Assembly: GCA_047495785.1 (NCBI GenBank)
Contig: JBLDXI010000059.1
Location: 329,601-393,600, forward strand
Origin: Lepidodermella squamata
Lineage: Eukaryota; Animalia; Gastrotricha
Direction: 5' to 3'
Length of the DNA stretch: 64,000 bases
Position numbers and translations under genes: made by a program. This document shows, piece by piece, positions 1-64,000 of the stretch. The notes below the pieces were generated by a model, which worked only from the letters and a program-made list of their open reading frames with translations, did no database searches and was not told the origin of the DNA. Positions within the stretch are counted from its first letter, which is position 1. Each line of letters opens with the position of its first letter.

Positions 1-695
1 TCGTTGAGCTCGAACATAGCTTGTTTGCCGCGCAGTTCGACCATCTTAGTCATCTTGTCGCCAAAGGCAGCCTTGATCGCAGTCGTTGATACAGCATCAG
101 TGTCGAAATTAGTCAGCACAATTCGGTATTTTGGCTTAGCAGTTTGAATGATTTTCGCACCAGAAATCTTTTCCAGACATCGGATCTGAGCCGCCTGTTC
201 GCTCGAATCGAGACGAATAGACAGCCCATCTGCTGTTGGTTTACAGCTCTTGAAGCTGGCGTTCGGTGCCGAAGCCACGATTTTAGACCAGAGTTGTTTC
301 CGGTCGCAGTTCGGAGTCGTTTGGAGTAGAACAGTAGTTCCGCTTGTTTTCTTAGGCGGTAGAATTGGCTTAACACGTTTTTCAACGATTGGTTCGGTTT
401 CGGTTGACTGATTCAGTTGGACAATCGGCTTAATCGGCCTTGTTTGGGTTGACTTATCGTCGCAGTTCCGTTCATGGATGATCCAGCGATTTTCTCCAAA
501 TTCATCAGCTTCCATCATATCGAGCAGGAAATCTCGTTCAGCCTGTTCGAGGTCGAGCAAGGAGGCATACGCCCTAATGATGCGGCTAATACTGGGTTTA
601 CCAATTTTTTCGATCTGTTTTGCTTTGTATTCCGGAAAGAAACCATGATAAAATTCCCATGCATATTTTTCAGCACCAGTCATTGTTGAAGCCAT
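1..695 (-). CDS. Partial ORF running off the window edge, resembles non-LTR retrotransposon ORF1 (gag-like)
   Basis: Manual translation from ATG at 695 is stop-free to base 1 (MASTMTGAEKYAWEF...TVLLQTTPNCDRKQLWSKI...KPKYRIVLTNFD...); absent from the ORF track because it is open-ended. Family assignment is by resemblance only. Confidence 0.4.
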   Translation of the reverse strand, partial: MASTMTGAEKYAWEFYHGFFPEYKAKQIEKIGKPSISRIIRAYASLLDLEQAERDFLLDMMEADEFGENRWIIHERNCDDKSTQTRPIKPIVQLNQSTETEPIVEKRVKPILPPKKTSGTTVLLQTTPNCDRKQLWSKIVASAPNASFKSCKPTADGLSIRLDSSEQAAQIRCLEKISGAKIIQTAKPKYRIVLTNFDTDAVSTTAIKAAFGDKMTKMVELRGKQAMFELN

Positions 696-1065
696 GCCAC
701 GTGGTTGAATCGATGAATGGGATTGCCACGCGCTCGTAGTAGTATCGATCGATGACGTACAGCTTGATGTTGAAGCAGCTTGTTGTTGGAAATATCTGAC
801 GAAGTTGGCGTATCGATAAAAACAGCAGCAGAAATTGTTTGAAAATAATCAAGAGTGCGCGTTCTAATAGACAGCACTCGGATTCGTAACGACAGTAACC
901 TCAGAAAATTTAATATTCAATCGCAGATACATCTAGCATACCTATGGTAGCTTCATACTGTCGATCTTAATGGGATTCTCTTGTATGACCCCACTCGAGA
1001 ATGCTCAACTTGTATTCCTGCCAATTAATTAGCATATGCACGCAACATATTCCATCCTAATTAGT

Positions 1066-1250
1066 CGGCCTACACCAGGCCTAGCGATGGGAAGGAAATT
1101 TATTAGGCCTAGCATCGGCCTACATCAAAATCCTTAGGCCGAAGCAAGGCCCAAGTGAATTACTGGACCCAGTGTAGGCCTAGTGATTCAGCTCAAGGCC
1201 TACCTTAGGCCTACCCGGCCTAGTGTAGGCCTAGCAGGTTTCATGTGGGA
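1066..1250. repeat. Cluster of AGGCCT(A) palindromic motifs, likely subterminal repeats of a degraded MITE
   Basis: About 10 GGCCTA/TAGGCC copies in ~185 bp. Confidence 0.4.
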
Positions 1251-3196
1251 CACGCAAGTCGAGCAAGGCGATTGGTCCGCATGCCAACCAATAAGCGGCC
1301 TGCGTGCCGCAGTATAAATACAGAAATACAATAACAATAAAATTAGGAGTTTTGGATAATTTCTGCCTGACTGTTATTTACTCGTTATTTCGAACCCGTG
1401 TGGTATCCGTACCGTGCCGGATAGTACACAATCGACCTTTACCCTCTCCCTTATAAACTGGCCAGTGCCTTTAATTAGTTTCAGCCTTCTAATATGAATT
1501 TTACGGTAATATGTTTTTACGGCAAAAACGGTAATATGGTTTCCGGTAATACGGTAACAAATTTGACTCGAAGTAGCCCCGACCTCGGTATGTCAGTTGC
1601 GAGCAGTAACTGAAGCATTATTCGTTACGTTGGTCTCAACCACCAAAAAAGCAGTTACCATCATAGATGATGACACGATGTCAGCATTTTCATCTATTGG
1701 AATATTTTATTGAGCGAAAAGCCGAAAGATACACAGCTTAACCCGGTTAACCCGGTGGGGCATTGCAGTGAGTTGTCTAGTATGTTACATTAAAAACGCA
1801 CGCTAACAATATTATCTAAATATAGGAGAGAAATGAAGGAAAATGAAAACGACTCTCATTGCATACATCATGGTAGAGCACAACACACAGACAAAAGTTA
1901 CAGTCTATAAGCGACGACGTGGTGATCAGCTCGGCACCGCAAACTCGTCCTGTCAGCGGCTGACCTCGAGGAGCTGCGCCGTCTGGAAGCGCCTTCTTCT
2001 CTGCCAACTGCATCAGCCGCCGAGGCTTCAAGCAGCCAGCCGATCGATCCTCCATTCAACCACCAAGGTGAAGCTGTCAGCAATCTTTGAATCTTTTTGC
2101 TGTCATTTTTGTTTTTTTTTCTTCCTGCCATTTATGTTATTTATGCCCTTTATTTCAATTATACAGCGCAGGAAGCAGATATTTTATACCTTGAACCTCG
2201 AATCAACATTTGAATATCGTCAATTGTTTTTCTGTTCAGTGGAAATTCTTAATGCCAGCAACAGCAGGTGCAATTTGATCATGTTGGGGCTAGAGTCCGA
2301 TACGTGCCCGTTCGCGATCTGGTGCGAGATCGCGCAGTGAAGCGGTGAAGTGGCGAGTAGACCCAAGGCTTATCTCTTGTCTCTACTGGCAAGAACAGGT
2401 GGCATCGATACAAAGCTAGATTTGTTCTAATTCGTTAAATTTGCAGTAGATTTCGCACGTTGTAGAGAAGCCCGCGCGCGGAGTAGCAAAGCGCCGTTTC
2501 CCTACAGCATACGGGCCGAATTCGGGTGTGGGCCCCGCCAATAACAAAGATAAATTTCGCCAGAGGACATCAGCATAAGAATAAGCAGCCAAAAAAAGGT
2601 TTACTATCATCCCATTACTATTATTTCTGCGTCGCCTGTGCGTGATTATTAATGTGCGAGCAGGCGAGTCGAGTGAGTCTAGCTCGAGAGTCGCTGTTTT
2701 CATTTTCACAAAATCGCGATACGCATTGAGTAGACAATAGATGCGAGAAATGTGGCTCCAATCGCATCGACTTCCATACCTGAACAAGGCAGCTCTGACC
2801 CTGAACCTTTCAGGAGATACATAGTTTCAAGTTTTTCCATTTTTCAAAATTCAGCGTTTGTTATTTCGCGAATAACTTCAAAACTGACGACACATGCGAT
2901 TTTTGCCAAATAAGGCGCTGGACGATTTTCCGACAACCTCTTAAAAATATGTGTTTTCAAAGTACCGTCTTGAAACGTTTTCTCGCCAACATTTTGTAAA
3001 ATGATTTCTCAATGAGCCTCGTCACTGGTTAATCTATGGTACCGTATGAACGGAAGTAATAAGGCAAAGCCCGAGGCACGATCGGCCGGAAAGCCAGCTC
3101 ATGGAAATTACAATTCTTTCTATCAAATTATTGAACGCAAATGGGTACAAATTTCTCTTTTTATTACTTCTCTGCAACGAGCATATTAACACAAAT

Positions 3197-3198
<2 letters not shown>

Positions 3199-3237
<39 letters not shown>
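3199..3237. repeat. (ATT)n microsatellite
   Basis: Direct reading. Confidence 0.9.
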
Positions 3238-4328
3238 CGTCATTACAGCGTACAGAAATTGAATAGAATGATAATATTATACACGATGAAATAGTCGCGT
3301 ATTGCAGTAAGTAATAATGATGATGATAATAGCAATGTTGCTTGCTTCAGATTTTGAATTGATTGACCGAAGGACAGCGCGGCTGGTAATATCTAAAAGA
3401 TGCGGCCTAATCAGTAGGAAAAACCAACTGCCCGGCCAAAGATGTCTCAAGATGCATTTAGCATCGATAATGAAACAATTATTTGCATTTTGTGCGATTG
3501 ATTTGTTGTGCGGCTTTTCAATACTTTACTACAGATTTTCGTGAAAAAATTTACTCCGAATCGTACAATCAAGTAAATGAAGAACAAAGTTACAAGAAGG
3601 CGCGGGAGGAGTCTTTGCCGAATATGTTTACAAAAACAAGTTGGAGAGAGGTGAGGGAAAAGACAGAATTTCCTGACACAGATCAAACACGTGAATTTTA
3701 CACAATGAGACACAACTTTTCTCGATCGATATAGGCCGAATAGCATGCAAACTTGAAGGCAGATTTTTTCACCATAAATCCATTTTAAAAGCAGAATTCA
3801 AGGGGCTGGTCGATGGAGCCACCTCGGTCAAGTCTCCACAAAAATGAGCAGTTAAGGCATAGAAATCGGTCTTGAAAAATGGTGATTTTGGAAAGGTTTT
3901 TCATCATTTTCTCTTTTCATTCATTTGCGATTTTTTAGTCACTGTTTTAGCACGGCGGTAAAAAGTCGTAGAAATTCTAGTATAATAACAATAATAATCA
4001 GAAACAGACACCGTTATCGTTTTGCTAAATAAATAATGAACAACAAACAAGCAGCAGTACGTGGGTAATTCACGTATTTATTGTTTTTCTCATAGCAAGA
4101 AGTTGAAGGAAATTCCATGGAAAACGAGGTGTGCGTGGGCTATATTTCTATAAAACCTCAATCGCAAGTGTGAGCACGAGACTAGAAAGTTTAGTCATCC
4201 AAATTGGTGCACGGTTCCCTACCTACTTCAGTTTCAAGGTTGTTACAGGTTAGCTTATTCACACCGAAATGACAAAATCGCGCACAAATTAAAGCTGCCG
4301 ATTTTAGTAAAAAAGAAGACATTTTTAT

Positions 4329-7300
4329 TTAAAATCCACCGCTTTCCGACGTTCCGGAACCGGGTAGACCGCCTGACCCCCGCGTCGAGCCCATAGTCTG
4401 ATCAGAGTGGTCATCATCGTCCTCTTCTTCCTCCTCCTCTTCGTCCTCGTTGTCATGCGTTTCACTGGGGTAGTTGGCCGGTTGGGCTGGAACGGGCGCG
4501 CCGGCCATTAAGGCGGCTACCACCTCTGCCGCCCCGACTCCCGACGCAACCATCCGTACGGCGGCAGCAGCCATAGCCTGGGCGTTAACAACCGCCTGGG
4601 CCTGTTGCTGGTCGTCGCTATCTTCATTCGACTCCTCGATGTCCTCGTCATCGCCGTCCTCAGAGGCCGCCCCATCGTCGTCTTCGTCACCCTCCGACGA
4701 CAACCCACTCGGGTTGGTCTCAACAACCATGGCCTCATCGTGCGAGGACCCGTCCATCGACGAAAGGTTCGGAATCTTATTGTTATTATTTCCAATTGTC
4801 GCATAATTATTATTTTGCTGTGATTGGTTGTGGTTGTTGGTCTGATTGCCTTGCATCAAGGAGGATTTTCGCGACAAGGCAGCCATGTCGGCTTCATCCG
4901 AGCAGCAGCACTCAGACGTAGTCCAAACGTGGACGAGCGTGTCGTCGGAGCAAGTCGCGAGCATAGAACACATGGTCGGGTTCCAGTGAACGCAGTTCAC
5001 CGGCTTGGAATGACCCTCAAGCACTGTCACGGGATCTTCAAAATTTCGATGCCAGATTCGGACGAGGCCATCTAAAACATAGAAACAATAATTATCCTCC
5101 ACTTTCTTAGCCTACAATTTGAATTTAAAAACTGCTCAATTTAAAATATCAGTGGTGACCATAAAGAAAGGAATGACCAGAGTTGCCAAAGTTAAAATGC
5201 AAACGTTTCTACGTCGGTATGACCGGAAGAACTGAAAAATACGTTAATCAGCATCAAATTCATACTCTTTTCCGCGGCAAATTTTTTTATTTTCTTTGAT
5301 GCATCTCCAATTTTTCTTCAACTAGTAGGAATCGTACTTGTTCGAATATATGAGGATTAGCGCTGTCGAACAAGCCCAAAATCGTTCGTTTAAGATTGAC
5401 CGATTTGGGGATATGATGGAAATTCTGAAGACTTCTTACTTTTGTTTCCCAAATCGCACTATTGTTATAACTTCAATAGCGATCGCTCGGCAAAATTAGA
5501 GCCCAACGATAGCCCTCGAATCACGCTATCAACTGGCATCAAGAATAACTTATTATCAAACGGTGTCCATGATTGAATAAAACAAATTGCTGCGGAAAGA
5601 AGTACCGTCCCAAGAACTTTAGCCTTGAACCAGGCCTTGAACATCAAGGCACATGCAAAAATGGCGACACTAACTAAGCCATCAAGTGTAAACATTAAAA
5701 TTAGCGCTACGAATACAACGGCAAACACCAAATACTACGCATCGATTCTCAACAAAAAGTGACTATTTCCAAGTAAAATCTGCTGAAGATAATTTAATAT
5801 CTAAACTTAAGCCTTGAATGCCTCTTGGACCAAGAAATCACGGTCAAAGTAGAATTAAATGCTGACGATGAACCTTAATTCGAATATTATTTATTATTTA
5901 TACCTTCTAGTTGCGATGTACTCTAAACCGGGTCTATCGTCCAATGCCTAACTTGATTTAAGACGGCAATTCTAACCGGTTTTGTTTTAAGCATGATTGC
6001 TAGTGCGCGCTCATTTTTGTTGGCCCTATTGTCTTCTAAGGCGAATGGGCTATCTTTTGACGCCCCGCGCGTTACTGTGACACCCGCGGTTACGCAATGA
6101 TCAGCTGATGAATAGAATGGGGAAGCAGACTAGCGTTCAAGAAGATGATAAGGACACGGAGAAAGAAACTGCGGCAACGAGGGCGATAGCGACAGCGAAT
6201 TCGAGCTTAGTTACAACGACGCAGATGATAATTTTTCATCTGATGAATAAAGATGTGATAAAGGTGTTGAAGTGATGATTTGAGATTTCAGGATAAATAA
6301 TAGCCTGTCTTGATTAAAAGAATCGAATAATAGCTCGATTTTTCCCACTATTTTTGAATACGGAAACGAAATATATTCCATACAACACGGTATTCAAGAG
6401 CATCAACACAATAAAACAAGCAACTTCTTAGAAGTGAAAAGAGGTCGAATAACGAGCTGTAAGTTTAGTCTAAGAACAGACAGTTCCTTTTCCTAGGCTG
6501 CAATCATTTTGCGGTTAAAGCCACCCAAACACAGCGCGAAGGGGGTATTCATTATCTATAGATGGAAGTTGTCAGTCGGACTTTTAAATGTTAAATTCAC
6601 TAAAAATCTGTCCGTTATAACGCAAGTCTGGCCTGTTGCAACCATTTGTATGTAAAACGCTGGTCCGCGCCACGAGCCAAGCAAAATGGTCCTTAACGTA
6701 AAACAACTGTGCTTACTTGCCATCTTTAATAGTTTGTGAACAAAAATGAGACACAGGAAACGATGTGCGCTTAAAAGACAACAGATGCTGAGATAGCTCT
6801 TTGGTGCGGCTATTTCTCGACTTGATTAGCACAAGAACGCACAAGTGACTGAAATTACTAATGCGTGAAGAGCGCCGATGACAGGCAAGTTTTTGAAGTT
6901 ACAAACGACTAGTGACTAATAGAGATGGATTCGAAGCTTGCTCATGAACATAAACGAAAACGTTCTGGTAGACAAACCGTATGGAAAAGTGTTGATAATC
7001 GCATAAGCTGACACACCACAGCAAAAAGCAGCGGATTTACAATAAAAAAAAACGCGTAAAAGCTGCATCTGCCTATGAGAAGTATAGTTCAGTCATTTTG
7101 GAAGTTGAGAAGAATTTGGTGAATAAATTTTGCGACTGTTTTAGTTCTTTTGGGAAGCTTGTTTCCTGGTTATAATTTTTTCCGCTTAGTTTCGAGTCCA
7201 TCCCTGTTAGTCCCAAGGCATAAGAGCTATCACATTCTAAACCATAATATTAGCCCTGTAATACCATTGATTTTCACCTCATTTTTACACACATGCGCGA

Positions 7301-10300
7301 CAGTTTTTTCACGGAGGTACTCAGATGCTTACCATTCCGAAGGCGGCGTTAAATGCCACGAAGTTAACGAAAATCGTATACCGAATATATCGAATTAGAA
7401 GGCAGAACCAAAATAATTGGCAGTCCCGTTTATAAGGCATCGAGGTCAATCATTTAAAACACAGGGCAGGGCCCGATTTCAAGGCAGGGACCATATTATG
7501 TGCACGTCTCAAGTGGTACCCCGCAGCTTCCTAAGGGTTACAACGCGTGAATCGCACGAATGCTCATTTTAATCCACTTAATACTATCCTTATAGTCATA
7601 ACAACGCTTAAAGAGGCGAAAGAGGGCGATTTCTAGTGCTTTTGGCTTGAAAACTGGTGTACAACAGCTCATAGGGCAGAGCCGAAATGAAGGGCAGGAT
7701 TATGAGGTAGGGGTTACGGGCTGATAAATAAAATTGGTGAGGTAAAATCTGTCGCCCAAAAAGGTAAAAGTTCGCCCCATTTGTGTCGCCCAAAAATAAA
7801 TAAAGTCGCCCTCATTGCGCGATCGCCGCACTAATCCACCTTAATCCGCCCCTTAAGGCGAAAGGCTGCACCTGACTGATAATCAGTCGCCTTGAAATAT
7901 AAAACGTCGCCCCGTTAAAATAAGAAAATCGCAAATGTGATGATGATGCCTATTAGCCGCACCTCTATTCCTTCATTTGGTATCAGTATAACATCGGCTG
8001 AACCGGTATTTGAACCAAAATACCTATCACCTGGGTAACAGCGCGGACGATTTATTGGGACACTTTGGCTATCTGAGTAGTAAAGCAATAGCCGTAAAAG
8101 CAATGGCCGTAAAAGCAATAGCCTCTAATGCTTGAGCGGGGACATAATATGTCATATTATTAGGACATAAGACACTTACCAATCGTCCACCGGCCAGGTT
8201 TTGGGGCGGCTTTATGTTCAAGGCATGCTTATTACAAGCCGAACAAAGCGTGGAAGCTTTGGTAGGGTCTCTTCAAGCATTTTATTACTACTTGCACACC
8301 GCGTTGAAGTTCACACACCCGCTGCGCCCCTCGCACGCCTGTCGAAGGTTGTTGCAAGCTCGCCGCGTTAAAGCGACTTGCCGGGGATCAAGGAATTATC
8401 TGCGTTCGAGTGTTTACACGCCGGATAAGCTACGTTTGAATGACTCGATGTCCGGTCACTAAACTGGGCCGCTAAGATCACAACGCGCAACATGCAGTTA
8501 CTACCTGTAATAAATAGGAACTAACTTGGCTGTTCAGTTTGTCTAACAGCTATTAGAATTATAATGCTATTTAAGAGCTAAGACCTATTACGAATAGCGA
8601 TCGTTATCAGATCGCTCAACGACAACTAACCTATAACGCTTGGAGGAATAGACACTATTACTCCAAGCTATAACGTGTAGTGTTATAAGCTTGGAGGAAT
8701 GTACTAATACTCCAAGTGCTATGGTAGACCGTGCTATTAGGTACTATCGCCCATCAGCTGCTATCATCAACGTCTTATTCGAACATTTCATATTTGATAT
8801 CAGTGCTTCGCAAACTTTTTTCACCATCGGCATTTTTGGCGGCCGGAAAGCCTTAACTCCGGCCACAATTTTGGCTGAAAATAGTGCAAAACAAGCTGAT
8901 TTTCGGGTTTTGATCGTGCGAAACTAAGGCATCCGGCCGCGTTCCAGCAATTATTTGAGAAACTGCCCAGCCGGCCGCGGCCGGAAAAAAATCCGAGTTT
9001 GCGGAGCACTGATTTAAATGAAAAATGAGCTAAAAGCCGCCCAAGTTGAATAAATGAAATTGGGCGGTGGTTTAACCAACGAGGGCGACTTTGTTTACTT
9101 TGAGGGCCTCTTCAAAATGAGGGCGCGCGTATTTAAAACGAGGGCGCGCTATTATTAAATGAGGGCTGAGATTAAACGAGGGCGAACTTTTACCTTTTAG
9201 GGCGGCAGATTTTATTTTACCGAAATAAAATTATAAGGCAGAACCTTCTAAATCGGTATAAACGGTATATGAGTGCGGAGATGGCCGTGACAAATTAATA
9301 AGCGGTTTTAAATCGGCGCACAATAATTCACCCAAGTAATTCACGCCCTCGCGCGCCGAACTAAAGCGTGTTACCAATGATAAGCGTCCCGCGCACCTGT
9401 TGGGCACCATAATTTGTCACCTGCGATCCTCACAAGCTCATTTAATTTAGTGGTTTTTGCCGTCATTCATAAAGTATGGCGCGTAAAGAAAGAGAGGAGA
9501 GGGAGAGAAGATAAGCTATTCATTGTCCAACCCAGAAAATTTAGTAATACTTAGCAACTATCAAATGACAAATCTCAAAAAATCAGGCGAATCTTCTTTC
9601 TGAACTTGACCGGAATTTCTTGGGCACCTTGCAACTTTTTCCGCCCGTCAACGATATATTCAGGTGCTCCTCTTGTTTTGGAACAATACATGTTTAAGCA
9701 TGGTCTAATTAATTTGATGGGGCGCGTTACCCTTTGAAATATCGCTCAACTCGAAGGGTTAATCCTCAATGCCATGATTGTCCCATGACGGTTTTAGCAA
9801 GGGTTAAAATAGCATTGAACCAAACGTTGGCAGATTCGAAATTCACCCGGCCCTTAAATCGATAATATGCCTAATTCAAGTCAGGTTTGCATCCAGTAAA
9901 GCAGTTTTCCACTTTTCCTTATGCCTCCGCTGTTAGGCGCCGGAGTGTTGAATCATTGAAAGTAGTACAAGGAGTTTCATTCTCGGGGTTTTGCTGTGAT
10001 CAGAGTTGGAATTCTGAAGTATAAATCTCGGTATAAACCGGTAGCATGACGGCGAGGTATATATCGGTATAAACTACCAACAATAACCACTAGTAGTACC
10101 AGTGAAAACCTCGGTAGCAGTTTTGCGATAATGACTGAAGGGAACGACTGAGCGAAGAAAACTTTTCAGATAAATCCTTCCTCGTGATAAATGTTAACCT
10201 CAAATTGCGTATCAATATGCGTCGCCCGCATGCCAACAGTAAAAAGCTAGCCACAATATCAGGTAATGATGGCAGAGAAATCCCAGAGTGAGCCACTCAT

Positions 10301-12560
10301 TTGATGAGCGAATAAAAATCGCGAAAATCGCATTTAAGCACATATGTAAATACATATAAGTTAACATATCGTCAAAAAAGCCAGCTTAACAATAACAAAC
10401 GAAACGATTCTATGCTTCAAGATTTTAGCTTCAGTGATTGAGGTCATTCCTTCCCCTAATGATTTAAACGTTCAAGAAAAATACCCTCAGATCCGCTTGC
10501 AACGAAGTCTTCGTTATGGCCACCGAATGTGGAGTAGATAGCGAGGTTGGCTTGAACGAAGCCGAATAGCTTTCGTATCAGGTGTTTTTCGCGGAGATCC
10601 CACAAATGCACACCGTTTTCTGCAATATTAACAGCAGCGTAGCGACCGTCCAGTGTTAGACTGAAAGACAATATTCGCTGGTCTTCCTTAATGCTACACA
10701 AAAAAGCGAACTTAAAATTTCAGATATTATGAATAATAGAGAAATTACAGCTGTTTGTCGGACCGGTCGTCGAAATTGAACAACCTCAGGCGAGAATGAG
10801 TGTCAGCGATAACAACGGAAGCATGGGTACCCGGCATCCACGCAATGTCTTGCAAACGAATACCTTCGATTTGTTTGACAACAGTTCCATTCAAGTCGCA
10901 GAGGTACAGCTGACCGCGAATTCCTCCAGTGGCGAATAAATCGCCAGTAGGCCCAACAAAGCAGCCGTACGTCAGACTGTCATCGCCGTTGATATTCGTT
11001 TTAAGGCGGACGGTCATCAACTGCACGTCGAAGACCATCACCTCTGTGCAGTCGTCAACACCACATGCCAAAACGAGTCGGCTGTCAGGGCTCCACGCCA
11101 CGTAGCTTATTGGCCGCCACTCACGGGAGCAGTGGCGCGTTAACTGGTGAGTTTCCTAGAAGATAATCACATAACGTTATTACGATTACTAGCAAACACA
11201 TTATTTTTTGCGCCTCATCGCTCTATAATATCAGACTGTGCATATTTGCCAGACGCTTTTTGCGCGGCGGGGTACGGTATATGGTAAATAAAAAGGCGGC
11301 AAACGCTCCGCAAACAGGCCCAAAAATCAGCGCGGTATAATATTTCACGTACGGTTTACAACAAACCTTATTAACGTTCCATATGATTAGATAGCGATCT
11401 CTCGAGCCAGTGGCAAGAAATTTGCCGTCAGGCGAAAACTTGAGATGTAATACTTCATCACAATGGTCAGTCAAGGTTTGCTTCAATGTACAAGGTAGAC
11501 GCTCCCTAAATCGACACGGCAATTCTCATCTTAATGAAGCTATTGCACCAAGAACTTACTTTGAGCATTTATGATCAGATAGCAGTGATATTGAATCAAC
11601 AGAATCGTAGAGTTTTGTATTGTGAAATCGGCACTGTTTTCGTTGGCTCTCTACGGCTTGAGCTAACAGGTTTCGTAGCCGAGCGGGTGGAAGCATCATA
11701 CACTCCGGAAGAAAGCCCTGAATTTTATCCACAACTTGCTGTCTGTTTTCTCGACATCGGCCAGATAAACCGATATGTTTCCGCAGCAAATCGGGCGGTA
11801 CGAAGAACGATCTAATAAATCAGAATTATTTTACTAAACACAAATAATAAAGAGATGATTTGACTCACATGCTCAGCTGTTGCAACCGCTGGGCATCACA
11901 GTTCATACAAGAAAGCTCGGATCGCAAGCATGCTAATGCTTTCGAAAACTTTCCCTCGTCGAGAAGTTCTAGGAATTTCTGCTCCAGTATGGCAAACTTC
12001 ACCTTCTAGAGATAAACAATGTCATAAGTAATCACACCAATTAGTGAGTTCAGAACCATACTTGGTATGCAGATGCATCGCTGAGGTTATTCTTTAGGTT
12101 TTGGAGCTCACTGATTGCCTGTTAAAATAAAAATATAAACATTGGCTACAAGCCAACAGGCAAATGCCAACCTGTTCCCAATTGCCACTGAGAACGGAAA
12201 CACGAAACCTCGATATCAATGGATTTTCAAAATGGAAGCCCGACTCTTCCACCAGCTCTTCTGCTGTTCTCCTGAAAAAATTTACGATGCAATTACGGCA
12301 AGGGTTGAATAAAAAACTAACTCGAAGCCAAGATCACGCAATGCTTGACCGATCAAACGAATGAGCTCTTGCTGACGCTCACTGAGCACTAATCCATTCT
12401 TACGAATTTTCGTAAGATTTTTTGTAGCTATATGCTTTGGTGCTTTGATTATTGGAGCATATTCCACGGTATCATCCTCGGAACCATTGTTGGCCTCGTG
12501 AGTTCCGTTGTGATGATCATTATTGGAATGCACGCCACCACCATTTCTGCAGTTTTGCAT
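4329..12560 (-). CDS. WDR26: WD repeat-containing protein 26 (GID7, CTLH E3 complex subunit). Exons 12560-12322, 12271-12172, 12118-12062, 12005-11869, 11811-11560, 11505-11367, 11155-10749, 10693-10485, 5071-4329
   Basis: All junctions are GT-AG and phase-compatible. LisH (QELIRLIGQALRDLGFERTAEELVEESG), CTLH (FRVSVLSGNWEQA; ILEQKFLELL), MLPPARLRNLLAQA, and WD40 repeats ([63 protein letters not shown]). Confidence 0.93.
8639..8667. mobile_element. 29-bp hairpin micro-insertion (CTTG...CAAG) with 8-bp TSD
   Basis: ctataacg|cttggaggaatagacactattactccaag|ctataacg. Confidence 0.75.
8690..8716. repeat. Second, degenerate copy of the CTTG...CAAG hairpin micro-element
   Basis: cttggaggaatgtactaatactccaag; TSD decayed. 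Confidence 0.55.
8801..9011. mobile_element. Small hAT-like MITE nested in the Mutator-like element
   Basis: TIR cagtgcttcgcaaact / agtttgcggagcactg; TSD imperfect. Confidence 0.5.
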
Positions 12561-13105
12561 GTTTCGAGTGCTTCTGTTACGCTTTCGTGAAGGTAGAGAA
12601 GACTTAGGAGGCGACTCGCTGTCACCTCCGGGCTGCGAAGATGATGGTAGAGATACGGCTTCCAGAATGACGAATACACCTCGTGTGGCCGGGTGTAGAA
12701 ATTAAGCCACACGTTACGATAATAAAAATGGACGAAAATGTGTGTTCCGTAAAGATTCACCACGACAGGCAAACAGATTCGGATTCACTGACGCAAGATA
12801 GTATGCTAAGAAATTCACTAACGAAACGCTAACATGCGAGTACAAAAAACGCACTTGCATCAAGGCTTGAACGAAACAAAGCACAAAGAGCGAAAAAACT
12901 GAAAGAGGAACTTTTTCGCAAGCGAACAAGTACATTTAATTTCCATTTGGATTTTCATGTAAGCAGCAAAATTCAAAATTCGAATGGCTTGCTGCAAAAT
13001 ATTAAATTTAACATACGTAAAGAACAAATAACAGACCTTATAATTCCTGTCATTTTTCCGTCCCACGACGTGACTTTTTCGTGAATCGAAGACCTCAGGT
13101 GTTAT

Positions 13106-13747
13106 GCCGTAAGGTATTCCGGGATAGCCCCAATGTATAGTATACATCGTGTATAGCGCGCACTTGTATACTATACAACCGTATACTATACAGCGTGTAT
13201 ACTATACATGTATACTATACAACCATGGAGTGCGCACTAGATGCTTGTATACCATACATGTATACTATACAAGTTGCAACTTCTTGAGCGCGCTTCTATG
13301 CAATCTACGCGCACTCTACACAAGAAACAGCTTTTTAAAGCTCCTGTAATCAAGTATTTTCGAGCCAATCAAATTATTACTCTTCTAGACATGTCCCTCA
13401 GTCAACAGTCTGGCCACAATTCAATTTGGCTGTAAAATTCATACCTAATTTTCCCGAAGCTGAATGCTAAACGCTTGTTCATAGAGCCTAGAGCAACTAC
13501 CGATTTATCTAAATTCGAATGTTAAGCAGGGGGTCATGCTTCTACCAACATGATCTGCATTTTAGGTTTGAAAACGGCCGTAAATTTGACGTACTTGTAT
13601 GGTATACAAGTGCGCGCGCGCATCCGCAGCTTGTATAGTATACATGTATAGTATACACGCTGTATAGTATACGGTTGTATAGTATACAAGTGCGCGCTAT
13701 ACACGATGTATACTATACATTGGGGCTATCCCGGAATACCTTACGGC
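13106..13747. mobile_element. Young non-autonomous DNA transposon with ~115-bp perfect TIRs built of TATACTATAC units
   Basis: TIR gccgtaaggtattccgggatagccccaatg... matched at both ends; 8-bp TSD ggtgttat (13098-13105, 13748-13755); about 550 bp upstream of the WDR26 ATG. Confidence 0.88.
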
Positions 13748-13864
13748 GGTGTTATGCTGCCATAGCCAGTTTTCCTTTGTAACTTCGGCGTTTGACTCTA
13801 GTCATTGATCGTTGATTAGTTTAGATTTCCTTTACACTTTTCGAGATGTCTTAGCTCGTTTTTA

Positions 13865-16555
13865 TCCCACCACAAAAAGCTCCGCGATAGGCGACTGCCG
13901 AAGAATGGCGAGGTCCTTGAGAGAACTACCGTTCTGGTCCAGCTATACAACGGCATCAAATCCCAATGAATGGGCTTACGCGCCATCCTCACACCACTCG
14001 CCATTCTGAGCGGCTCTTATGCTAATTTTAACGTAGTTGTCTGCTTTTAGATTGTGATGACTTTTGAGGGAGATTGCTGGTTATATTATAATTGTTTTTT
14101 TCATGATCTTGTTTAGTTATTTAAGCTATGATGCCGGATATTTTTGCAAGCGAAGAAAGAACCATCAATCAATTGGTCAATTTAACGCCTCAAAACTAGC
14201 AATGGATGTCGTTTGAGAAGTAGGAGTGAGAAGACGACGACGACGACGACTGATGCTGTCTCCCTATTAGGTAAGTATGTGTCAATTATTTTTACGTAAG
14301 TATACATAAAAGCCAACTGTGAGTTTTAGGTTTTAGTAAATTTTCACAATTTAGTACCTTGTACAGTTTTGAAAAATGAGTTGCATTGTAGACTTGCAAT
14401 TTGCAATTATTATCATCAGCATCATCATCATTATTATTATCAGCATAACTGTGTGACGTATTATACGATTCGCTAATGGGCTTTTTGGGTTGTATCCGCG
14501 CCAACTTCCGACATTAGTTCGTTCAAATAAGTAAAAATCCATCTTATTGTAGTATTGCTGCTATAGCTGTCAAAGAAAGAGTTGCAGCATTCTCTAGAGG
14601 CGATTAGTACGAAACCATTGTACTATTTTTAGTAATCTTTAGTCAAAGTATCCCACGATTTGTTAAACAACGACTTGCTCGATTTACTTGAGCTTTCTTT
14701 GAACCGATGTCATTGATGGATTGAGACTGACTTCGTGAAATCTTATGAGTCTCGATAGTTTGCATACTTACTGATATACTTATTGATGATGGCAGATAGT
14801 GAGTGAGTGAGTCAGTCCCCTGTTACCGGTTTTCATGCGATCGTGGAATGGCTTGAAGACAAATGGTGAGGACAAATATTATACAAGCCTGGTCCAGTCC
14901 GACAAATAACTTTGATACAAATGTGGCAATTGATCACTTTTCGAAGAACCGACGATGAGGCAGCTGCCTGCTGCAATTGTAGAATGAGTGAAAATACGCA
15001 GATAACAATAGATTGACAGTAGTTGCTCAATCTATCAAGCCCCGGTTGTTCAAGGGTGTTCTGTGGGAAAATTTCCAATTTATTTTGTGTTGCACAACAT
15101 CCACTGCAATTTGCGGTTTGACATTGAGCCCAGCTAGTTCAGCGCAGATCAAAGACTCGGATTTTGTCTTCAATTTCTATGTAACCCGGCAGACAAGGCA
15201 TGTTGAATTTCACGGCGAGATCCCACAAAACGTCCGACTCGGTTTGCCATCGTACTTTGATGCCCCTGTCGGTGTGCCCAGTTTGGCCCAGTTAATAACT
15301 GGTGCTAACTGACTTTCGTGCTACAAATGCCTTATCTAAGTTGCATTCAGTGTTGAATTTTCGCCATGCAATTATAACTTGCTTACTTTCTTTTATTATC
15401 CGTTGCACTGCATGCTTAAAACCCAGTCATCGATTGTGCGGTGCAGAAAATTATATGAATCACTGCGGAAGCGGTCAGACTTATCAGATGTGACAAGAGT
15501 CATATAATATGGCTAGATTTATTCGCCATATATCCTAATACACATTTCATAGTAATAGTACACGGTTGAAAAATTCAGATTGATGAACGAGCATGGATGT
15601 TTATAGCGATAATTGGATGTAGGTATATCAAATTTCCTAGTTTCCAATCGTTCAAATTTTCAATTTAGTAGGAAATTGTAAATCTCACGAGATGCATGAC
15701 AATTTGAAAAATACCTATTTAATTCTATAATTATGTGTGTTTTTTTAGAGTCGAAACGCTGCGAAGCTCACTCTCTGGTGCCCTCTTATTTGCACTGCGA
15801 ATAATGCGCTCATTCACGCGGGAAATCTGGTGCTGCTTCTGGAGCTGACCGATGACCATGATTATCAGGTAATTTACTCGGTAGAGTTGTAATCTTTATT
15901 AGTATACAATTTTTATTAATTATTCTCTTAGTCGAAACATCCATTTCCATCGAACGCTATTTACCTATGCACCGCGAATAAAACGGAAAACTCGATATAA
16001 TAACACGAGGAACTTGAAACGACGCGAAATTTATGGTAAAAACTATTGACGTTTTCTTCTTTCTGCTTCTTCTTCTTATTTTTCTGTCGACGTCCATTAG
16101 CTGAATGGCTTCATCGCGCAATAAAAATTGATTTCATATCTTTCAAATGAAATTTTGCTTCCGAGTGATTTTTTGTTTACGCTTTTTTTCCATTGATTCA
16201 CTTTTTAGTACGTGCATTCACGACGTGGTACTCGCCGTTGTCCTGTGTCTATTAGCTTAGTAGCTTCAACGTTTCAATGTAGTTCATGGCTGTTTGAACT
16301 GTAGTAGATGGGCAGGCACTTAGCACCAAGTGGTGCCTGAAAGCCGATAATTTGTCCGCATTTTCTTTACCTATTGTACCTTTGGCTTTATACTTACTCC
16401 GTCCCAGCCGCTCAGAATGGCGAGTGGTGAGTGGTGTGCTTACGCGCCATTCATTGGGATTTGATGCCGTTGTATAGCTGGACCAGAACGGTAGTTCTCT
16501 CAAGGACCTCGCCATTCTTCGGCAGTCGCCTATCGCGGAGCTTTTTTTGGTGGGA
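13865..16555. mobile_element. Probable 2.7-kb TIR element (or two inverted dispersed repeats): ~150-bp arms at 13865-14015 and 16406-16555
   Basis: Near-identical inverted arms, both flanked by TA; no transposase recognised inside. Confidence 0.6.
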
Positions 16556-17179
16556 TATGATGCAGTTGGCCGAAGCCGGCGTGATTTTAGTTGGTTTCGT
16601 GGCATGTATAATTATTAAGTAATCATCTGCGTTAGGCTAGCTATAGCTACATACAACTTTGCCACCAAATTCAGGCGTCTTGCATTTTGCAGCACATACG
16701 CTTCACGTAGCTGAGTGTGATGCGGCGGGAACATCATGCTTGCTTGTAAATCAGGATAGCTAGCAACTAAATGGGAAAATCAACAACAAGACGAGGAAAT
16801 CATCAAGACACACATCTTTATTGCTTTACATCACCTCTCATCAATAATCACAAGCTTTGAAAACCAGGAAATTACTATTTGGACAATAGTTCGTCAACCT
16901 TAGCATGCAATGTTTCAATCCTTTTTTTTATCTCATCCAGAGCCGCTGCCGCCGGCTGAGCTTGGACCGGTGCCGGTGCCGCCTGCTGGGGATGAACCCA
17001 TGGGAAAGATGGAGCTGCAACCTGTAGCATGGCGGACATTGCCGCCAGCTGCTGCATGTTGGGGAGCTGTTGGGCGGCACAATTTGAGGCTCGATGGCCT
17101 GGTCGCCGGCATGCAGTACAGCTGAAAATGAAAGAAAGTAATGAGCTTGTTTGTCATTTTTAGCGCGCTTATTGTACTT

Positions 17180-17220
17180 CCCGACGTTTCGACTGATATC
17201 TTAACAGTCATATTCAAGGG
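17180..17220 (-). ncRNA. Degenerate Penelope-type minimal hammerhead ribozyme motif
   Basis: Minus strand ccc-TTGAATA-t-gactg(loop)cagtc-GAAA-cg-tc-ggg; core deviates from CUGANGA. Confidence 0.4.
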
Positions 17221-17222
17221 TT

Positions 17223-17960
17223 CATAGAGATCAGATTAACCAGAGAGGAAACTGATGCAGAAAAAATTCTGTAAAAATTCATTTCGCAATTTTTTCATTA
17301 AGGAGGAATTTTAATAATATTTGCCCTCCTCGAGCTTATGGGAAAACATCAAATTTAATAGTCAGGTTTCTTGAATTCATGATTAAAAAGCATACGATAT
17401 AATTCCTCGTCTCAGAAACAACACACCGCAAAAAACCGCATGCTCAAATCAGCTTCCCAAGTGGAGATATTTGCGATTAATAAAACCTAGTTTTTTCGAA
17501 CCTAGTTAAAACCTAGTTTAAGTATGCCTACTTTGAGCCCTAATAACTCGATTTATACGCAGAAGCCATCCGAAAGACTTATGCCATCTGATAGAGCACA
17601 TCCCAAACTTTCATTTCTGCTAAGCTCGGCCAAATCCCTGACCCACTTTGGAGATATAGCGAAACGAAATTTAAATATCTTGAAAAATAGACAAATTTTC
17701 GCGCATCAATATCTCCGGTTTGGTAGCGCTTAATCGAACGAGGTTTGCGTTGTCATGCTCGTAGTGAGACGCCGAAGAAAACTATATTTGAGTTGACAAT
17801 GCATAGCTCGATTTCAGTTTTCACGATGTGATGTGAAAATATGCAGTTTCTAGGTCATCGGCAATGGTTTGGAATTAAAAAATCCTTCTTAAAAAACTCA
17901 CCGACTTTTTTCAGAAAATTTTTGCATTGAGTTTCCTCTCTGATTAATCTGATCTCTATG
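17223..17960. mobile_element. Non-autonomous P-like/hAT-like element (CATAGAG termini)
   Basis: TIR catagagatcagattaaccagagaggaaact / agtttcctctctgattaatctgatctctatg; perfect 8-bp TSD caagggtt (17215-17222, 17961-17968). Confidence 0.88.
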
Positions 17961-19174
17961 CAAGGGTTATTCACATTTGCAGTTAGATTGTTCAATATTT
18001 CAAAACTATAAAAATGTTTAGCTACCGAATAAAGGTAGATTTTTTAACTAGTAAAAAGCTTAGCGCGAATCGAATCTTTTTGAGTGTTGATTGAAGGCTT
18101 CTTTTCCTTAATTACCAGCATTTCTTGAACCAGGCAGTCGAACTTAGAATTACATTTGACAACTACTTTGAAAAAGGAATCGATTTGTTCTACATCTTGT
18201 CCACAGGCTTGGTGATGGGTTCCAACCTTGCTTTTCTTATGCTCATCAACGCAATAGAAAGATAAGTGCATAATGGGTAATGCTATTTCAACATAAATAA
18301 TGAATTTGAAAAGAAACCACCACCCAACACACGCGATAAAAAAACTGGAAGTCAGGGAAGACGTGAAAAGCGGCTTTTGATGAAAAATCAAACTTGCGAG
18401 TTGAGTGCATTATTTTTGTGGCAGTGCGAAGATTTTTCTAGAAGTGAAAGTACGCATGCCCGCATGCCTGTGCCCGACGCGCCGTCGCGGCCCTAACCAG
18501 CAGCCGGCTGTTCGGCCGAAAATCATCAGCATCAAAAGTTTAAGTCTGCGCTTAATTAGTTTCTTCTCATCATTATCATTATATCACCACAATCGCGTCT
18601 GACCTACAGCCGAGATGCGTCTGGGGCGGGTTTTTTTTCATGCGCCTTTTCGCATACAGCCAGTATTTGGCAACTGGTAAGTGGTAAGGTCACTGAAAGA
18701 CAGCTGCGCGCGAAAGGGGTGGAGCTTTCGATGACAGCAACAACAAAACTGGCCAATCAGCGAGCAGGGCTTGTTAAAAAAAAGCGTCGTTGAAACGACA
18801 ACAAAATTGGCGTATACAATTCGACACCTTCTCTCCGCTCTCACAGTGCCCACTCTGCGTGCCCCGGTAGGTACTAATTTTTACTGCCTGCTTTTTACAA
18901 GGTGGCAAACTACCGTAAAATGAGGCAATGTTATATTTGATCTTTGCTGGTAGCCACCTGCTATCATGATGTTAATGATGATAAATGATGATAAAAAAAT
19001 AAGGAATTATAATAATAATAATAATGATAAGAAACAAGATTCAGCCATTCGCCGCGTATCGATCATTTGCTTGATTTTATTATCACGAGCTTTCAACACT
19101 TGAAACCTGATCTCTACAGTTCTGTCGGTATTTTGTCCATTTTACTGTAGTTTCTCTTCCGACGGTGTTGCTGC

Positions 19175-19399
19175 TCATTTTGCCGCCGTAGCTGCTGTTG
19201 CGTCGGCGTTGTCTTTGGTCGATGCCTGCGAGCTGGCGGCTTGACCCTTGTTTTGATTGTTGCTGGGGCTAGCTTCGGATTCTTCTCGGATGCAAGTTTG
19301 TGAAAGGTCGTCGGGGAAATCGATTCCCGTAAAATCAGTAAGTTCCCACTCGGGGATGATGGGATTGCAGATAGGATTGAGTTCTTGGGAACCAGACAT
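19175..19399 (-). CDS. Small acidic/low-complexity ORF downstream of RepHel-pseudoUSP, possible cargo gene
   Basis: ATG ORF of 74 aa preceded by an attttag acceptor-like site; no recognisable domain. Confidence 0.3.
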   Translation of the reverse strand: MSGSQELNPICNPIIPEWELTDFTGIDFPDDLSQTCIREESEASPSNNQNKGQAASSQASTKDNADATAATAAK

Positions 19400-19983
19400 G
19401 TTGCTAGCGTCGTTGCAGTAGTTTTTCTTGTAGTTGTTATGTAGTATGTAAAAATGCCTAAAATATTATTTATGAAAACGAAAAAACAATCATGATGCGA
19501 TTCAGTTTGTTAAAAAAATACCCTTGGCAACTTTTCTTTTATATAAAAAAAAGCATTGCAGATCACGCTACCTTTGAATTTTTCTTACGTTTCTTATTTG
19601 TTTATTATTTTTCAGAAATTTCGCGCGAATAAAAGAGCAACCTGGCACGACGTAGCAGGTCTAACGATGCCGATGGCCAATTTACGCCGTGTTCAACCGC
19701 CTCGCCTTCTTCAAAGCGAGTCCAGTGACGGCCATCACGACGGTACGCAATATAGCTCGGAAGAACTTGAGGTTGGTTTCTTGTTTTATCAGCTTTGCTC
19801 TTTGCGCTTTGAGGTTTTTCAAAAATGATCGCTTCGAGCTTGAAGCTCGACTTGACGCCTGCTGCTACTGCTAGCGCGTTACGTTTTTTCGTTCGATCAC
19901 TCGTGGTATCAATGCTTGCACGATTGCGATTATTTTTATTATTATTATTATTGGTATTTCTGTTGATGATGATGCTGCTGCTT

Positions 19984-20033
<50 letters not shown>

Positions 20034-20816
20034 GCTGCTGCATAAGCTACTTGTATCATCATCATCATCATCATCAACGACCAGCTCTTCGACAAAGCAT
20101 AGGCGATATGTCGCTAAACCTGTGATATGGACGGGTAGCGCGGGCGCATCTGGGTATTCCCTCTGCACCTCTGCATCACTCCTTGTTATTTCGTTCGTTT
20201 TATCATCAGGAATCAAGTCAAGGCACAGGTAGTCAGATGCCTCTGATATGTAATATTTGCGTTCGATTTGTACCGTTTTATTACAACGCGGGCAATAATT
20301 ATCATGCGCATGTTGCTCCCACTCGTGCCCTTGCTGCTGCGCGGCTGTCGACGCTGCGCTCGGCCCATCAGCTTGACCAGCAGCAGTACCCGCCGCCGAG
20401 CAAGTGTGCCACTGAAATGCAGCAGTAAAAACGTCGCGCCCACTAAGCCCACGCTGGCGTTGTCGAGCCGTGGTTGTAATCTGCTTATTACTAACGCAAC
20501 AACTACCACTGTTGCTATTGCTGCTACAGCTAACAGCCAACATTGCATTTATTATTACCGATAAACGATAATAGCAATCTGTCATCTGGCTGGCACTCAG
20601 CACCGTTTTACACTCGCAGCAACGATTAAGCTGCTTTGTACGCATTTCCAACATATCTCTAATAGCAGTGTGATTTTCGTAAAGGCTGCGAACAAAATTT
20701 TCGAGTGGATGCGCATAATTTATGCGATTATTAGATAATGATGATAAAAGTAATGAAGACGACGACGACGACGACAAGTCGTGATCGCTTCGACTTTTTG
20801 CTATCATTTGTTCGTA

Positions 20817-21433
20817 CAGTGCACTTTCACTATAACGAAATTTACCGCGCCACCCCAATTCTTTCGCTATAGCGGTTTTTCGTTGTATTGGAAGTTTGAT
20901 AAAAAAAATACATCAATTAGAACTATTTCAACACTGTTTTTCATTATTCGAGTCACCAAACGATAATTCATTACAGATGATATGTTTGGGCACTGATAAT
21001 GGCCTCCAAAGTTGCTTTTATTGCCGAAAATCATTTGTTGGAACCCTTTATTACCCAAATAACTTCTTTTAAAATAATAATGATGTCATGAATTGGAAAT
21101 CGGAAAAAAATCGAGAAATATTCTGAAAAATGTAACGCACGTGCTCACCCTACATGCGTTTTCAATTTAAAGACGTTTACATTCTCTCCCCTCACTCATC
21201 TCTCATATGCAACGCTTGAAATCTTGATTTCGTTATAACCTACAAAATATTATGGATTTTTTTTCTGAGAAAGCCATAAAATTCTTTCGAAATAGCGATT
21301 TTTCGCTATACGTATTTCGTTATAGTGAAAGCTTTCCCCATGCAAAACATGCAGACGCTGACCGAGCCACCCAGATCCTTTCGATATAACGGTTTTTCGC
21401 TATATTGGCGTTCGCTATAGTGAAAGTGCACTG
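20817..21433. mobile_element. Tc1/pogo-type MITE inserted in the pseudo-USP coding region
   Basis: TIR cagtgcactttcactata / tatagtgaaagtgcactg; TA TSD (20815-16, 21434-35). Confidence 0.9.
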
Positions 21434-21658
21434 TACAAATCCTGTGTACGCAACGTATTTGCAACTGGTCGCGCTGCTCCAGTAGAGCCAGTGATGCCCG
21501 GCGATGTTGATTTTGCTGTTGCTGCTGTTGTTTTTGTTGTTGTCGTGGTTATCTCAGCACCACTCCTGCTATTGCTTATATACTTTTTCTTGTTGTTGCT
21601 ATCTAACCGCTCAACAGCACCTTGAATTGAGCAGTAAGCAGCTGCTAATGGTGTAAGC

Positions 21659-21688
21659 CTTGTAAGGAATAATACTATTCCTTACAAG
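21659..21688. mobile_element. 30-bp perfect hairpin micro-insertion with 8-bp TSD
   Basis: gtgtaagc|cttgtaaggaata-atac-tattccttacaag|gtgtaagc; creates the TAG that ends the 1163-aa ORF. Confidence 0.85.
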
Positions 21689-24600
21689 GTGTAAGCTCAG
21701 TTAGCAAAGTCACGTGCTCGTCAGTGAGTGCATCAGGTCTTATCATAGATGCGCAATCTTCGGCTTGCAGCAATGCTTCCAGCTGTTCATAAGCAAAAAC
21801 ACAGTGCAACAATGTATTCAACGCGCTCAATTGCGCGGCACCGTGATGTGGCATTTGTAACGGACGGCATAGCCTTAAATTGAACAAACACTTGTTTGTT
21901 CGTGCCGGCGTTGTTAGGCTGCTAGTGCTGGATTTTGTGATGCTACTGCTGCTGCTGCTGCTGCTGCCAACATTATTTTTAGGACTAATTTTAGCGCCAT
22001 TGCTCGGCTGCCGCGTTGCCGTGCGTGCGGCGTCGCCTGTGTTTTTGCGTTTTAGCCTCGTACCATCGTTGCTATCGCGGTCTAGCGGTAGCGAGCTGTC
22101 ATCATCACCGCTGGGACAATTCGACGCTTTTCGCGCCAAAGTGACATTTGTTGCGATATTATATATCATGGCCTCGCAGTTATTGCTCGTTTTAACATTT
22201 TCAACGCTGCTGTTGCTGCTGCGGCTGAGCTTTGATTTTTTACTTGCAACACCAGCCTGCTGTGCAGCCGATGAGGCCTCATCGGCGGCTGTACGTTTTT
22301 GTTGCGTGTTTGACTTTTTGGCTGGATGAATGTTGTCACCAACACTGCGACCGTAGCGAATAGTCACTCGTTTTCGCTGTGTCGGCGCGCCGGCGGCATC
22401 GCCAAGCGTCAGTGGGTCGTGATTATTGAAATCATCATCACTATTATTATAATTATTATTATTATTTTTACTGCTGCTAAAATCAGCAGTTGATTGGTCG
22501 ATGCTAATCGTTGTCGTATTTTCAACAGATACTTGGCGTATACGCCTAACTGTGGAGCCGCCGACGGCGCTTGCACCGCGCCCGCCTCTGCCGGTGAAAC
22601 TACCACCACGAGCAGCACCACGGCCTCGACCTCGGCCACCGCCTCGGCCCCTATCAGCGTGCGCCCGCGAAACTGTTGATACCACCACTGTGGGCAATGC
22701 CGAGGATGATTGTAGCTGCAGTTGACGCTCAACATCATCGCCGCCGGCTGCTAGGGTTACAGCGCTCGAGTCGTTCTCCTGCGCTCGCAAGCTAGCCTTG
22801 CTAAGGTACCAACGCCTGTCTTCGCAATTGATGACAGTTTTGTTACAACCTACTGGTGGCAAATTTATATCCGCGGCGTACTCTGAATAGACCGCCTCGG
22901 AATTGCGCATAACAGACTCGGCGAGGCTTTCGCGGCCTGTTGTTCGACGCAATCGGTCATATTCAATCAGCGCTAGTTTATTGACCATTTTCGCGCCGAT
23001 ACTACGGTCATCAAAGTTGATAAGCAGCAAGTCTTCAAGTTTACAGACTCGCGATAGCATGACGTAAGACTGAGCAACAGCAAAAATCGTCGGGCCCAAA
23101 TCTGCAATGACGCGTTTCAAAGTCATCCCCTGGCAGCGGTGAGCTGTCATAGCATAATTTAGGCTGACACACCACTGCTTGCGTTCAACTATCACACCGT
23201 TCACGAGTGGAAATCTACTTGTAACCGGGCCAATGTCGCATTCCAAGCCGTGATTGAATCTGATGCGCAGCGAAGCAACACGCCTCGGCTGCAATACTTC
23301 CACGGATGCGACGCCAGCAGTATTGTTGTTATTATTATTATTACTATTATTAGCTAACGATGATGATGATGATGAGCTGGTCGTTTTATGTTTTGCACAT
23401 TTGCGTTTGTTTTGATCAAAAGTAAACATGCGACGTTTGCGCTTCGCTGCCTTGATACCCGATGTTAGTTGCAACGTTGTTGTAGACGCCGTGGCTTTAT
23501 CGGCTTGGTTCATTTCAGGTATCGAGTCGGTGTAATTAATACGGACAATTTCGCCACATGCGCCATTTGTAAGTCCGCGCGTAAGGTCTAGATTTCTACG
23601 CAGCGAAATTTTAGCGCCTATTTTAAGCCGCAGCACTTTTTCCAAGCCCGCTGTTCTGGCGACTTGTGACTCGCCATCTTCTGTCAGCTTATTCAACGCC
23701 TTTCTAGCGAGTTCTTGATTGAAATTTCTCTGTGCATAAAATATATCTTCCGCTTCGAGCGTAATCATTCCGTCGTCACCGTTATCGCCGCCGTCGCCGC
23801 TAATGTTCTGCAAATTGTAAAGAACTGCTTCGTTTAGCTGATCAACTTGTGAATTTGTTGCAACAATACATGTCGTGTCTGGATTTTCAATCAAATAACG
23901 AGCTAAAATCTGCCATCGTTGTTCAACAGTTAGCTTGGTATTTTCTGCTAACAACGCACCCGCAGTAGCGTGATTGCTCTCGACAGTAGTAGTTGACGAG
24001 GCGGCGTCAAATTGCTCAAATTGCTGCTCACCTAACTGCTCAACTCGTGCGGTCACAAAGCCGTATTTTACGGCGTAGTAGTGAAAATCAAACAGACGTG
24101 TTAGCAAATGCTCGCGCCCCGGTGGTGCAAGAAGGCCTATGCGCGTTTCTGCGAGTATCTGTGCAAATAACGGATCGGCTTTTTGACGCATATTTATTGC
24201 CAACTCGTCGAATTCGAACGATTTCCACGGCGCTACTTCGATAGGTGACACGCCATGTAGGTTGTTAATAACATGGCCAGGTACATTTTCAAATACGCAT
24301 CCGTCATTTACGGGATTTAATTGTAGCAAATCACCCATTAAAAGAATGTGCATGCCGCCGAACGGCCGCACATAGTCATCCATGGCGCCGCCGTCGCAAA
24401 TTTCTCGCAAACGCTGGCTAACATAGGTGAGCATGACGTTGCTTAGCATGCTGCACTCGTCGATTACGATCAGGGCTACGTTTTTGTAAGCTACCCGCAA
24501 GGCATTAGCTAGTACGGCAAGTATCGACGTGTAACGTGGCGTTGAGCCATGCTCAACAGGCAAATTTACGCCCCGATGCACCGTAGTGCCGCCTATTGCG

Positions 24601-25166
24601 AATGATGCCTGGTCGGACGGTGCCATGGCCAACAAGTGCTTGCCGTGGCGCGATTTCAAGTAGAAGCGAAGCGTCGATACAAGTACGGACTTGCCTACAC
24701 CTGCATTGCCTGATACATAAATTTTAAGCTGCTGCGGTGGTGTGTTATCTGCAACATTAGCCGCAATATTGTTCACACGCGCGTCTGCTTCTGCTGGTGA
24801 TGATCTTTTATTTGCCTCATTATTATTATTATTATTATTATTATTTTTATTATTCACCTTGTACTTGTAAACAAACTTGTCGTGAACGCTTGCCTTGGGA
24901 CTGGCCCAATCGTTGTCGAGACGTTGCTCAACAACTGATATGACGCGGTCAAATACGCGCCGCTGATCAGGATTTAGCCTATCAATTAGCATCGTTAGAC
25001 GAGCCTCGGCTTCTTCGGCTGTTAAATTTTCGAAATCTTCATCTTTATTGTTAACAATCTGCTGCATCTCTGTTCCGTGGTTTACAGCATTAGCCGCCAC
25101 CTCGGTGTCACTCTCGTGAGCACCACTAGCGTCGTTGTCGTCGCTATCATCATCATCATCAATCAA
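21675..25166 (-). CDS. PIF1-family SF1B helicase portion of Helitron RepHel, followed by an RGG/low-complexity linker
   Basis: LNPDQRRVF, VSGNAGVGKS, IVIDECSML, FGGMHILLMGDLLQLNPV, NMRQKADPLF, LKIGAKISLRRNLDLTRGLTNG, YAMTAHRCQGMTL, QSYVMLSRV. Confidence 0.93.
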   Translation of the reverse strand: MIDDDDDSDDNDASGAHESDTEVAANAVNHGTEMQQIVNNKDEDFENLTAEEAEARLTMLIDRLNPDQRRVFDRVISVVEQRLDNDWASPKASVHDKFVYKYKVNNKNNNNNNNNNEANKRSSPAEADARVNNIAANVADNTPPQQLKIYVSGNAGVGKSVLVSTLRFYLKSRHGKHLLAMAPSDQASFAIGGTTVHRGVNLPVEHGSTPRYTSILAVLANALRVAYKNVALIVIDECSMLSNVMLTYVSQRLREICDGGAMDDYVRPFGGMHILLMGDLLQLNPVNDGCVFENVPGHVINNLHGVSPIEVAPWKSFEFDELAINMRQKADPLFAQILAETRIGLLAPPGREHLLTRLFDFHYYAVKYGFVTARVEQLGEQQFEQFDAASSTTTVESNHATAGALLAENTKLTVEQRWQILARYLIENPDTTCIVATNSQVDQLNEAVLYNLQNISGDGGDNGDDGMITLEAEDIFYAQRNFNQELARKALNKLTEDGESQVARTAGLEKVLRLKIGAKISLRRNLDLTRGLTNGACGEIVRINYTDSIPEMNQADKATASTTTLQLTSGIKAAKRKRRMFTFDQNKRKCAKHKTTSSSSSSSLANNSNNNNNNNTAGVASVEVLQPRRVASLRIRFNHGLECDIGPVTSRFPLVNGVIVERKQWCVSLNYAMTAHRCQGMTLKRVIADLGPTIFAVAQSYVMLSRVCKLEDLLLINFDDRSIGAKMVNKLALIEYDRLRRTTGRESLAESVMRNSEAVYSEYAADINLPPVGCNKTVINCEDRRWYLSKASLRAQENDSSAVTLAAGGDDVERQLQLQSSSALPTVVVSTVSRAHADRGRGGGRGRGRGAARGGSFTGRGGRGASAVGGSTVRRIRQVSVENTTTISIDQSTADFSSSKNNNNNYNNSDDDFNNHDPLTLGDAAGAPTQRKRVTIRYGRSVGDNIHPAKKSNTQQKRTAADEASSAAQQAGVASKKSKLSRSSNSSVENVKTSNNCEAMIYNIATNVTLARKASNCPSGDDDSSLPLDRDSNDGTRLKRKNTGDAARTATRQPSNGAKISPKNNVGSSSSSSSSITKSSTSSLTTPARTNKCLFNLRLCRPLQMPHHGAAQLSALNTLLHCVFAYEQLEALLQAEDCASMIRPDALTDEHVTLLTELTPCKE

Positions 25167-25220
25167 TCTAAATCAATCTAAATCAATCTAAATCAATCTA
25201 AATCAATCTAAATCAATCTC
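25161..25220. repeat. Tandem 10-mer (AATCAATCTA)x6 interrupting RepHel
   Basis: Direct reading; introduces stops between two ORFs that are in the same frame. Confidence 0.9.
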
Positions 25221-27295
25221 GTGATTGCGCCACGGCTTGAACAGCATTAATAAGCTGTGGTAAAAATCCTCTTTTCGTTTGGACAGGCTATAGATTCTGT
25301 GTTGAATATACCACGGCGTTTTTGGCTTTTTTACAAATTCGTACTGACGCTGAGCTAGTGGCAAGTTTTCACTGCCAGCCACAGGCTTACGGTCGTACCA
25401 TGATGCTAGTTCGTACAAGCTCATGTTATCGAACGTATCATCACACGGCCGATTTGGATAATACGTATCTACCAAGTTGGTCGCAAAATAGTCGACGCTA
25501 TTCGGGTCTCGTTCTACCAGCTTGCACACTTGTTCGTATTGCTTTACGCGCCGCGATCGTTCACGTGACACATTGAGGTGGCGCACTTGGAATGTCGGCG
25601 AAAATGTGTACTGCGACTTTTTCAAGAAATAACTCGCAGCTGTCATTATGTTTGTCTCTTGGCATGAAAGAAATGACCCTGCCTCGCGCCACATTGCACC
25701 GAAACGGTTTTTACTCGCCGCCTGTGAACGCTGTCTGCGCAACGCCTCATCGCTAGTAGTAGTATTAGTATCATGATCGGTGGCACCACCACCACTACTT
25801 TTGCTTGGTGCATCGAAATTGGTAGCATTCGCAACTGGTTGCTGTGTTTCACCTTCGCCGCCGTGCATGTTAGCTAGTCGTGAAGCGTTCAGCATAGCGC
25901 GATGCTTCATGCTCATGCGATTTGGCTTTGTGCTATATCCAACGGTTACATAGTGGCACAGATTTTTGCTCTGAGTTGCTACGTATTGCACATCTAGGTT
26001 ACCAGTGTGCATAAGCAAATACAGCGAATTGTAATCGTTGATGCGGCATTCATTTTTGGCTCGCGGAAGCTCGTATGCTCGTGTCTTTGCGTCGCGCTTT
26101 GAACTTTGCATTGCGCCATATTTTTTAATCATGCGCCTATAAGCTGTTGCTTTTGCGATGTTATTGCGCTGGAATTTTTTCTTGCTTTCCTAGGAAAAGC
26201 AAACCGGCACTTGCGGCGATACCGAACGCCATTTCTGCCTGTCGTAAATGGGCTACAATAACTATTACAATTATGTCGCTGATAGCGTGCAACTTTTTCG
26301 TACAATTCAGGCGAGATTTTTTTATCAGGCAGCTCGCAAGTGATTGCCTTTGTTATGAATTCTGCTACTTTTTCAGGCTCATCTTTGTCGAGCAGCGGCG
26401 CGTTTTCACACCACAAAGTTATGTGAAAATGCGGAATTCCTCGCTGCTGTTCTTCCATTCGTACAAAGTAATGCAATATTTTACCGCCTAATGCTTTCGC
26501 CGCTGTTTCATGTACAAATTGGAACCAAGCTTGAAATCGCACGTGTATAAATTCGCAAGTAGTAAACGGGTCCATAGCTAAGTTTTGATAGGTTTTTACC
26601 CGCATGCTCGGGATTTTTCTCCCTCAAGTAATCGTGCAGATCGCGTATGTCATATTCTGACGGGTTGTAAGTCATGAAAAATGTAGCAGGGCCTAAACAC
26701 CTTAGTATGAGCTTTAATCGTTCACGCACCGAGTACCAATACTCTTGTGTTGATGGCAGCTTTGAAAATACCGTGCTCATTCGCGCACCTAGTGTCTCTT
26801 CTTCAACGGCAGCCAAATATTCTTTGGCTGTTAGCTTGTTAGGGCCGCTTGCTACTTGGGTATTGACAACTTGAAAAATGCCCGAACGAACGCATCTTTT
26901 CAAGTACTCGTTGTAATGATAGAAAATGAATGGAATTGATAGTCGGAAGCGATTGACATCTGCCAGCTGTAGCAGATGCCTAACGTAGTCAGCTTCACGA
27001 ATATGCTTTCGGCGAGAATTTCGAACCATTGTAGCGTAGCACTGTTCACTGGCGACGTGGATGTTTTTTCTATCTGGTATAATCGTTCCGAAATGCCACT
27101 CATGCGACAGCTGTGCATTGGTACAAGGCAATATTGCTCGTAATATTTGGCATCTTTAGCGAGATCTATTTTCCGCAAAATTGACTCACCGCTGTTATTT
27201 TCTGCGCCTATCACATCGCTGTATTTCTTCCATGTTTTTACTACGCTTTTTGCGCCGTCGTTTCTTTTTACGGCCGCCCTCATTCTTACTTGCAC
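25203..27295 (-). pseudogene. Helitron HUH Rep domain, frameshifted
   Basis: Motif I LGPATFFMTYNPSE, motif II YFVRMEEQQRGIPHFHITLW, YQRHNCNSYC..CRFAFPR, INDYN..GNLDVQYV, motif III HYVTVGYSTK, YYPNRP, LLMLFKPWRN. Confidence 0.9.
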
Positions 27296-30200
27296 TGCTG
27301 TTTTTACCTACTTTGTCATCATCATCATCATCATCATCATCAGCTGCTTCACTCGCTGAATTACCGCTGCTGGCAGACGCATCACTCTTATCGCTGCTGC
27401 TGTTGCTGTTACTGCTATGATGTTTTGTAACAAAATCTTCGTCATCATATTCTTGATACATTCGCGCATCTCCGCCTGGCAATTCATCTTCAATTTCGAA
27501 TATTACGCTATCTAGTAATGTTTTTGTTGGCAACCTCAAAATATTTCTCAGGTATGGATTAGCTCGCCGTGCGGCATTTATAGCCTCGCATAAATGTTTA
27601 AAGTTGGTCATATTTTCATATACTATTTTTCTGTCCTCTTTAGGAATAGAGCGCGTGAAAATGATCAGATATGGATCAAGTATATTATTAAGAAAATCTT
27701 GTCGCAACTTGTTTTTCAAATCGCCACTCTTGGCATTTGCAGTAGCTGCTCGACTGTTACGTATATTATTAGAATCTGGGTTGGCTATAACAAAAGGATT
27801 CCTAGTAAAGTCTGACGATGCAGAATTACAATCGGCATCACTTTCGGCTGCTGTGTCGTCTAGCAAGCGGTCAAAGTTTATTTCAAGATGATTTTCTAAC
27901 AACCTTTGATTTTCATTATTAATTCCTAATAAGCATTCGTCATTATCTTGCCCGCTTGATGTTTCTTGTTCAACGTCAAAGTTTTCCCACTTATTCCTGA
28001 AAAGGTGTTCGGCGAATACCTGGAAGGGCATCGGAAAATTCCACGCAATAAAGAAGCTGTGACAGTTCGAAATCACGGCTTTTCGAACTGCCACCATGTC
28101 AGTTATTTCAAAGCAGACTTAGAACTTGGAGATTTTTTGAATCAGAAAATATATTCAGCACTTGAACAGAGACAGATTAAATTTTCCAAAATGTTAGAGA
28201 TCGACTAAATTGTCGCTTTGTTGAATCTGTCCTTTTGTCGATGAGAATGGGGACATATTCAAAAGAGGCGGGACAACTTGTTTCATCTGTCCCTTACTTG
28301 TATCTGTCCCAGTGCTCTCGTCGAGAGGCGGGACAAATTTGAAGAAGAAAGGGACAAATACCAGCGAGAAAAGGACGCGTTATTTTGAACCGGGGCATTT
28401 ATTAGAGTGATCAACAGCGCTAATTGTTGATTCATTATCGCTGTCTTTACAAAAAATTATGTCGTCACCTTCATCCTGATCGCTTTGATCGCTTTGATCA
28501 GACCCTGCTGTTTCTACTTCTTGATCGTTATCTTCGCCCATTTCATCATTATCTTCTAATAACGCGGCGGATTTATCATCATCTACCCATGCATCGCTGT
28601 CGTCGTCATCGTCGCTGTCATCACTTGATTGATGCACGGCGGCTACTTGCTGCACTGCGCTATACTTTGTTCGGTTAAATTCGAGTAGTTCTTGGTAATA
28701 TATGTTCTCAGCTGGCTTATCGCGTGATTTTTGGCGAATTTTCGACAAACAAACTACTTGTTTGCAATTTTTAGCTTCTTTGCATGAAATGCATGTAAAA
28801 TAGCTCAAAGCTCGGCATCTGTTGTAGTAATTTATCATTTCTTGTCGAAAAGTTACGCGCAGCGCCTGCTCATTTACGGGCTGACGATTAGACAAATTAA
28901 CGCTACGAATAACGCCTGTCAGTTGCATCTTTTCGCTTATCAGACGATTGAGACCTTCGTTGCCGGCATCGTTGATCATTTTTTCTAAATTACCGATGCG
29001 CTTATTAAGCGAAATTAGCTTATATACACGGTTAACAATGGGGCCCAATTTTTTATAATAATGGCTAGAAATTGCTCGCAGTTTTAGTAGCATTGACGAG
29101 CAATAAGGCGCACAAGGTGAATAACAAATCTGCTTGTGGCCATGTGTTTGTTTTCTGCGGCGGCTTTTACTTTTGCGCGGCTTGTTACGCTTCGCTGCAC
29201 TACTAGCTTGCTCGTTCACGCAACCCTCAGCTCTTTCTTCATCAGTTTGATAAGTACATTTGTCAATGTTTTTCAAATATGCATGCAACTGTTGCCAATC
29301 GCTTATGGCATAGATTGATATTAAAAATTCTAGCATTACTAACCACGCGTCTGCCTCGAAAGGCATTACACATAGCTCCTTACAGCATTCCCAGCAAGCG
29401 ATTGGCGGTTTAGGCTCAACGCGTTTACTACGGCGCCCCATGTTGTTGTCCTTGCTATTTGAACGAGGCTCTAAGCGATAATTCGGATATATGCCGTGCA
29501 CCGCGCCGTTTTCGTCAATACTACAATAAATGCGAACAAATCTCTTCGTGGAGGCAAAATTGCTGCTTCCTGCACGGCCAATGGCGCATCGTTTTCAGCC
29601 ATCATCAGCATCATTGCTTCGTTTGACATAATATTATCAATGGTGGCGGTAGTAGTGCGCGATGGTATCATTGTGTCATAATTTGCTGGGTCAAACGGAT
29701 TGCGCTCATCCACTGTCTCTTCGCTACCATCTACGCTACAGTATTGTAAATGATTTAACGGCGTCGCAATTTCCGAATAAGGTGGTGGTGGTGGATCGTC
29801 ATTTTTAGCGACTTGGCGCGAGCGAAATATGCTCTTTCTCTCATCTTTCGGCAGGTAATCAAATTCGACACTCGCGCGGCTGCACTTATTAACACCGCCG
29901 CCGCCGCCATTTTCCCGTTCATACTGCTTAATTTTTGCGCAGAGGTGTTGATCGAGTGTATTTTGATAACAAAAGTATGGCTCTTGTGTTTGCCTGTGCA
30001 TGCTTTCGCCTAACAATGCCCTAATTTTATCCTCTTCATTTTCGACCGTAGTCGATAGCGGTATGGCTTGCCAAGCGATTTCTCGCAAATTGTTAGCTGC
30101 TTTTAGCTGTTGCTTCTTTAGCTCATGAAGCTCGTACAGGGTAGTTCGTGCTTGATTCTCGGCATCAAACTTGAACGTCGCTTCGCGTTGCTTTTTAGAA

Positions 30201-31871
30201 AGACGTGGCGTTGACACCGCGTTGTTTTTAATAGTCGGCGAGTTTTGCGAAATTTGCTCGTTGCCTAAAGCTACATGTTGTAATTGCAACAATTCACACG
30301 TTGTGTCACCCGCTATCATGGAAGCGCCACTGGAAGACTCCGGCAACAAAACGGCCGAGTTTTCTCGGTCGTCAGTTGTAACAACCGTGTCACGTGATGG
30401 AATGTCAGTTCTACTCGCCTGAGCTTCCGATTCATGTGTGCTATCAGCAGCAATAGCTACCTATATCTGATGGGCTGCCGCTCGTCAGCATTCTATTAGC
30501 CTTGTAGCCAAAGGTTCATGGTGAAATAATGTTCAAGCATTTATCACGGAGAACACCACGGCTGCTTTCACGGCGTTCTTTATCGGAGGCTGGTGATGAA
30601 GGAATAATATTCACACATTTATCACTGAGAACGCCAACGCTGCTATCACCGCTTTCTTTATTATTATAATTTTCTTGTCTCATTTCAACTTCATCTGCTG
30701 CGTTCGGCTCTGTCGGTTCAAAATATTCAAACACGCTAAAATTATCAGCTTCATTATCGTCCGGAAGTTTATCACAGGCGATACATGTGTCATCGTCATC
30801 ACTTTTACTTGTGTTTTCTGATTTTTTATTCTTCAAATCTTCTCTCATCCGATCGGTTAATTTTATTTGCAATTCTGACAATTTTTTCCGCATATCTCTA
30901 TTATAATTTCTGTTTTTTAATAGGCAAGTTTCATAAAAAGGAATTTTACGAAGCATCATAGCTTTCTCCACTACGGTGAGACTCTTGTCCTGCATGATGT
31001 CCTCAATTTTGCTGTGCCGCTCGTTTTGTCGTTTGCGCTTCCTTGCCACCTTGCTATGCGCTGATTTCACCGCCGCAGGGGAACTAGCCGGCTTGGGCTT
31101 GTCCTTGTCAGATGGCAATATCGTCGAGCTGTCGTTGTCATCACTCGAACAAGTGTCGAACAGAAAGTCGCTATCGTCATCCACCTCATCCTCATCTGTC
31201 ACGACGTGCCCGTCATTTTTACGGTTCGGTTTAACACTGCGTTTTTCATTTGTTTTTACGGCATCTTTCATTTTCTGACGCTTAGACGCTGATGCGCTGC
31301 CACAATAACGACGCCGTTTCGAAGCCGGCAGCGATTTCTTACCATGTTTAGCCGAGCGGCTGCTCTCATCTCGCACCGCATCTTCGCGTGATGATGACTC
31401 TACCGCGACGACGGCGATGCCATCACCATCATCATCATCATCGCTGTTATCGGCTTCATTCACAGCCGGCTCATAGCTGTCATTGTCACAATTTGACGCG
31501 AGAACACTGTACGGAGTTTCGTCTTCAATTAGATAGAGACCGGCCTCGATTAGATTGATCGTGTCTATCGATGTTCTGCCGCGACGTGTTTCGTTGTCGT
31601 TATTCGACGACGCCGGAATGCTACTAACCTTGGATGTCGCGCTGTTATCAGCGGTAGCACCGGTGTCTTTACGTTGCTTCCGACTACGGGTTGAACTGAC
31701 GACAAATTGAAAATCATCATCGGCGGCAGACTGACCGGTGCCAGCCTGTTGCTGATTACCTTCTTTATCAGCAGCTCTCTGGCGTTTCGTGTTCGCGCTA
31801 CTTGAGCTCACATCGCTCGGCTTGGTCGCCGATTTCTTCTCATTCTCTCGGCTTATGGCAGGATCACTCAT
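27195..31871 (-). pseudogene. Fragmented N-terminal region of the Helitron polyprotein (acidic/basic low complexity, CxxC motifs), with a ~320-bp non-coding insert near 28065-28392
   Basis: Abutting ORFs 30516-31871, 29471-30349, 28380-29501 (CWECC, FTCISC), 27195-28097; GGGACA-repeat insert. Confidence 0.55.
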
Positions 31872-31979
31872 CTTCGAGGGTCCTGAAAATGGCGGTCTGC
31901 TGCTGCTGCTGGTGACGCCGCCGGCGCCCGTTGAAAGCCCGCGAGGAAGCGCAGGTTGATACGCTCGGTTGTTCGCCGC

Positions 31980-34362
31980 CTACGAACTGGCGCTTTCGGC
32001 ATCCAAACGTTCGTACATGAACAAGTACGGCTGGGCGTCATACAGCCCGGTATTATCTTTATTCAGCCGAATGTTGTTATTGAAATCGACGACTACTGGC
32101 CGGTGGCTATCATCTGCTCGCCACCACAAGCCATCTCTGCGTCGCAAGTACACAAAGTAATGGCCGCTATGCATCGACCCGCCGCGATGGCAAATAACAC
32201 CTGACATGCGATATCGAACTCTGCTGCCATCACGCATGGGAAGGTAAAAGTACTCGTTAAAGTCCACCATTGCTGTGACTTTATATTCAATAGTGTTGAC
32301 AATTCTTTTGACGCCATTTGTTTCTTGGAAAATATCTCTTCTCATTGATCTTTTTTGTTGAATCAATAAATTTTCCGGGGCTTTCACAATTTTGAGTGCA
32401 TTTTTCAGCTTGCCACCGCATGCTAAACAAAAGCTAACTTTATCCGGGTAACACGGGTCTAAAATGGCGCGCAAGCTTTCGTCCATTGTTCGGTAATTCT
32501 TAGCTTTTACCTTCTCGCAGGCGTCAATCGCTACTGGAACTTGAATGTCATTGAAAATATTGCTAGGTGTTTGCACGGATTCACGGTTACACTGATCACA
32601 CACCGACACGCCAATTTGTTGCCCTGTAAAGCTGTTCAATTCCGAGCCTATCCAATCAGTGTCACCTAATAGGGCTGTTATTATGTCATGCACATCGTTC
32701 TGCTGCGATGGATCATATGTCAGACGGTCGGTGATGAGAGTTGCGAAGCCGTCACAAACGGGCGTTATATTAGGCGCCATGTCGCCAACAGAGTTGACAT
32801 AGCCCAGCACGAATTGGCGAAATGCTTGTCGCAAGCAAGTTTTGCGTTTCTCATTGTTATCGACAGTCAGTAAAGGCAGGCATGCCAAGCAAAAGCATTG
32901 ATTTGACTCGCAATACTTGCCCTTTACAACTTGTTCGACAAATCCTGGGCAATTTAACAGCAGTTGCACAACCGAAATGTCGCAACACTGAACGCTAGTG
33001 TTATTGCGCACAGGCAACAACTTTTGCGGTGTGTAATCAATACCTCTGCTGCTGCTGCTGCTGCTGCTGTGACTGTGATCATCTATAACACTGGCTGTGG
33101 CGTTATATGACGACGATGACGATGATGCTGCTGCTGCAGAGGAAGCCTGCTCATTTCGCTCAATTCTGTTAGCTCCAAAGCAATTATCGGCAACTCCTAT
33201 ATTACACGAGTTTACCTCAACAAAAACACCATTGACACGGGTAGTGCTCTCAGATGATTTTTTATTCGATTCAAAATTATTAATGTAATCATCATCATCA
33301 TAATCAAAATCACGATTAGGAGGCGCGTAAAAGACATCGCCATCAAGATACGGCAACTCGTCGTCATTTTCAGCATGAAAAATAATGCCGCCGCCACCGC
33401 AGTCGCCACTTTCCGTCATCACATTACTGCAGCTAGCATCAGACGGCGGTAAATCAATCAACGGCAAATCATCATCCTCATCATTGTTCAATATCGCAAC
33501 AGCCTCACGAGCGTTAGAACTAGCTAAACATTCCGGCTGCTGAGTGGCGCTCTCGGCGTTTCGCTCAGGCAGTTTTGGCAAGGCTGGCGATGCTGATGAT
33601 GATGATGTTAAAGGAAGATCTTCCGGCCCCATTGTGACAAACCTTAGAACGGGCTTGCTACCTGAAGCCTCTTCACGTTGAACAGGAGTCAGCATAAAAA
33701 CTTTCAATGCCTGTTCTTTGCTTTGGGCAATAGGTGCCTTCGAATTACATATGGCTAGTCCCAAATCGGCAAGTGTCAATCGAATACCCTCACTCGATGG
33801 ATTAGAAGGCAAACTAGCATGAGTGAGGTTTTGTTTAACCGCCTGCGCATAGCCTGAGATGCTAGTTGGCTGCGCTGGGAGACTGGCGGTAGCGTTTTGG
33901 ACGCAATTTTCGGCCACGTTTACAAATTCACCGCTGTTAGCCGCTGTTCCTGTTTCAGAAGCAACCGGAACAGAACTATGCATAGCGGCACCACCACTGC
34001 CCTTATGTGCATCAACATGACCGGCTTTTACACTTGCGGCTTGCGGGATTAGAACCACCGCCGCCGGCTAGCCCTTTGTGGATTTTTTTTTAAGAAACGA
34101 GCGCTTCTTTACTCTTACCAGAAGACGTGCGAGTTTTCGACAACTCGGCGTCAACTTCCTCCTTCCGCCAGAGAAACGCGCAAAGCGAAATTTTATGACT
34201 ATTTAAGTGATAGACACTCGCCAAACGCAACCTGTCATTATGACTTAAAAAACGCGACACGAAAATGCCTTCATACTTATTACTTATTATAACAGCGTCC
34301 GTAGTTTTTGGCGGAATATCCAAGAGTTCTGGCAACTTCAGTAGGTAAGTAGTACGACTCAT
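31980..34362 (-). CDS. Ubiquitin-specific protease (USP/peptidase C19) encoded by the Helitron; probable start at 34362 with a frameshift near 34085, ORF 31980-34058 uninterrupted
   Basis: Cys box RNNTSVQCCDISVVQLL (Cys 32985-32987), QQNDVHDII, CDQC..CLAC, APENLLIQQKR, YRMSGVICHRGGSMHSGHYFVY..WWRADDS, PYLFMYER. Confidence 0.85.
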
Positions 34363-35494
34363 TACCAAGATTAATGACGCTCAATACACCCTGAGACATT
34401 GCTGTTCAATCGATCAATAAATCAATCAGTAAAGCAATCAAGTAGCAATCTGGTTTAAAGAAGAGTGTTCTAAACACTGTATTTAGACCTGAATAAAAAC
34501 TAGCAGTAACACAACTACGCGCCTAGTTACTCGTGAACCTGTAAAAAAAAATAACCGATATGCGGCACAAAATTAGAAATATATCAATTATGCGGAAGTA
34601 TAACGTAAGTTGTAAGCTGAACAAATAGAATTCAGAAAGGAAATGACAATCTTCAAAAAGAATCAGTCAAATGGAGATACAATCGAGAAGCAAAAAGCAA
34701 ACTTTCAACAAGCACAAGTCAGCGAGAGTCAGCGAGAGGAACGCGTAACGGTTTTCTTTCGCCCCGCCGCGATGAGAGCCCCGAGAGCAAAAGCGAGGAA
34801 ATATTTTTATACCGCCAAAATAATTTAAAAAGTTTTGGAATAATAATTATAATGCAATTATAATTTTTAAATAATTATTTTTTAAAACAAATGTAGAAAT
34901 AGCTTCCTCACGGATCAGCCCTGAGAGCGCTTATAGAGCGAAATACAAAACGGCAGGGGGTACCTTCATTTTTAGAAAACCATGGAAAAATGTCCTTTGC
35001 GCGGCAACCCAAAAGTACAAGTTACCTGAGGAATTTTCCCAATTAACTTATACCATTAGATAGCTGAGATCATTAGCTAGCTGATGGTATAATTTTTTCT
35101 CGATATATCTCATTCCAAGGTCCTGGTCCTCGATCCTAAAGTTGGGTCATTTTTGGCGAAAAAATTTCTACCTGGCCCAAGTGTATATATAGGGGGTAGG
35201 GGGCAAACGGTGTGCCTCTTTTCTTTCATCCTGGGCTATGTCCCTTTCGCCGCTGTCCTTTCCAGACCCTCTCCATTCTTCGGAGGGCACTACCGTGCCC
35301 CCGCAATTTGTGGGCAGTAGGACAAGATATGTCTTTACCAAGGTCCGGAGTACTACACATTTCCAACGGTGATGTAACCATTGCTCTACTTTGTCTTTGC
35401 GATGTATTTATTGCGCTGTTTCCTTGAGAAGCATTCATTTTGGTTAGTATTTCTTCTAGGTTATTATAATATCGCTGCGTTGGTTTATTACAAC

Positions 35495-35998
35495 ATGAAC
35501 GTCATCATTTTATTGTCCTGTTTCATGAGCTTCGTAATCGATGTTTTGTCGACTTCAGCATCCAACATCATTTGTCGAAAATGTGGCTTGAATATAACTG
35601 ATTCCTCTTTGCTCTTCAATTTACCCTCGGATGTGGCTCGTGATGCCAGCGAGAAGCGCATGTATTACAAAAGTGACGTTTTGACTCAGTTATTTCGTAA
35701 CCCTCAAGGCAAATATTTCGAGCTTGTTACAACAACTCGAGCTAATCTGAAATGCAATAAGCATGCTTCTTCAGAGAATACATTCTTCGAAGGTTACGCC
35801 TGGACCCCCTGTGTTTGTCATCATTGCGGAGTATTCCATGGATGGCTTTTTACTTCGACGAAAGATCCTGAGGGCCACTGTGACGCTTCCAAGACGAAAA
35901 ATTGCGATGCTCCCACGGCTTTTTATGGTCTTGCGATTGATGATTTGGTTCATAAGTCTGATTATGATCTTCTAAAGGGCATCAAGCAGGACTTGTAA
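35495..35998 (+). CDS. Secreted single-domain CULT (cereblon thalidomide-binding domain-like) protein, 167 aa
   Basis: Hydrophobic N-terminus MNVIILLSCFMSFVIDVLS, CRKCG, FRNPQGKYFELVT, TFFEGYAWTPCVCHHCGVFHGWLF, FYGL. Confidence 0.85.
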   Translation: MNVIILLSCFMSFVIDVLSTSASNIICRKCGLNITDSSLLFNLPSDVARDASEKRMYYKSDVLTQLFRNPQGKYFELVTTTRANLKCNKHASSENTFFEGYAWTPCVCHHCGVFHGWLFTSTKDPEGHCDASKTKNCDAPTAFYGLAIDDLVHKSDYDLLKGIKQDL

Positions 35999-36226
35999 CC
36001 GTCGAAATTTGCGAACAAATACCTATGAAGTGCATCTCTTGCATATTTGAAAGCTTTCAATTTACATTAACTGTGACTATCATTGCTTCAAAATTTTGTT
36101 TATTGTTCATTCTTCAAATCCATTCTGGACGCACATTTCGCGCGGAAGTTTTTCTATAAAATATTTATCTTCTCAACTTTCCACTTTTTTAGATTGTTTT
36201 TAGCGTTCAGTGTTGAATAACCGGCC

Positions 36227-39200
36227 ATGAAAGTAAGGTTCAACGCCGCTATGTACCCGCGAATTCACTTGGCGTGCATATACGCTACTGATAAAAAGCT
36301 CGGCTTTGTTGCAGAGGAAACCGCCACGACTTCCATTTCCCTTATCAACGGCTCGACTAAGTACGTTTTTAATTGTTGTATATCCTCCCTTTACTTGCTG
36401 CAATTTACACAGAGATTATGATGGAAAAAACGAACTCGCAGCTTTGGTGGACATTGGTCAGTGCTTGGGCTTGCTTCCTAAAGATGGCACTATTATTCAT
36501 ATCACTGAGGTAAGTATTGATAAATCAAATATCGTTAGGGACGCGCCAAAACAACCACTTAGATGATTCATCGAACATACTTATGAACGTAACGTAATTT
36601 AGCTAGTACGTTCAGTTTTTTCATGACCTGAACATCATTCGGTTTACGATCGACATGCAAGCGATTTTACGAGTCGAGGATAATCAACAAGTAAGATATT
36701 TTACGATTTGAATTTAAAACGCGTGTACGATAGGGTCGTGAACAATGTTTACTGTCTAGATGTACCGTTAACTGGGGTGGCTTTGGGCGGTGGGTTGACT
36801 TTGACGTACCGAAATGGGGTAACTCTATTAGCATCACGTGACCTGAAAAAAACATACAGATCACATGAATTTATTCAATAAACCTTCTCATTATTTTGTT
36901 AGCCAATAACACCAATTTTGAACGTTTATTTGGCCCTAATTGCCTAGTTGAATGTGAGCCTACTTTGTGTCGATGTAATGTAATTTTAAGACAGCAATTT
37001 TTTCACCGGATTTCAGCCTCCTGTCAGGTTAGCCTCATGTTTAAGGTAAAAACAAGAACACAAGAGTAAAAAATTAATTTTAACAAAGCAAAAAATTGTC
37101 TCAGCTCTCTGGAATAGAAAGACATGTCGTCGTGTATAGCGACAATTGCACGGAAATCACAGTGAGCATAGACGAAGTGGCACATGTCGTATAAATGTAC
37201 ATTCTGAGGTAAAGCGAGGTTTTGTATGAACCGGTTAGCCGGCATTTCGTAAACCAAGGTAGAAGGTTTTGTAATACTAAAATCTCGCACCGCTACTTTA
37301 ATATGAGAATATATTGCATCGCGCTTAGGCTAAATTATCACAAATCCTAATATCAATCAACTGTAAAACCAGGCCGCGACAGCTGATTGTCGTTGACAAA
37401 TTTTTGAGCATGGGAACCGCTTTCCCATCAGCGAAAATGTCGCGTACAGAAAAATAATGGTTTTTAATATAGGCAACATGTGCTACGTTGTCCGGGTCTT
37501 TCGGCGACATATTTTCGTATCGAGTAGAGTAGTTAAAGCAGTGCACGATAATTTCGATTCGCTGGGCTCGGGAAGCAGCCAGGATACACTTCTGATCTGC
37601 CCATGTCCTGCCTTTGCTCTGCTCGGCTACTGTTAAAGTGACACAATTTATGACTGAAAACATTTATGATTTATGGAAATGTTGACTTTGATGGGTAAAT
37701 GGCATTTCTACGTCTTCATTTGCGACAACGTCTCCCGCTTCAGGTACGACACTGTTGAATCCTTGAAGCTCGTTGTAATCAAGTTTCATTCGATCTGCGG
37801 TGTTAATTCGGATTTGCTTGACGAGTGCGGGTGAAAGGCACTCTATTGTTTCATCAGCGGAATGTCTTTTTCCATCAGCAAAATGTCATTTTTATCAGCG
37901 TACGAAGTGTTTTTCATCAGCCTACTAAAAAGTGTCACTTTTCATCAGCAAAATGTTTTATTTCATCAGCGGATTGCCAACCTGACGGAACAGCCATCAG
38001 ATTTGGCTGTAATGGCAGATCAACTACAGGGACAATGACTAAAGGGGTGGTACCAGACATTGGCAGAGTCAGGGATAGTCAAGGCTGGGGTTCGATTGAT
38101 TTATAGCGGTTTGCTAATAGTCATGCGATTGCAATCGATTGCCTAGTTGCGAAACATGCTCAACTTCAGCTGAGTACTCATTTGTGTAAGTTACTAACGC
38201 AAAGAAGTGAAGGCTGTACAGTAAATTATTACCGCGCTAGAAGCCACTAATTATTGCTCGCTTTTTGTGACATTCACTATACCTGTGCCGATTTATGTTA
38301 TAATTGAAGAGTATTAAGGCTCTAAAGTTTGCATTTCGCATTAGTTAATCATTTAATCCTTCAATCCACGGGCGAGGCTAAGATACGTGAGGGCGTCCGC
38401 CGCGTGTGACACAGCGCCCAGGTAACTATTTGTTTACCGCCGGAATGATCCACACGGATCAATGGGGCACCATAATGTTGCGGAAAAGGGTAGAAGAAGC
38501 GCTGATGATAAGTACACTTTCTGCCAAAAAGACCCGGCCACGCTAGTTGTTGATGATTCTAGTGGATCTAGGCGATCTATTCAATCGCCTTCATTATAAC
38601 CGATAGATTAGGTACTACATTTTAAGGAGCATTTTGAGCGCAAGAACGAAGAACCACATGATTCTAGCATGAAATTGGCCTAGGTTGGCCAACCAATTAT
38701 TGCTGATATTAGTTATCGATTGATCGATTATCGGTGAATATCCGGGTGGCATCTCTTCTCCAGGTAACAGTTTCTTTCAATTGAGTTAAATAGAAAGAAT
38801 TGATCAACAACGGGACAAAAAATTAGGCAGGTAAGCTAGCTGGCGCTGTTGATTCGGGGCTGCTGATAGAAAATGACATGTCGCTGATAAAAAATGATAT
38901 TATGCTGACATAAAATGACGAAATTTATCGCTGATGAAAAATGATATTTTTTGGCTGATGAAAACCAACATTTCGCTGATGGAAAAAGTTTTCCCCGGGT
39001 GAAATAACTCAAAAATTTGATCACAGAGGGCCTCGTAAAAGCGATCGCCGCGCCCTGCAACATCCTTGAGCATACACCCGACAGGCAGCAGCCGTTCACT
39101 CAAGGTGGCTTGCTGTTTAGCGATCTCTTCGGTTTCCTTGGCCTCCGCTTTAGCTTTCGCTTCGGCACCTTCAAAATCGCCGCTGTAAACGAGCGCCATG

Positions 39201-42200
39201 TCTTCGGCGGGTAGACCGTCTTGTCTATTCCTCCAAGGAAAATAAGCCACATCCAACGGCTGGCTAATATGCGTCGAGGTTGGTGGTAGCAGGGCAAAAT
39301 GAATTCCGTGTTGCTCAACCAAAGCCTTGGTATTGATGTACACCGGTAGATTGTCGCCAATTAACACTTTGTGCCCTCTTTCCTTTTCAAAATACGGGAC
39401 AACAATGGCTTCCAACCAATCGTAAAAGATGTCACTCTCAAACCACCCAGACTTGGTGCAGGTGAAGTGCGTGTCCTCTGGTGCGCAGGCGCTCCAGTTG
39501 GAATATACATGCTTGCTCTTATAGCACACGTACATGGGTAATAAAAATCCGCTGGTGCTACCAGCAACCATCAGAGACGCCGCCGACTTGGACTCCGTCA
39601 TAACTCTGTGAGGAGTTTTGTCGTCCGCGGCAAATATAAGGAACGTCGACCAGGGTCGTCCTGAAGATTTGTTTCGTCATAGTTTACTAGGCAATCTGGC
39701 TCGACGCCGAGCAAAACTACTGCGATGTTGTTGAAGTTTTGACGAAATCTTCAGGCGACAGCATTGCGCGTTTCACATTCAGATTACTGCCGATCTTTTG
39801 TCGAATTCTTTCTCGATTACGATGCTTTCTCGATACGATTTACGATTAATACCAGTACTTAGCTACTACGAAGTGAGCATAGACAACAAATACGATTGAT
39901 TCGTACTAAACTTTTACTTTTAATCTATCCGTGGCGCGTTACTTTCAAGAATTACAGCGAAAAGCAACGCGTTACTTTCGAGGCGATTTTCACCTGCGTT
40001 GTCAAGGAAACACGTCTAATATTAGACTGCCCTACACCTGCTTCCCCTGCTGCTGCTGCTACTGCTTCTGCTGCATATATAGGCGTTATAATAGCAATCA
40101 TAAAAAACGGACGAACTGTTACAGAAAATCATTTATTGGTTTGCAAATTCTTAGGACGACAGATAGACTGGTGGTAACATTAAAAAGAGAACAAGAACAA
40201 GTCTCAGTGATAGTTATTATTGAATTTTGAATTCGGGTGGCGGGTCTTATTGATAGTTGATTGGACATTTACATTTTCGTAACGCGGTCCTGCCTTTAAT
40301 TTTATTAATTCCACCCATTTGTAACGCGTTACTTTTAGTTTCCAACCACAGAACGCGCCACTTTTGTATTTTGTTCATTATCCTTTCTCATGTAACGCGT
40401 TATTTTTGCTTCACTGTATTGGAATTAATACGGTATTCAATTTTCTGGGAACAAAGACTTTTAATCTTCATCAGAGCTATCATCATCAACCGCAGCTTTT
40501 GTTCGCTGTTTCTGCTCTAAAGAGGTTGAACTAGTTTCAGCGTCAACAATGGGTAGAGATTCATGTTTTCCTCATAGCTATTCGGAATTATCGACATCTC
40601 CAGCATGCCCAACAAATCCTTTTTCAAGACTATTTACAAACATCGGGGTTTAGAATACCCCAGACCGGCATCTACAGAGCCGAACAAATCGATTTCACGT
40701 TTTTAACAGCCGGACAACGACGAAAACGTTGTGTTCGGCTGTTAAAAACTTGAAATCACTTCGTTCGGCTGTGTCGATGCCGGTCTGGGAAGCTTCAGGG
40801 GCGGACCATGACATTATGTGACCACCTTTTATGCGGGAAACAACGCCGTCTCCTATTGGTTCATTCAAATACTACGCGGGCGATTCAAATGATCATTTTT
40901 CATTAGAAAAAAGGCTTGGCAACCATATAGCGCTACACTATCTGGACAAAAAGATTGGCACACTGCTTAAAAACACGCGTTTAAGCTATTTTATTGGCCT
41001 AATTCGTTTATATTTAGCCTAAAACCAACTCAAATGAGTGAAATCGATGGACAAAGTGAAAAAGAGTCAATGTAAGCATGGAAAGTCAACCGAGGCCCTA
41101 ATAATTGATGGGCGCGCCCTTGGATTGGATGACCATCTGACAGCGGTTGGGCATGGATTGGTACAGGTTTTCGATGATTTCTTGACCAATAGCGTCCCAT
41201 TCCTCTTCGACGGCCATTTCAAGGTCATCCAGCGAGACTGGCTGTGGAACGCGCTGACGTAGACGCTGTTTCATCACCGCCCAAACATTTTCAATGGGGT
41301 TCAAGTCGGGAGAATAGGCGGGCCAGCTCTTCAAACGTCGCACGCGGTTGCGATTCAGCCAAGCTGTCACGGTTTTGGCGCGGTGAATGGGTGCATTGTC
41401 GTCCATGAATGTTTTCGTGTTGGTTCTTCGTTGAATGCCGGCCGCCGTCAAGATCTGAATGTACTGATTGGCATTGATGCGCCCTTCATCACTTTCTTCC
41501 AGTCTTCGACCGACCAATCCCGGTGTTCTTTGGCCCACTTCAAACGCTTGGATCGATCGGCAGCCGACAAAGCAAGTTTCTTAGCGGCAACTTTGCGCTT
41601 GAAACCGACCGCCTTCAACCGACGAGTTACTGTCTTGGGCGAAATGCGCCTCCTAGGGCTCAGGGTAACGTTAAATGAGGCTAAATAGGGAAGGAATGGA
41701 GCCCAGAGCTTGGAAATGGTCACATCGGGAACCTACCGACCAGCTTTGGAGTCGACATTCTTCTGCTCGACCGCGCCTCTCGGGCTAGTCGACGTAGTCG
41801 AGTCAGTCAACTTCTTGGGACGGCCAGGGCTGGTTCGGCCCTTTATTACCTTACGTTTCTCAAACATTTCAACGATTCTATAGACTGTACGCTTAGGCAA
41901 TCCAAGCCTTTCGGCAATGAAAGGGCATGAAATGCCACCCTCTCGCATACCGATGATTCGGGCTCGAATAGTGGGTGTGTGCATGGTGGATGAATGAATT
42001 CATGTCTAAACTTGAGGTCTATTAAGGACGTGATGGCGCGAAAACAATTTGTGGCATCATAAGTTCCTAGAGCGCGCGAAAGCAACATATGGTCAATTTT
42101 TCACTTATTTTCGCCTTGTGCCAATCTTTTTGTCCAGATAGTGTATATGGCGCTATTTTATCGAAAACGCATGCCAATTGTTGTAAAAACGATCATTTTC

Positions 42201-45200
42201 CACAAAATACAACTGTTTGAATCGCCCGCGTAGTATTTGAATGAACCAATAGGAGACGGCGTTGTTTCCCGCCTAAAAAGTGGTCACATAATGGAGGCTT
42301 TTATGAGGTAATAGCTGCGTAGATCTTCCATGGGCAGTGCGGTCATACCTTGGAGGACACGGAGTAATGACTCGCCTACTAGATAGATCGTATCGAGCAC
42401 GATGAGGGCGCGCGCGAGAAGAGGAAACAAAGCACGTGGGTACCATGTTTTTCGTTAATTTTCATGATATTGAGCTGTGCTTTGGAATTTAGATAGTAGA
42501 AAACGATGTCAAAAGAGGTGTCAAGGTACTTCCGCGCAATGGAACTTAAATCACACATTTTTCCGCACAGGTCAAGTTCTGCACAAGTTTATTTCCGCAC
42601 ATTTTTATTGCCATCGCTATTGCCTTGAAATGTATCCTCGATTAATTACTAATTAGTCCACTAATATGTAAAATATGGTTAATTAGCAGCAAAAACGGCT
42701 TCGACTTCTTCGATCGCCTCAACCCAGCCATCATCGGTCATTGCAGCCTGCGCCCGAGCAGCGGCGATGTCCCAATCTTCGTCGAGTCGGGTAGGACCTC
42801 CTTGATGTCGGCCACGCTTTAGCTCGCAGAATCGAGAAAGGCCATGAAGTCTAATTCGCCCGAATCTAGTTGATCGAATAGGCTGTTGAGGCAGTCGGGA
42901 ACACGAATGTAGCTAGGCGGCGACGGACTTTCGGCGGTTTATTTAGGTTCGCTCGGGTGATTTGCTCTTCACGAATGAGGAGTTCTGATAGGCGCCAAAT
43001 GCCGAGGTGAATGCCATTAGCCAGCGTTTGAATGCGGTAGTTCCAACCTTGGGAATTTTCAAATTAGTAGGCGAAAATGTATGAAAAAAATCGTCTACCT
43101 TCGACGAAATTATTCGTTCGAATATCTTCACGATGAACGTTCCACACAGCGATGCCAATTTTCTCAATCCAGAAGTCTTCAAAATACCCTAGAAACAGTT
43201 TCAGGTTCGGGTCAGCATTAGCAGGAACCGTCAACTTGATCTGCTCAGCCGGAACAACCAAGGTCTGTGGAAGCAAGGCGAGACACATAGTGCGCCTAAC
43301 AACTCGCCGAACTAAAGAGCCATTTACCCCATACTCTGTCTTCAAGCCGTGGTTGTTTACCCATCGAAGTGAAATTGCTGCTTGAAGTGAAATTAACAGC
43401 CTTTGATCGCGACGTCATCGAATTTGACTCTGATAGCTGCAAGAAGGCCGGTTTCAACATCGCAGGTGATCTTAGGAACTCAGCGGCATGTTAACCAGGT
43501 CACTAATCTCCTTCTTGAGAACATCGAAAACTGCGCAGTACAAGTCAAACGACTAGAGCGACATTAAAACGTAGATTCGTCTTTCGTATAAAGTTCGCAG
43601 AATTTTTTAATTTAATCTTTAATTTCACCTGTGCAAAAAACTGCATCATCATCATCATCATAAGCGCGTGCTGTTGAGGCTGTTGTTTTTGAAGTTGCAC
43701 CTGTGGTTGAACTGGAGGTAGCCATTGTTGGGCTAGCGGCTGAGGTATCACTGGCTGCTGAGGTTGCTCCTGCGGCTCCAGCGACGGCGTTTGGGGCAGA
43801 AAAGGATTAGGCTCTTCTATTGGTTGTGGTGGCCATGGTGGAGGCGATGCGAGACGTTCGTCGTCACCCTCGGCCATCGGCGGCAGATTCAGATTTTCGA
43901 GCTGAGTCAAGACAGCATTATTTTCGGCAACAATACCAGGGGCTTCGACTGCAACAGCCGCGGGGGCAGGTGGAGGTGGGAACAATTCCTCTTCGGCAAG
44001 GCCCGGAATGTCGAGCACGGCGTTCAAATCGACTAGCACATGCAGTGGTTGGTCCGCGAACTCAAGCGGTGGTGGTGGTGGTACATCTGCGACTGCTGGC
44101 ACTGCCACATCAGCCTTCTGTTTGGCTCGACGTGTTCTTGGGGGTAGAGCGTAAACATCTTTAATCTGTTTGTTGGATCTCAATGAGCGCGACATGGTTA
44201 ATTAGACGATGTAGAATATGATAGACTGATATACTGGTTACGACTTCAACAACTTCAATTGTGCGGATCTTATTTCCCGCTGGCGGTCTATTTGGATTGT
44301 TAGCCATGTTTAGCATTAATTTATTTATTCAGTTTATCCCTCTTTTTGTCTCAAGTGCTTGGACGAGCGTCGATTCACTTCGGGCTAATCTCTATGAGCG
44401 GAAGTTTTTGTGTGCGGAAAAGTCTTGTGCGGAACTTACCAGTCTCGCTCTGTGCGTAATTAACCAACAAATTACACACTAATGATATGATTTATTACTG
44501 TGCGGAACTACCTGTGCGCAAGTACCCTACCTTCAAAAACGAGACGCTTCGGTACATCTAAAATTATTTGATTCTGACCCAGGGCTATAGGGAGAAACTT
44601 TAAAAAAGTGAGCGCCTATGTTTTTAATGCTGGCGCGCAATACAAAACTTTGCAGTACCGTTTATTCCTTAACGGTAAAAGATATTTAAATAAAAATTGG
44701 GTATAGCACAGTTGCCGAGGAATTATGCAAATTGTTTAGCCAAAACCACCTGCCCTCGATCCAAGGTGCAGCAGATTTTATACAGTCTATTGCCAATTTA
44801 TGTAGTCGCAAGGTGCAGTGTGGCATTTCTTTTAAGTAAAAAAAGTCATAATGGCGTTGGCTAAGCCTTGATTTTAAAGGTTAAGGGTTAAGGCGAAGAT
44901 GTTACTTTCAAATATCGCGTCGGTTTTATACTTACGCGCCGGACGTAATCGATTGTACGTTCAGTATTATTTTACGTTCCGTTAGTAAACAATAATTACA
45001 ATTGTATAGTAACAAATCATTACGTTTGCCGCTGATCGTAATATACAGTTTACGTTCAGCAGCCTGCAGAGCCGATCGTACTTTCTCGAAATGATCTAAA
45101 AATAGTAACTTGGTTGTTTTGGCGCGTCGCTAGCGATATATTCGCTATGGTTTTTAAACGTTTTTTTTTCAGGTCGAACATTGGCTGAACTTCACGTTGA

Positions 45201-48200
45201 GCAACTTGAATCTCAGCGATCCTAATTCCTCTCATTTGTCTTACCTCGACACTCAGCTTGCTTCTAAGAAAGATCTTTATCTAGTCGGTGGTCGGTTAAC
45301 TATCGCTGATCTCGCTTTATTTGCTACACTTGCTAGTTAGTTTTCAAGTTCATAATTCTTTTTCTATTTTATTGATAGCCGTGTTATTTCACAATCAGAA
45401 TATCCTTCGGCGTTTCTCGATTCGTATAGTAACGTGACCAAGTACTTCTGCCATTTGTCTGCAAATAACAAGTCATTCGCCAAATTTGCCGCCGGAAATA
45501 TGACTAATACAACAGAACAACAAGCTCCGGTCGCCAAAGCTGCGGCTAATGCTCCGAAGGCTAGAAAGCAAGAGGGAAAATACATAGAATTGCCTGGTGC
45601 TGAAATCGGCAAAGTCGTTGTTCGTTTCCCTCCCGAAGCTAGTGGCTATCTGCACATCGGTCACGCTAAAGCTGCCCTGCTAAACCAATTCTACCAGCAG
45701 TCATTTCAAGGCAAATTGATTCTACGTTTCGACGACACTAACCCTGCGAAGGAATCTGAACACTTTGAGCAAATCATTTTAGAAGATTTGAAAAAACTCG
45801 GCGTTACGTATGACATGTTCACTCGAACTTCCGGTCATTTCGATAAATTGCTGACCTACTGCGAGCAGCTGATTAAACAAGGCGATGCGTATGTCGACAA
45901 CACCGATGCTGAAACTATGAGGAAAGAGCGTGAATTGCGCCAGGAGTCAGTTTGCCGCGGCGCTACAGTTGAGCAAAATCTGAAATTATGGGAAGAGATG
46001 AAGAAAGGCAGCGAGATTGGGCAAAAGTGCTGCGTTCGTGCGAAAATTGACATGAAAAGTGACAACGGATGCCTACGTGACCCAACGTTGTACCGCTGCA
46101 AAAATGAAGAGCACGTGTCCACCGGAACTAAATACAAGGTTTACCCCACGTACGACTTCGCCTGCCCTGTTGTCGATAGCATTGAAGGCGTGACCCATGC
46201 CCTTCGTACCACCGAGTACCACGATCGTGACGACCAGTATTACTGGATTATTCAAAAACTGGGTCTTCGTAAACCACATATCTGGGAATACAGCCGTCTT
46301 AATCTGCAGAATACAGTCATGTCTAAGCGGAAATTGACGTGGTTGGTTGATAATGGCTACGTTTCTGGATGGGATGATCCTCGCTTGCCGACTGTTCGAG
46401 GCGTTTTCCGCCGTGGTATGACCGTTGAGGGTCTGAAAGAGTTCGTTATTGCTCAAGGCTCGTCAACCAAGGTGGTCACCATGGACTGGAGCAAGATTTG
46501 GGCGTTCAATAAGCAAGTTATCGACCCGATTGCTCCTCGCTTTGTCGCGATTTTGAAGGACAATGTTGTTGAAGTTAATGTTGAGGGTGCTGAAGAAGCG
46601 TCGAAGAAAATGCCGAAACACCCGAAAAACGAGTCTGTCGGCGAGAAGACCGTTTGGTATTCGAAAAAATTGGTTCTCGATCAAGCCGATGCCGCTGCGC
46701 TGAAAGAAGGCGAAATCGCGACTTTCGTCAATTGGGGCAATGTTGTTGTCAAAAAGATCAAGAAGTCTGCTAAAGCCGACGCTGCTATCGAGTCGATGGA
46801 TATAAAGTTGAATTTGGAGAATACCGACTACAAAAACACCCAAAAATTCACGTGGTTGGCGCAAACACCATCTGCTCCTCTTATTCCGACTGTTTGCGTT
46901 CATTTTGGCCCGATTTTGTCGAAGCCAGTTCTCGGCAAGGATGACGACTTTAAGGATTGCGTCAACACCGATTCGCTTTTCAAGTTCGAAATGCTGGGCG
47001 AACCTGGTCTGGCTGAGCTGAAGAAGGGCGATATCATTCAGTTGATGCGCCGTGGCTATTACATTGTTGACGAACCCTACCAGGCTCCAGAGTAAGTCCT
47101 ACTTTGTTTTCCAGACTATAGCGAACAATTATTAAGGTGGCATTTTTCATCTCCTTGAATTAAAATTTGCTATCGATTTATAAAGTTGCCTAAATTTTTA
47201 AATGACGTATTTCAAATTAGCAGGTAATACGTTTTAGAAGGCTTTGATTACATGCACTTGTTACCTGGCGAAAACACGTGGTTGTGGGGCAGCACTACAT
47301 TGCTACCACTCTAGTTCGCAATATTTATGTCATTCTAATGTCTGTATTTGAACTGTAGCCCCAACACTTGCAAAGCACATCCGTGCGTCCTCTTCCATGT
47401 ACCTGACGGTCATACGAAAGAACTGCCAACTGCGGTGACCGTCGGCAGCGCCGCATCGACAAACAACAACAAGCCAGCTGAAGCCGCCAAGAAAGACGCT
47501 GCTCCAGTTTCTGGTTCAGGCGATGCGATAAACGCGAAAATCGCCGAGCAGGGCAACAAAATTAGACAACTGAAGCAAAACAAAGCTGCCAAGGTGTCTA
47601 CTCTAGTTTCCCCCATTCGCTTGCTGTTTTGTTTGCAATCCCCACAAAATAACTTCGAATTCTTTATTATTACTAACATTTCACCCCTTAACCTGATTTT
47701 TCATTCTAGGTTCGCTAATTTCTCCATTTTCTATGTGTTGTATAGGCTGTTATTGACGCTGAAGTACAGGCCCTCCTTGCGCTCAAGGCTGAATACAAAA
47801 AAGTCACTGGTCAAGATTGGACGCCGCCCCCTGCCGATTCCGCTAAGAAACCCGCTGAGCCTGCTAAAAAAGCCGCTGAACCCGCCAAACAAGCGACAAT
47901 GACAGTTGGAAACCCTGAAGTTGTTGACAAGCTGAACGATGATATCGCCAAGCAGGGCGACAAGATCCGTCAATTGAAGACTGATAAAGCTGACAAGGTA
48001 TGATTTTGGATCTAAATAATTGGAACAATAGAATCGAGGCTCCTGCCCTAAATTTAAGCGTCCAAATTCCGTTTCTTTGCGATTTCACTTTTCTTAATTG
48101 TTACTGATGGCTTCCATGACCCGGAAATGTATTAATATAGCTACCTGGTAGTCCGCAAGGGTTCGCAAAATGGCGCACGCGAGGCCTTAGATCTGACTCT

Positions 48201-51200
48201 CTACGACTAGTTACTCCGCTAATAACTACTCAAAATTGCACCTGAACAATCTGATCAAAGTAGTAAAATTTCTAGACTGTTTCAGTTGACTATAGAGCTC
48301 AAAAACCGGAAAACTTGACTCGCTCGGCTCGACTCTCCATAGTCAAGTGACTTTTGTCTATATTGTCCACCTTGCCTCTTAGATCGGATATTATAGTGCA
48401 TTCGCAGCCTCCTTAAATAGGCCGAACAAACTGTTGACCCTGATGCATTTTCAAAGTTCAGGTCACAAAGTTACCAGCTCGTTACGATTTTGAATTGTGT
48501 CATAACCACAAAAGTAACAAAAAGGAAGGTCCATTCAGTCCGTTTCGAAGTCAGTAGGTACATGAGTATACAAATAATACCGTATTACTGCGCTTCCACA
48601 CTGCCGGCCACAAAATTCCGAAGGTGAATTCGATGCGTATCGATTTAATGAGGAGTTTCAAAAAATTGAGTTCCATTGGCAAAAGAAAGCTTGAAATTCT
48701 TCAACTTCTTAAAACTCATTAAATCGATGCACATCGAATTCACCTTCTGAATTTTTTGGCCACCCTGTATTAGATATTAAGATTCAGCGTAAAAGTTCCA
48801 CGGTCTTAACTGGGTGTGCCGACAAATGAGTACCGCGTCATTTAAAAAACGATACTTGAGTTCGCGACGTTTGCTCCCAAATTGAAAATAGGGCGACATT
48901 TATCGGGCGCAAATGTGGCGGGCCTAACTCAAGTGCCGCCGGGCGCATCTGTCGTGTATGCCAATTCCGCCCCTGAATATTTAAATTTAGGCGGAAATGT
49001 TGCGTTTTCAAGTGTCGTTTTTAAACTGTTTTATGCTCATTTGCCGGTGCTCAAGTGTTGCGGTACTCATATGTCGTCACACCGATGCGGCGGATCGAAT
49101 GGTTTTATTTGCACCCAGTTGAGGCTATAAACTTGATAATTAGAAGGCAACGCGCGATAACTTGAGGTTTCAGAACTTGGCGATTAGGTTTCAGAAATTA
49201 GTTGACCTTCTGGAAAATTATCAGTTTTTATGAGGTTTGAAGTTTGAATCCTTTAACTGATGATGAACGTAGTATAGCATCGCTCGTCTTTAATTCATAG
49301 TTTTATTTTGAACCAATTATTGAATATCGTCGAAGCGTCTGATTAGCGGTAGTTTGCCTAAAGCGGATTTGAAGCGCGCTCGCTAACAACTAGCCGCGAT
49401 ATCTACCTGCGCTGCTGGTTTTGCGCCGTTAGCAGACGTTCCTTTTGCCGCCGAATGCTAGTTTAATTTGATTTTTTTTGTCGAGTTCATCAATTTGTGT
49501 AAACTTAGTAGCTGCCTGTCTAAGAGGGTTAAACTTCTATTTAATTCTAATATCTAATGGCATGAAATTCCGCACCGATTAAAAACTCGCGAGCCAAACT
49601 TGTTTTATAGTTAACTTGTTTTTCGATAGTTTGAGTAAAAAGATTAGCGCGTACAAGCGCGTACAATGACCTGATGATGGCACCCGCTTGTGCCGAAACG
49701 TCGTCCTCGAGAAATAAAAAAGTTCGACTGTACGCGCTAATCTTTTTACTCAAACTTGTTTTGTTGATCATTTATCAAAGGCGCGCGCTGGTTAGTAAAC
49801 GTATCTTAAACCTTGCAGTAAATTTCTGTTTAAATATTCCCTTCATTCTCCTGTAATAATAATAGTAATAATAATATTGCTCGAGGTCACCACGGGGTCG
49901 TGACTCGGACGTCGTTGTTCGTTGTCAAGTTTTGTTCGCTCCTCTGCGATAGAAAAACCCTCGCCTTTTGCCAGTGTCCCAATAGTAATATACAATATAT
50001 AAACACAACGTGGGCGCACTGTAATACGTAGGTATTGATTTTTTTGGTTAACAAATTATACACAAGTTTTTGACAGATATTGGCACTAGAGCAGATTTGA
50101 GAACCACAGTTGCACTTGGGAGAAACAGAGCTAAAATAGATTGAAGAATTATCACTATTTCACTAACATTGAAAGCGACTTGAATTAAACTGGGCCACGA
50201 TAAGCTAGGGATCTTAAACGTGGCTTGTGCGCTGCGGGTTCGAGTTGTGTGATTTGGTTTTAAAATGGTTTTTATGGCTTCGGATGCTTCTGTCAAGACA
50301 TTTACCGTGAAATCTGAATTAGAGGGCACCCAATCAAGGCCAAACCCCTGCCTTATAAATGAGACCTTCCTTTTATTTCGGCTCTGCCCTCTATAGTTTG
50401 AATTGAACTATTCGCTCTTGCGCACTGCTGTTTTCAAGCTAAAACTTCGTATGTTGTTTATTGCCCCTTGAACGTTATGTTTAGCGTTTACAGCTTGTGA
50501 GCAGACGATTAGCTTTTCAGTAAACGGTCTTACTTGCTGTTTACACCTGTTTCAACTCTTATCTGTTCTTTTACTCTCAAAAATCTTGGAGCTACCACCT
50601 TGTAGTTTGCCCGACATAACGACCCAAGACCCTTCTACTTATAACGAGACTGCCCTCTATTTAGGTTTTGCATTCTAATTCAGATTTTACGGTAAGAAAT
50701 GAAGGGGCTAAGGTAGCATTTCATTTTCCTTCGAGGTCTAACCATTCCAGTTCGGTAAGAAAGAACTAGCATCGGCATGTTCAGGTGCGTTCACAATGAT
50801 TCGCGCCGCGCCGCCTTATCTTGCAGACTGTGTCCTGTTGAGCGACCCGTCATTTGCTTCAGCAATTATTAAGTCTCAATATTGCAAGTGTGAGACAATG
50901 AGCCCGTTGGCCATAGCTTTCAAGCAATTTCGTTCGAGGCCATTTGCACCGATTTTACCATAAAACTGCAAAAAAAATTCGCATTTTTTGCTCGCTTCTC
51001 TCGCCTTATCCTATCTTAATTACCGTATCACCTAGAAGTCCATAGAAGTCCACCCTCGTTTGGTTGCCCATTTTATTTAGTAGCCCAGCTAAATGACGTC
51101 CCATGATACATAAGCCCACTCAAATAGTAGCCCATTTTTGCGATTTTTAGGGTCACCGGGTTTCAATTTGAGGCGATACGGTATTAATCAGTTTCGCCAA

Positions 51201-54200
51201 CTCACTTACCCACAGTTACGTTGTAGCTTTTTTCGTCTTCATTCATTTTACTGATAGTGTGCCAGCCGTGCACGAGGTGTCGAAGACCTTGCTCATATCT
51301 ATGCTTACTATCGCTATCGATAGCCGCGATCCAATGCAATACGCCAGTCATTAGTAATTTCTGCCAATTTCTGCTGAGTGAAATTTCCGAAAGCCAAATT
51401 GTGATGGAGATGAAAATTAAATTTTGTTCAGATGAGCCTCAATTTGAGTTTAGAGACATTTTTCAAATATCCGAAATAATGGCGATAGCATCGAGATGGG
51501 TCGATAATTTGGTTTGGCTTGGTTGCCGATAGGCCGAGACATTGTTTAACCAAAGCCTCTGGAATCTGCTGAAATTAAAAATGCGAATTCAATAAATACT
51601 TCTATTAAAATTGTGAGGCGTGTTAATAGGTTCCACGGTTGCTTGTCCCATAATAGCGAAAAATTGATTTTTTCTGGCTTGTTACAACTATTTTTAATTA
51701 ATATTCATACTATTACTTTTTAAAACACGCGGCCGGTTCTGCGTGCTCCACTCAGGCTAATCGGGACAGCTATATTTACGAACAACTGTGCATAGTAGGT
51801 GTGCTAGGTTTCAATACTGGCCATATTTTTCGAAAATCCAGTGCTAGGGCCTCAACTCAGTATTGGACCCTGAAATTTAGGGCCTGCACTGGGCAAAACT
51901 TTACATGTTATTTCTGAACTCGAGCTTAGCCAAGTCTACTTGATTTTGTCGGTTTATTTTTCAGGCTGCTATTGATGCCGAGGTCAAAGTTTTGTTGAAC
52001 TTGAAAGCCGAGTACGCCAAGGCAGCTGGTAAAGACTGGGCCCCTGCTTCCGGCGCCGACTCTGGCAAACGTCCCGAAAAGCCCAAGGCTGAGGCGAAGA
52101 AACCCGAGGCCAAAAAAGCCGAGCCGAAAAAGGAGGAAGCGAAGCAAGGCGGTGACAAAAAAGTGACCCGTCTCGGCCTTGAGGCGAAAAAGGAAGACGA
52201 TTTCTCCGAGTGGTACTCGCAGGTCATTACCAAGGCCGAACTTATCGAATACTACGACATCTCAGGTTGCTATGTCCTGCGTCCCACTGCCTACGCCATC
52301 TGGGAGCGGATTCAAGCGTTTTTCGACGCGAAGATCAAACAGCTGGGTGTTGAAAACTGCTATTTCCCGCTTTTCGTCTCCAAAGCAGCGTTGGAGCGTG
52401 AGAAGACCCACATTAGCGATTTCGCTCCTGAGGTCGCTTGGGTGACTAAATCCGGCGGTTCAGATCTGGCTGAGCCTATTGCTATCCGTCCGACCTCGGA
52501 AACCGTTATGTACCCGGCTTACGCTCGTTGGGTTCAGAGCTATCGCGATCTGCCAATCCGCCTTAACCAATGGTGTTCCGTCGTTCGGTGGGAGTTCAAA
52601 AATCCCCAGCCGTTCATTCGAACTCGCGAATTTTTGTGGCAGGAGGGCCATTCGGCTTTCGCGACTCTCGAGGAGGCGAAGAAGGAAGTTTTCGACATTC
52701 TGGACTTGTACGCACAAGTCTATGAGAACCTTCTCGCAATTCCTGTCGTTAAGGGCAAGAAGACGTTGAAGGAGCGTTTTGCTGGCGCTGATTTTACTAC
52801 CACGACTGAGCTGTATATTCCGATGTCCGGCCGTGGTCTGCAGGGTGCAACTTCTCACCATCTCGGCCAGAACTTCTCGAAAATGTTCGGCATCGAGTTT
52901 GAAGATCCTGAAAACCCGTCAAAGAAGGCGTATGCCTACCAGAATTCATGGGGTCTGTCCACCCGATCAATCGGCGCCCTTGTTATGATTCACGGCGATA
53001 ACAACGGCATGATTTTGCCTCCTCGTGTTGCTATCAGCCAGGTAATTAAATGCTCCAAAATTTAAGAAAAATTATTAATTTGGTTTTTATAGGTGGTTAT
53101 TGTTCCTGTTGGGATTACTGCTAACACCACCGAAGCCGAAAAGACCGAACTGTACAGCGCGGCTAACAAGCTGGCCGATCAACTGATCGCCGCTGGTGTT
53201 CGTGTCAAGACCGATTTGCGCGATAACGTGACGCCCGGCTGGAAATTCAATCACTGGGAACTCAAGGGCATTCCGATCCGCATCGAAGTCGGCCCGCGCG
53301 AGTTGAAAACCGGCGACTACGTCTTGGTTCGTCGTGATACCGGCGAAAAGGCAACCCACAAGCTCGCCGAGGCTGCGACGACTGTCAACGGTGTTCTCGA
53401 GGCTATCCACAAGCACCTCTATGATAAGTAAGTTCAGTCCGATATCTCAGTTTTCCGCTTCTAAGGTGTAATTTTTCAAATCTGATTGAAATGGGGTTGG
53501 TTGCTATCGTGAGATTTCGATTCCGCTTTCAAAATCAATGAAGAAATTGGAATCGAACGTGAACTGAAAATTTTTCAAATATTTGTTTGCATTATGGCCG
53601 ATTAACTAAGTTAGCTGTTGCCTGACTACGGAAACAGGGTCAGATATACGCATAGGCACAGTAGGCACGCGCCCACGGGCCGCCAGAATCTTGAACATGT
53701 CGAAGTTCTCCTTCAATTGTTCTTTAGTCCCAAGCGTGTATCAAGTGGATGTTAAAATTAGATGATATCTGCCATCGATTAAAGCATTTATTGTGATGCA
53801 GAGATCTGCAACAGTTCTCAAATTCGAATTTCAAAACTATTAGTTGAGCCCATCTCATAGCTTTTTGAGATTTATATATTGCTGTTGATCCTATCTCGGA
53901 AAGCAGTTCTGCATTTTTATGCATCCTGCGTTGGCATCCTGCATTTGTATTCACAAGTCACAAGTCGATGAGTCAAGTTTACGAGGGGAAGCATTTTCTA
54001 AATTAGGCTCAAAGCGATTGATCTAAAATTATTAGAGCACAGCATCTAATTTTCAGGGACTGAATAATTCGAGCTTTTTCACCTCATTACAATCAATTTT
54101 TTCATTTGAATATTACCATCTCACAGAGCGAAGAAGATTTAGTATCATCGTTGCAAATAGCAATGCGAAAGTGCACATTTTCAATGCTCGCGTTTTTGCT

Positions 54201-57200
54201 AAGAATTACTTGTGTGTGCTTTTTATTAAGGGCAATGTTTTTCACTCGTCGCCCGATAATTCAATCATATACATTATACACGGTGGGGATGGGGCACGAG
54301 CCCAACCCGGAAGCAGTGCTTTGCCTATCTGCGCTCAGATCGCTCCATATACTACTGCCCGTACGCAACGTTTATGCGAAATCGGAGTAATTTCAACAAA
54401 TACTGCATGACTGGACACGGGCAAGCGCGGGTGAACGCCAATGAATTGTTGTGCGCACTTTGATACTCGAGCGCGAAGAGCGATTATAACAAGCTAAGTT
54501 AAAGACGAGGTCAACACTATTGTCAGATTCATATACCTTGGTTATTTTTTCTCTATTTAGCGACTGGGCTTGGGAATTTTTTTAGGCGTTATCATTCCTT
54601 TCAAAGTCGTGATTCTAAAACTAGGGCGGATTCGTCTGGTGCAGGTGCTTATCAGCGTGACGCTGATGCACTAGCAAGAAATGCCACGCGCCACGCGCTA
54701 AGAAACCGCGATGCCTCGCAGCAAAAGTGGCCAAAATCTCACTTCTCATTTTTCTCTTCATTATGAAACGAAAGCAAGCAACTTGGTAATTCAATGAGTA
54801 GGAATTATTTTGACTTTGGATTGAGGCACGACTCGTAGCTCTGAAACCATACACGGGCATATAACATACCCGAGTGCGACTATTCGTCTGGCGCGTAGAG
54901 CATGCGCACTTCGCTCTGTTGTTCTCTCCGCCGCTTTCGGGTGGACACTTGCGCATGCCCGTGTTCACTCATGCGTCTTGCGTAATTTGTTGAATTCAAT
55001 TGATTTAATATAACACACCGAATTTATGAACAGTTTTGCGAACATTTTAACTGTTCGGCCTAATAACGATTTTTCGCCGCAAGGAAGCGTTTGTTCGTCC
55101 AAAATATTGCTTAAGGCTGGTTCACAAAGTCCTAAAAACAGAAATGTTCGTGAACATTTCCAAATGTTCATGAACATTGCAAAAAGTTCATGAACATTCG
55201 AAAATGTTCATGAACATCACGACCCATGTTCATGAACATTTTATGATGTTTATGAACATTTTCGACTTGTTCAAATTTCATTCACAAATGCGCGAGTGTG
55301 CGCGGCTTGCGATCAAACGAGGTTGCGCAATATCGCGAACATGCGCGCACATTTGTTCATGAATTTTGTTCAGATTTACCGTTCCCACGGTACGTGAACA
55401 TGGGCGCGGAGCGAAAATGTTCATGAACATGAGCGCTACCATGGAAACGCGCCAATCACGAGCAACCCATGGTGATGTTCGACTGCTGCTCTTTGTGAAT
55501 GGAAACGCAAAAATAGCCCTGTAATAATATGAAATTGCGCCATTTTGATTACATGTTACGCATTCAAATCGTGGGAGAAAAATACATGAACATTTCAGAA
55601 AATTCATGAACATTTGGAAAATATCGTCAACATTTGAAAATGTTCATGAATCATGAACAGAGGGGGACTTTGTGACCAGGCCTTTATTTGGCGAACATTT
55701 TCAATTTGTGAATCCAGCTTAAACGTTGAGTATTGGTGGCATTTGAGTGGCCCGAGTGTGGACAGACATGACACTGTTACCCCGTCGGGCTCGGGTATGC
55801 CTGAGCGCGTTCGAGCGAAAAGACGCATCACTACCACTTCGACTTTGAGACGCCTGGCCTTCAGCCAACTCCGCCTTGCGGCGACGCTGGGCCTCGTCCT
55901 TGACCACAGGGCACCCGCTAAAAAACGCAGAGTGCGGACCGCCACAACGTGCACACTGATGCGACATGCCATCACATGGGCTTTTATGACGACCAAAATC
56001 GCCACACCTGGAGCATCTGATGTTTGCTCCACAATGCGCAGTGAAATGCCCAACGCGCAGACAGCCGATGCAGATTTCCACCTCGGGTGCCGAATGCCTT
56101 AATGCGCAACCCAAAAAAGTTACGTCCATACGATACCACTTGCTCACAAATAATAACTTATTTACACAAAACGCCAAAACAACAGACCATCCTTCTAGAA
56201 TATCATCCACTGAAACGCCGCGAAACAGCCTTACGCCGCTCTACAACCTGCGTCCTTTGCGGCTGTTCGAGTTTCGACGGCCGATACGACGGCTAAAATA
56301 GGAATCGTTACAATCTCCGCACTTGTTTCAATGCTGTCCTACTAGGCTATGTTAGGCTAGTTTCACTCGCCTTCCGCATCTAGACTCAGCTTCGCCTCGT
56401 TTTCATTACGAATTGTTGTCCTGTTTGGTTTGCCCCTCAGCGTTTTGTGCGTGCATTGATATTACAATTATTGATGTCCGCAAAAATTGGTGCTCAATGT
56501 CTTAAACATGAGAATTACCTAATAACCAGCCGAAGACTTGATCACATCTAACGACTTTCAAATTTTTGAGCATGAGTATTGAGCATTGCGCATTGTTCAG
56601 CACGGGATAAAGCGCAGCAGCAACAGCGCATAAGCTCCGATGTCGATTTTCGATTTCGTCAATTCTGATTTCAACTATTGATAGATCCATTAGCGTTGGA
56701 ATCGACGAAGCTCTTGAATTGTTTCATGACGAGCGCGAGATGGCGAATAACGCCATGGGTTGAATTCCATCGCATGATCATGCAATCGTCTTATTGCAAT
56801 GGCAACTGAAAATAGCTGATAAATAGTCAATTTTTATACCGTTCGATTTCTCTCCGATATTTCTTAGCTTTTTTGACTGAACCATTTTGATAGTTTTTGA
56901 GTTGAAAAAAGCAAAACATAACTTACCGCGCACTTCACGCATCGAAACTAGGCATGCATTTTTCAATTCTTATAGGTTGAGCAATAGGCTAAGCTATACC
57001 ATTCAACCTCCAATACCTGTTAATCAATACTCAATAAGTACTGAAGTTAATTAGTGCGAAGGCCTTTTCCGACCTAACTTTTCCGAGGATCAAGGATCAA
57101 CAGACAACCGTTACGCAGTGAGCATTCGTGAAGGGACTGCTGATCCCAAGCTGGCGGGCCCTTAAAATTTGACTAAGTTGGGCTTTTTAGACTTCAACTG

Positions 57201-57807
57201 TTCTTAAACGAGCTTCACATATTATTTTACAAAAGGGAATGCAAGCCTACCCTTGAATCCGAGCTGAATTATGTGGGAAACCTGTTGTGAGGAATTGGCT
57301 CCGCCGGTGTGTTTCAAGTTTTTTTCTTAACATTTCCAGCTAGCGGCATGAGGCGCAATGTTATAAACTGATGCTAAAAAGCTTTATTTATAACAAATCG
57401 ACTAACTGAAAAACGGGTTCAGGGCGTATTGAAATCAAAGAATCAAGCATTTTCAACTCCTTTTTTACTTGTTAACAGTCGTTTAATGATTATCAATTAT
57501 TTTTAGGGCGAAAGCGGCTCGCGATTCGCACACTGTGACTTGCACCGAGTGGTCAGACTTCGTGGCTGGACTCGCGCAACGCAAAGTCATCCTCGCCCCA
57601 TTCTGCGGTGCTGTTTCCTGCGAAGAGACAATCAAGGACGAGAGCGCGAAACAGGCGGCTGCGGGTGACGGCACCCTGTCGATGGGCGCCAAGAGCTTGT
57701 GCATTCCCTTCGAACAGTCGCAGCTGCCGGCCAACGCCAAGTGCATCAACCCGCACTGCACATCGGCGCCCAAGGAAGGATTCACACTGTTCGGCCGCAG
57801 CTATTAG
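36227..57807 (+). CDS. EPRS: Bifunctional glutamyl-prolyl-tRNA synthetase. Exons 36227-36360, 36413-36509, 45173-45335, 45399-47091, 47359-47593, 47746-47997, 51965-53041, 53093-53427, 57507-57807
   Basis: GST-like N-terminus (HITE|VEHWLNF), [19 protein letters not shown], two WHEP domains, ProRS ([28 protein letters not shown]), C-terminal FGRSY; all junctions GT-AG and in phase. The first two exons are somewhat less certain. Confidence 0.93.
37325..39830 (-). pseudogene. pogo/Tigger-type DDE transposase relic followed by an OTU-like domain
   Basis: [58 protein letters not shown]; then [17 protein letters not shown] ... LVKQIR ... [12 protein letters not shown] ... [12 protein letters not shown]. 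Confidence 0.7.
37837..38996. mobile_element. Merlin-like non-autonomous element splitting the OTU-like domain
   Basis: GG termini, inverted arrays of ~21-bp CATCAGC/GCTGATG units, 8-bp TSD gggtgaaa (37829-37836, 38997-39004). Confidence 0.65.
40659..40789. mobile_element. Foldback MITE (CCCAG...CTGGG)
   Basis: Near-perfect 131-bp palindrome cccagaccggcatc...gatgccggtctggg. Confidence 0.7.
40812..42293. mobile_element. ~270-bp MITE with ~75-bp TIRs, hosting the Tc1 insertion
   Basis: cattatgtgaccac...gcgggcgattcaaa / tttgaatcgcccgc...gtggtcacataatg. Confidence 0.75.
40936..42143 (-). mobile_element. Tc1-family transposon, internally deleted and frameshifted transposase (41098-41984)
   Basis: 27-bp perfect TIR cactatctggacaaaaagattggcaca, TA TSD; [52 protein letters not shown]. 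Confidence 0.92.
42525..44527 (-). mobile_element. Mutator (MULE) relic with transposase fragment (43064-43500) and a Pro-rich ORF (43545-44195)
   Basis: [41 protein letters not shown]; terminal CCGCACA/TGTGCGG repeat arrays in inverted orientation. Confidence 0.7.
48599..48767. mobile_element. Tc1/mariner-type foldback MITE
   Basis: Inverted arms gaaggtgaattcgatg..atcgatttaatgag / ctcattaaatcgat..catcgaattcaccttc; right end ggccaccctg-TA. Confidence 0.7.
49668..49705 (+). ncRNA. Minimal type I hammerhead ribozyme of Penelope-like element type
   Basis: gac-CTGATGA-t-ggcac(ccgctt)gtgcc-GAAA-cg-tc-gtc, followed by AATAAA. Confidence 0.75.
50305..50692. mobile_element. pogo/Tigger-like MITE
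   Basis: TIR ccgtgaaatctgaattaga / tctaattcagattttacgg, TA TSD. Confidence 0.7.
51023..51181. mobile_element. Short pogo/Tigger-like MITE
   Basis: ta|ccgtatcacct ... aggcgatacgg|ta. Confidence 0.55.
55115..55682. mobile_element. PIF/Harbinger-like MITE with arrays of palindromic GTTCATGAAC
   Basis: ggctggttcacaaagtcc / ggactttgtgaccaggcc termini; about 10 exact or degenerate ATGTTCATGAACAT units. Confidence 0.6.
55719..56100 (-). pseudogene. Non-LTR retrotransposon ORF1 zinc-knuckle fragment
   Basis: [44 protein letters not shown]. Confidence 0.7.
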
Positions 57808-58184
57808 ACGCATCTAACATTATGACTGCCTACTAAGAAGCGACAACATAGGTCTTATTTCGTGAGAGTTGTTAAAGTTGATAGTATGGTATATTGCTGC
57901 GTGTGGTTGAGCGCACCTTAAAAATATTATTTGCGCATATTTACTTGAGCCATGATTTATTCCAGAGTTATTTGGGATCATGGCGATCTACCCAGTGTTT
58001 GATTGGCTTTAATTCATGACCGTCAACTCTTGTGTTGATCGCTTTTGTGCACCAACTTATGAAGGGCTTCGTCGATATCTTTGAGTTGCAAAAAATAAAA
58101 CAAGATATGTAAATGATTTTTCGATTTATTAATGCATCGATTGTGATCAGGGGTGATCAAGTCAAGAAACGAGAGGCAAGTCAT

Positions 58185-58877
58185 TTATTCGCAGTAATTG
58201 CAGCTTTGTTTGCACCACCAGTAGCCGAGGCGTTTTATGCTGGAGAAATCCTGACGCGGATCAGTGCGGTCCAACGACTGAAGCTCTGGTGCTTGGCAGA
58301 ATGTCACACCCTGTTCTTCAATCCACTTCGTACAGACATCGTGCTCACCAGACTCACCATAAGAAGCAGCATCTTCGCATTGACCTAAAAATATTTAATA
58401 AGAACTGCCTTGGGAGTATTCATTTTATTCATATACCTTGAAATGCCTCTTGAATAGTTTTTTGCTCGAGCCAGAACTCTAGCAACTCACCTGATGGTGT
58501 ATTCGTGGGCGGCGGCTCTTTCAAAATCTCACTGGTTTCCACTAGATTTGCATGGGTGATGTTGAGCTCACGGCCCGGAAACACGCATCCAAAGCAGTGC
58601 TTCGGGCAGTTGAACCAGATGTTATCGAGCAACTTGTAGACAATCGATCCATCGGGACGGCGGTAGTTGCAGCGATTACCTGGAAAACTTTTCATCAAAT
58701 AGCAATTGAAATGTCGAAAATTTGATTACTAGCGGTGTCATTCTCCTGAGTACACCATTCTGAATCTTCATTGGGACAAGCCTCGGTAAAAATTAGCTCG
58801 ACTTGCTCGCCCTCGGCATAGGATCCGGCCGCGTCAAGAAATAGAAACAGCGCAATCACCAGTAAATATCGCATCAT
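58185..58877 (-). CDS. Secreted double ShK-like cysteine-rich protein A. Exons 58877-58730, 58679-58437, 58384-58185
   Basis: Signal peptide MMRYLLVIALFLFLDAAGSYA; CP..WC..C..NCPKHCFGC; CEDAA..CTKW..C..WWCKQSCNYC; GT-AG in phase. Confidence 0.75.
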
Positions 58878-59226
58878 GTTTGCCAGCAATCTCGGAAAAT
58901 GAGCGGCAGCGCGCCAGAACCGAGGCGCTAAGGAGGTTTCCGGGGGGTAATAAAACCCTTTTTATTACACGCACGTTGTTTTATTACCTTTTTGATTTGT
59001 GGGCGCACTCGCTCATTTGACAGGTTCAGCAAACGTGCGGGCACCAAGCGCGTTTTGATCGAAGAGGGTAAAACAGAATACTTCCACATGATAAAATTTA
59101 TTTCAGACAATAAATGATATTTACAAGCGTGTCAAATCGGCTACTTTGATGTTTCGGGTGCGACGAATGATTTCATGCATTCACAATTTATTAAGCTATG
59201 TTGATGACGTAAAGGGTGAAAAGAGA

Positions 59227-60104
59227 TTAAAAGCTGAAAAAGTGGTGGCTGATGACGTCCTTTTGGCGAGAGCACAGCTGGCAGGTCTCACGACACCACC
59301 AATGCATGCCGTCCTTTAGGTTAGGCGGCAAGTTGTACGTAGCGATCGCGTCAGCGTTATTAGGCGTAACGATATCTTGGCAATGCTTGTATTCGGTTCC
59401 GTCCGAACGCGTCGACGTAGCAGCAACGAACTCAGTTGTCTTCAATTCGTCCTTCCACTTCTCGCAAATAGTCGAATTAGAGGCCTCGTCGACGTATTCG
59501 TCCTGCGCAGCATCCTCCGCATTTTCGCACACTAAACATAAAATTAAGTTTGAAAACAATTCTTCCATTATTATTCAGTAATTACCGAACAAATGCTCCA
59601 AAACCGCATTGACTTCCAGCCACCTGTCGATATCAACATCAGCAGAGTGCTGAGCGACTTTCCCGATAAGCGAGCTATCGGTGATTCGGTTATTCACTGA
59701 AGAAAAGGGAAACATAAAAATATTGTCCGTTTTATTGGGAATAAATTACAAAATTTCTCCGAATCGCTGATGACGCTAGCTGGAACTTTCGGGTTTTTAT
59801 GAAGATCGCAATTGAAGCAAGTTTTAGCGCAGTTGTGCCACAAGTTCTCCAACAACTTGAAAACAATGGTTTTCTTCTCCGAGGATGAGCTCATCGAACG
59901 GTAAAAACCATCGCATCCGCGCCGCTCGCTCGTCGTACTTTCCAAATATCGGCACCAATCCACTACACTAGCATTATCTTCACACGTATTGCCTGCTGCC
60001 GGCTTCTCTTCCTTCGCAGCGCCTTCGACCTCTACTTCTTGAGCGAAAATCGAAGTCAGACCGGAGATGAGGATGAGACACCACAGACCACACAGTCGCG
60101 GCAT
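59227..60104 (-). CDS. Secreted double ShK-like cysteine-rich protein B. Exons 60104-59750, 59696-59586, 59531-59227
   Basis: Signal peptide MPRLCGLWCLILISGLTSIFA; CED..WC..C..NCAKTCFNC; C..CEKW..C..WWCRETCQLC; GT-AG in phase. Confidence 0.75.
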
Positions 60105-60871
60105 CGTGTTGTAGTTTTCCTGAATACCAACTCGGGGCGAAAGAAAATGAAGGAGCGAGTAATATACGCTGCAGCGCGGGCCTAATATTCGCGTTAATGG
60201 CGTGGCTTTTTCGCCGAAGAGGAATGTTTTATGGCTGCGCGCGGCAGCATCGCAACTCCGTGCGCTTCCCGATCGCGGCCAACATTTTTATTGCCTCGGG
60301 TGTTCGCTTCATTTGACAGGCGCGGGTATAATTAACCGCAAATGTCAAGTGAGTAAGCTCATAAAAAATCTACCGATTCTACATCTCTTCCTCTTCCTTC
60401 TTTCTCTATTCTTCCTTCTCTTCTCCTTCTTCTCCTCTCTCTCTTCCCATTCTTCTTCCTTCTCTCTTCCTTCTTATCTTTCTTAATCTTCCTTTTATAG
60501 ACGAATTCTGGCGTTTTGAGTCGCTGACGCGAGCCAATCACAATTCGACACATTTCAATTTGGAAATTATTGAGGCTCATTTTTCACTATTTTGTTTGCT
60601 GTTTGTCTGTAGCACACAGCGATTTTATTGTTGCACACACGTGTAATAAAAATTTGTATGTGTGTGTTTGCGTTTGCAAAACGCATACCTAACAGCAAAT
60701 GATGACTACCTATAATAAAAGCGTAAAACAAAATGAGAACGCTTATCCATCCATCTTCCTCAAATAAAACAACATTAGGGACAAGGCGAGGGCGCAGAAT
60801 GTTAATAGAATGACAGATACTGACTAAAACAAATTTAAAAGGTGACGGTTTAATATTTTTCAACTGGGCGC

Positions 60872-60872
60872 C

Positions 60873-60915
<43 letters not shown>
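60872..60915. repeat. (AAC)n microsatellite
   Basis: Direct reading. Confidence 0.9.
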
Positions 60916-60917
<2 letters not shown>

Positions 60918-62435
60918 AAAACACGGTGCGCTGCCATGCTGATGGCACATTTTACTTTTAATATCATCGCCATCTCGGCCGCAGCAACTGATTTGTCTAG
61001 TTAACGCATTTTCTAAGCGAATGAAAAGCATTCAAAACCTAAAATAAACGTAATTATGCCGAAAAGCCTCGATCGGTCACCAACATATTAGCAGACACCG
61101 GCGGCATGCGCACTACCAACACCGTTGCACGCAGTTATATAGGCAAATATAACACTGTGTCTATATTTTTAACCTTGAAGCACAAATCTATATTTTTTCA
61201 TACTTCAAATATAGATTTGAATATGAACTATATTTCTGATCTATATCTGAAATATAGATTCAGGTGTATCTATATTTTTGACCTGGAAAATCTATATTTT
61301 GAATATAGATGCCCATTTCCAAGCCCAATACTTCCGAGGTCTTGAAACAGCTAATTCTAACGGAAAAACACAGGGATATAGTTTTCGCAACGCAATTTAT
61401 TATGAAAGAAAATGGAGAAATTCAATTTTGAGAATAATTTAGACGGGGACAGCTTGGCAGGCGGGCTGCAAAAATTGGCCGTAGGAACCAGAATTTCTCA
61501 GAAAACTCCGGAAAATCGGGCAGCATTTCGTCCCCGCTGTGCATGAATTCGCAGCGATTCGTGGGTCGGATCGCGCAGAAGATCATCGAACAGGTACGGT
61601 CAGCAAGTCGCCTCCATAGATCGATAGAACGCGCCGGGAACACTGAGCAGAAAATCCAGAAAATCGGACAGCATTTTGACCCCAGTTCGCAGAAATCACC
61701 ACCTTGAAACTTGATTGAACTTGGAGCACTCTGCCAGCGACAGTTCCGATTCGATCACGTTGAAAACATCGACGTACCAAACACCGTTGCGACGCGCTAG
61801 TCCGAAACTGAGCCATTTTCAACAACCAGAGATGAAATTCCGACGGACTGCTGTCGACCTTGTTTCATCGCAACCAAACGTGTCGTTCAAATCGAACCAG
61901 TCTCTTCGGATTGTTTAGGCGCATGGTTTTCGCGAACGTTGATTTCGAAGGAACCAGGTTTCAGGGTTGATGGGTTATCGAACCATTCGGCTTCAATTGC
62001 GGCAGCTTTGCCAATCGCAGCAGAATTCTGGGAGCATTTGTTCGTGAAATTCGAGCAGAATTTCGGTCGGACAGAAAATCGACGTTCAAAACGAGACGAA
62101 ATTCGAACGAATGAGAAAAATGAGCGAGAATGAATAGAAAGCCATTTTTCGATGAAATTTTAAGTTGGATTTTTTATTATTTATTATTTTGCGTTGCGAA
62201 AAATATAGACACCGTGTAATATTTTACGATACAACATTCGTAGAAACCTATATTTTCGTGAAGCACTCGTATAGATCTCGTAAAACTCATTCACCTCGTG
62301 AAATCTCGTCTCCACTCGCCTACCGGCTCGTTCCGCCTCGATTTCACTCGTTTCATTCGTTTTACTCGATCTATATTTCGTGCTTCACTCAAATATAGAT
62401 TCCTACTCATGTTATATCATACAAATGTATAAATA

Positions 62436-62438
<3 letters not shown>

Positions 62439-62467
<29 letters not shown>
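62439..62467. repeat. (AT)n microsatellite
   Basis: Direct reading. Confidence 0.9.
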
Positions 62468-62470
<3 letters not shown>

Positions 62471-64000
62471 AATTATACCGGCTGAGCAAAAAAGAGGCGC
62501 TATTTCTGCACCAGTGCTGCTCTGCCGATGATTGCAAATGATTACCGCTTAAAAATTTGATAAGGTAGTCGCGATCGTGCGAGGGAGTACGGCGCATGTC
62601 GCGCTGATGATAGGGCGAGTGACTATTAGGTAGCCCGGTAGTCATCGCGAGTATAACGGAACTGCTCAGTGTATAGTAGCCAGGGCGGCGGCATTCATCG
62701 AAAAAAGGGGTGCGGGGACGGCGGTGTATCCTTGTGACTAATTGGCTGGACGCTACCCTACTAGGGTAGCCACCAGAGACGGGGGAACGGATTTTTAGCA
62801 ATTTTTAGCAACAAAATGTCTTCTCTGTAATTTTAGCTTTAAGGTATATTGGAATCAAGAATTTGATGTCAGACCTGAGCTATTTGAATGTTAATTATAC
62901 TTATACTTATACTTATGCTAATTACTGACAGAACTGGGGTCATTTCGGACAGCTCAGTGTAAAAATTTAGATTAGGGCCAAAGTTCACACTAAAGCGAGA
63001 TAAAATTTGTTGATTTAAAGGGATTGCATGTTGATGGTTTCGAATTTAAACCCCCGATAGCGAATTGGTGCTCTCAACGCAGTTCAGTGCTATTCTCACT
63101 AAAATATGGCCGCTGCCAAGTGTATCTTGACGATTTTTCAATAATTTTCAGCAACCAGAAAAACAAGTCTCGGGGTCAACCAAGGCTGTTCTGGCTTCAA
63201 CTTATAACCTTATCCAGTTTTATGCAGGTTCCGAATTTCACGTCCCCAACTACATAGGACCTACGGATCCACCTCAAATTTGCATTAATCTTTGAAGCAT
63301 TAATTTGCGATTTTTTTCTACATTTTTGTACGCATTGTTTAAGAGGCAGACATCAACATTTGTGTACATTGAAAGCTCAAACGATGTTTTAGCATTTCGC
63401 CGGTGTGCAATAAAAGCAAAAGCCGCCCTCATTTGCCAACGCTCGCGTTTTTTGGCCCTTGAAACTGCAACAGCCGTAATAGACGCAGTCCTCTAAATCG
63501 CCACTCACATTATTGTGTGCAATTGCGTATTCAAACACGCGATGAGTGACATTTGCATGGACCTTGCTACAAGAATACACTAGGGGATCGAGAATAGCAA
63601 GCCATAGGTCCTGGAATGCCTGGAACTTTCAGGTATCAATGTCAGTGGGAATTACGCGCTGGAATTCAAATTTAAATAAGAATGCCGACAAATTTTAGGC
63701 TTCGGCATTTTATATTGATTTTCCAATTGAATGCTGGTGTGAAAAGCGCCTTGTCTCGCTCATTCGAACGGAATACAATTTATAGAAATACGATTTAGAA
63801 ATGCGGAGATAATGACGGTGAAAACTTGTGTAAATAATCGATGAATCATAAGTGCGTCGCCAGGTTTTTTTCTCAGTTGCTAGGGCGACGTTGATTTTAC
63901 TGGTTAGCCATATCCAAGATAATCTGGTGTTCATGTAATGATTTTCGATGTGGTAGCTAGCATTTGATATGCAAAGTTTGATCATTTGAATTCCAATTGT

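Follow-up and report, generated by a model that had tools for sequence, protein, structure and literature searches.

Several classes of deubiquitinase (OTU, VTD and USP) have repeatedly been captured by Helitron-like transposons, and we know of no established role for the captured enzymes in transposition. Capture of UCH by these elements is already published; of the 20 domains that Helitron-like elements stably carry, UCH is found in subgroups c and d of HLE2, for which DUF6570 upstream of Rep is a marker (PMC11417382, HELIANO). USP-type domains that are devoid of the canonical Cys and His are found in USP39/Sad1 and USP52/PAN2, where they are thought to act as a scaffold in a larger machine (PMC10919355). 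The inactive tegument-like deubiquitinase domains of insects (iVTD) are related to Helitron-encoded VTD deubiquitinases and provide a precedent for dead derivatives of Helitron-associated deubiquitinases; one Helitron can carry two deubiquitinase domains (PMC9741609).

The locus described here was analysed in a window of 64,000 nucleotides from Lepidodermella squamata, and all positions refer to that window. Like HLE2 elements and the ant Helitrons considered below, it has Rep (HUH), a PIF1 helicase and a C-terminal USP-type domain (here putative) in that order in one reading frame. With USP39/Sad1 and USP52/PAN2 it shares the absence of catalytic Cys and His from that domain, but both of these are encoded by conserved host genes, their folds are solved or well modelled and their partners are known, whereas the present case is one dead transposon copy without relatives. 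It differs from iVTD in fold, which is VTD and not USP, and in location, since the dead iVTD copies are host genes outside transposons and the present domain lies inside the transposase frame. The reading preferred here, to which we assign a probability of roughly 0.7, is that of a dead Helitron-like transposase whose tail descends from a USP and had diverged and lost catalysis while the element was active. Such a dead-USP tail is plausibly, and in part demonstrably, a variant of the published UCH fusion. Features of the locus are listed in the table.

Features of the locus, with positions in the window
Feature	Position	Strand	Remarks
PIF1-type helicase core	22908..24731	-	Pfam PIF1 1e-19; Walker A and B intact; collinear tblastn with ant protein
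Cys-box-like segment	21795..21863	-	Residues 1102-1124, end of helicase ORF; block alignment with two intact USPs
Palindromic micro-insertion	21651..21688	.	30-bp palindrome (13-nt arms, 4-nt loop) plus one 8-bp duplicate GTGTAAGC
Middle piece of former ORF	21436..21650	-	~72 codons, in part of low complexity; once 38 bp are removed, the required frame is the only open one
MITE, non-coding	20817..21433	.	617 bp, GC 36%, multicopy in genome
Tail remainder, USP-like	19608..20816	-	403 codons
QQD-box-like helix	20682-20717	-	In the 403-codon tail remainder
First CxxC	20610-20621	-	CCEC, residues 80-83 of 417-aa piece
Second CxxC and following strand	20214-20294	-	CPRC, residues 189-192 of 417-aa piece
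Low-complexity D/S/N insert	~19880-20075	-	In tail remainder
His-box-like strand	19812-19844	-	In tail remainder
PSY where USP has GHY	19743-19760	-	12-residue insertion ahead of PSY
EE where USP has DD	within 19695-19724	-	In tail remainder
Final LLFY strand	19608-19646	-	In tail remainder
Natural stop TAA of former fusion ORF	19605..19607	-	AATAAA signal within ~10 nt downstream

Two insertions in one reading frame

Two minus-strand ORFs, of 1163 aa (21675-25166) and 417 aa (19605-20858), were found as a sequence-only reading of this DNA had described them. That reading had proposed that removal of two insertions joins the ORFs without a stop, and this was borne out. Deletion of 38 bp (21651-21688) and of 619 bp (the MITE at 20817-21433 plus TA) gave a single minus-strand ORF of 1634 codons, in which the terminal TAA is the sole stop. 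The residues at the two junctions, TELTP-LAAAYCSIQ and TLRTQDL-YEQMIAK, are those quoted earlier. The palindrome insertion itself provides the stop that ends the 1163-aa ORF (21675-21677) and shifts the frame by 2, and the opening 14 codons of the 417-aa ORF are MITE sequence. The two insertions had also been called nested, which is not the case: the palindrome and the MITE are separate hits in the same gene and neither lies inside the other.

The chance of such a restoration was estimated from two components, namely that the 72-codon middle piece is open in the sole frame set by the 38-bp shift and that it runs on in frame into the downstream ORF. For an off-frame stop frequency of 7.9%, the joint probability is ~0.003 x 1/3, or ~0.001. 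That the two ORFs were never a single gene, and that their in-frame join is accidental, has nothing beyond its general possibility in its favour. This low joint chance of frame and openness stands against it, as do the clean target duplications at both insertions and a USP-like signal that begins ahead of the first insertion and carries on past the second, and an accidental join can practically be dismissed. Both the history of the insertions and the former fusion of helicase to tail are solid.

The host element and its nearest relative

The rejoined gene is the C-terminal end of a Helitron-like RepHel transposase gene on the minus strand, and the element is dead. Pfam matches to Helitron_like_N and PIF1 place Rep and helicase in one gene, and HFH (HUH Rep), Walker A and Walker B were all intact on a motif check. 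The region 34067-19608 lies nearly all in one frame and is interrupted by ~6-8 stops and 4-6 frameshifts. A linker of ~330 aa, of low complexity, leads from the helicase to the tail. At its N-terminal end the same long frame carries a further USP (Pfam UCH 4e-17), in which Cys, His and Asp are present. Assignment of this upstream USP ORF to a separate upstream Helitron, as its C-terminal USP, was considered and rejected because there is no helicase beyond 34058 and this ORF lies in one frame with the other parts.

The nearest RepHel relative is a Linepithema humile protein, XP_067209109 (P0002), with a sibling, XP_067214677 (P0005). Both ant proteins have Rep, helicase and UCH in a single ORF with the Cys box, two CxxC, GHY and DD intact; they are collinear with 27196-22908 of the window, at 27-40% identity over RepHel. 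In the ant proteins, as here, the protein stops just past the last USP strand, and in the block alignment two intact USPs also end within ~10 residues of that strand. The ant UCH is significant in Pfam and has its Cys, His and Asp, whereas the tail described here is invisible to profiles and has none of the three. The tail is also set off by its long linker and is rich in low-complexity inserts, and only the present element was noted to have a second, intact-looking USP at the N-terminal end of the frame. DUF6570 is found in the ant locus but was not detected in any upstream ORF of the window; upstream of the ant DUF6570, only a 68-aa stretch is common to the two loci. The DNA of the locus was absent from the RNA runs, where shares of 0.05 probably come from simple repeats.

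Probable ancestry of the tail and timing of catalytic loss

The sequence-only reading had held that the tail keeps the USP scaffold and four zinc ligands while lacking the catalytic Cys and His. The motifs of the tail are collinear with those of a USP, and two CxxC pairs, as in zinc-ribbon fingers, follow the QQD box and precede the His box. In the block alignment the triad positions are changed from Cys to Ala or Gln, His to Ser and Asp to Glu; the Cys position falls on Ala1110 in the MAFFT register and on Gln1112 with a small shift, in an alignment that lacks statistical support. Derivation of the scaffold from a USP is only probable, since the alignment tests were non-significant.

Language-model features were compared by an Atlas look-up. 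The UCH cluster ranked first with residues 1070-1163 (0.90), UCH made up 42 of the 60 hits with the whole 417-aa piece, and 56 of 60 with the His-box piece. All three pieces, two of which are non-overlapping and differ in composition, thus put UCH first, with scores (0.90-0.92, on 128-162 shared features) that lie in the zone designated by the tool as 'chance or distant relative'.

Homology searches with the tail did not recover a USP. Pfam gave no UCH with the 417-aa piece, its sub-pieces or the tail of the helicase ORF (best match UCH_1, E=4.8). A phmmer search against 1.84 billion representative proteins returned a single low-complexity match, and phmmer against the PDB gave nothing relevant, with no homology to USP39/Sad1 or USP52/PAN2. 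No relatives were obtained by word searches with the 417-aa piece and with the Cys-box tail, by metagenome scans with the His-box piece and a USP alignment, or by a viral scan. BLASTP and Smith-Waterman comparison of the tail with the element's own N-terminal USP remained at shuffle level, and a small USP HMM (2 sequences, with shuffles) and hhalign were non-significant against the tail. In a permutation test on the columns at which two real USPs agree, identities with the tail were no commoner than with shuffled, realigned sequence. Since the similarity tests against the N-terminal USP and the ant USPs are all at shuffle level, a recent duplication of the N-terminal USP as the source of the tail receives no support. 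AlphaFold2 gave a mean pLDDT of 36.6 and a pTM of 0.22 for the tail, in a single-sequence run with no homologues to align, and thus no usable model. Real USPs, the sole candidate rows for an alignment, are put out of register against the tail by MAFFT and would bring in the very fold under test.

These null tests, the low pLDDT and Atlas shared-feature counts under the level typical of true family members are what would be expected if the tail were a lineage-specific helicase extension of zinc ribbon and low-complexity sequence, its USP-like motifs and language-model hits arising from coincidence or composition. Against this, three pieces that include two non-overlapping ones of unlike composition all rank the same family first, the closest relative has a genuine USP at the homologous position and the two proteins end at the same point, and two CxxC pairs occur in the correct order with a USP-type context at the second. 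An unrelated extension is thus unlikely, at somewhat less than one chance in five, and the tail is probably derived from a USP.

The further claim that the pseudo-enzyme state predates the decay of this copy is supported by inference only; no sibling copy was found, and read depth over the region is that of a single copy in the one run containing the locus. Neutral decay was estimated at ~1-1.5% from the lesion count, with 4.2% of substitutions expected to create a stop. Decay of this extent falls far short of what would erase a domain or hit three specific codons, and ~400 non-repetitive codons of the tail remain free of stops even though Pfam does not recognise the domain. Given this low decay and the intact motifs of Rep, helicase and upstream USP, the catalytic loss is probably older than the decay of the copy. 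An active tail USP that lost Cys and His only through post-mortem decay would suit a copy that is plainly dead, with its stops, frameshifts and two insertions, and relatives that carry active-looking C-terminal USPs. It would need all three codons to be hit (probability ~1e-5) in a copy where decay is slight, the Rep, helicase and N-terminal USP motifs are spared and the Pfam-invisible tail is open, and is very improbable.

If derived from a USP, the tail might also still be a hydrolase for ubiquitin or for a ubiquitin-like protein, with non-canonical residues in the catalytic role, as some have argued in the case of USP39 and USP52/PAN2. A review records claims that USPs without the canonical triad are active (PMC10919355), and a His-Cys pair is present ~10 residues past the Cys-box position. 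Not one triad residue is conserved in the tail, however, a 12-residue insertion occupies the loop ahead of the His position, and what has been claimed for USP39 and USP52 is itself in dispute; residual hydrolysis is highly unlikely.

Under the preferred reading of a USP-derived tail inactivated before the element died, the living element would have encoded a PIF1 helicase, a low-complexity linker and a tail of ~540 residues in the same protein. The tail would descend from a USP (peptidase C19) fused behind the helicase in a Helitron-like subgroup. In this lineage the domain may have diverged so far that profile methods no longer reach it, losing the whole catalytic triad and gaining low-complexity loops, while the two CxxC pairs for zinc were retained together with several of the core motifs; an apparently intact USP would have been present at the N-terminus of this long frame. 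The divergence and catalytic loss are placed in the active life of the element because the reading frame stayed open. Later, in this copy, a TA-targeting MITE and a 30-bp palindrome with an 8-bp duplication split the tail in three, and ~10-14 further point lesions lie upstream.

The roles put forward in the sequence-only reading, as a ubiquitin-binding module, a scaffold or a partner of the active USP, are speculative. If the tail had a role, putative binding of ubiquitin or of a partner is the likeliest, at odds no better than even. A giant living protein, with an active N-terminal USP and a dead C-terminal USP maintained as a partner of the live USP or the helicase, either by binding ubiquitin or allosterically, is a more speculative version, and we give it only about one chance in eight. 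To our knowledge, no pair of deubiquitinase and pseudo-deubiquitinase within a transposase has been described for USPs or for mobile elements. If true, an in-frame tail that outlived its catalytic residues in an element with another USP still intact would suggest a function in binding or structure in addition to catalysis, and the N-terminal USP and the tail make a concrete domain pair to test. The case is one dead, single-copy element without relatives, and its value is that of a lead.

The inserted elements

The locus is a clean worked example of a gene read through transposon insertions. The MITE is bounded by terminal inverted repeats of 18 nt that match perfectly (CAGTGCACTTTCACTATA), with a TA target duplication at 20815-20816 and 21434-21435. 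In the single public run that contains the locus, contig depth is 400-800 over the MITE against ~50 in the flanks, and contigs of other MITE copies diverge exactly at 20815 and 21435. The depth excess and these contig breaks indicate a real multicopy mobile unit with these boundaries. Numerous variant letters are seen over the MITE, and one copy has an internal deletion of 485 bp. With its TA duplication, short terminal inverted repeats, length, AT-richness, many copies and internally deleted variants, the element resembles Tc1/mariner-type (Stowaway-like) MITEs, to which it is matched by type.

The 30-bp palindrome (21659-21688) lies between two direct copies of GTGTAAGC, at 21651-21658 and 21689-21696; a 9-bp duplication with a 29-bp insert is an equally good parse. 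No further copy of the palindrome occurs within the window. We know of no family-specific terminal repeat that matches its 13-nt arms; hAT- and P-type elements were considered, and an 8- or 9-bp duplication is present. In a second contig of the run, AATAAT is inserted in the palindrome loop after 21667.

A single broken transposase frame and its two insertions

A single frame on the minus strand covers nearly all of 34067-19608 (14.4 kb) and is broken by about 6-8 stops, 4-6 short frameshifts and two insertions (frame map). The interval represents a single long Helitron-like transposase gene that died recently. Only one stop (31980-31982) separates the ORF of the N-terminal ubiquitin-specific protease (USP) from the following 487 codons, and no Pfam family was detected in the ~5 kb between USP and Rep. 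The protein of the living element could have been longer than 4,500 residues. A 131-codon ORF (19117-19509, minus strand; ATG at 19397), acidic and rich in Ser/Ala/Gln, lies about 100 nt 3' of the transposase stop and an AATAAA and may belong to the element.

Features of the transposase gene and of the insertions within it
Feature	Size	Coordinates	Strand	Properties
N-terminal USP ORF	692 aa	upstream of Rep ORFs	minus	Pfam UCH 4e-17
Helitron_like_N (Rep) ORFs, split		upstream of helicase ORF	minus	Pfam
Helicase ORF	1163 aa	21675-25166	minus	PIF1-type helicase, Pfam 1e-19
Tail ORF	417 aa	19605-20858	minus	no significant Pfam family
Palindrome	30 bp	21659-21688		direct repeat GTGTAAGC on both flanks
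MITE	617 bp	20817-21433		GC 36%; perfect 18-nt terminal inverted repeats, TA either side

Excision of 38 bp and 619 bp yielded a single ORF of 1634 codons with a terminal stop only. The in-frame join of the 1163-aa and 417-aa ORFs described in the sequence-only reading is thus confirmed, its junction residues being reproduced exactly. The insertions were called nested there, but they sit side by side in one gene, neither inside the other. The 72-codon middle piece is open solely in the frame that the 38-bp shift demands; the chance of both openness and the correct landing frame is ~0.001, at an off-frame stop frequency of 7.9%. The stop codon closing the 1163-aa ORF comes from the palindrome insertion, and the initial 14 codons of the 417-aa ORF derive from the MITE.

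In Logan contigs of the sole run holding the locus, depth was 400-800 across the MITE against ~50 across the gene. Many variant letters and one copy with an internal deletion were seen in the MITE, and contigs from its other copies part from the locus exactly at 20815 and 21435. These data independently confirm the boundaries and mobility of the MITE. One contig of another copy lacks 485 bp of the interior (20894-21380), and a deletion derivative of ~130 bp is therefore present in the genome. An extra inverted copy of the terminal repeat lies internally at 21314-21331.

The palindrome was matched to no transposon family, and a 9-bp duplication reads its flanks as well as the 8-bp GTGTAAGC. Its right arm CCTTACAAG resembles, over 6 nt, the reverse complement of the duplicated target GCTTACAC (21651-21696); because of this likeness, the micro-insertion could be a repair or excision footprint and not a mini-element. 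In a second contig of the run, at about half the local depth, AATAAT is added in the loop (21667); the AAT run may differ in length between alleles.

Probable USP ancestry of the tail

The C-terminal tail of ~540 residues was previously read as a USP domain that keeps four zinc ligands. Motif order, both CxxC pairs, language-model matches to UCH and the C-terminal UCH of the best RepHel relatives (ant, below) speak for this, while all alignment-based tests were null. In a block alignment, the tail motifs are collinear with USP: a Cys-box-like helix, a QQD-like helix, CCEC, CPRC with the typical strand, a His-box strand and a final LLFY strand, with the protein ending at most ~10 residues further on, as in two real USPs. 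The triad positions carry Ala (or Gln), Ser and Glu.

In the language-model feature look-up, UCH clusters made up 42 of 60 matches for the whole 417-aa piece (score 0.92) and 56 of 60 for the final 90 residues (0.91), and held ranks 1, 3 and 4 for the helicase-ORF end upstream of both insertions (0.89-0.90). Taken singly, every such score falls within the range that the tool labels 'chance or distant relative'; one family returned by non-overlapping pieces of differing composition is hard to get by chance.

Pfam gave no UCH for the 417-aa piece and its sub-pieces (top match UCH_1, E=4.8). With the tail, a PDB phmmer search returned nothing relevant, word searches with its pieces were blank, and exhaustive phmmer against 1.84 billion representatives gave one low-complexity match only. 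Against real USPs, BLASTP, Smith-Waterman, a small USP HMM and hhalign stayed at shuffle level. Block alignments gave 15 identities at columns in which two real USPs do not differ, against 16.1 +/- 3.2 after shuffling and realignment. AlphaFold2 on the single sequence, there being no homologues from which to build an alignment, gave no usable model (pLDDT 36.6). USP ancestry of the tail is given a probability of about 0.8, and its interpretation as a dead USP is partly supported.

Timing of the putative catalytic loss and possible role

No sibling copy of the gene was found at ≥80% likeness among contigs of the run; the gene is at single-copy depth with no variant letters (Logan contigs). Since 4.2% of random substitutions in the transposase frame create a stop, 6-8 stops in ~13.5 kb correspond to roughly 1-1.5% neutral decay. 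Such decay is too little to erase a domain or to replace three specific residues (probability roughly 1e-5). In the same copy, HUH, Walker A and Walker B are intact, as are Cys, His and Asp of the N-terminal USP. The proposal that the pseudo-enzyme state preceded this copy's decay is thereby supported indirectly. About 400 non-repetitive tail codons are stop-free despite divergence beyond recognition, which argues that reading through the tail was selected during the element's life. Because more distant relatives retain a C-terminal USP predicted to be active, the catalytic loss appears lineage-specific, and it is probably older than the death of this copy.

Catalytically dead USPs such as USP39 and PAN2 serve as scaffolds (PMC10919355); Helitron DUBs have dead relatives among DUB domains, and one Helitron can hold two DUB domains (PMC9741609). 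The tail may have been a ubiquitin-binding module, a scaffold or a partner of the N-terminal USP. A relic made redundant by that USP would be about as probable as a maintained module.

An ant relative and the class of the element

The best RepHel (Rep plus PIF1 helicase) relative found was Linepithema humile XP_067209109, together with its sibling XP_067214677. Both are collinear with window 27196-22908. In each, one ORF encodes Rep, helicase and UCH, and its Cys box, both CxxC pairs, GHY and DD are intact. Helitron-like elements of HLE2 subgroups c and d carry UCH, one of 20 domains stably retained by Helitron-like elements (PMC11417382). New here is the combination of a putatively dead C-terminal domain with another USP, intact-looking, in the same frame. 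DUF6570, the HLE2 marker, is present at the ant locus and was not detected in the window; the element is not firmly placed in HLE2.

A 68-aa stretch in the unannotated part upstream of Rep (window 28938-29141) recurs in the ant element (L001, on CM080992.1, 9075-9272; E about 2e-6), where it sits just upstream of DUF6570. As annotated, XP_067209109 begins at L001:10001. Immediately upstream (L001:7159-10121) are two open frames, one of 622 codons and a second of 381 codons with DUF6570 at 8e-16, which suggests that the N-terminus is cut short in the ant gene model.
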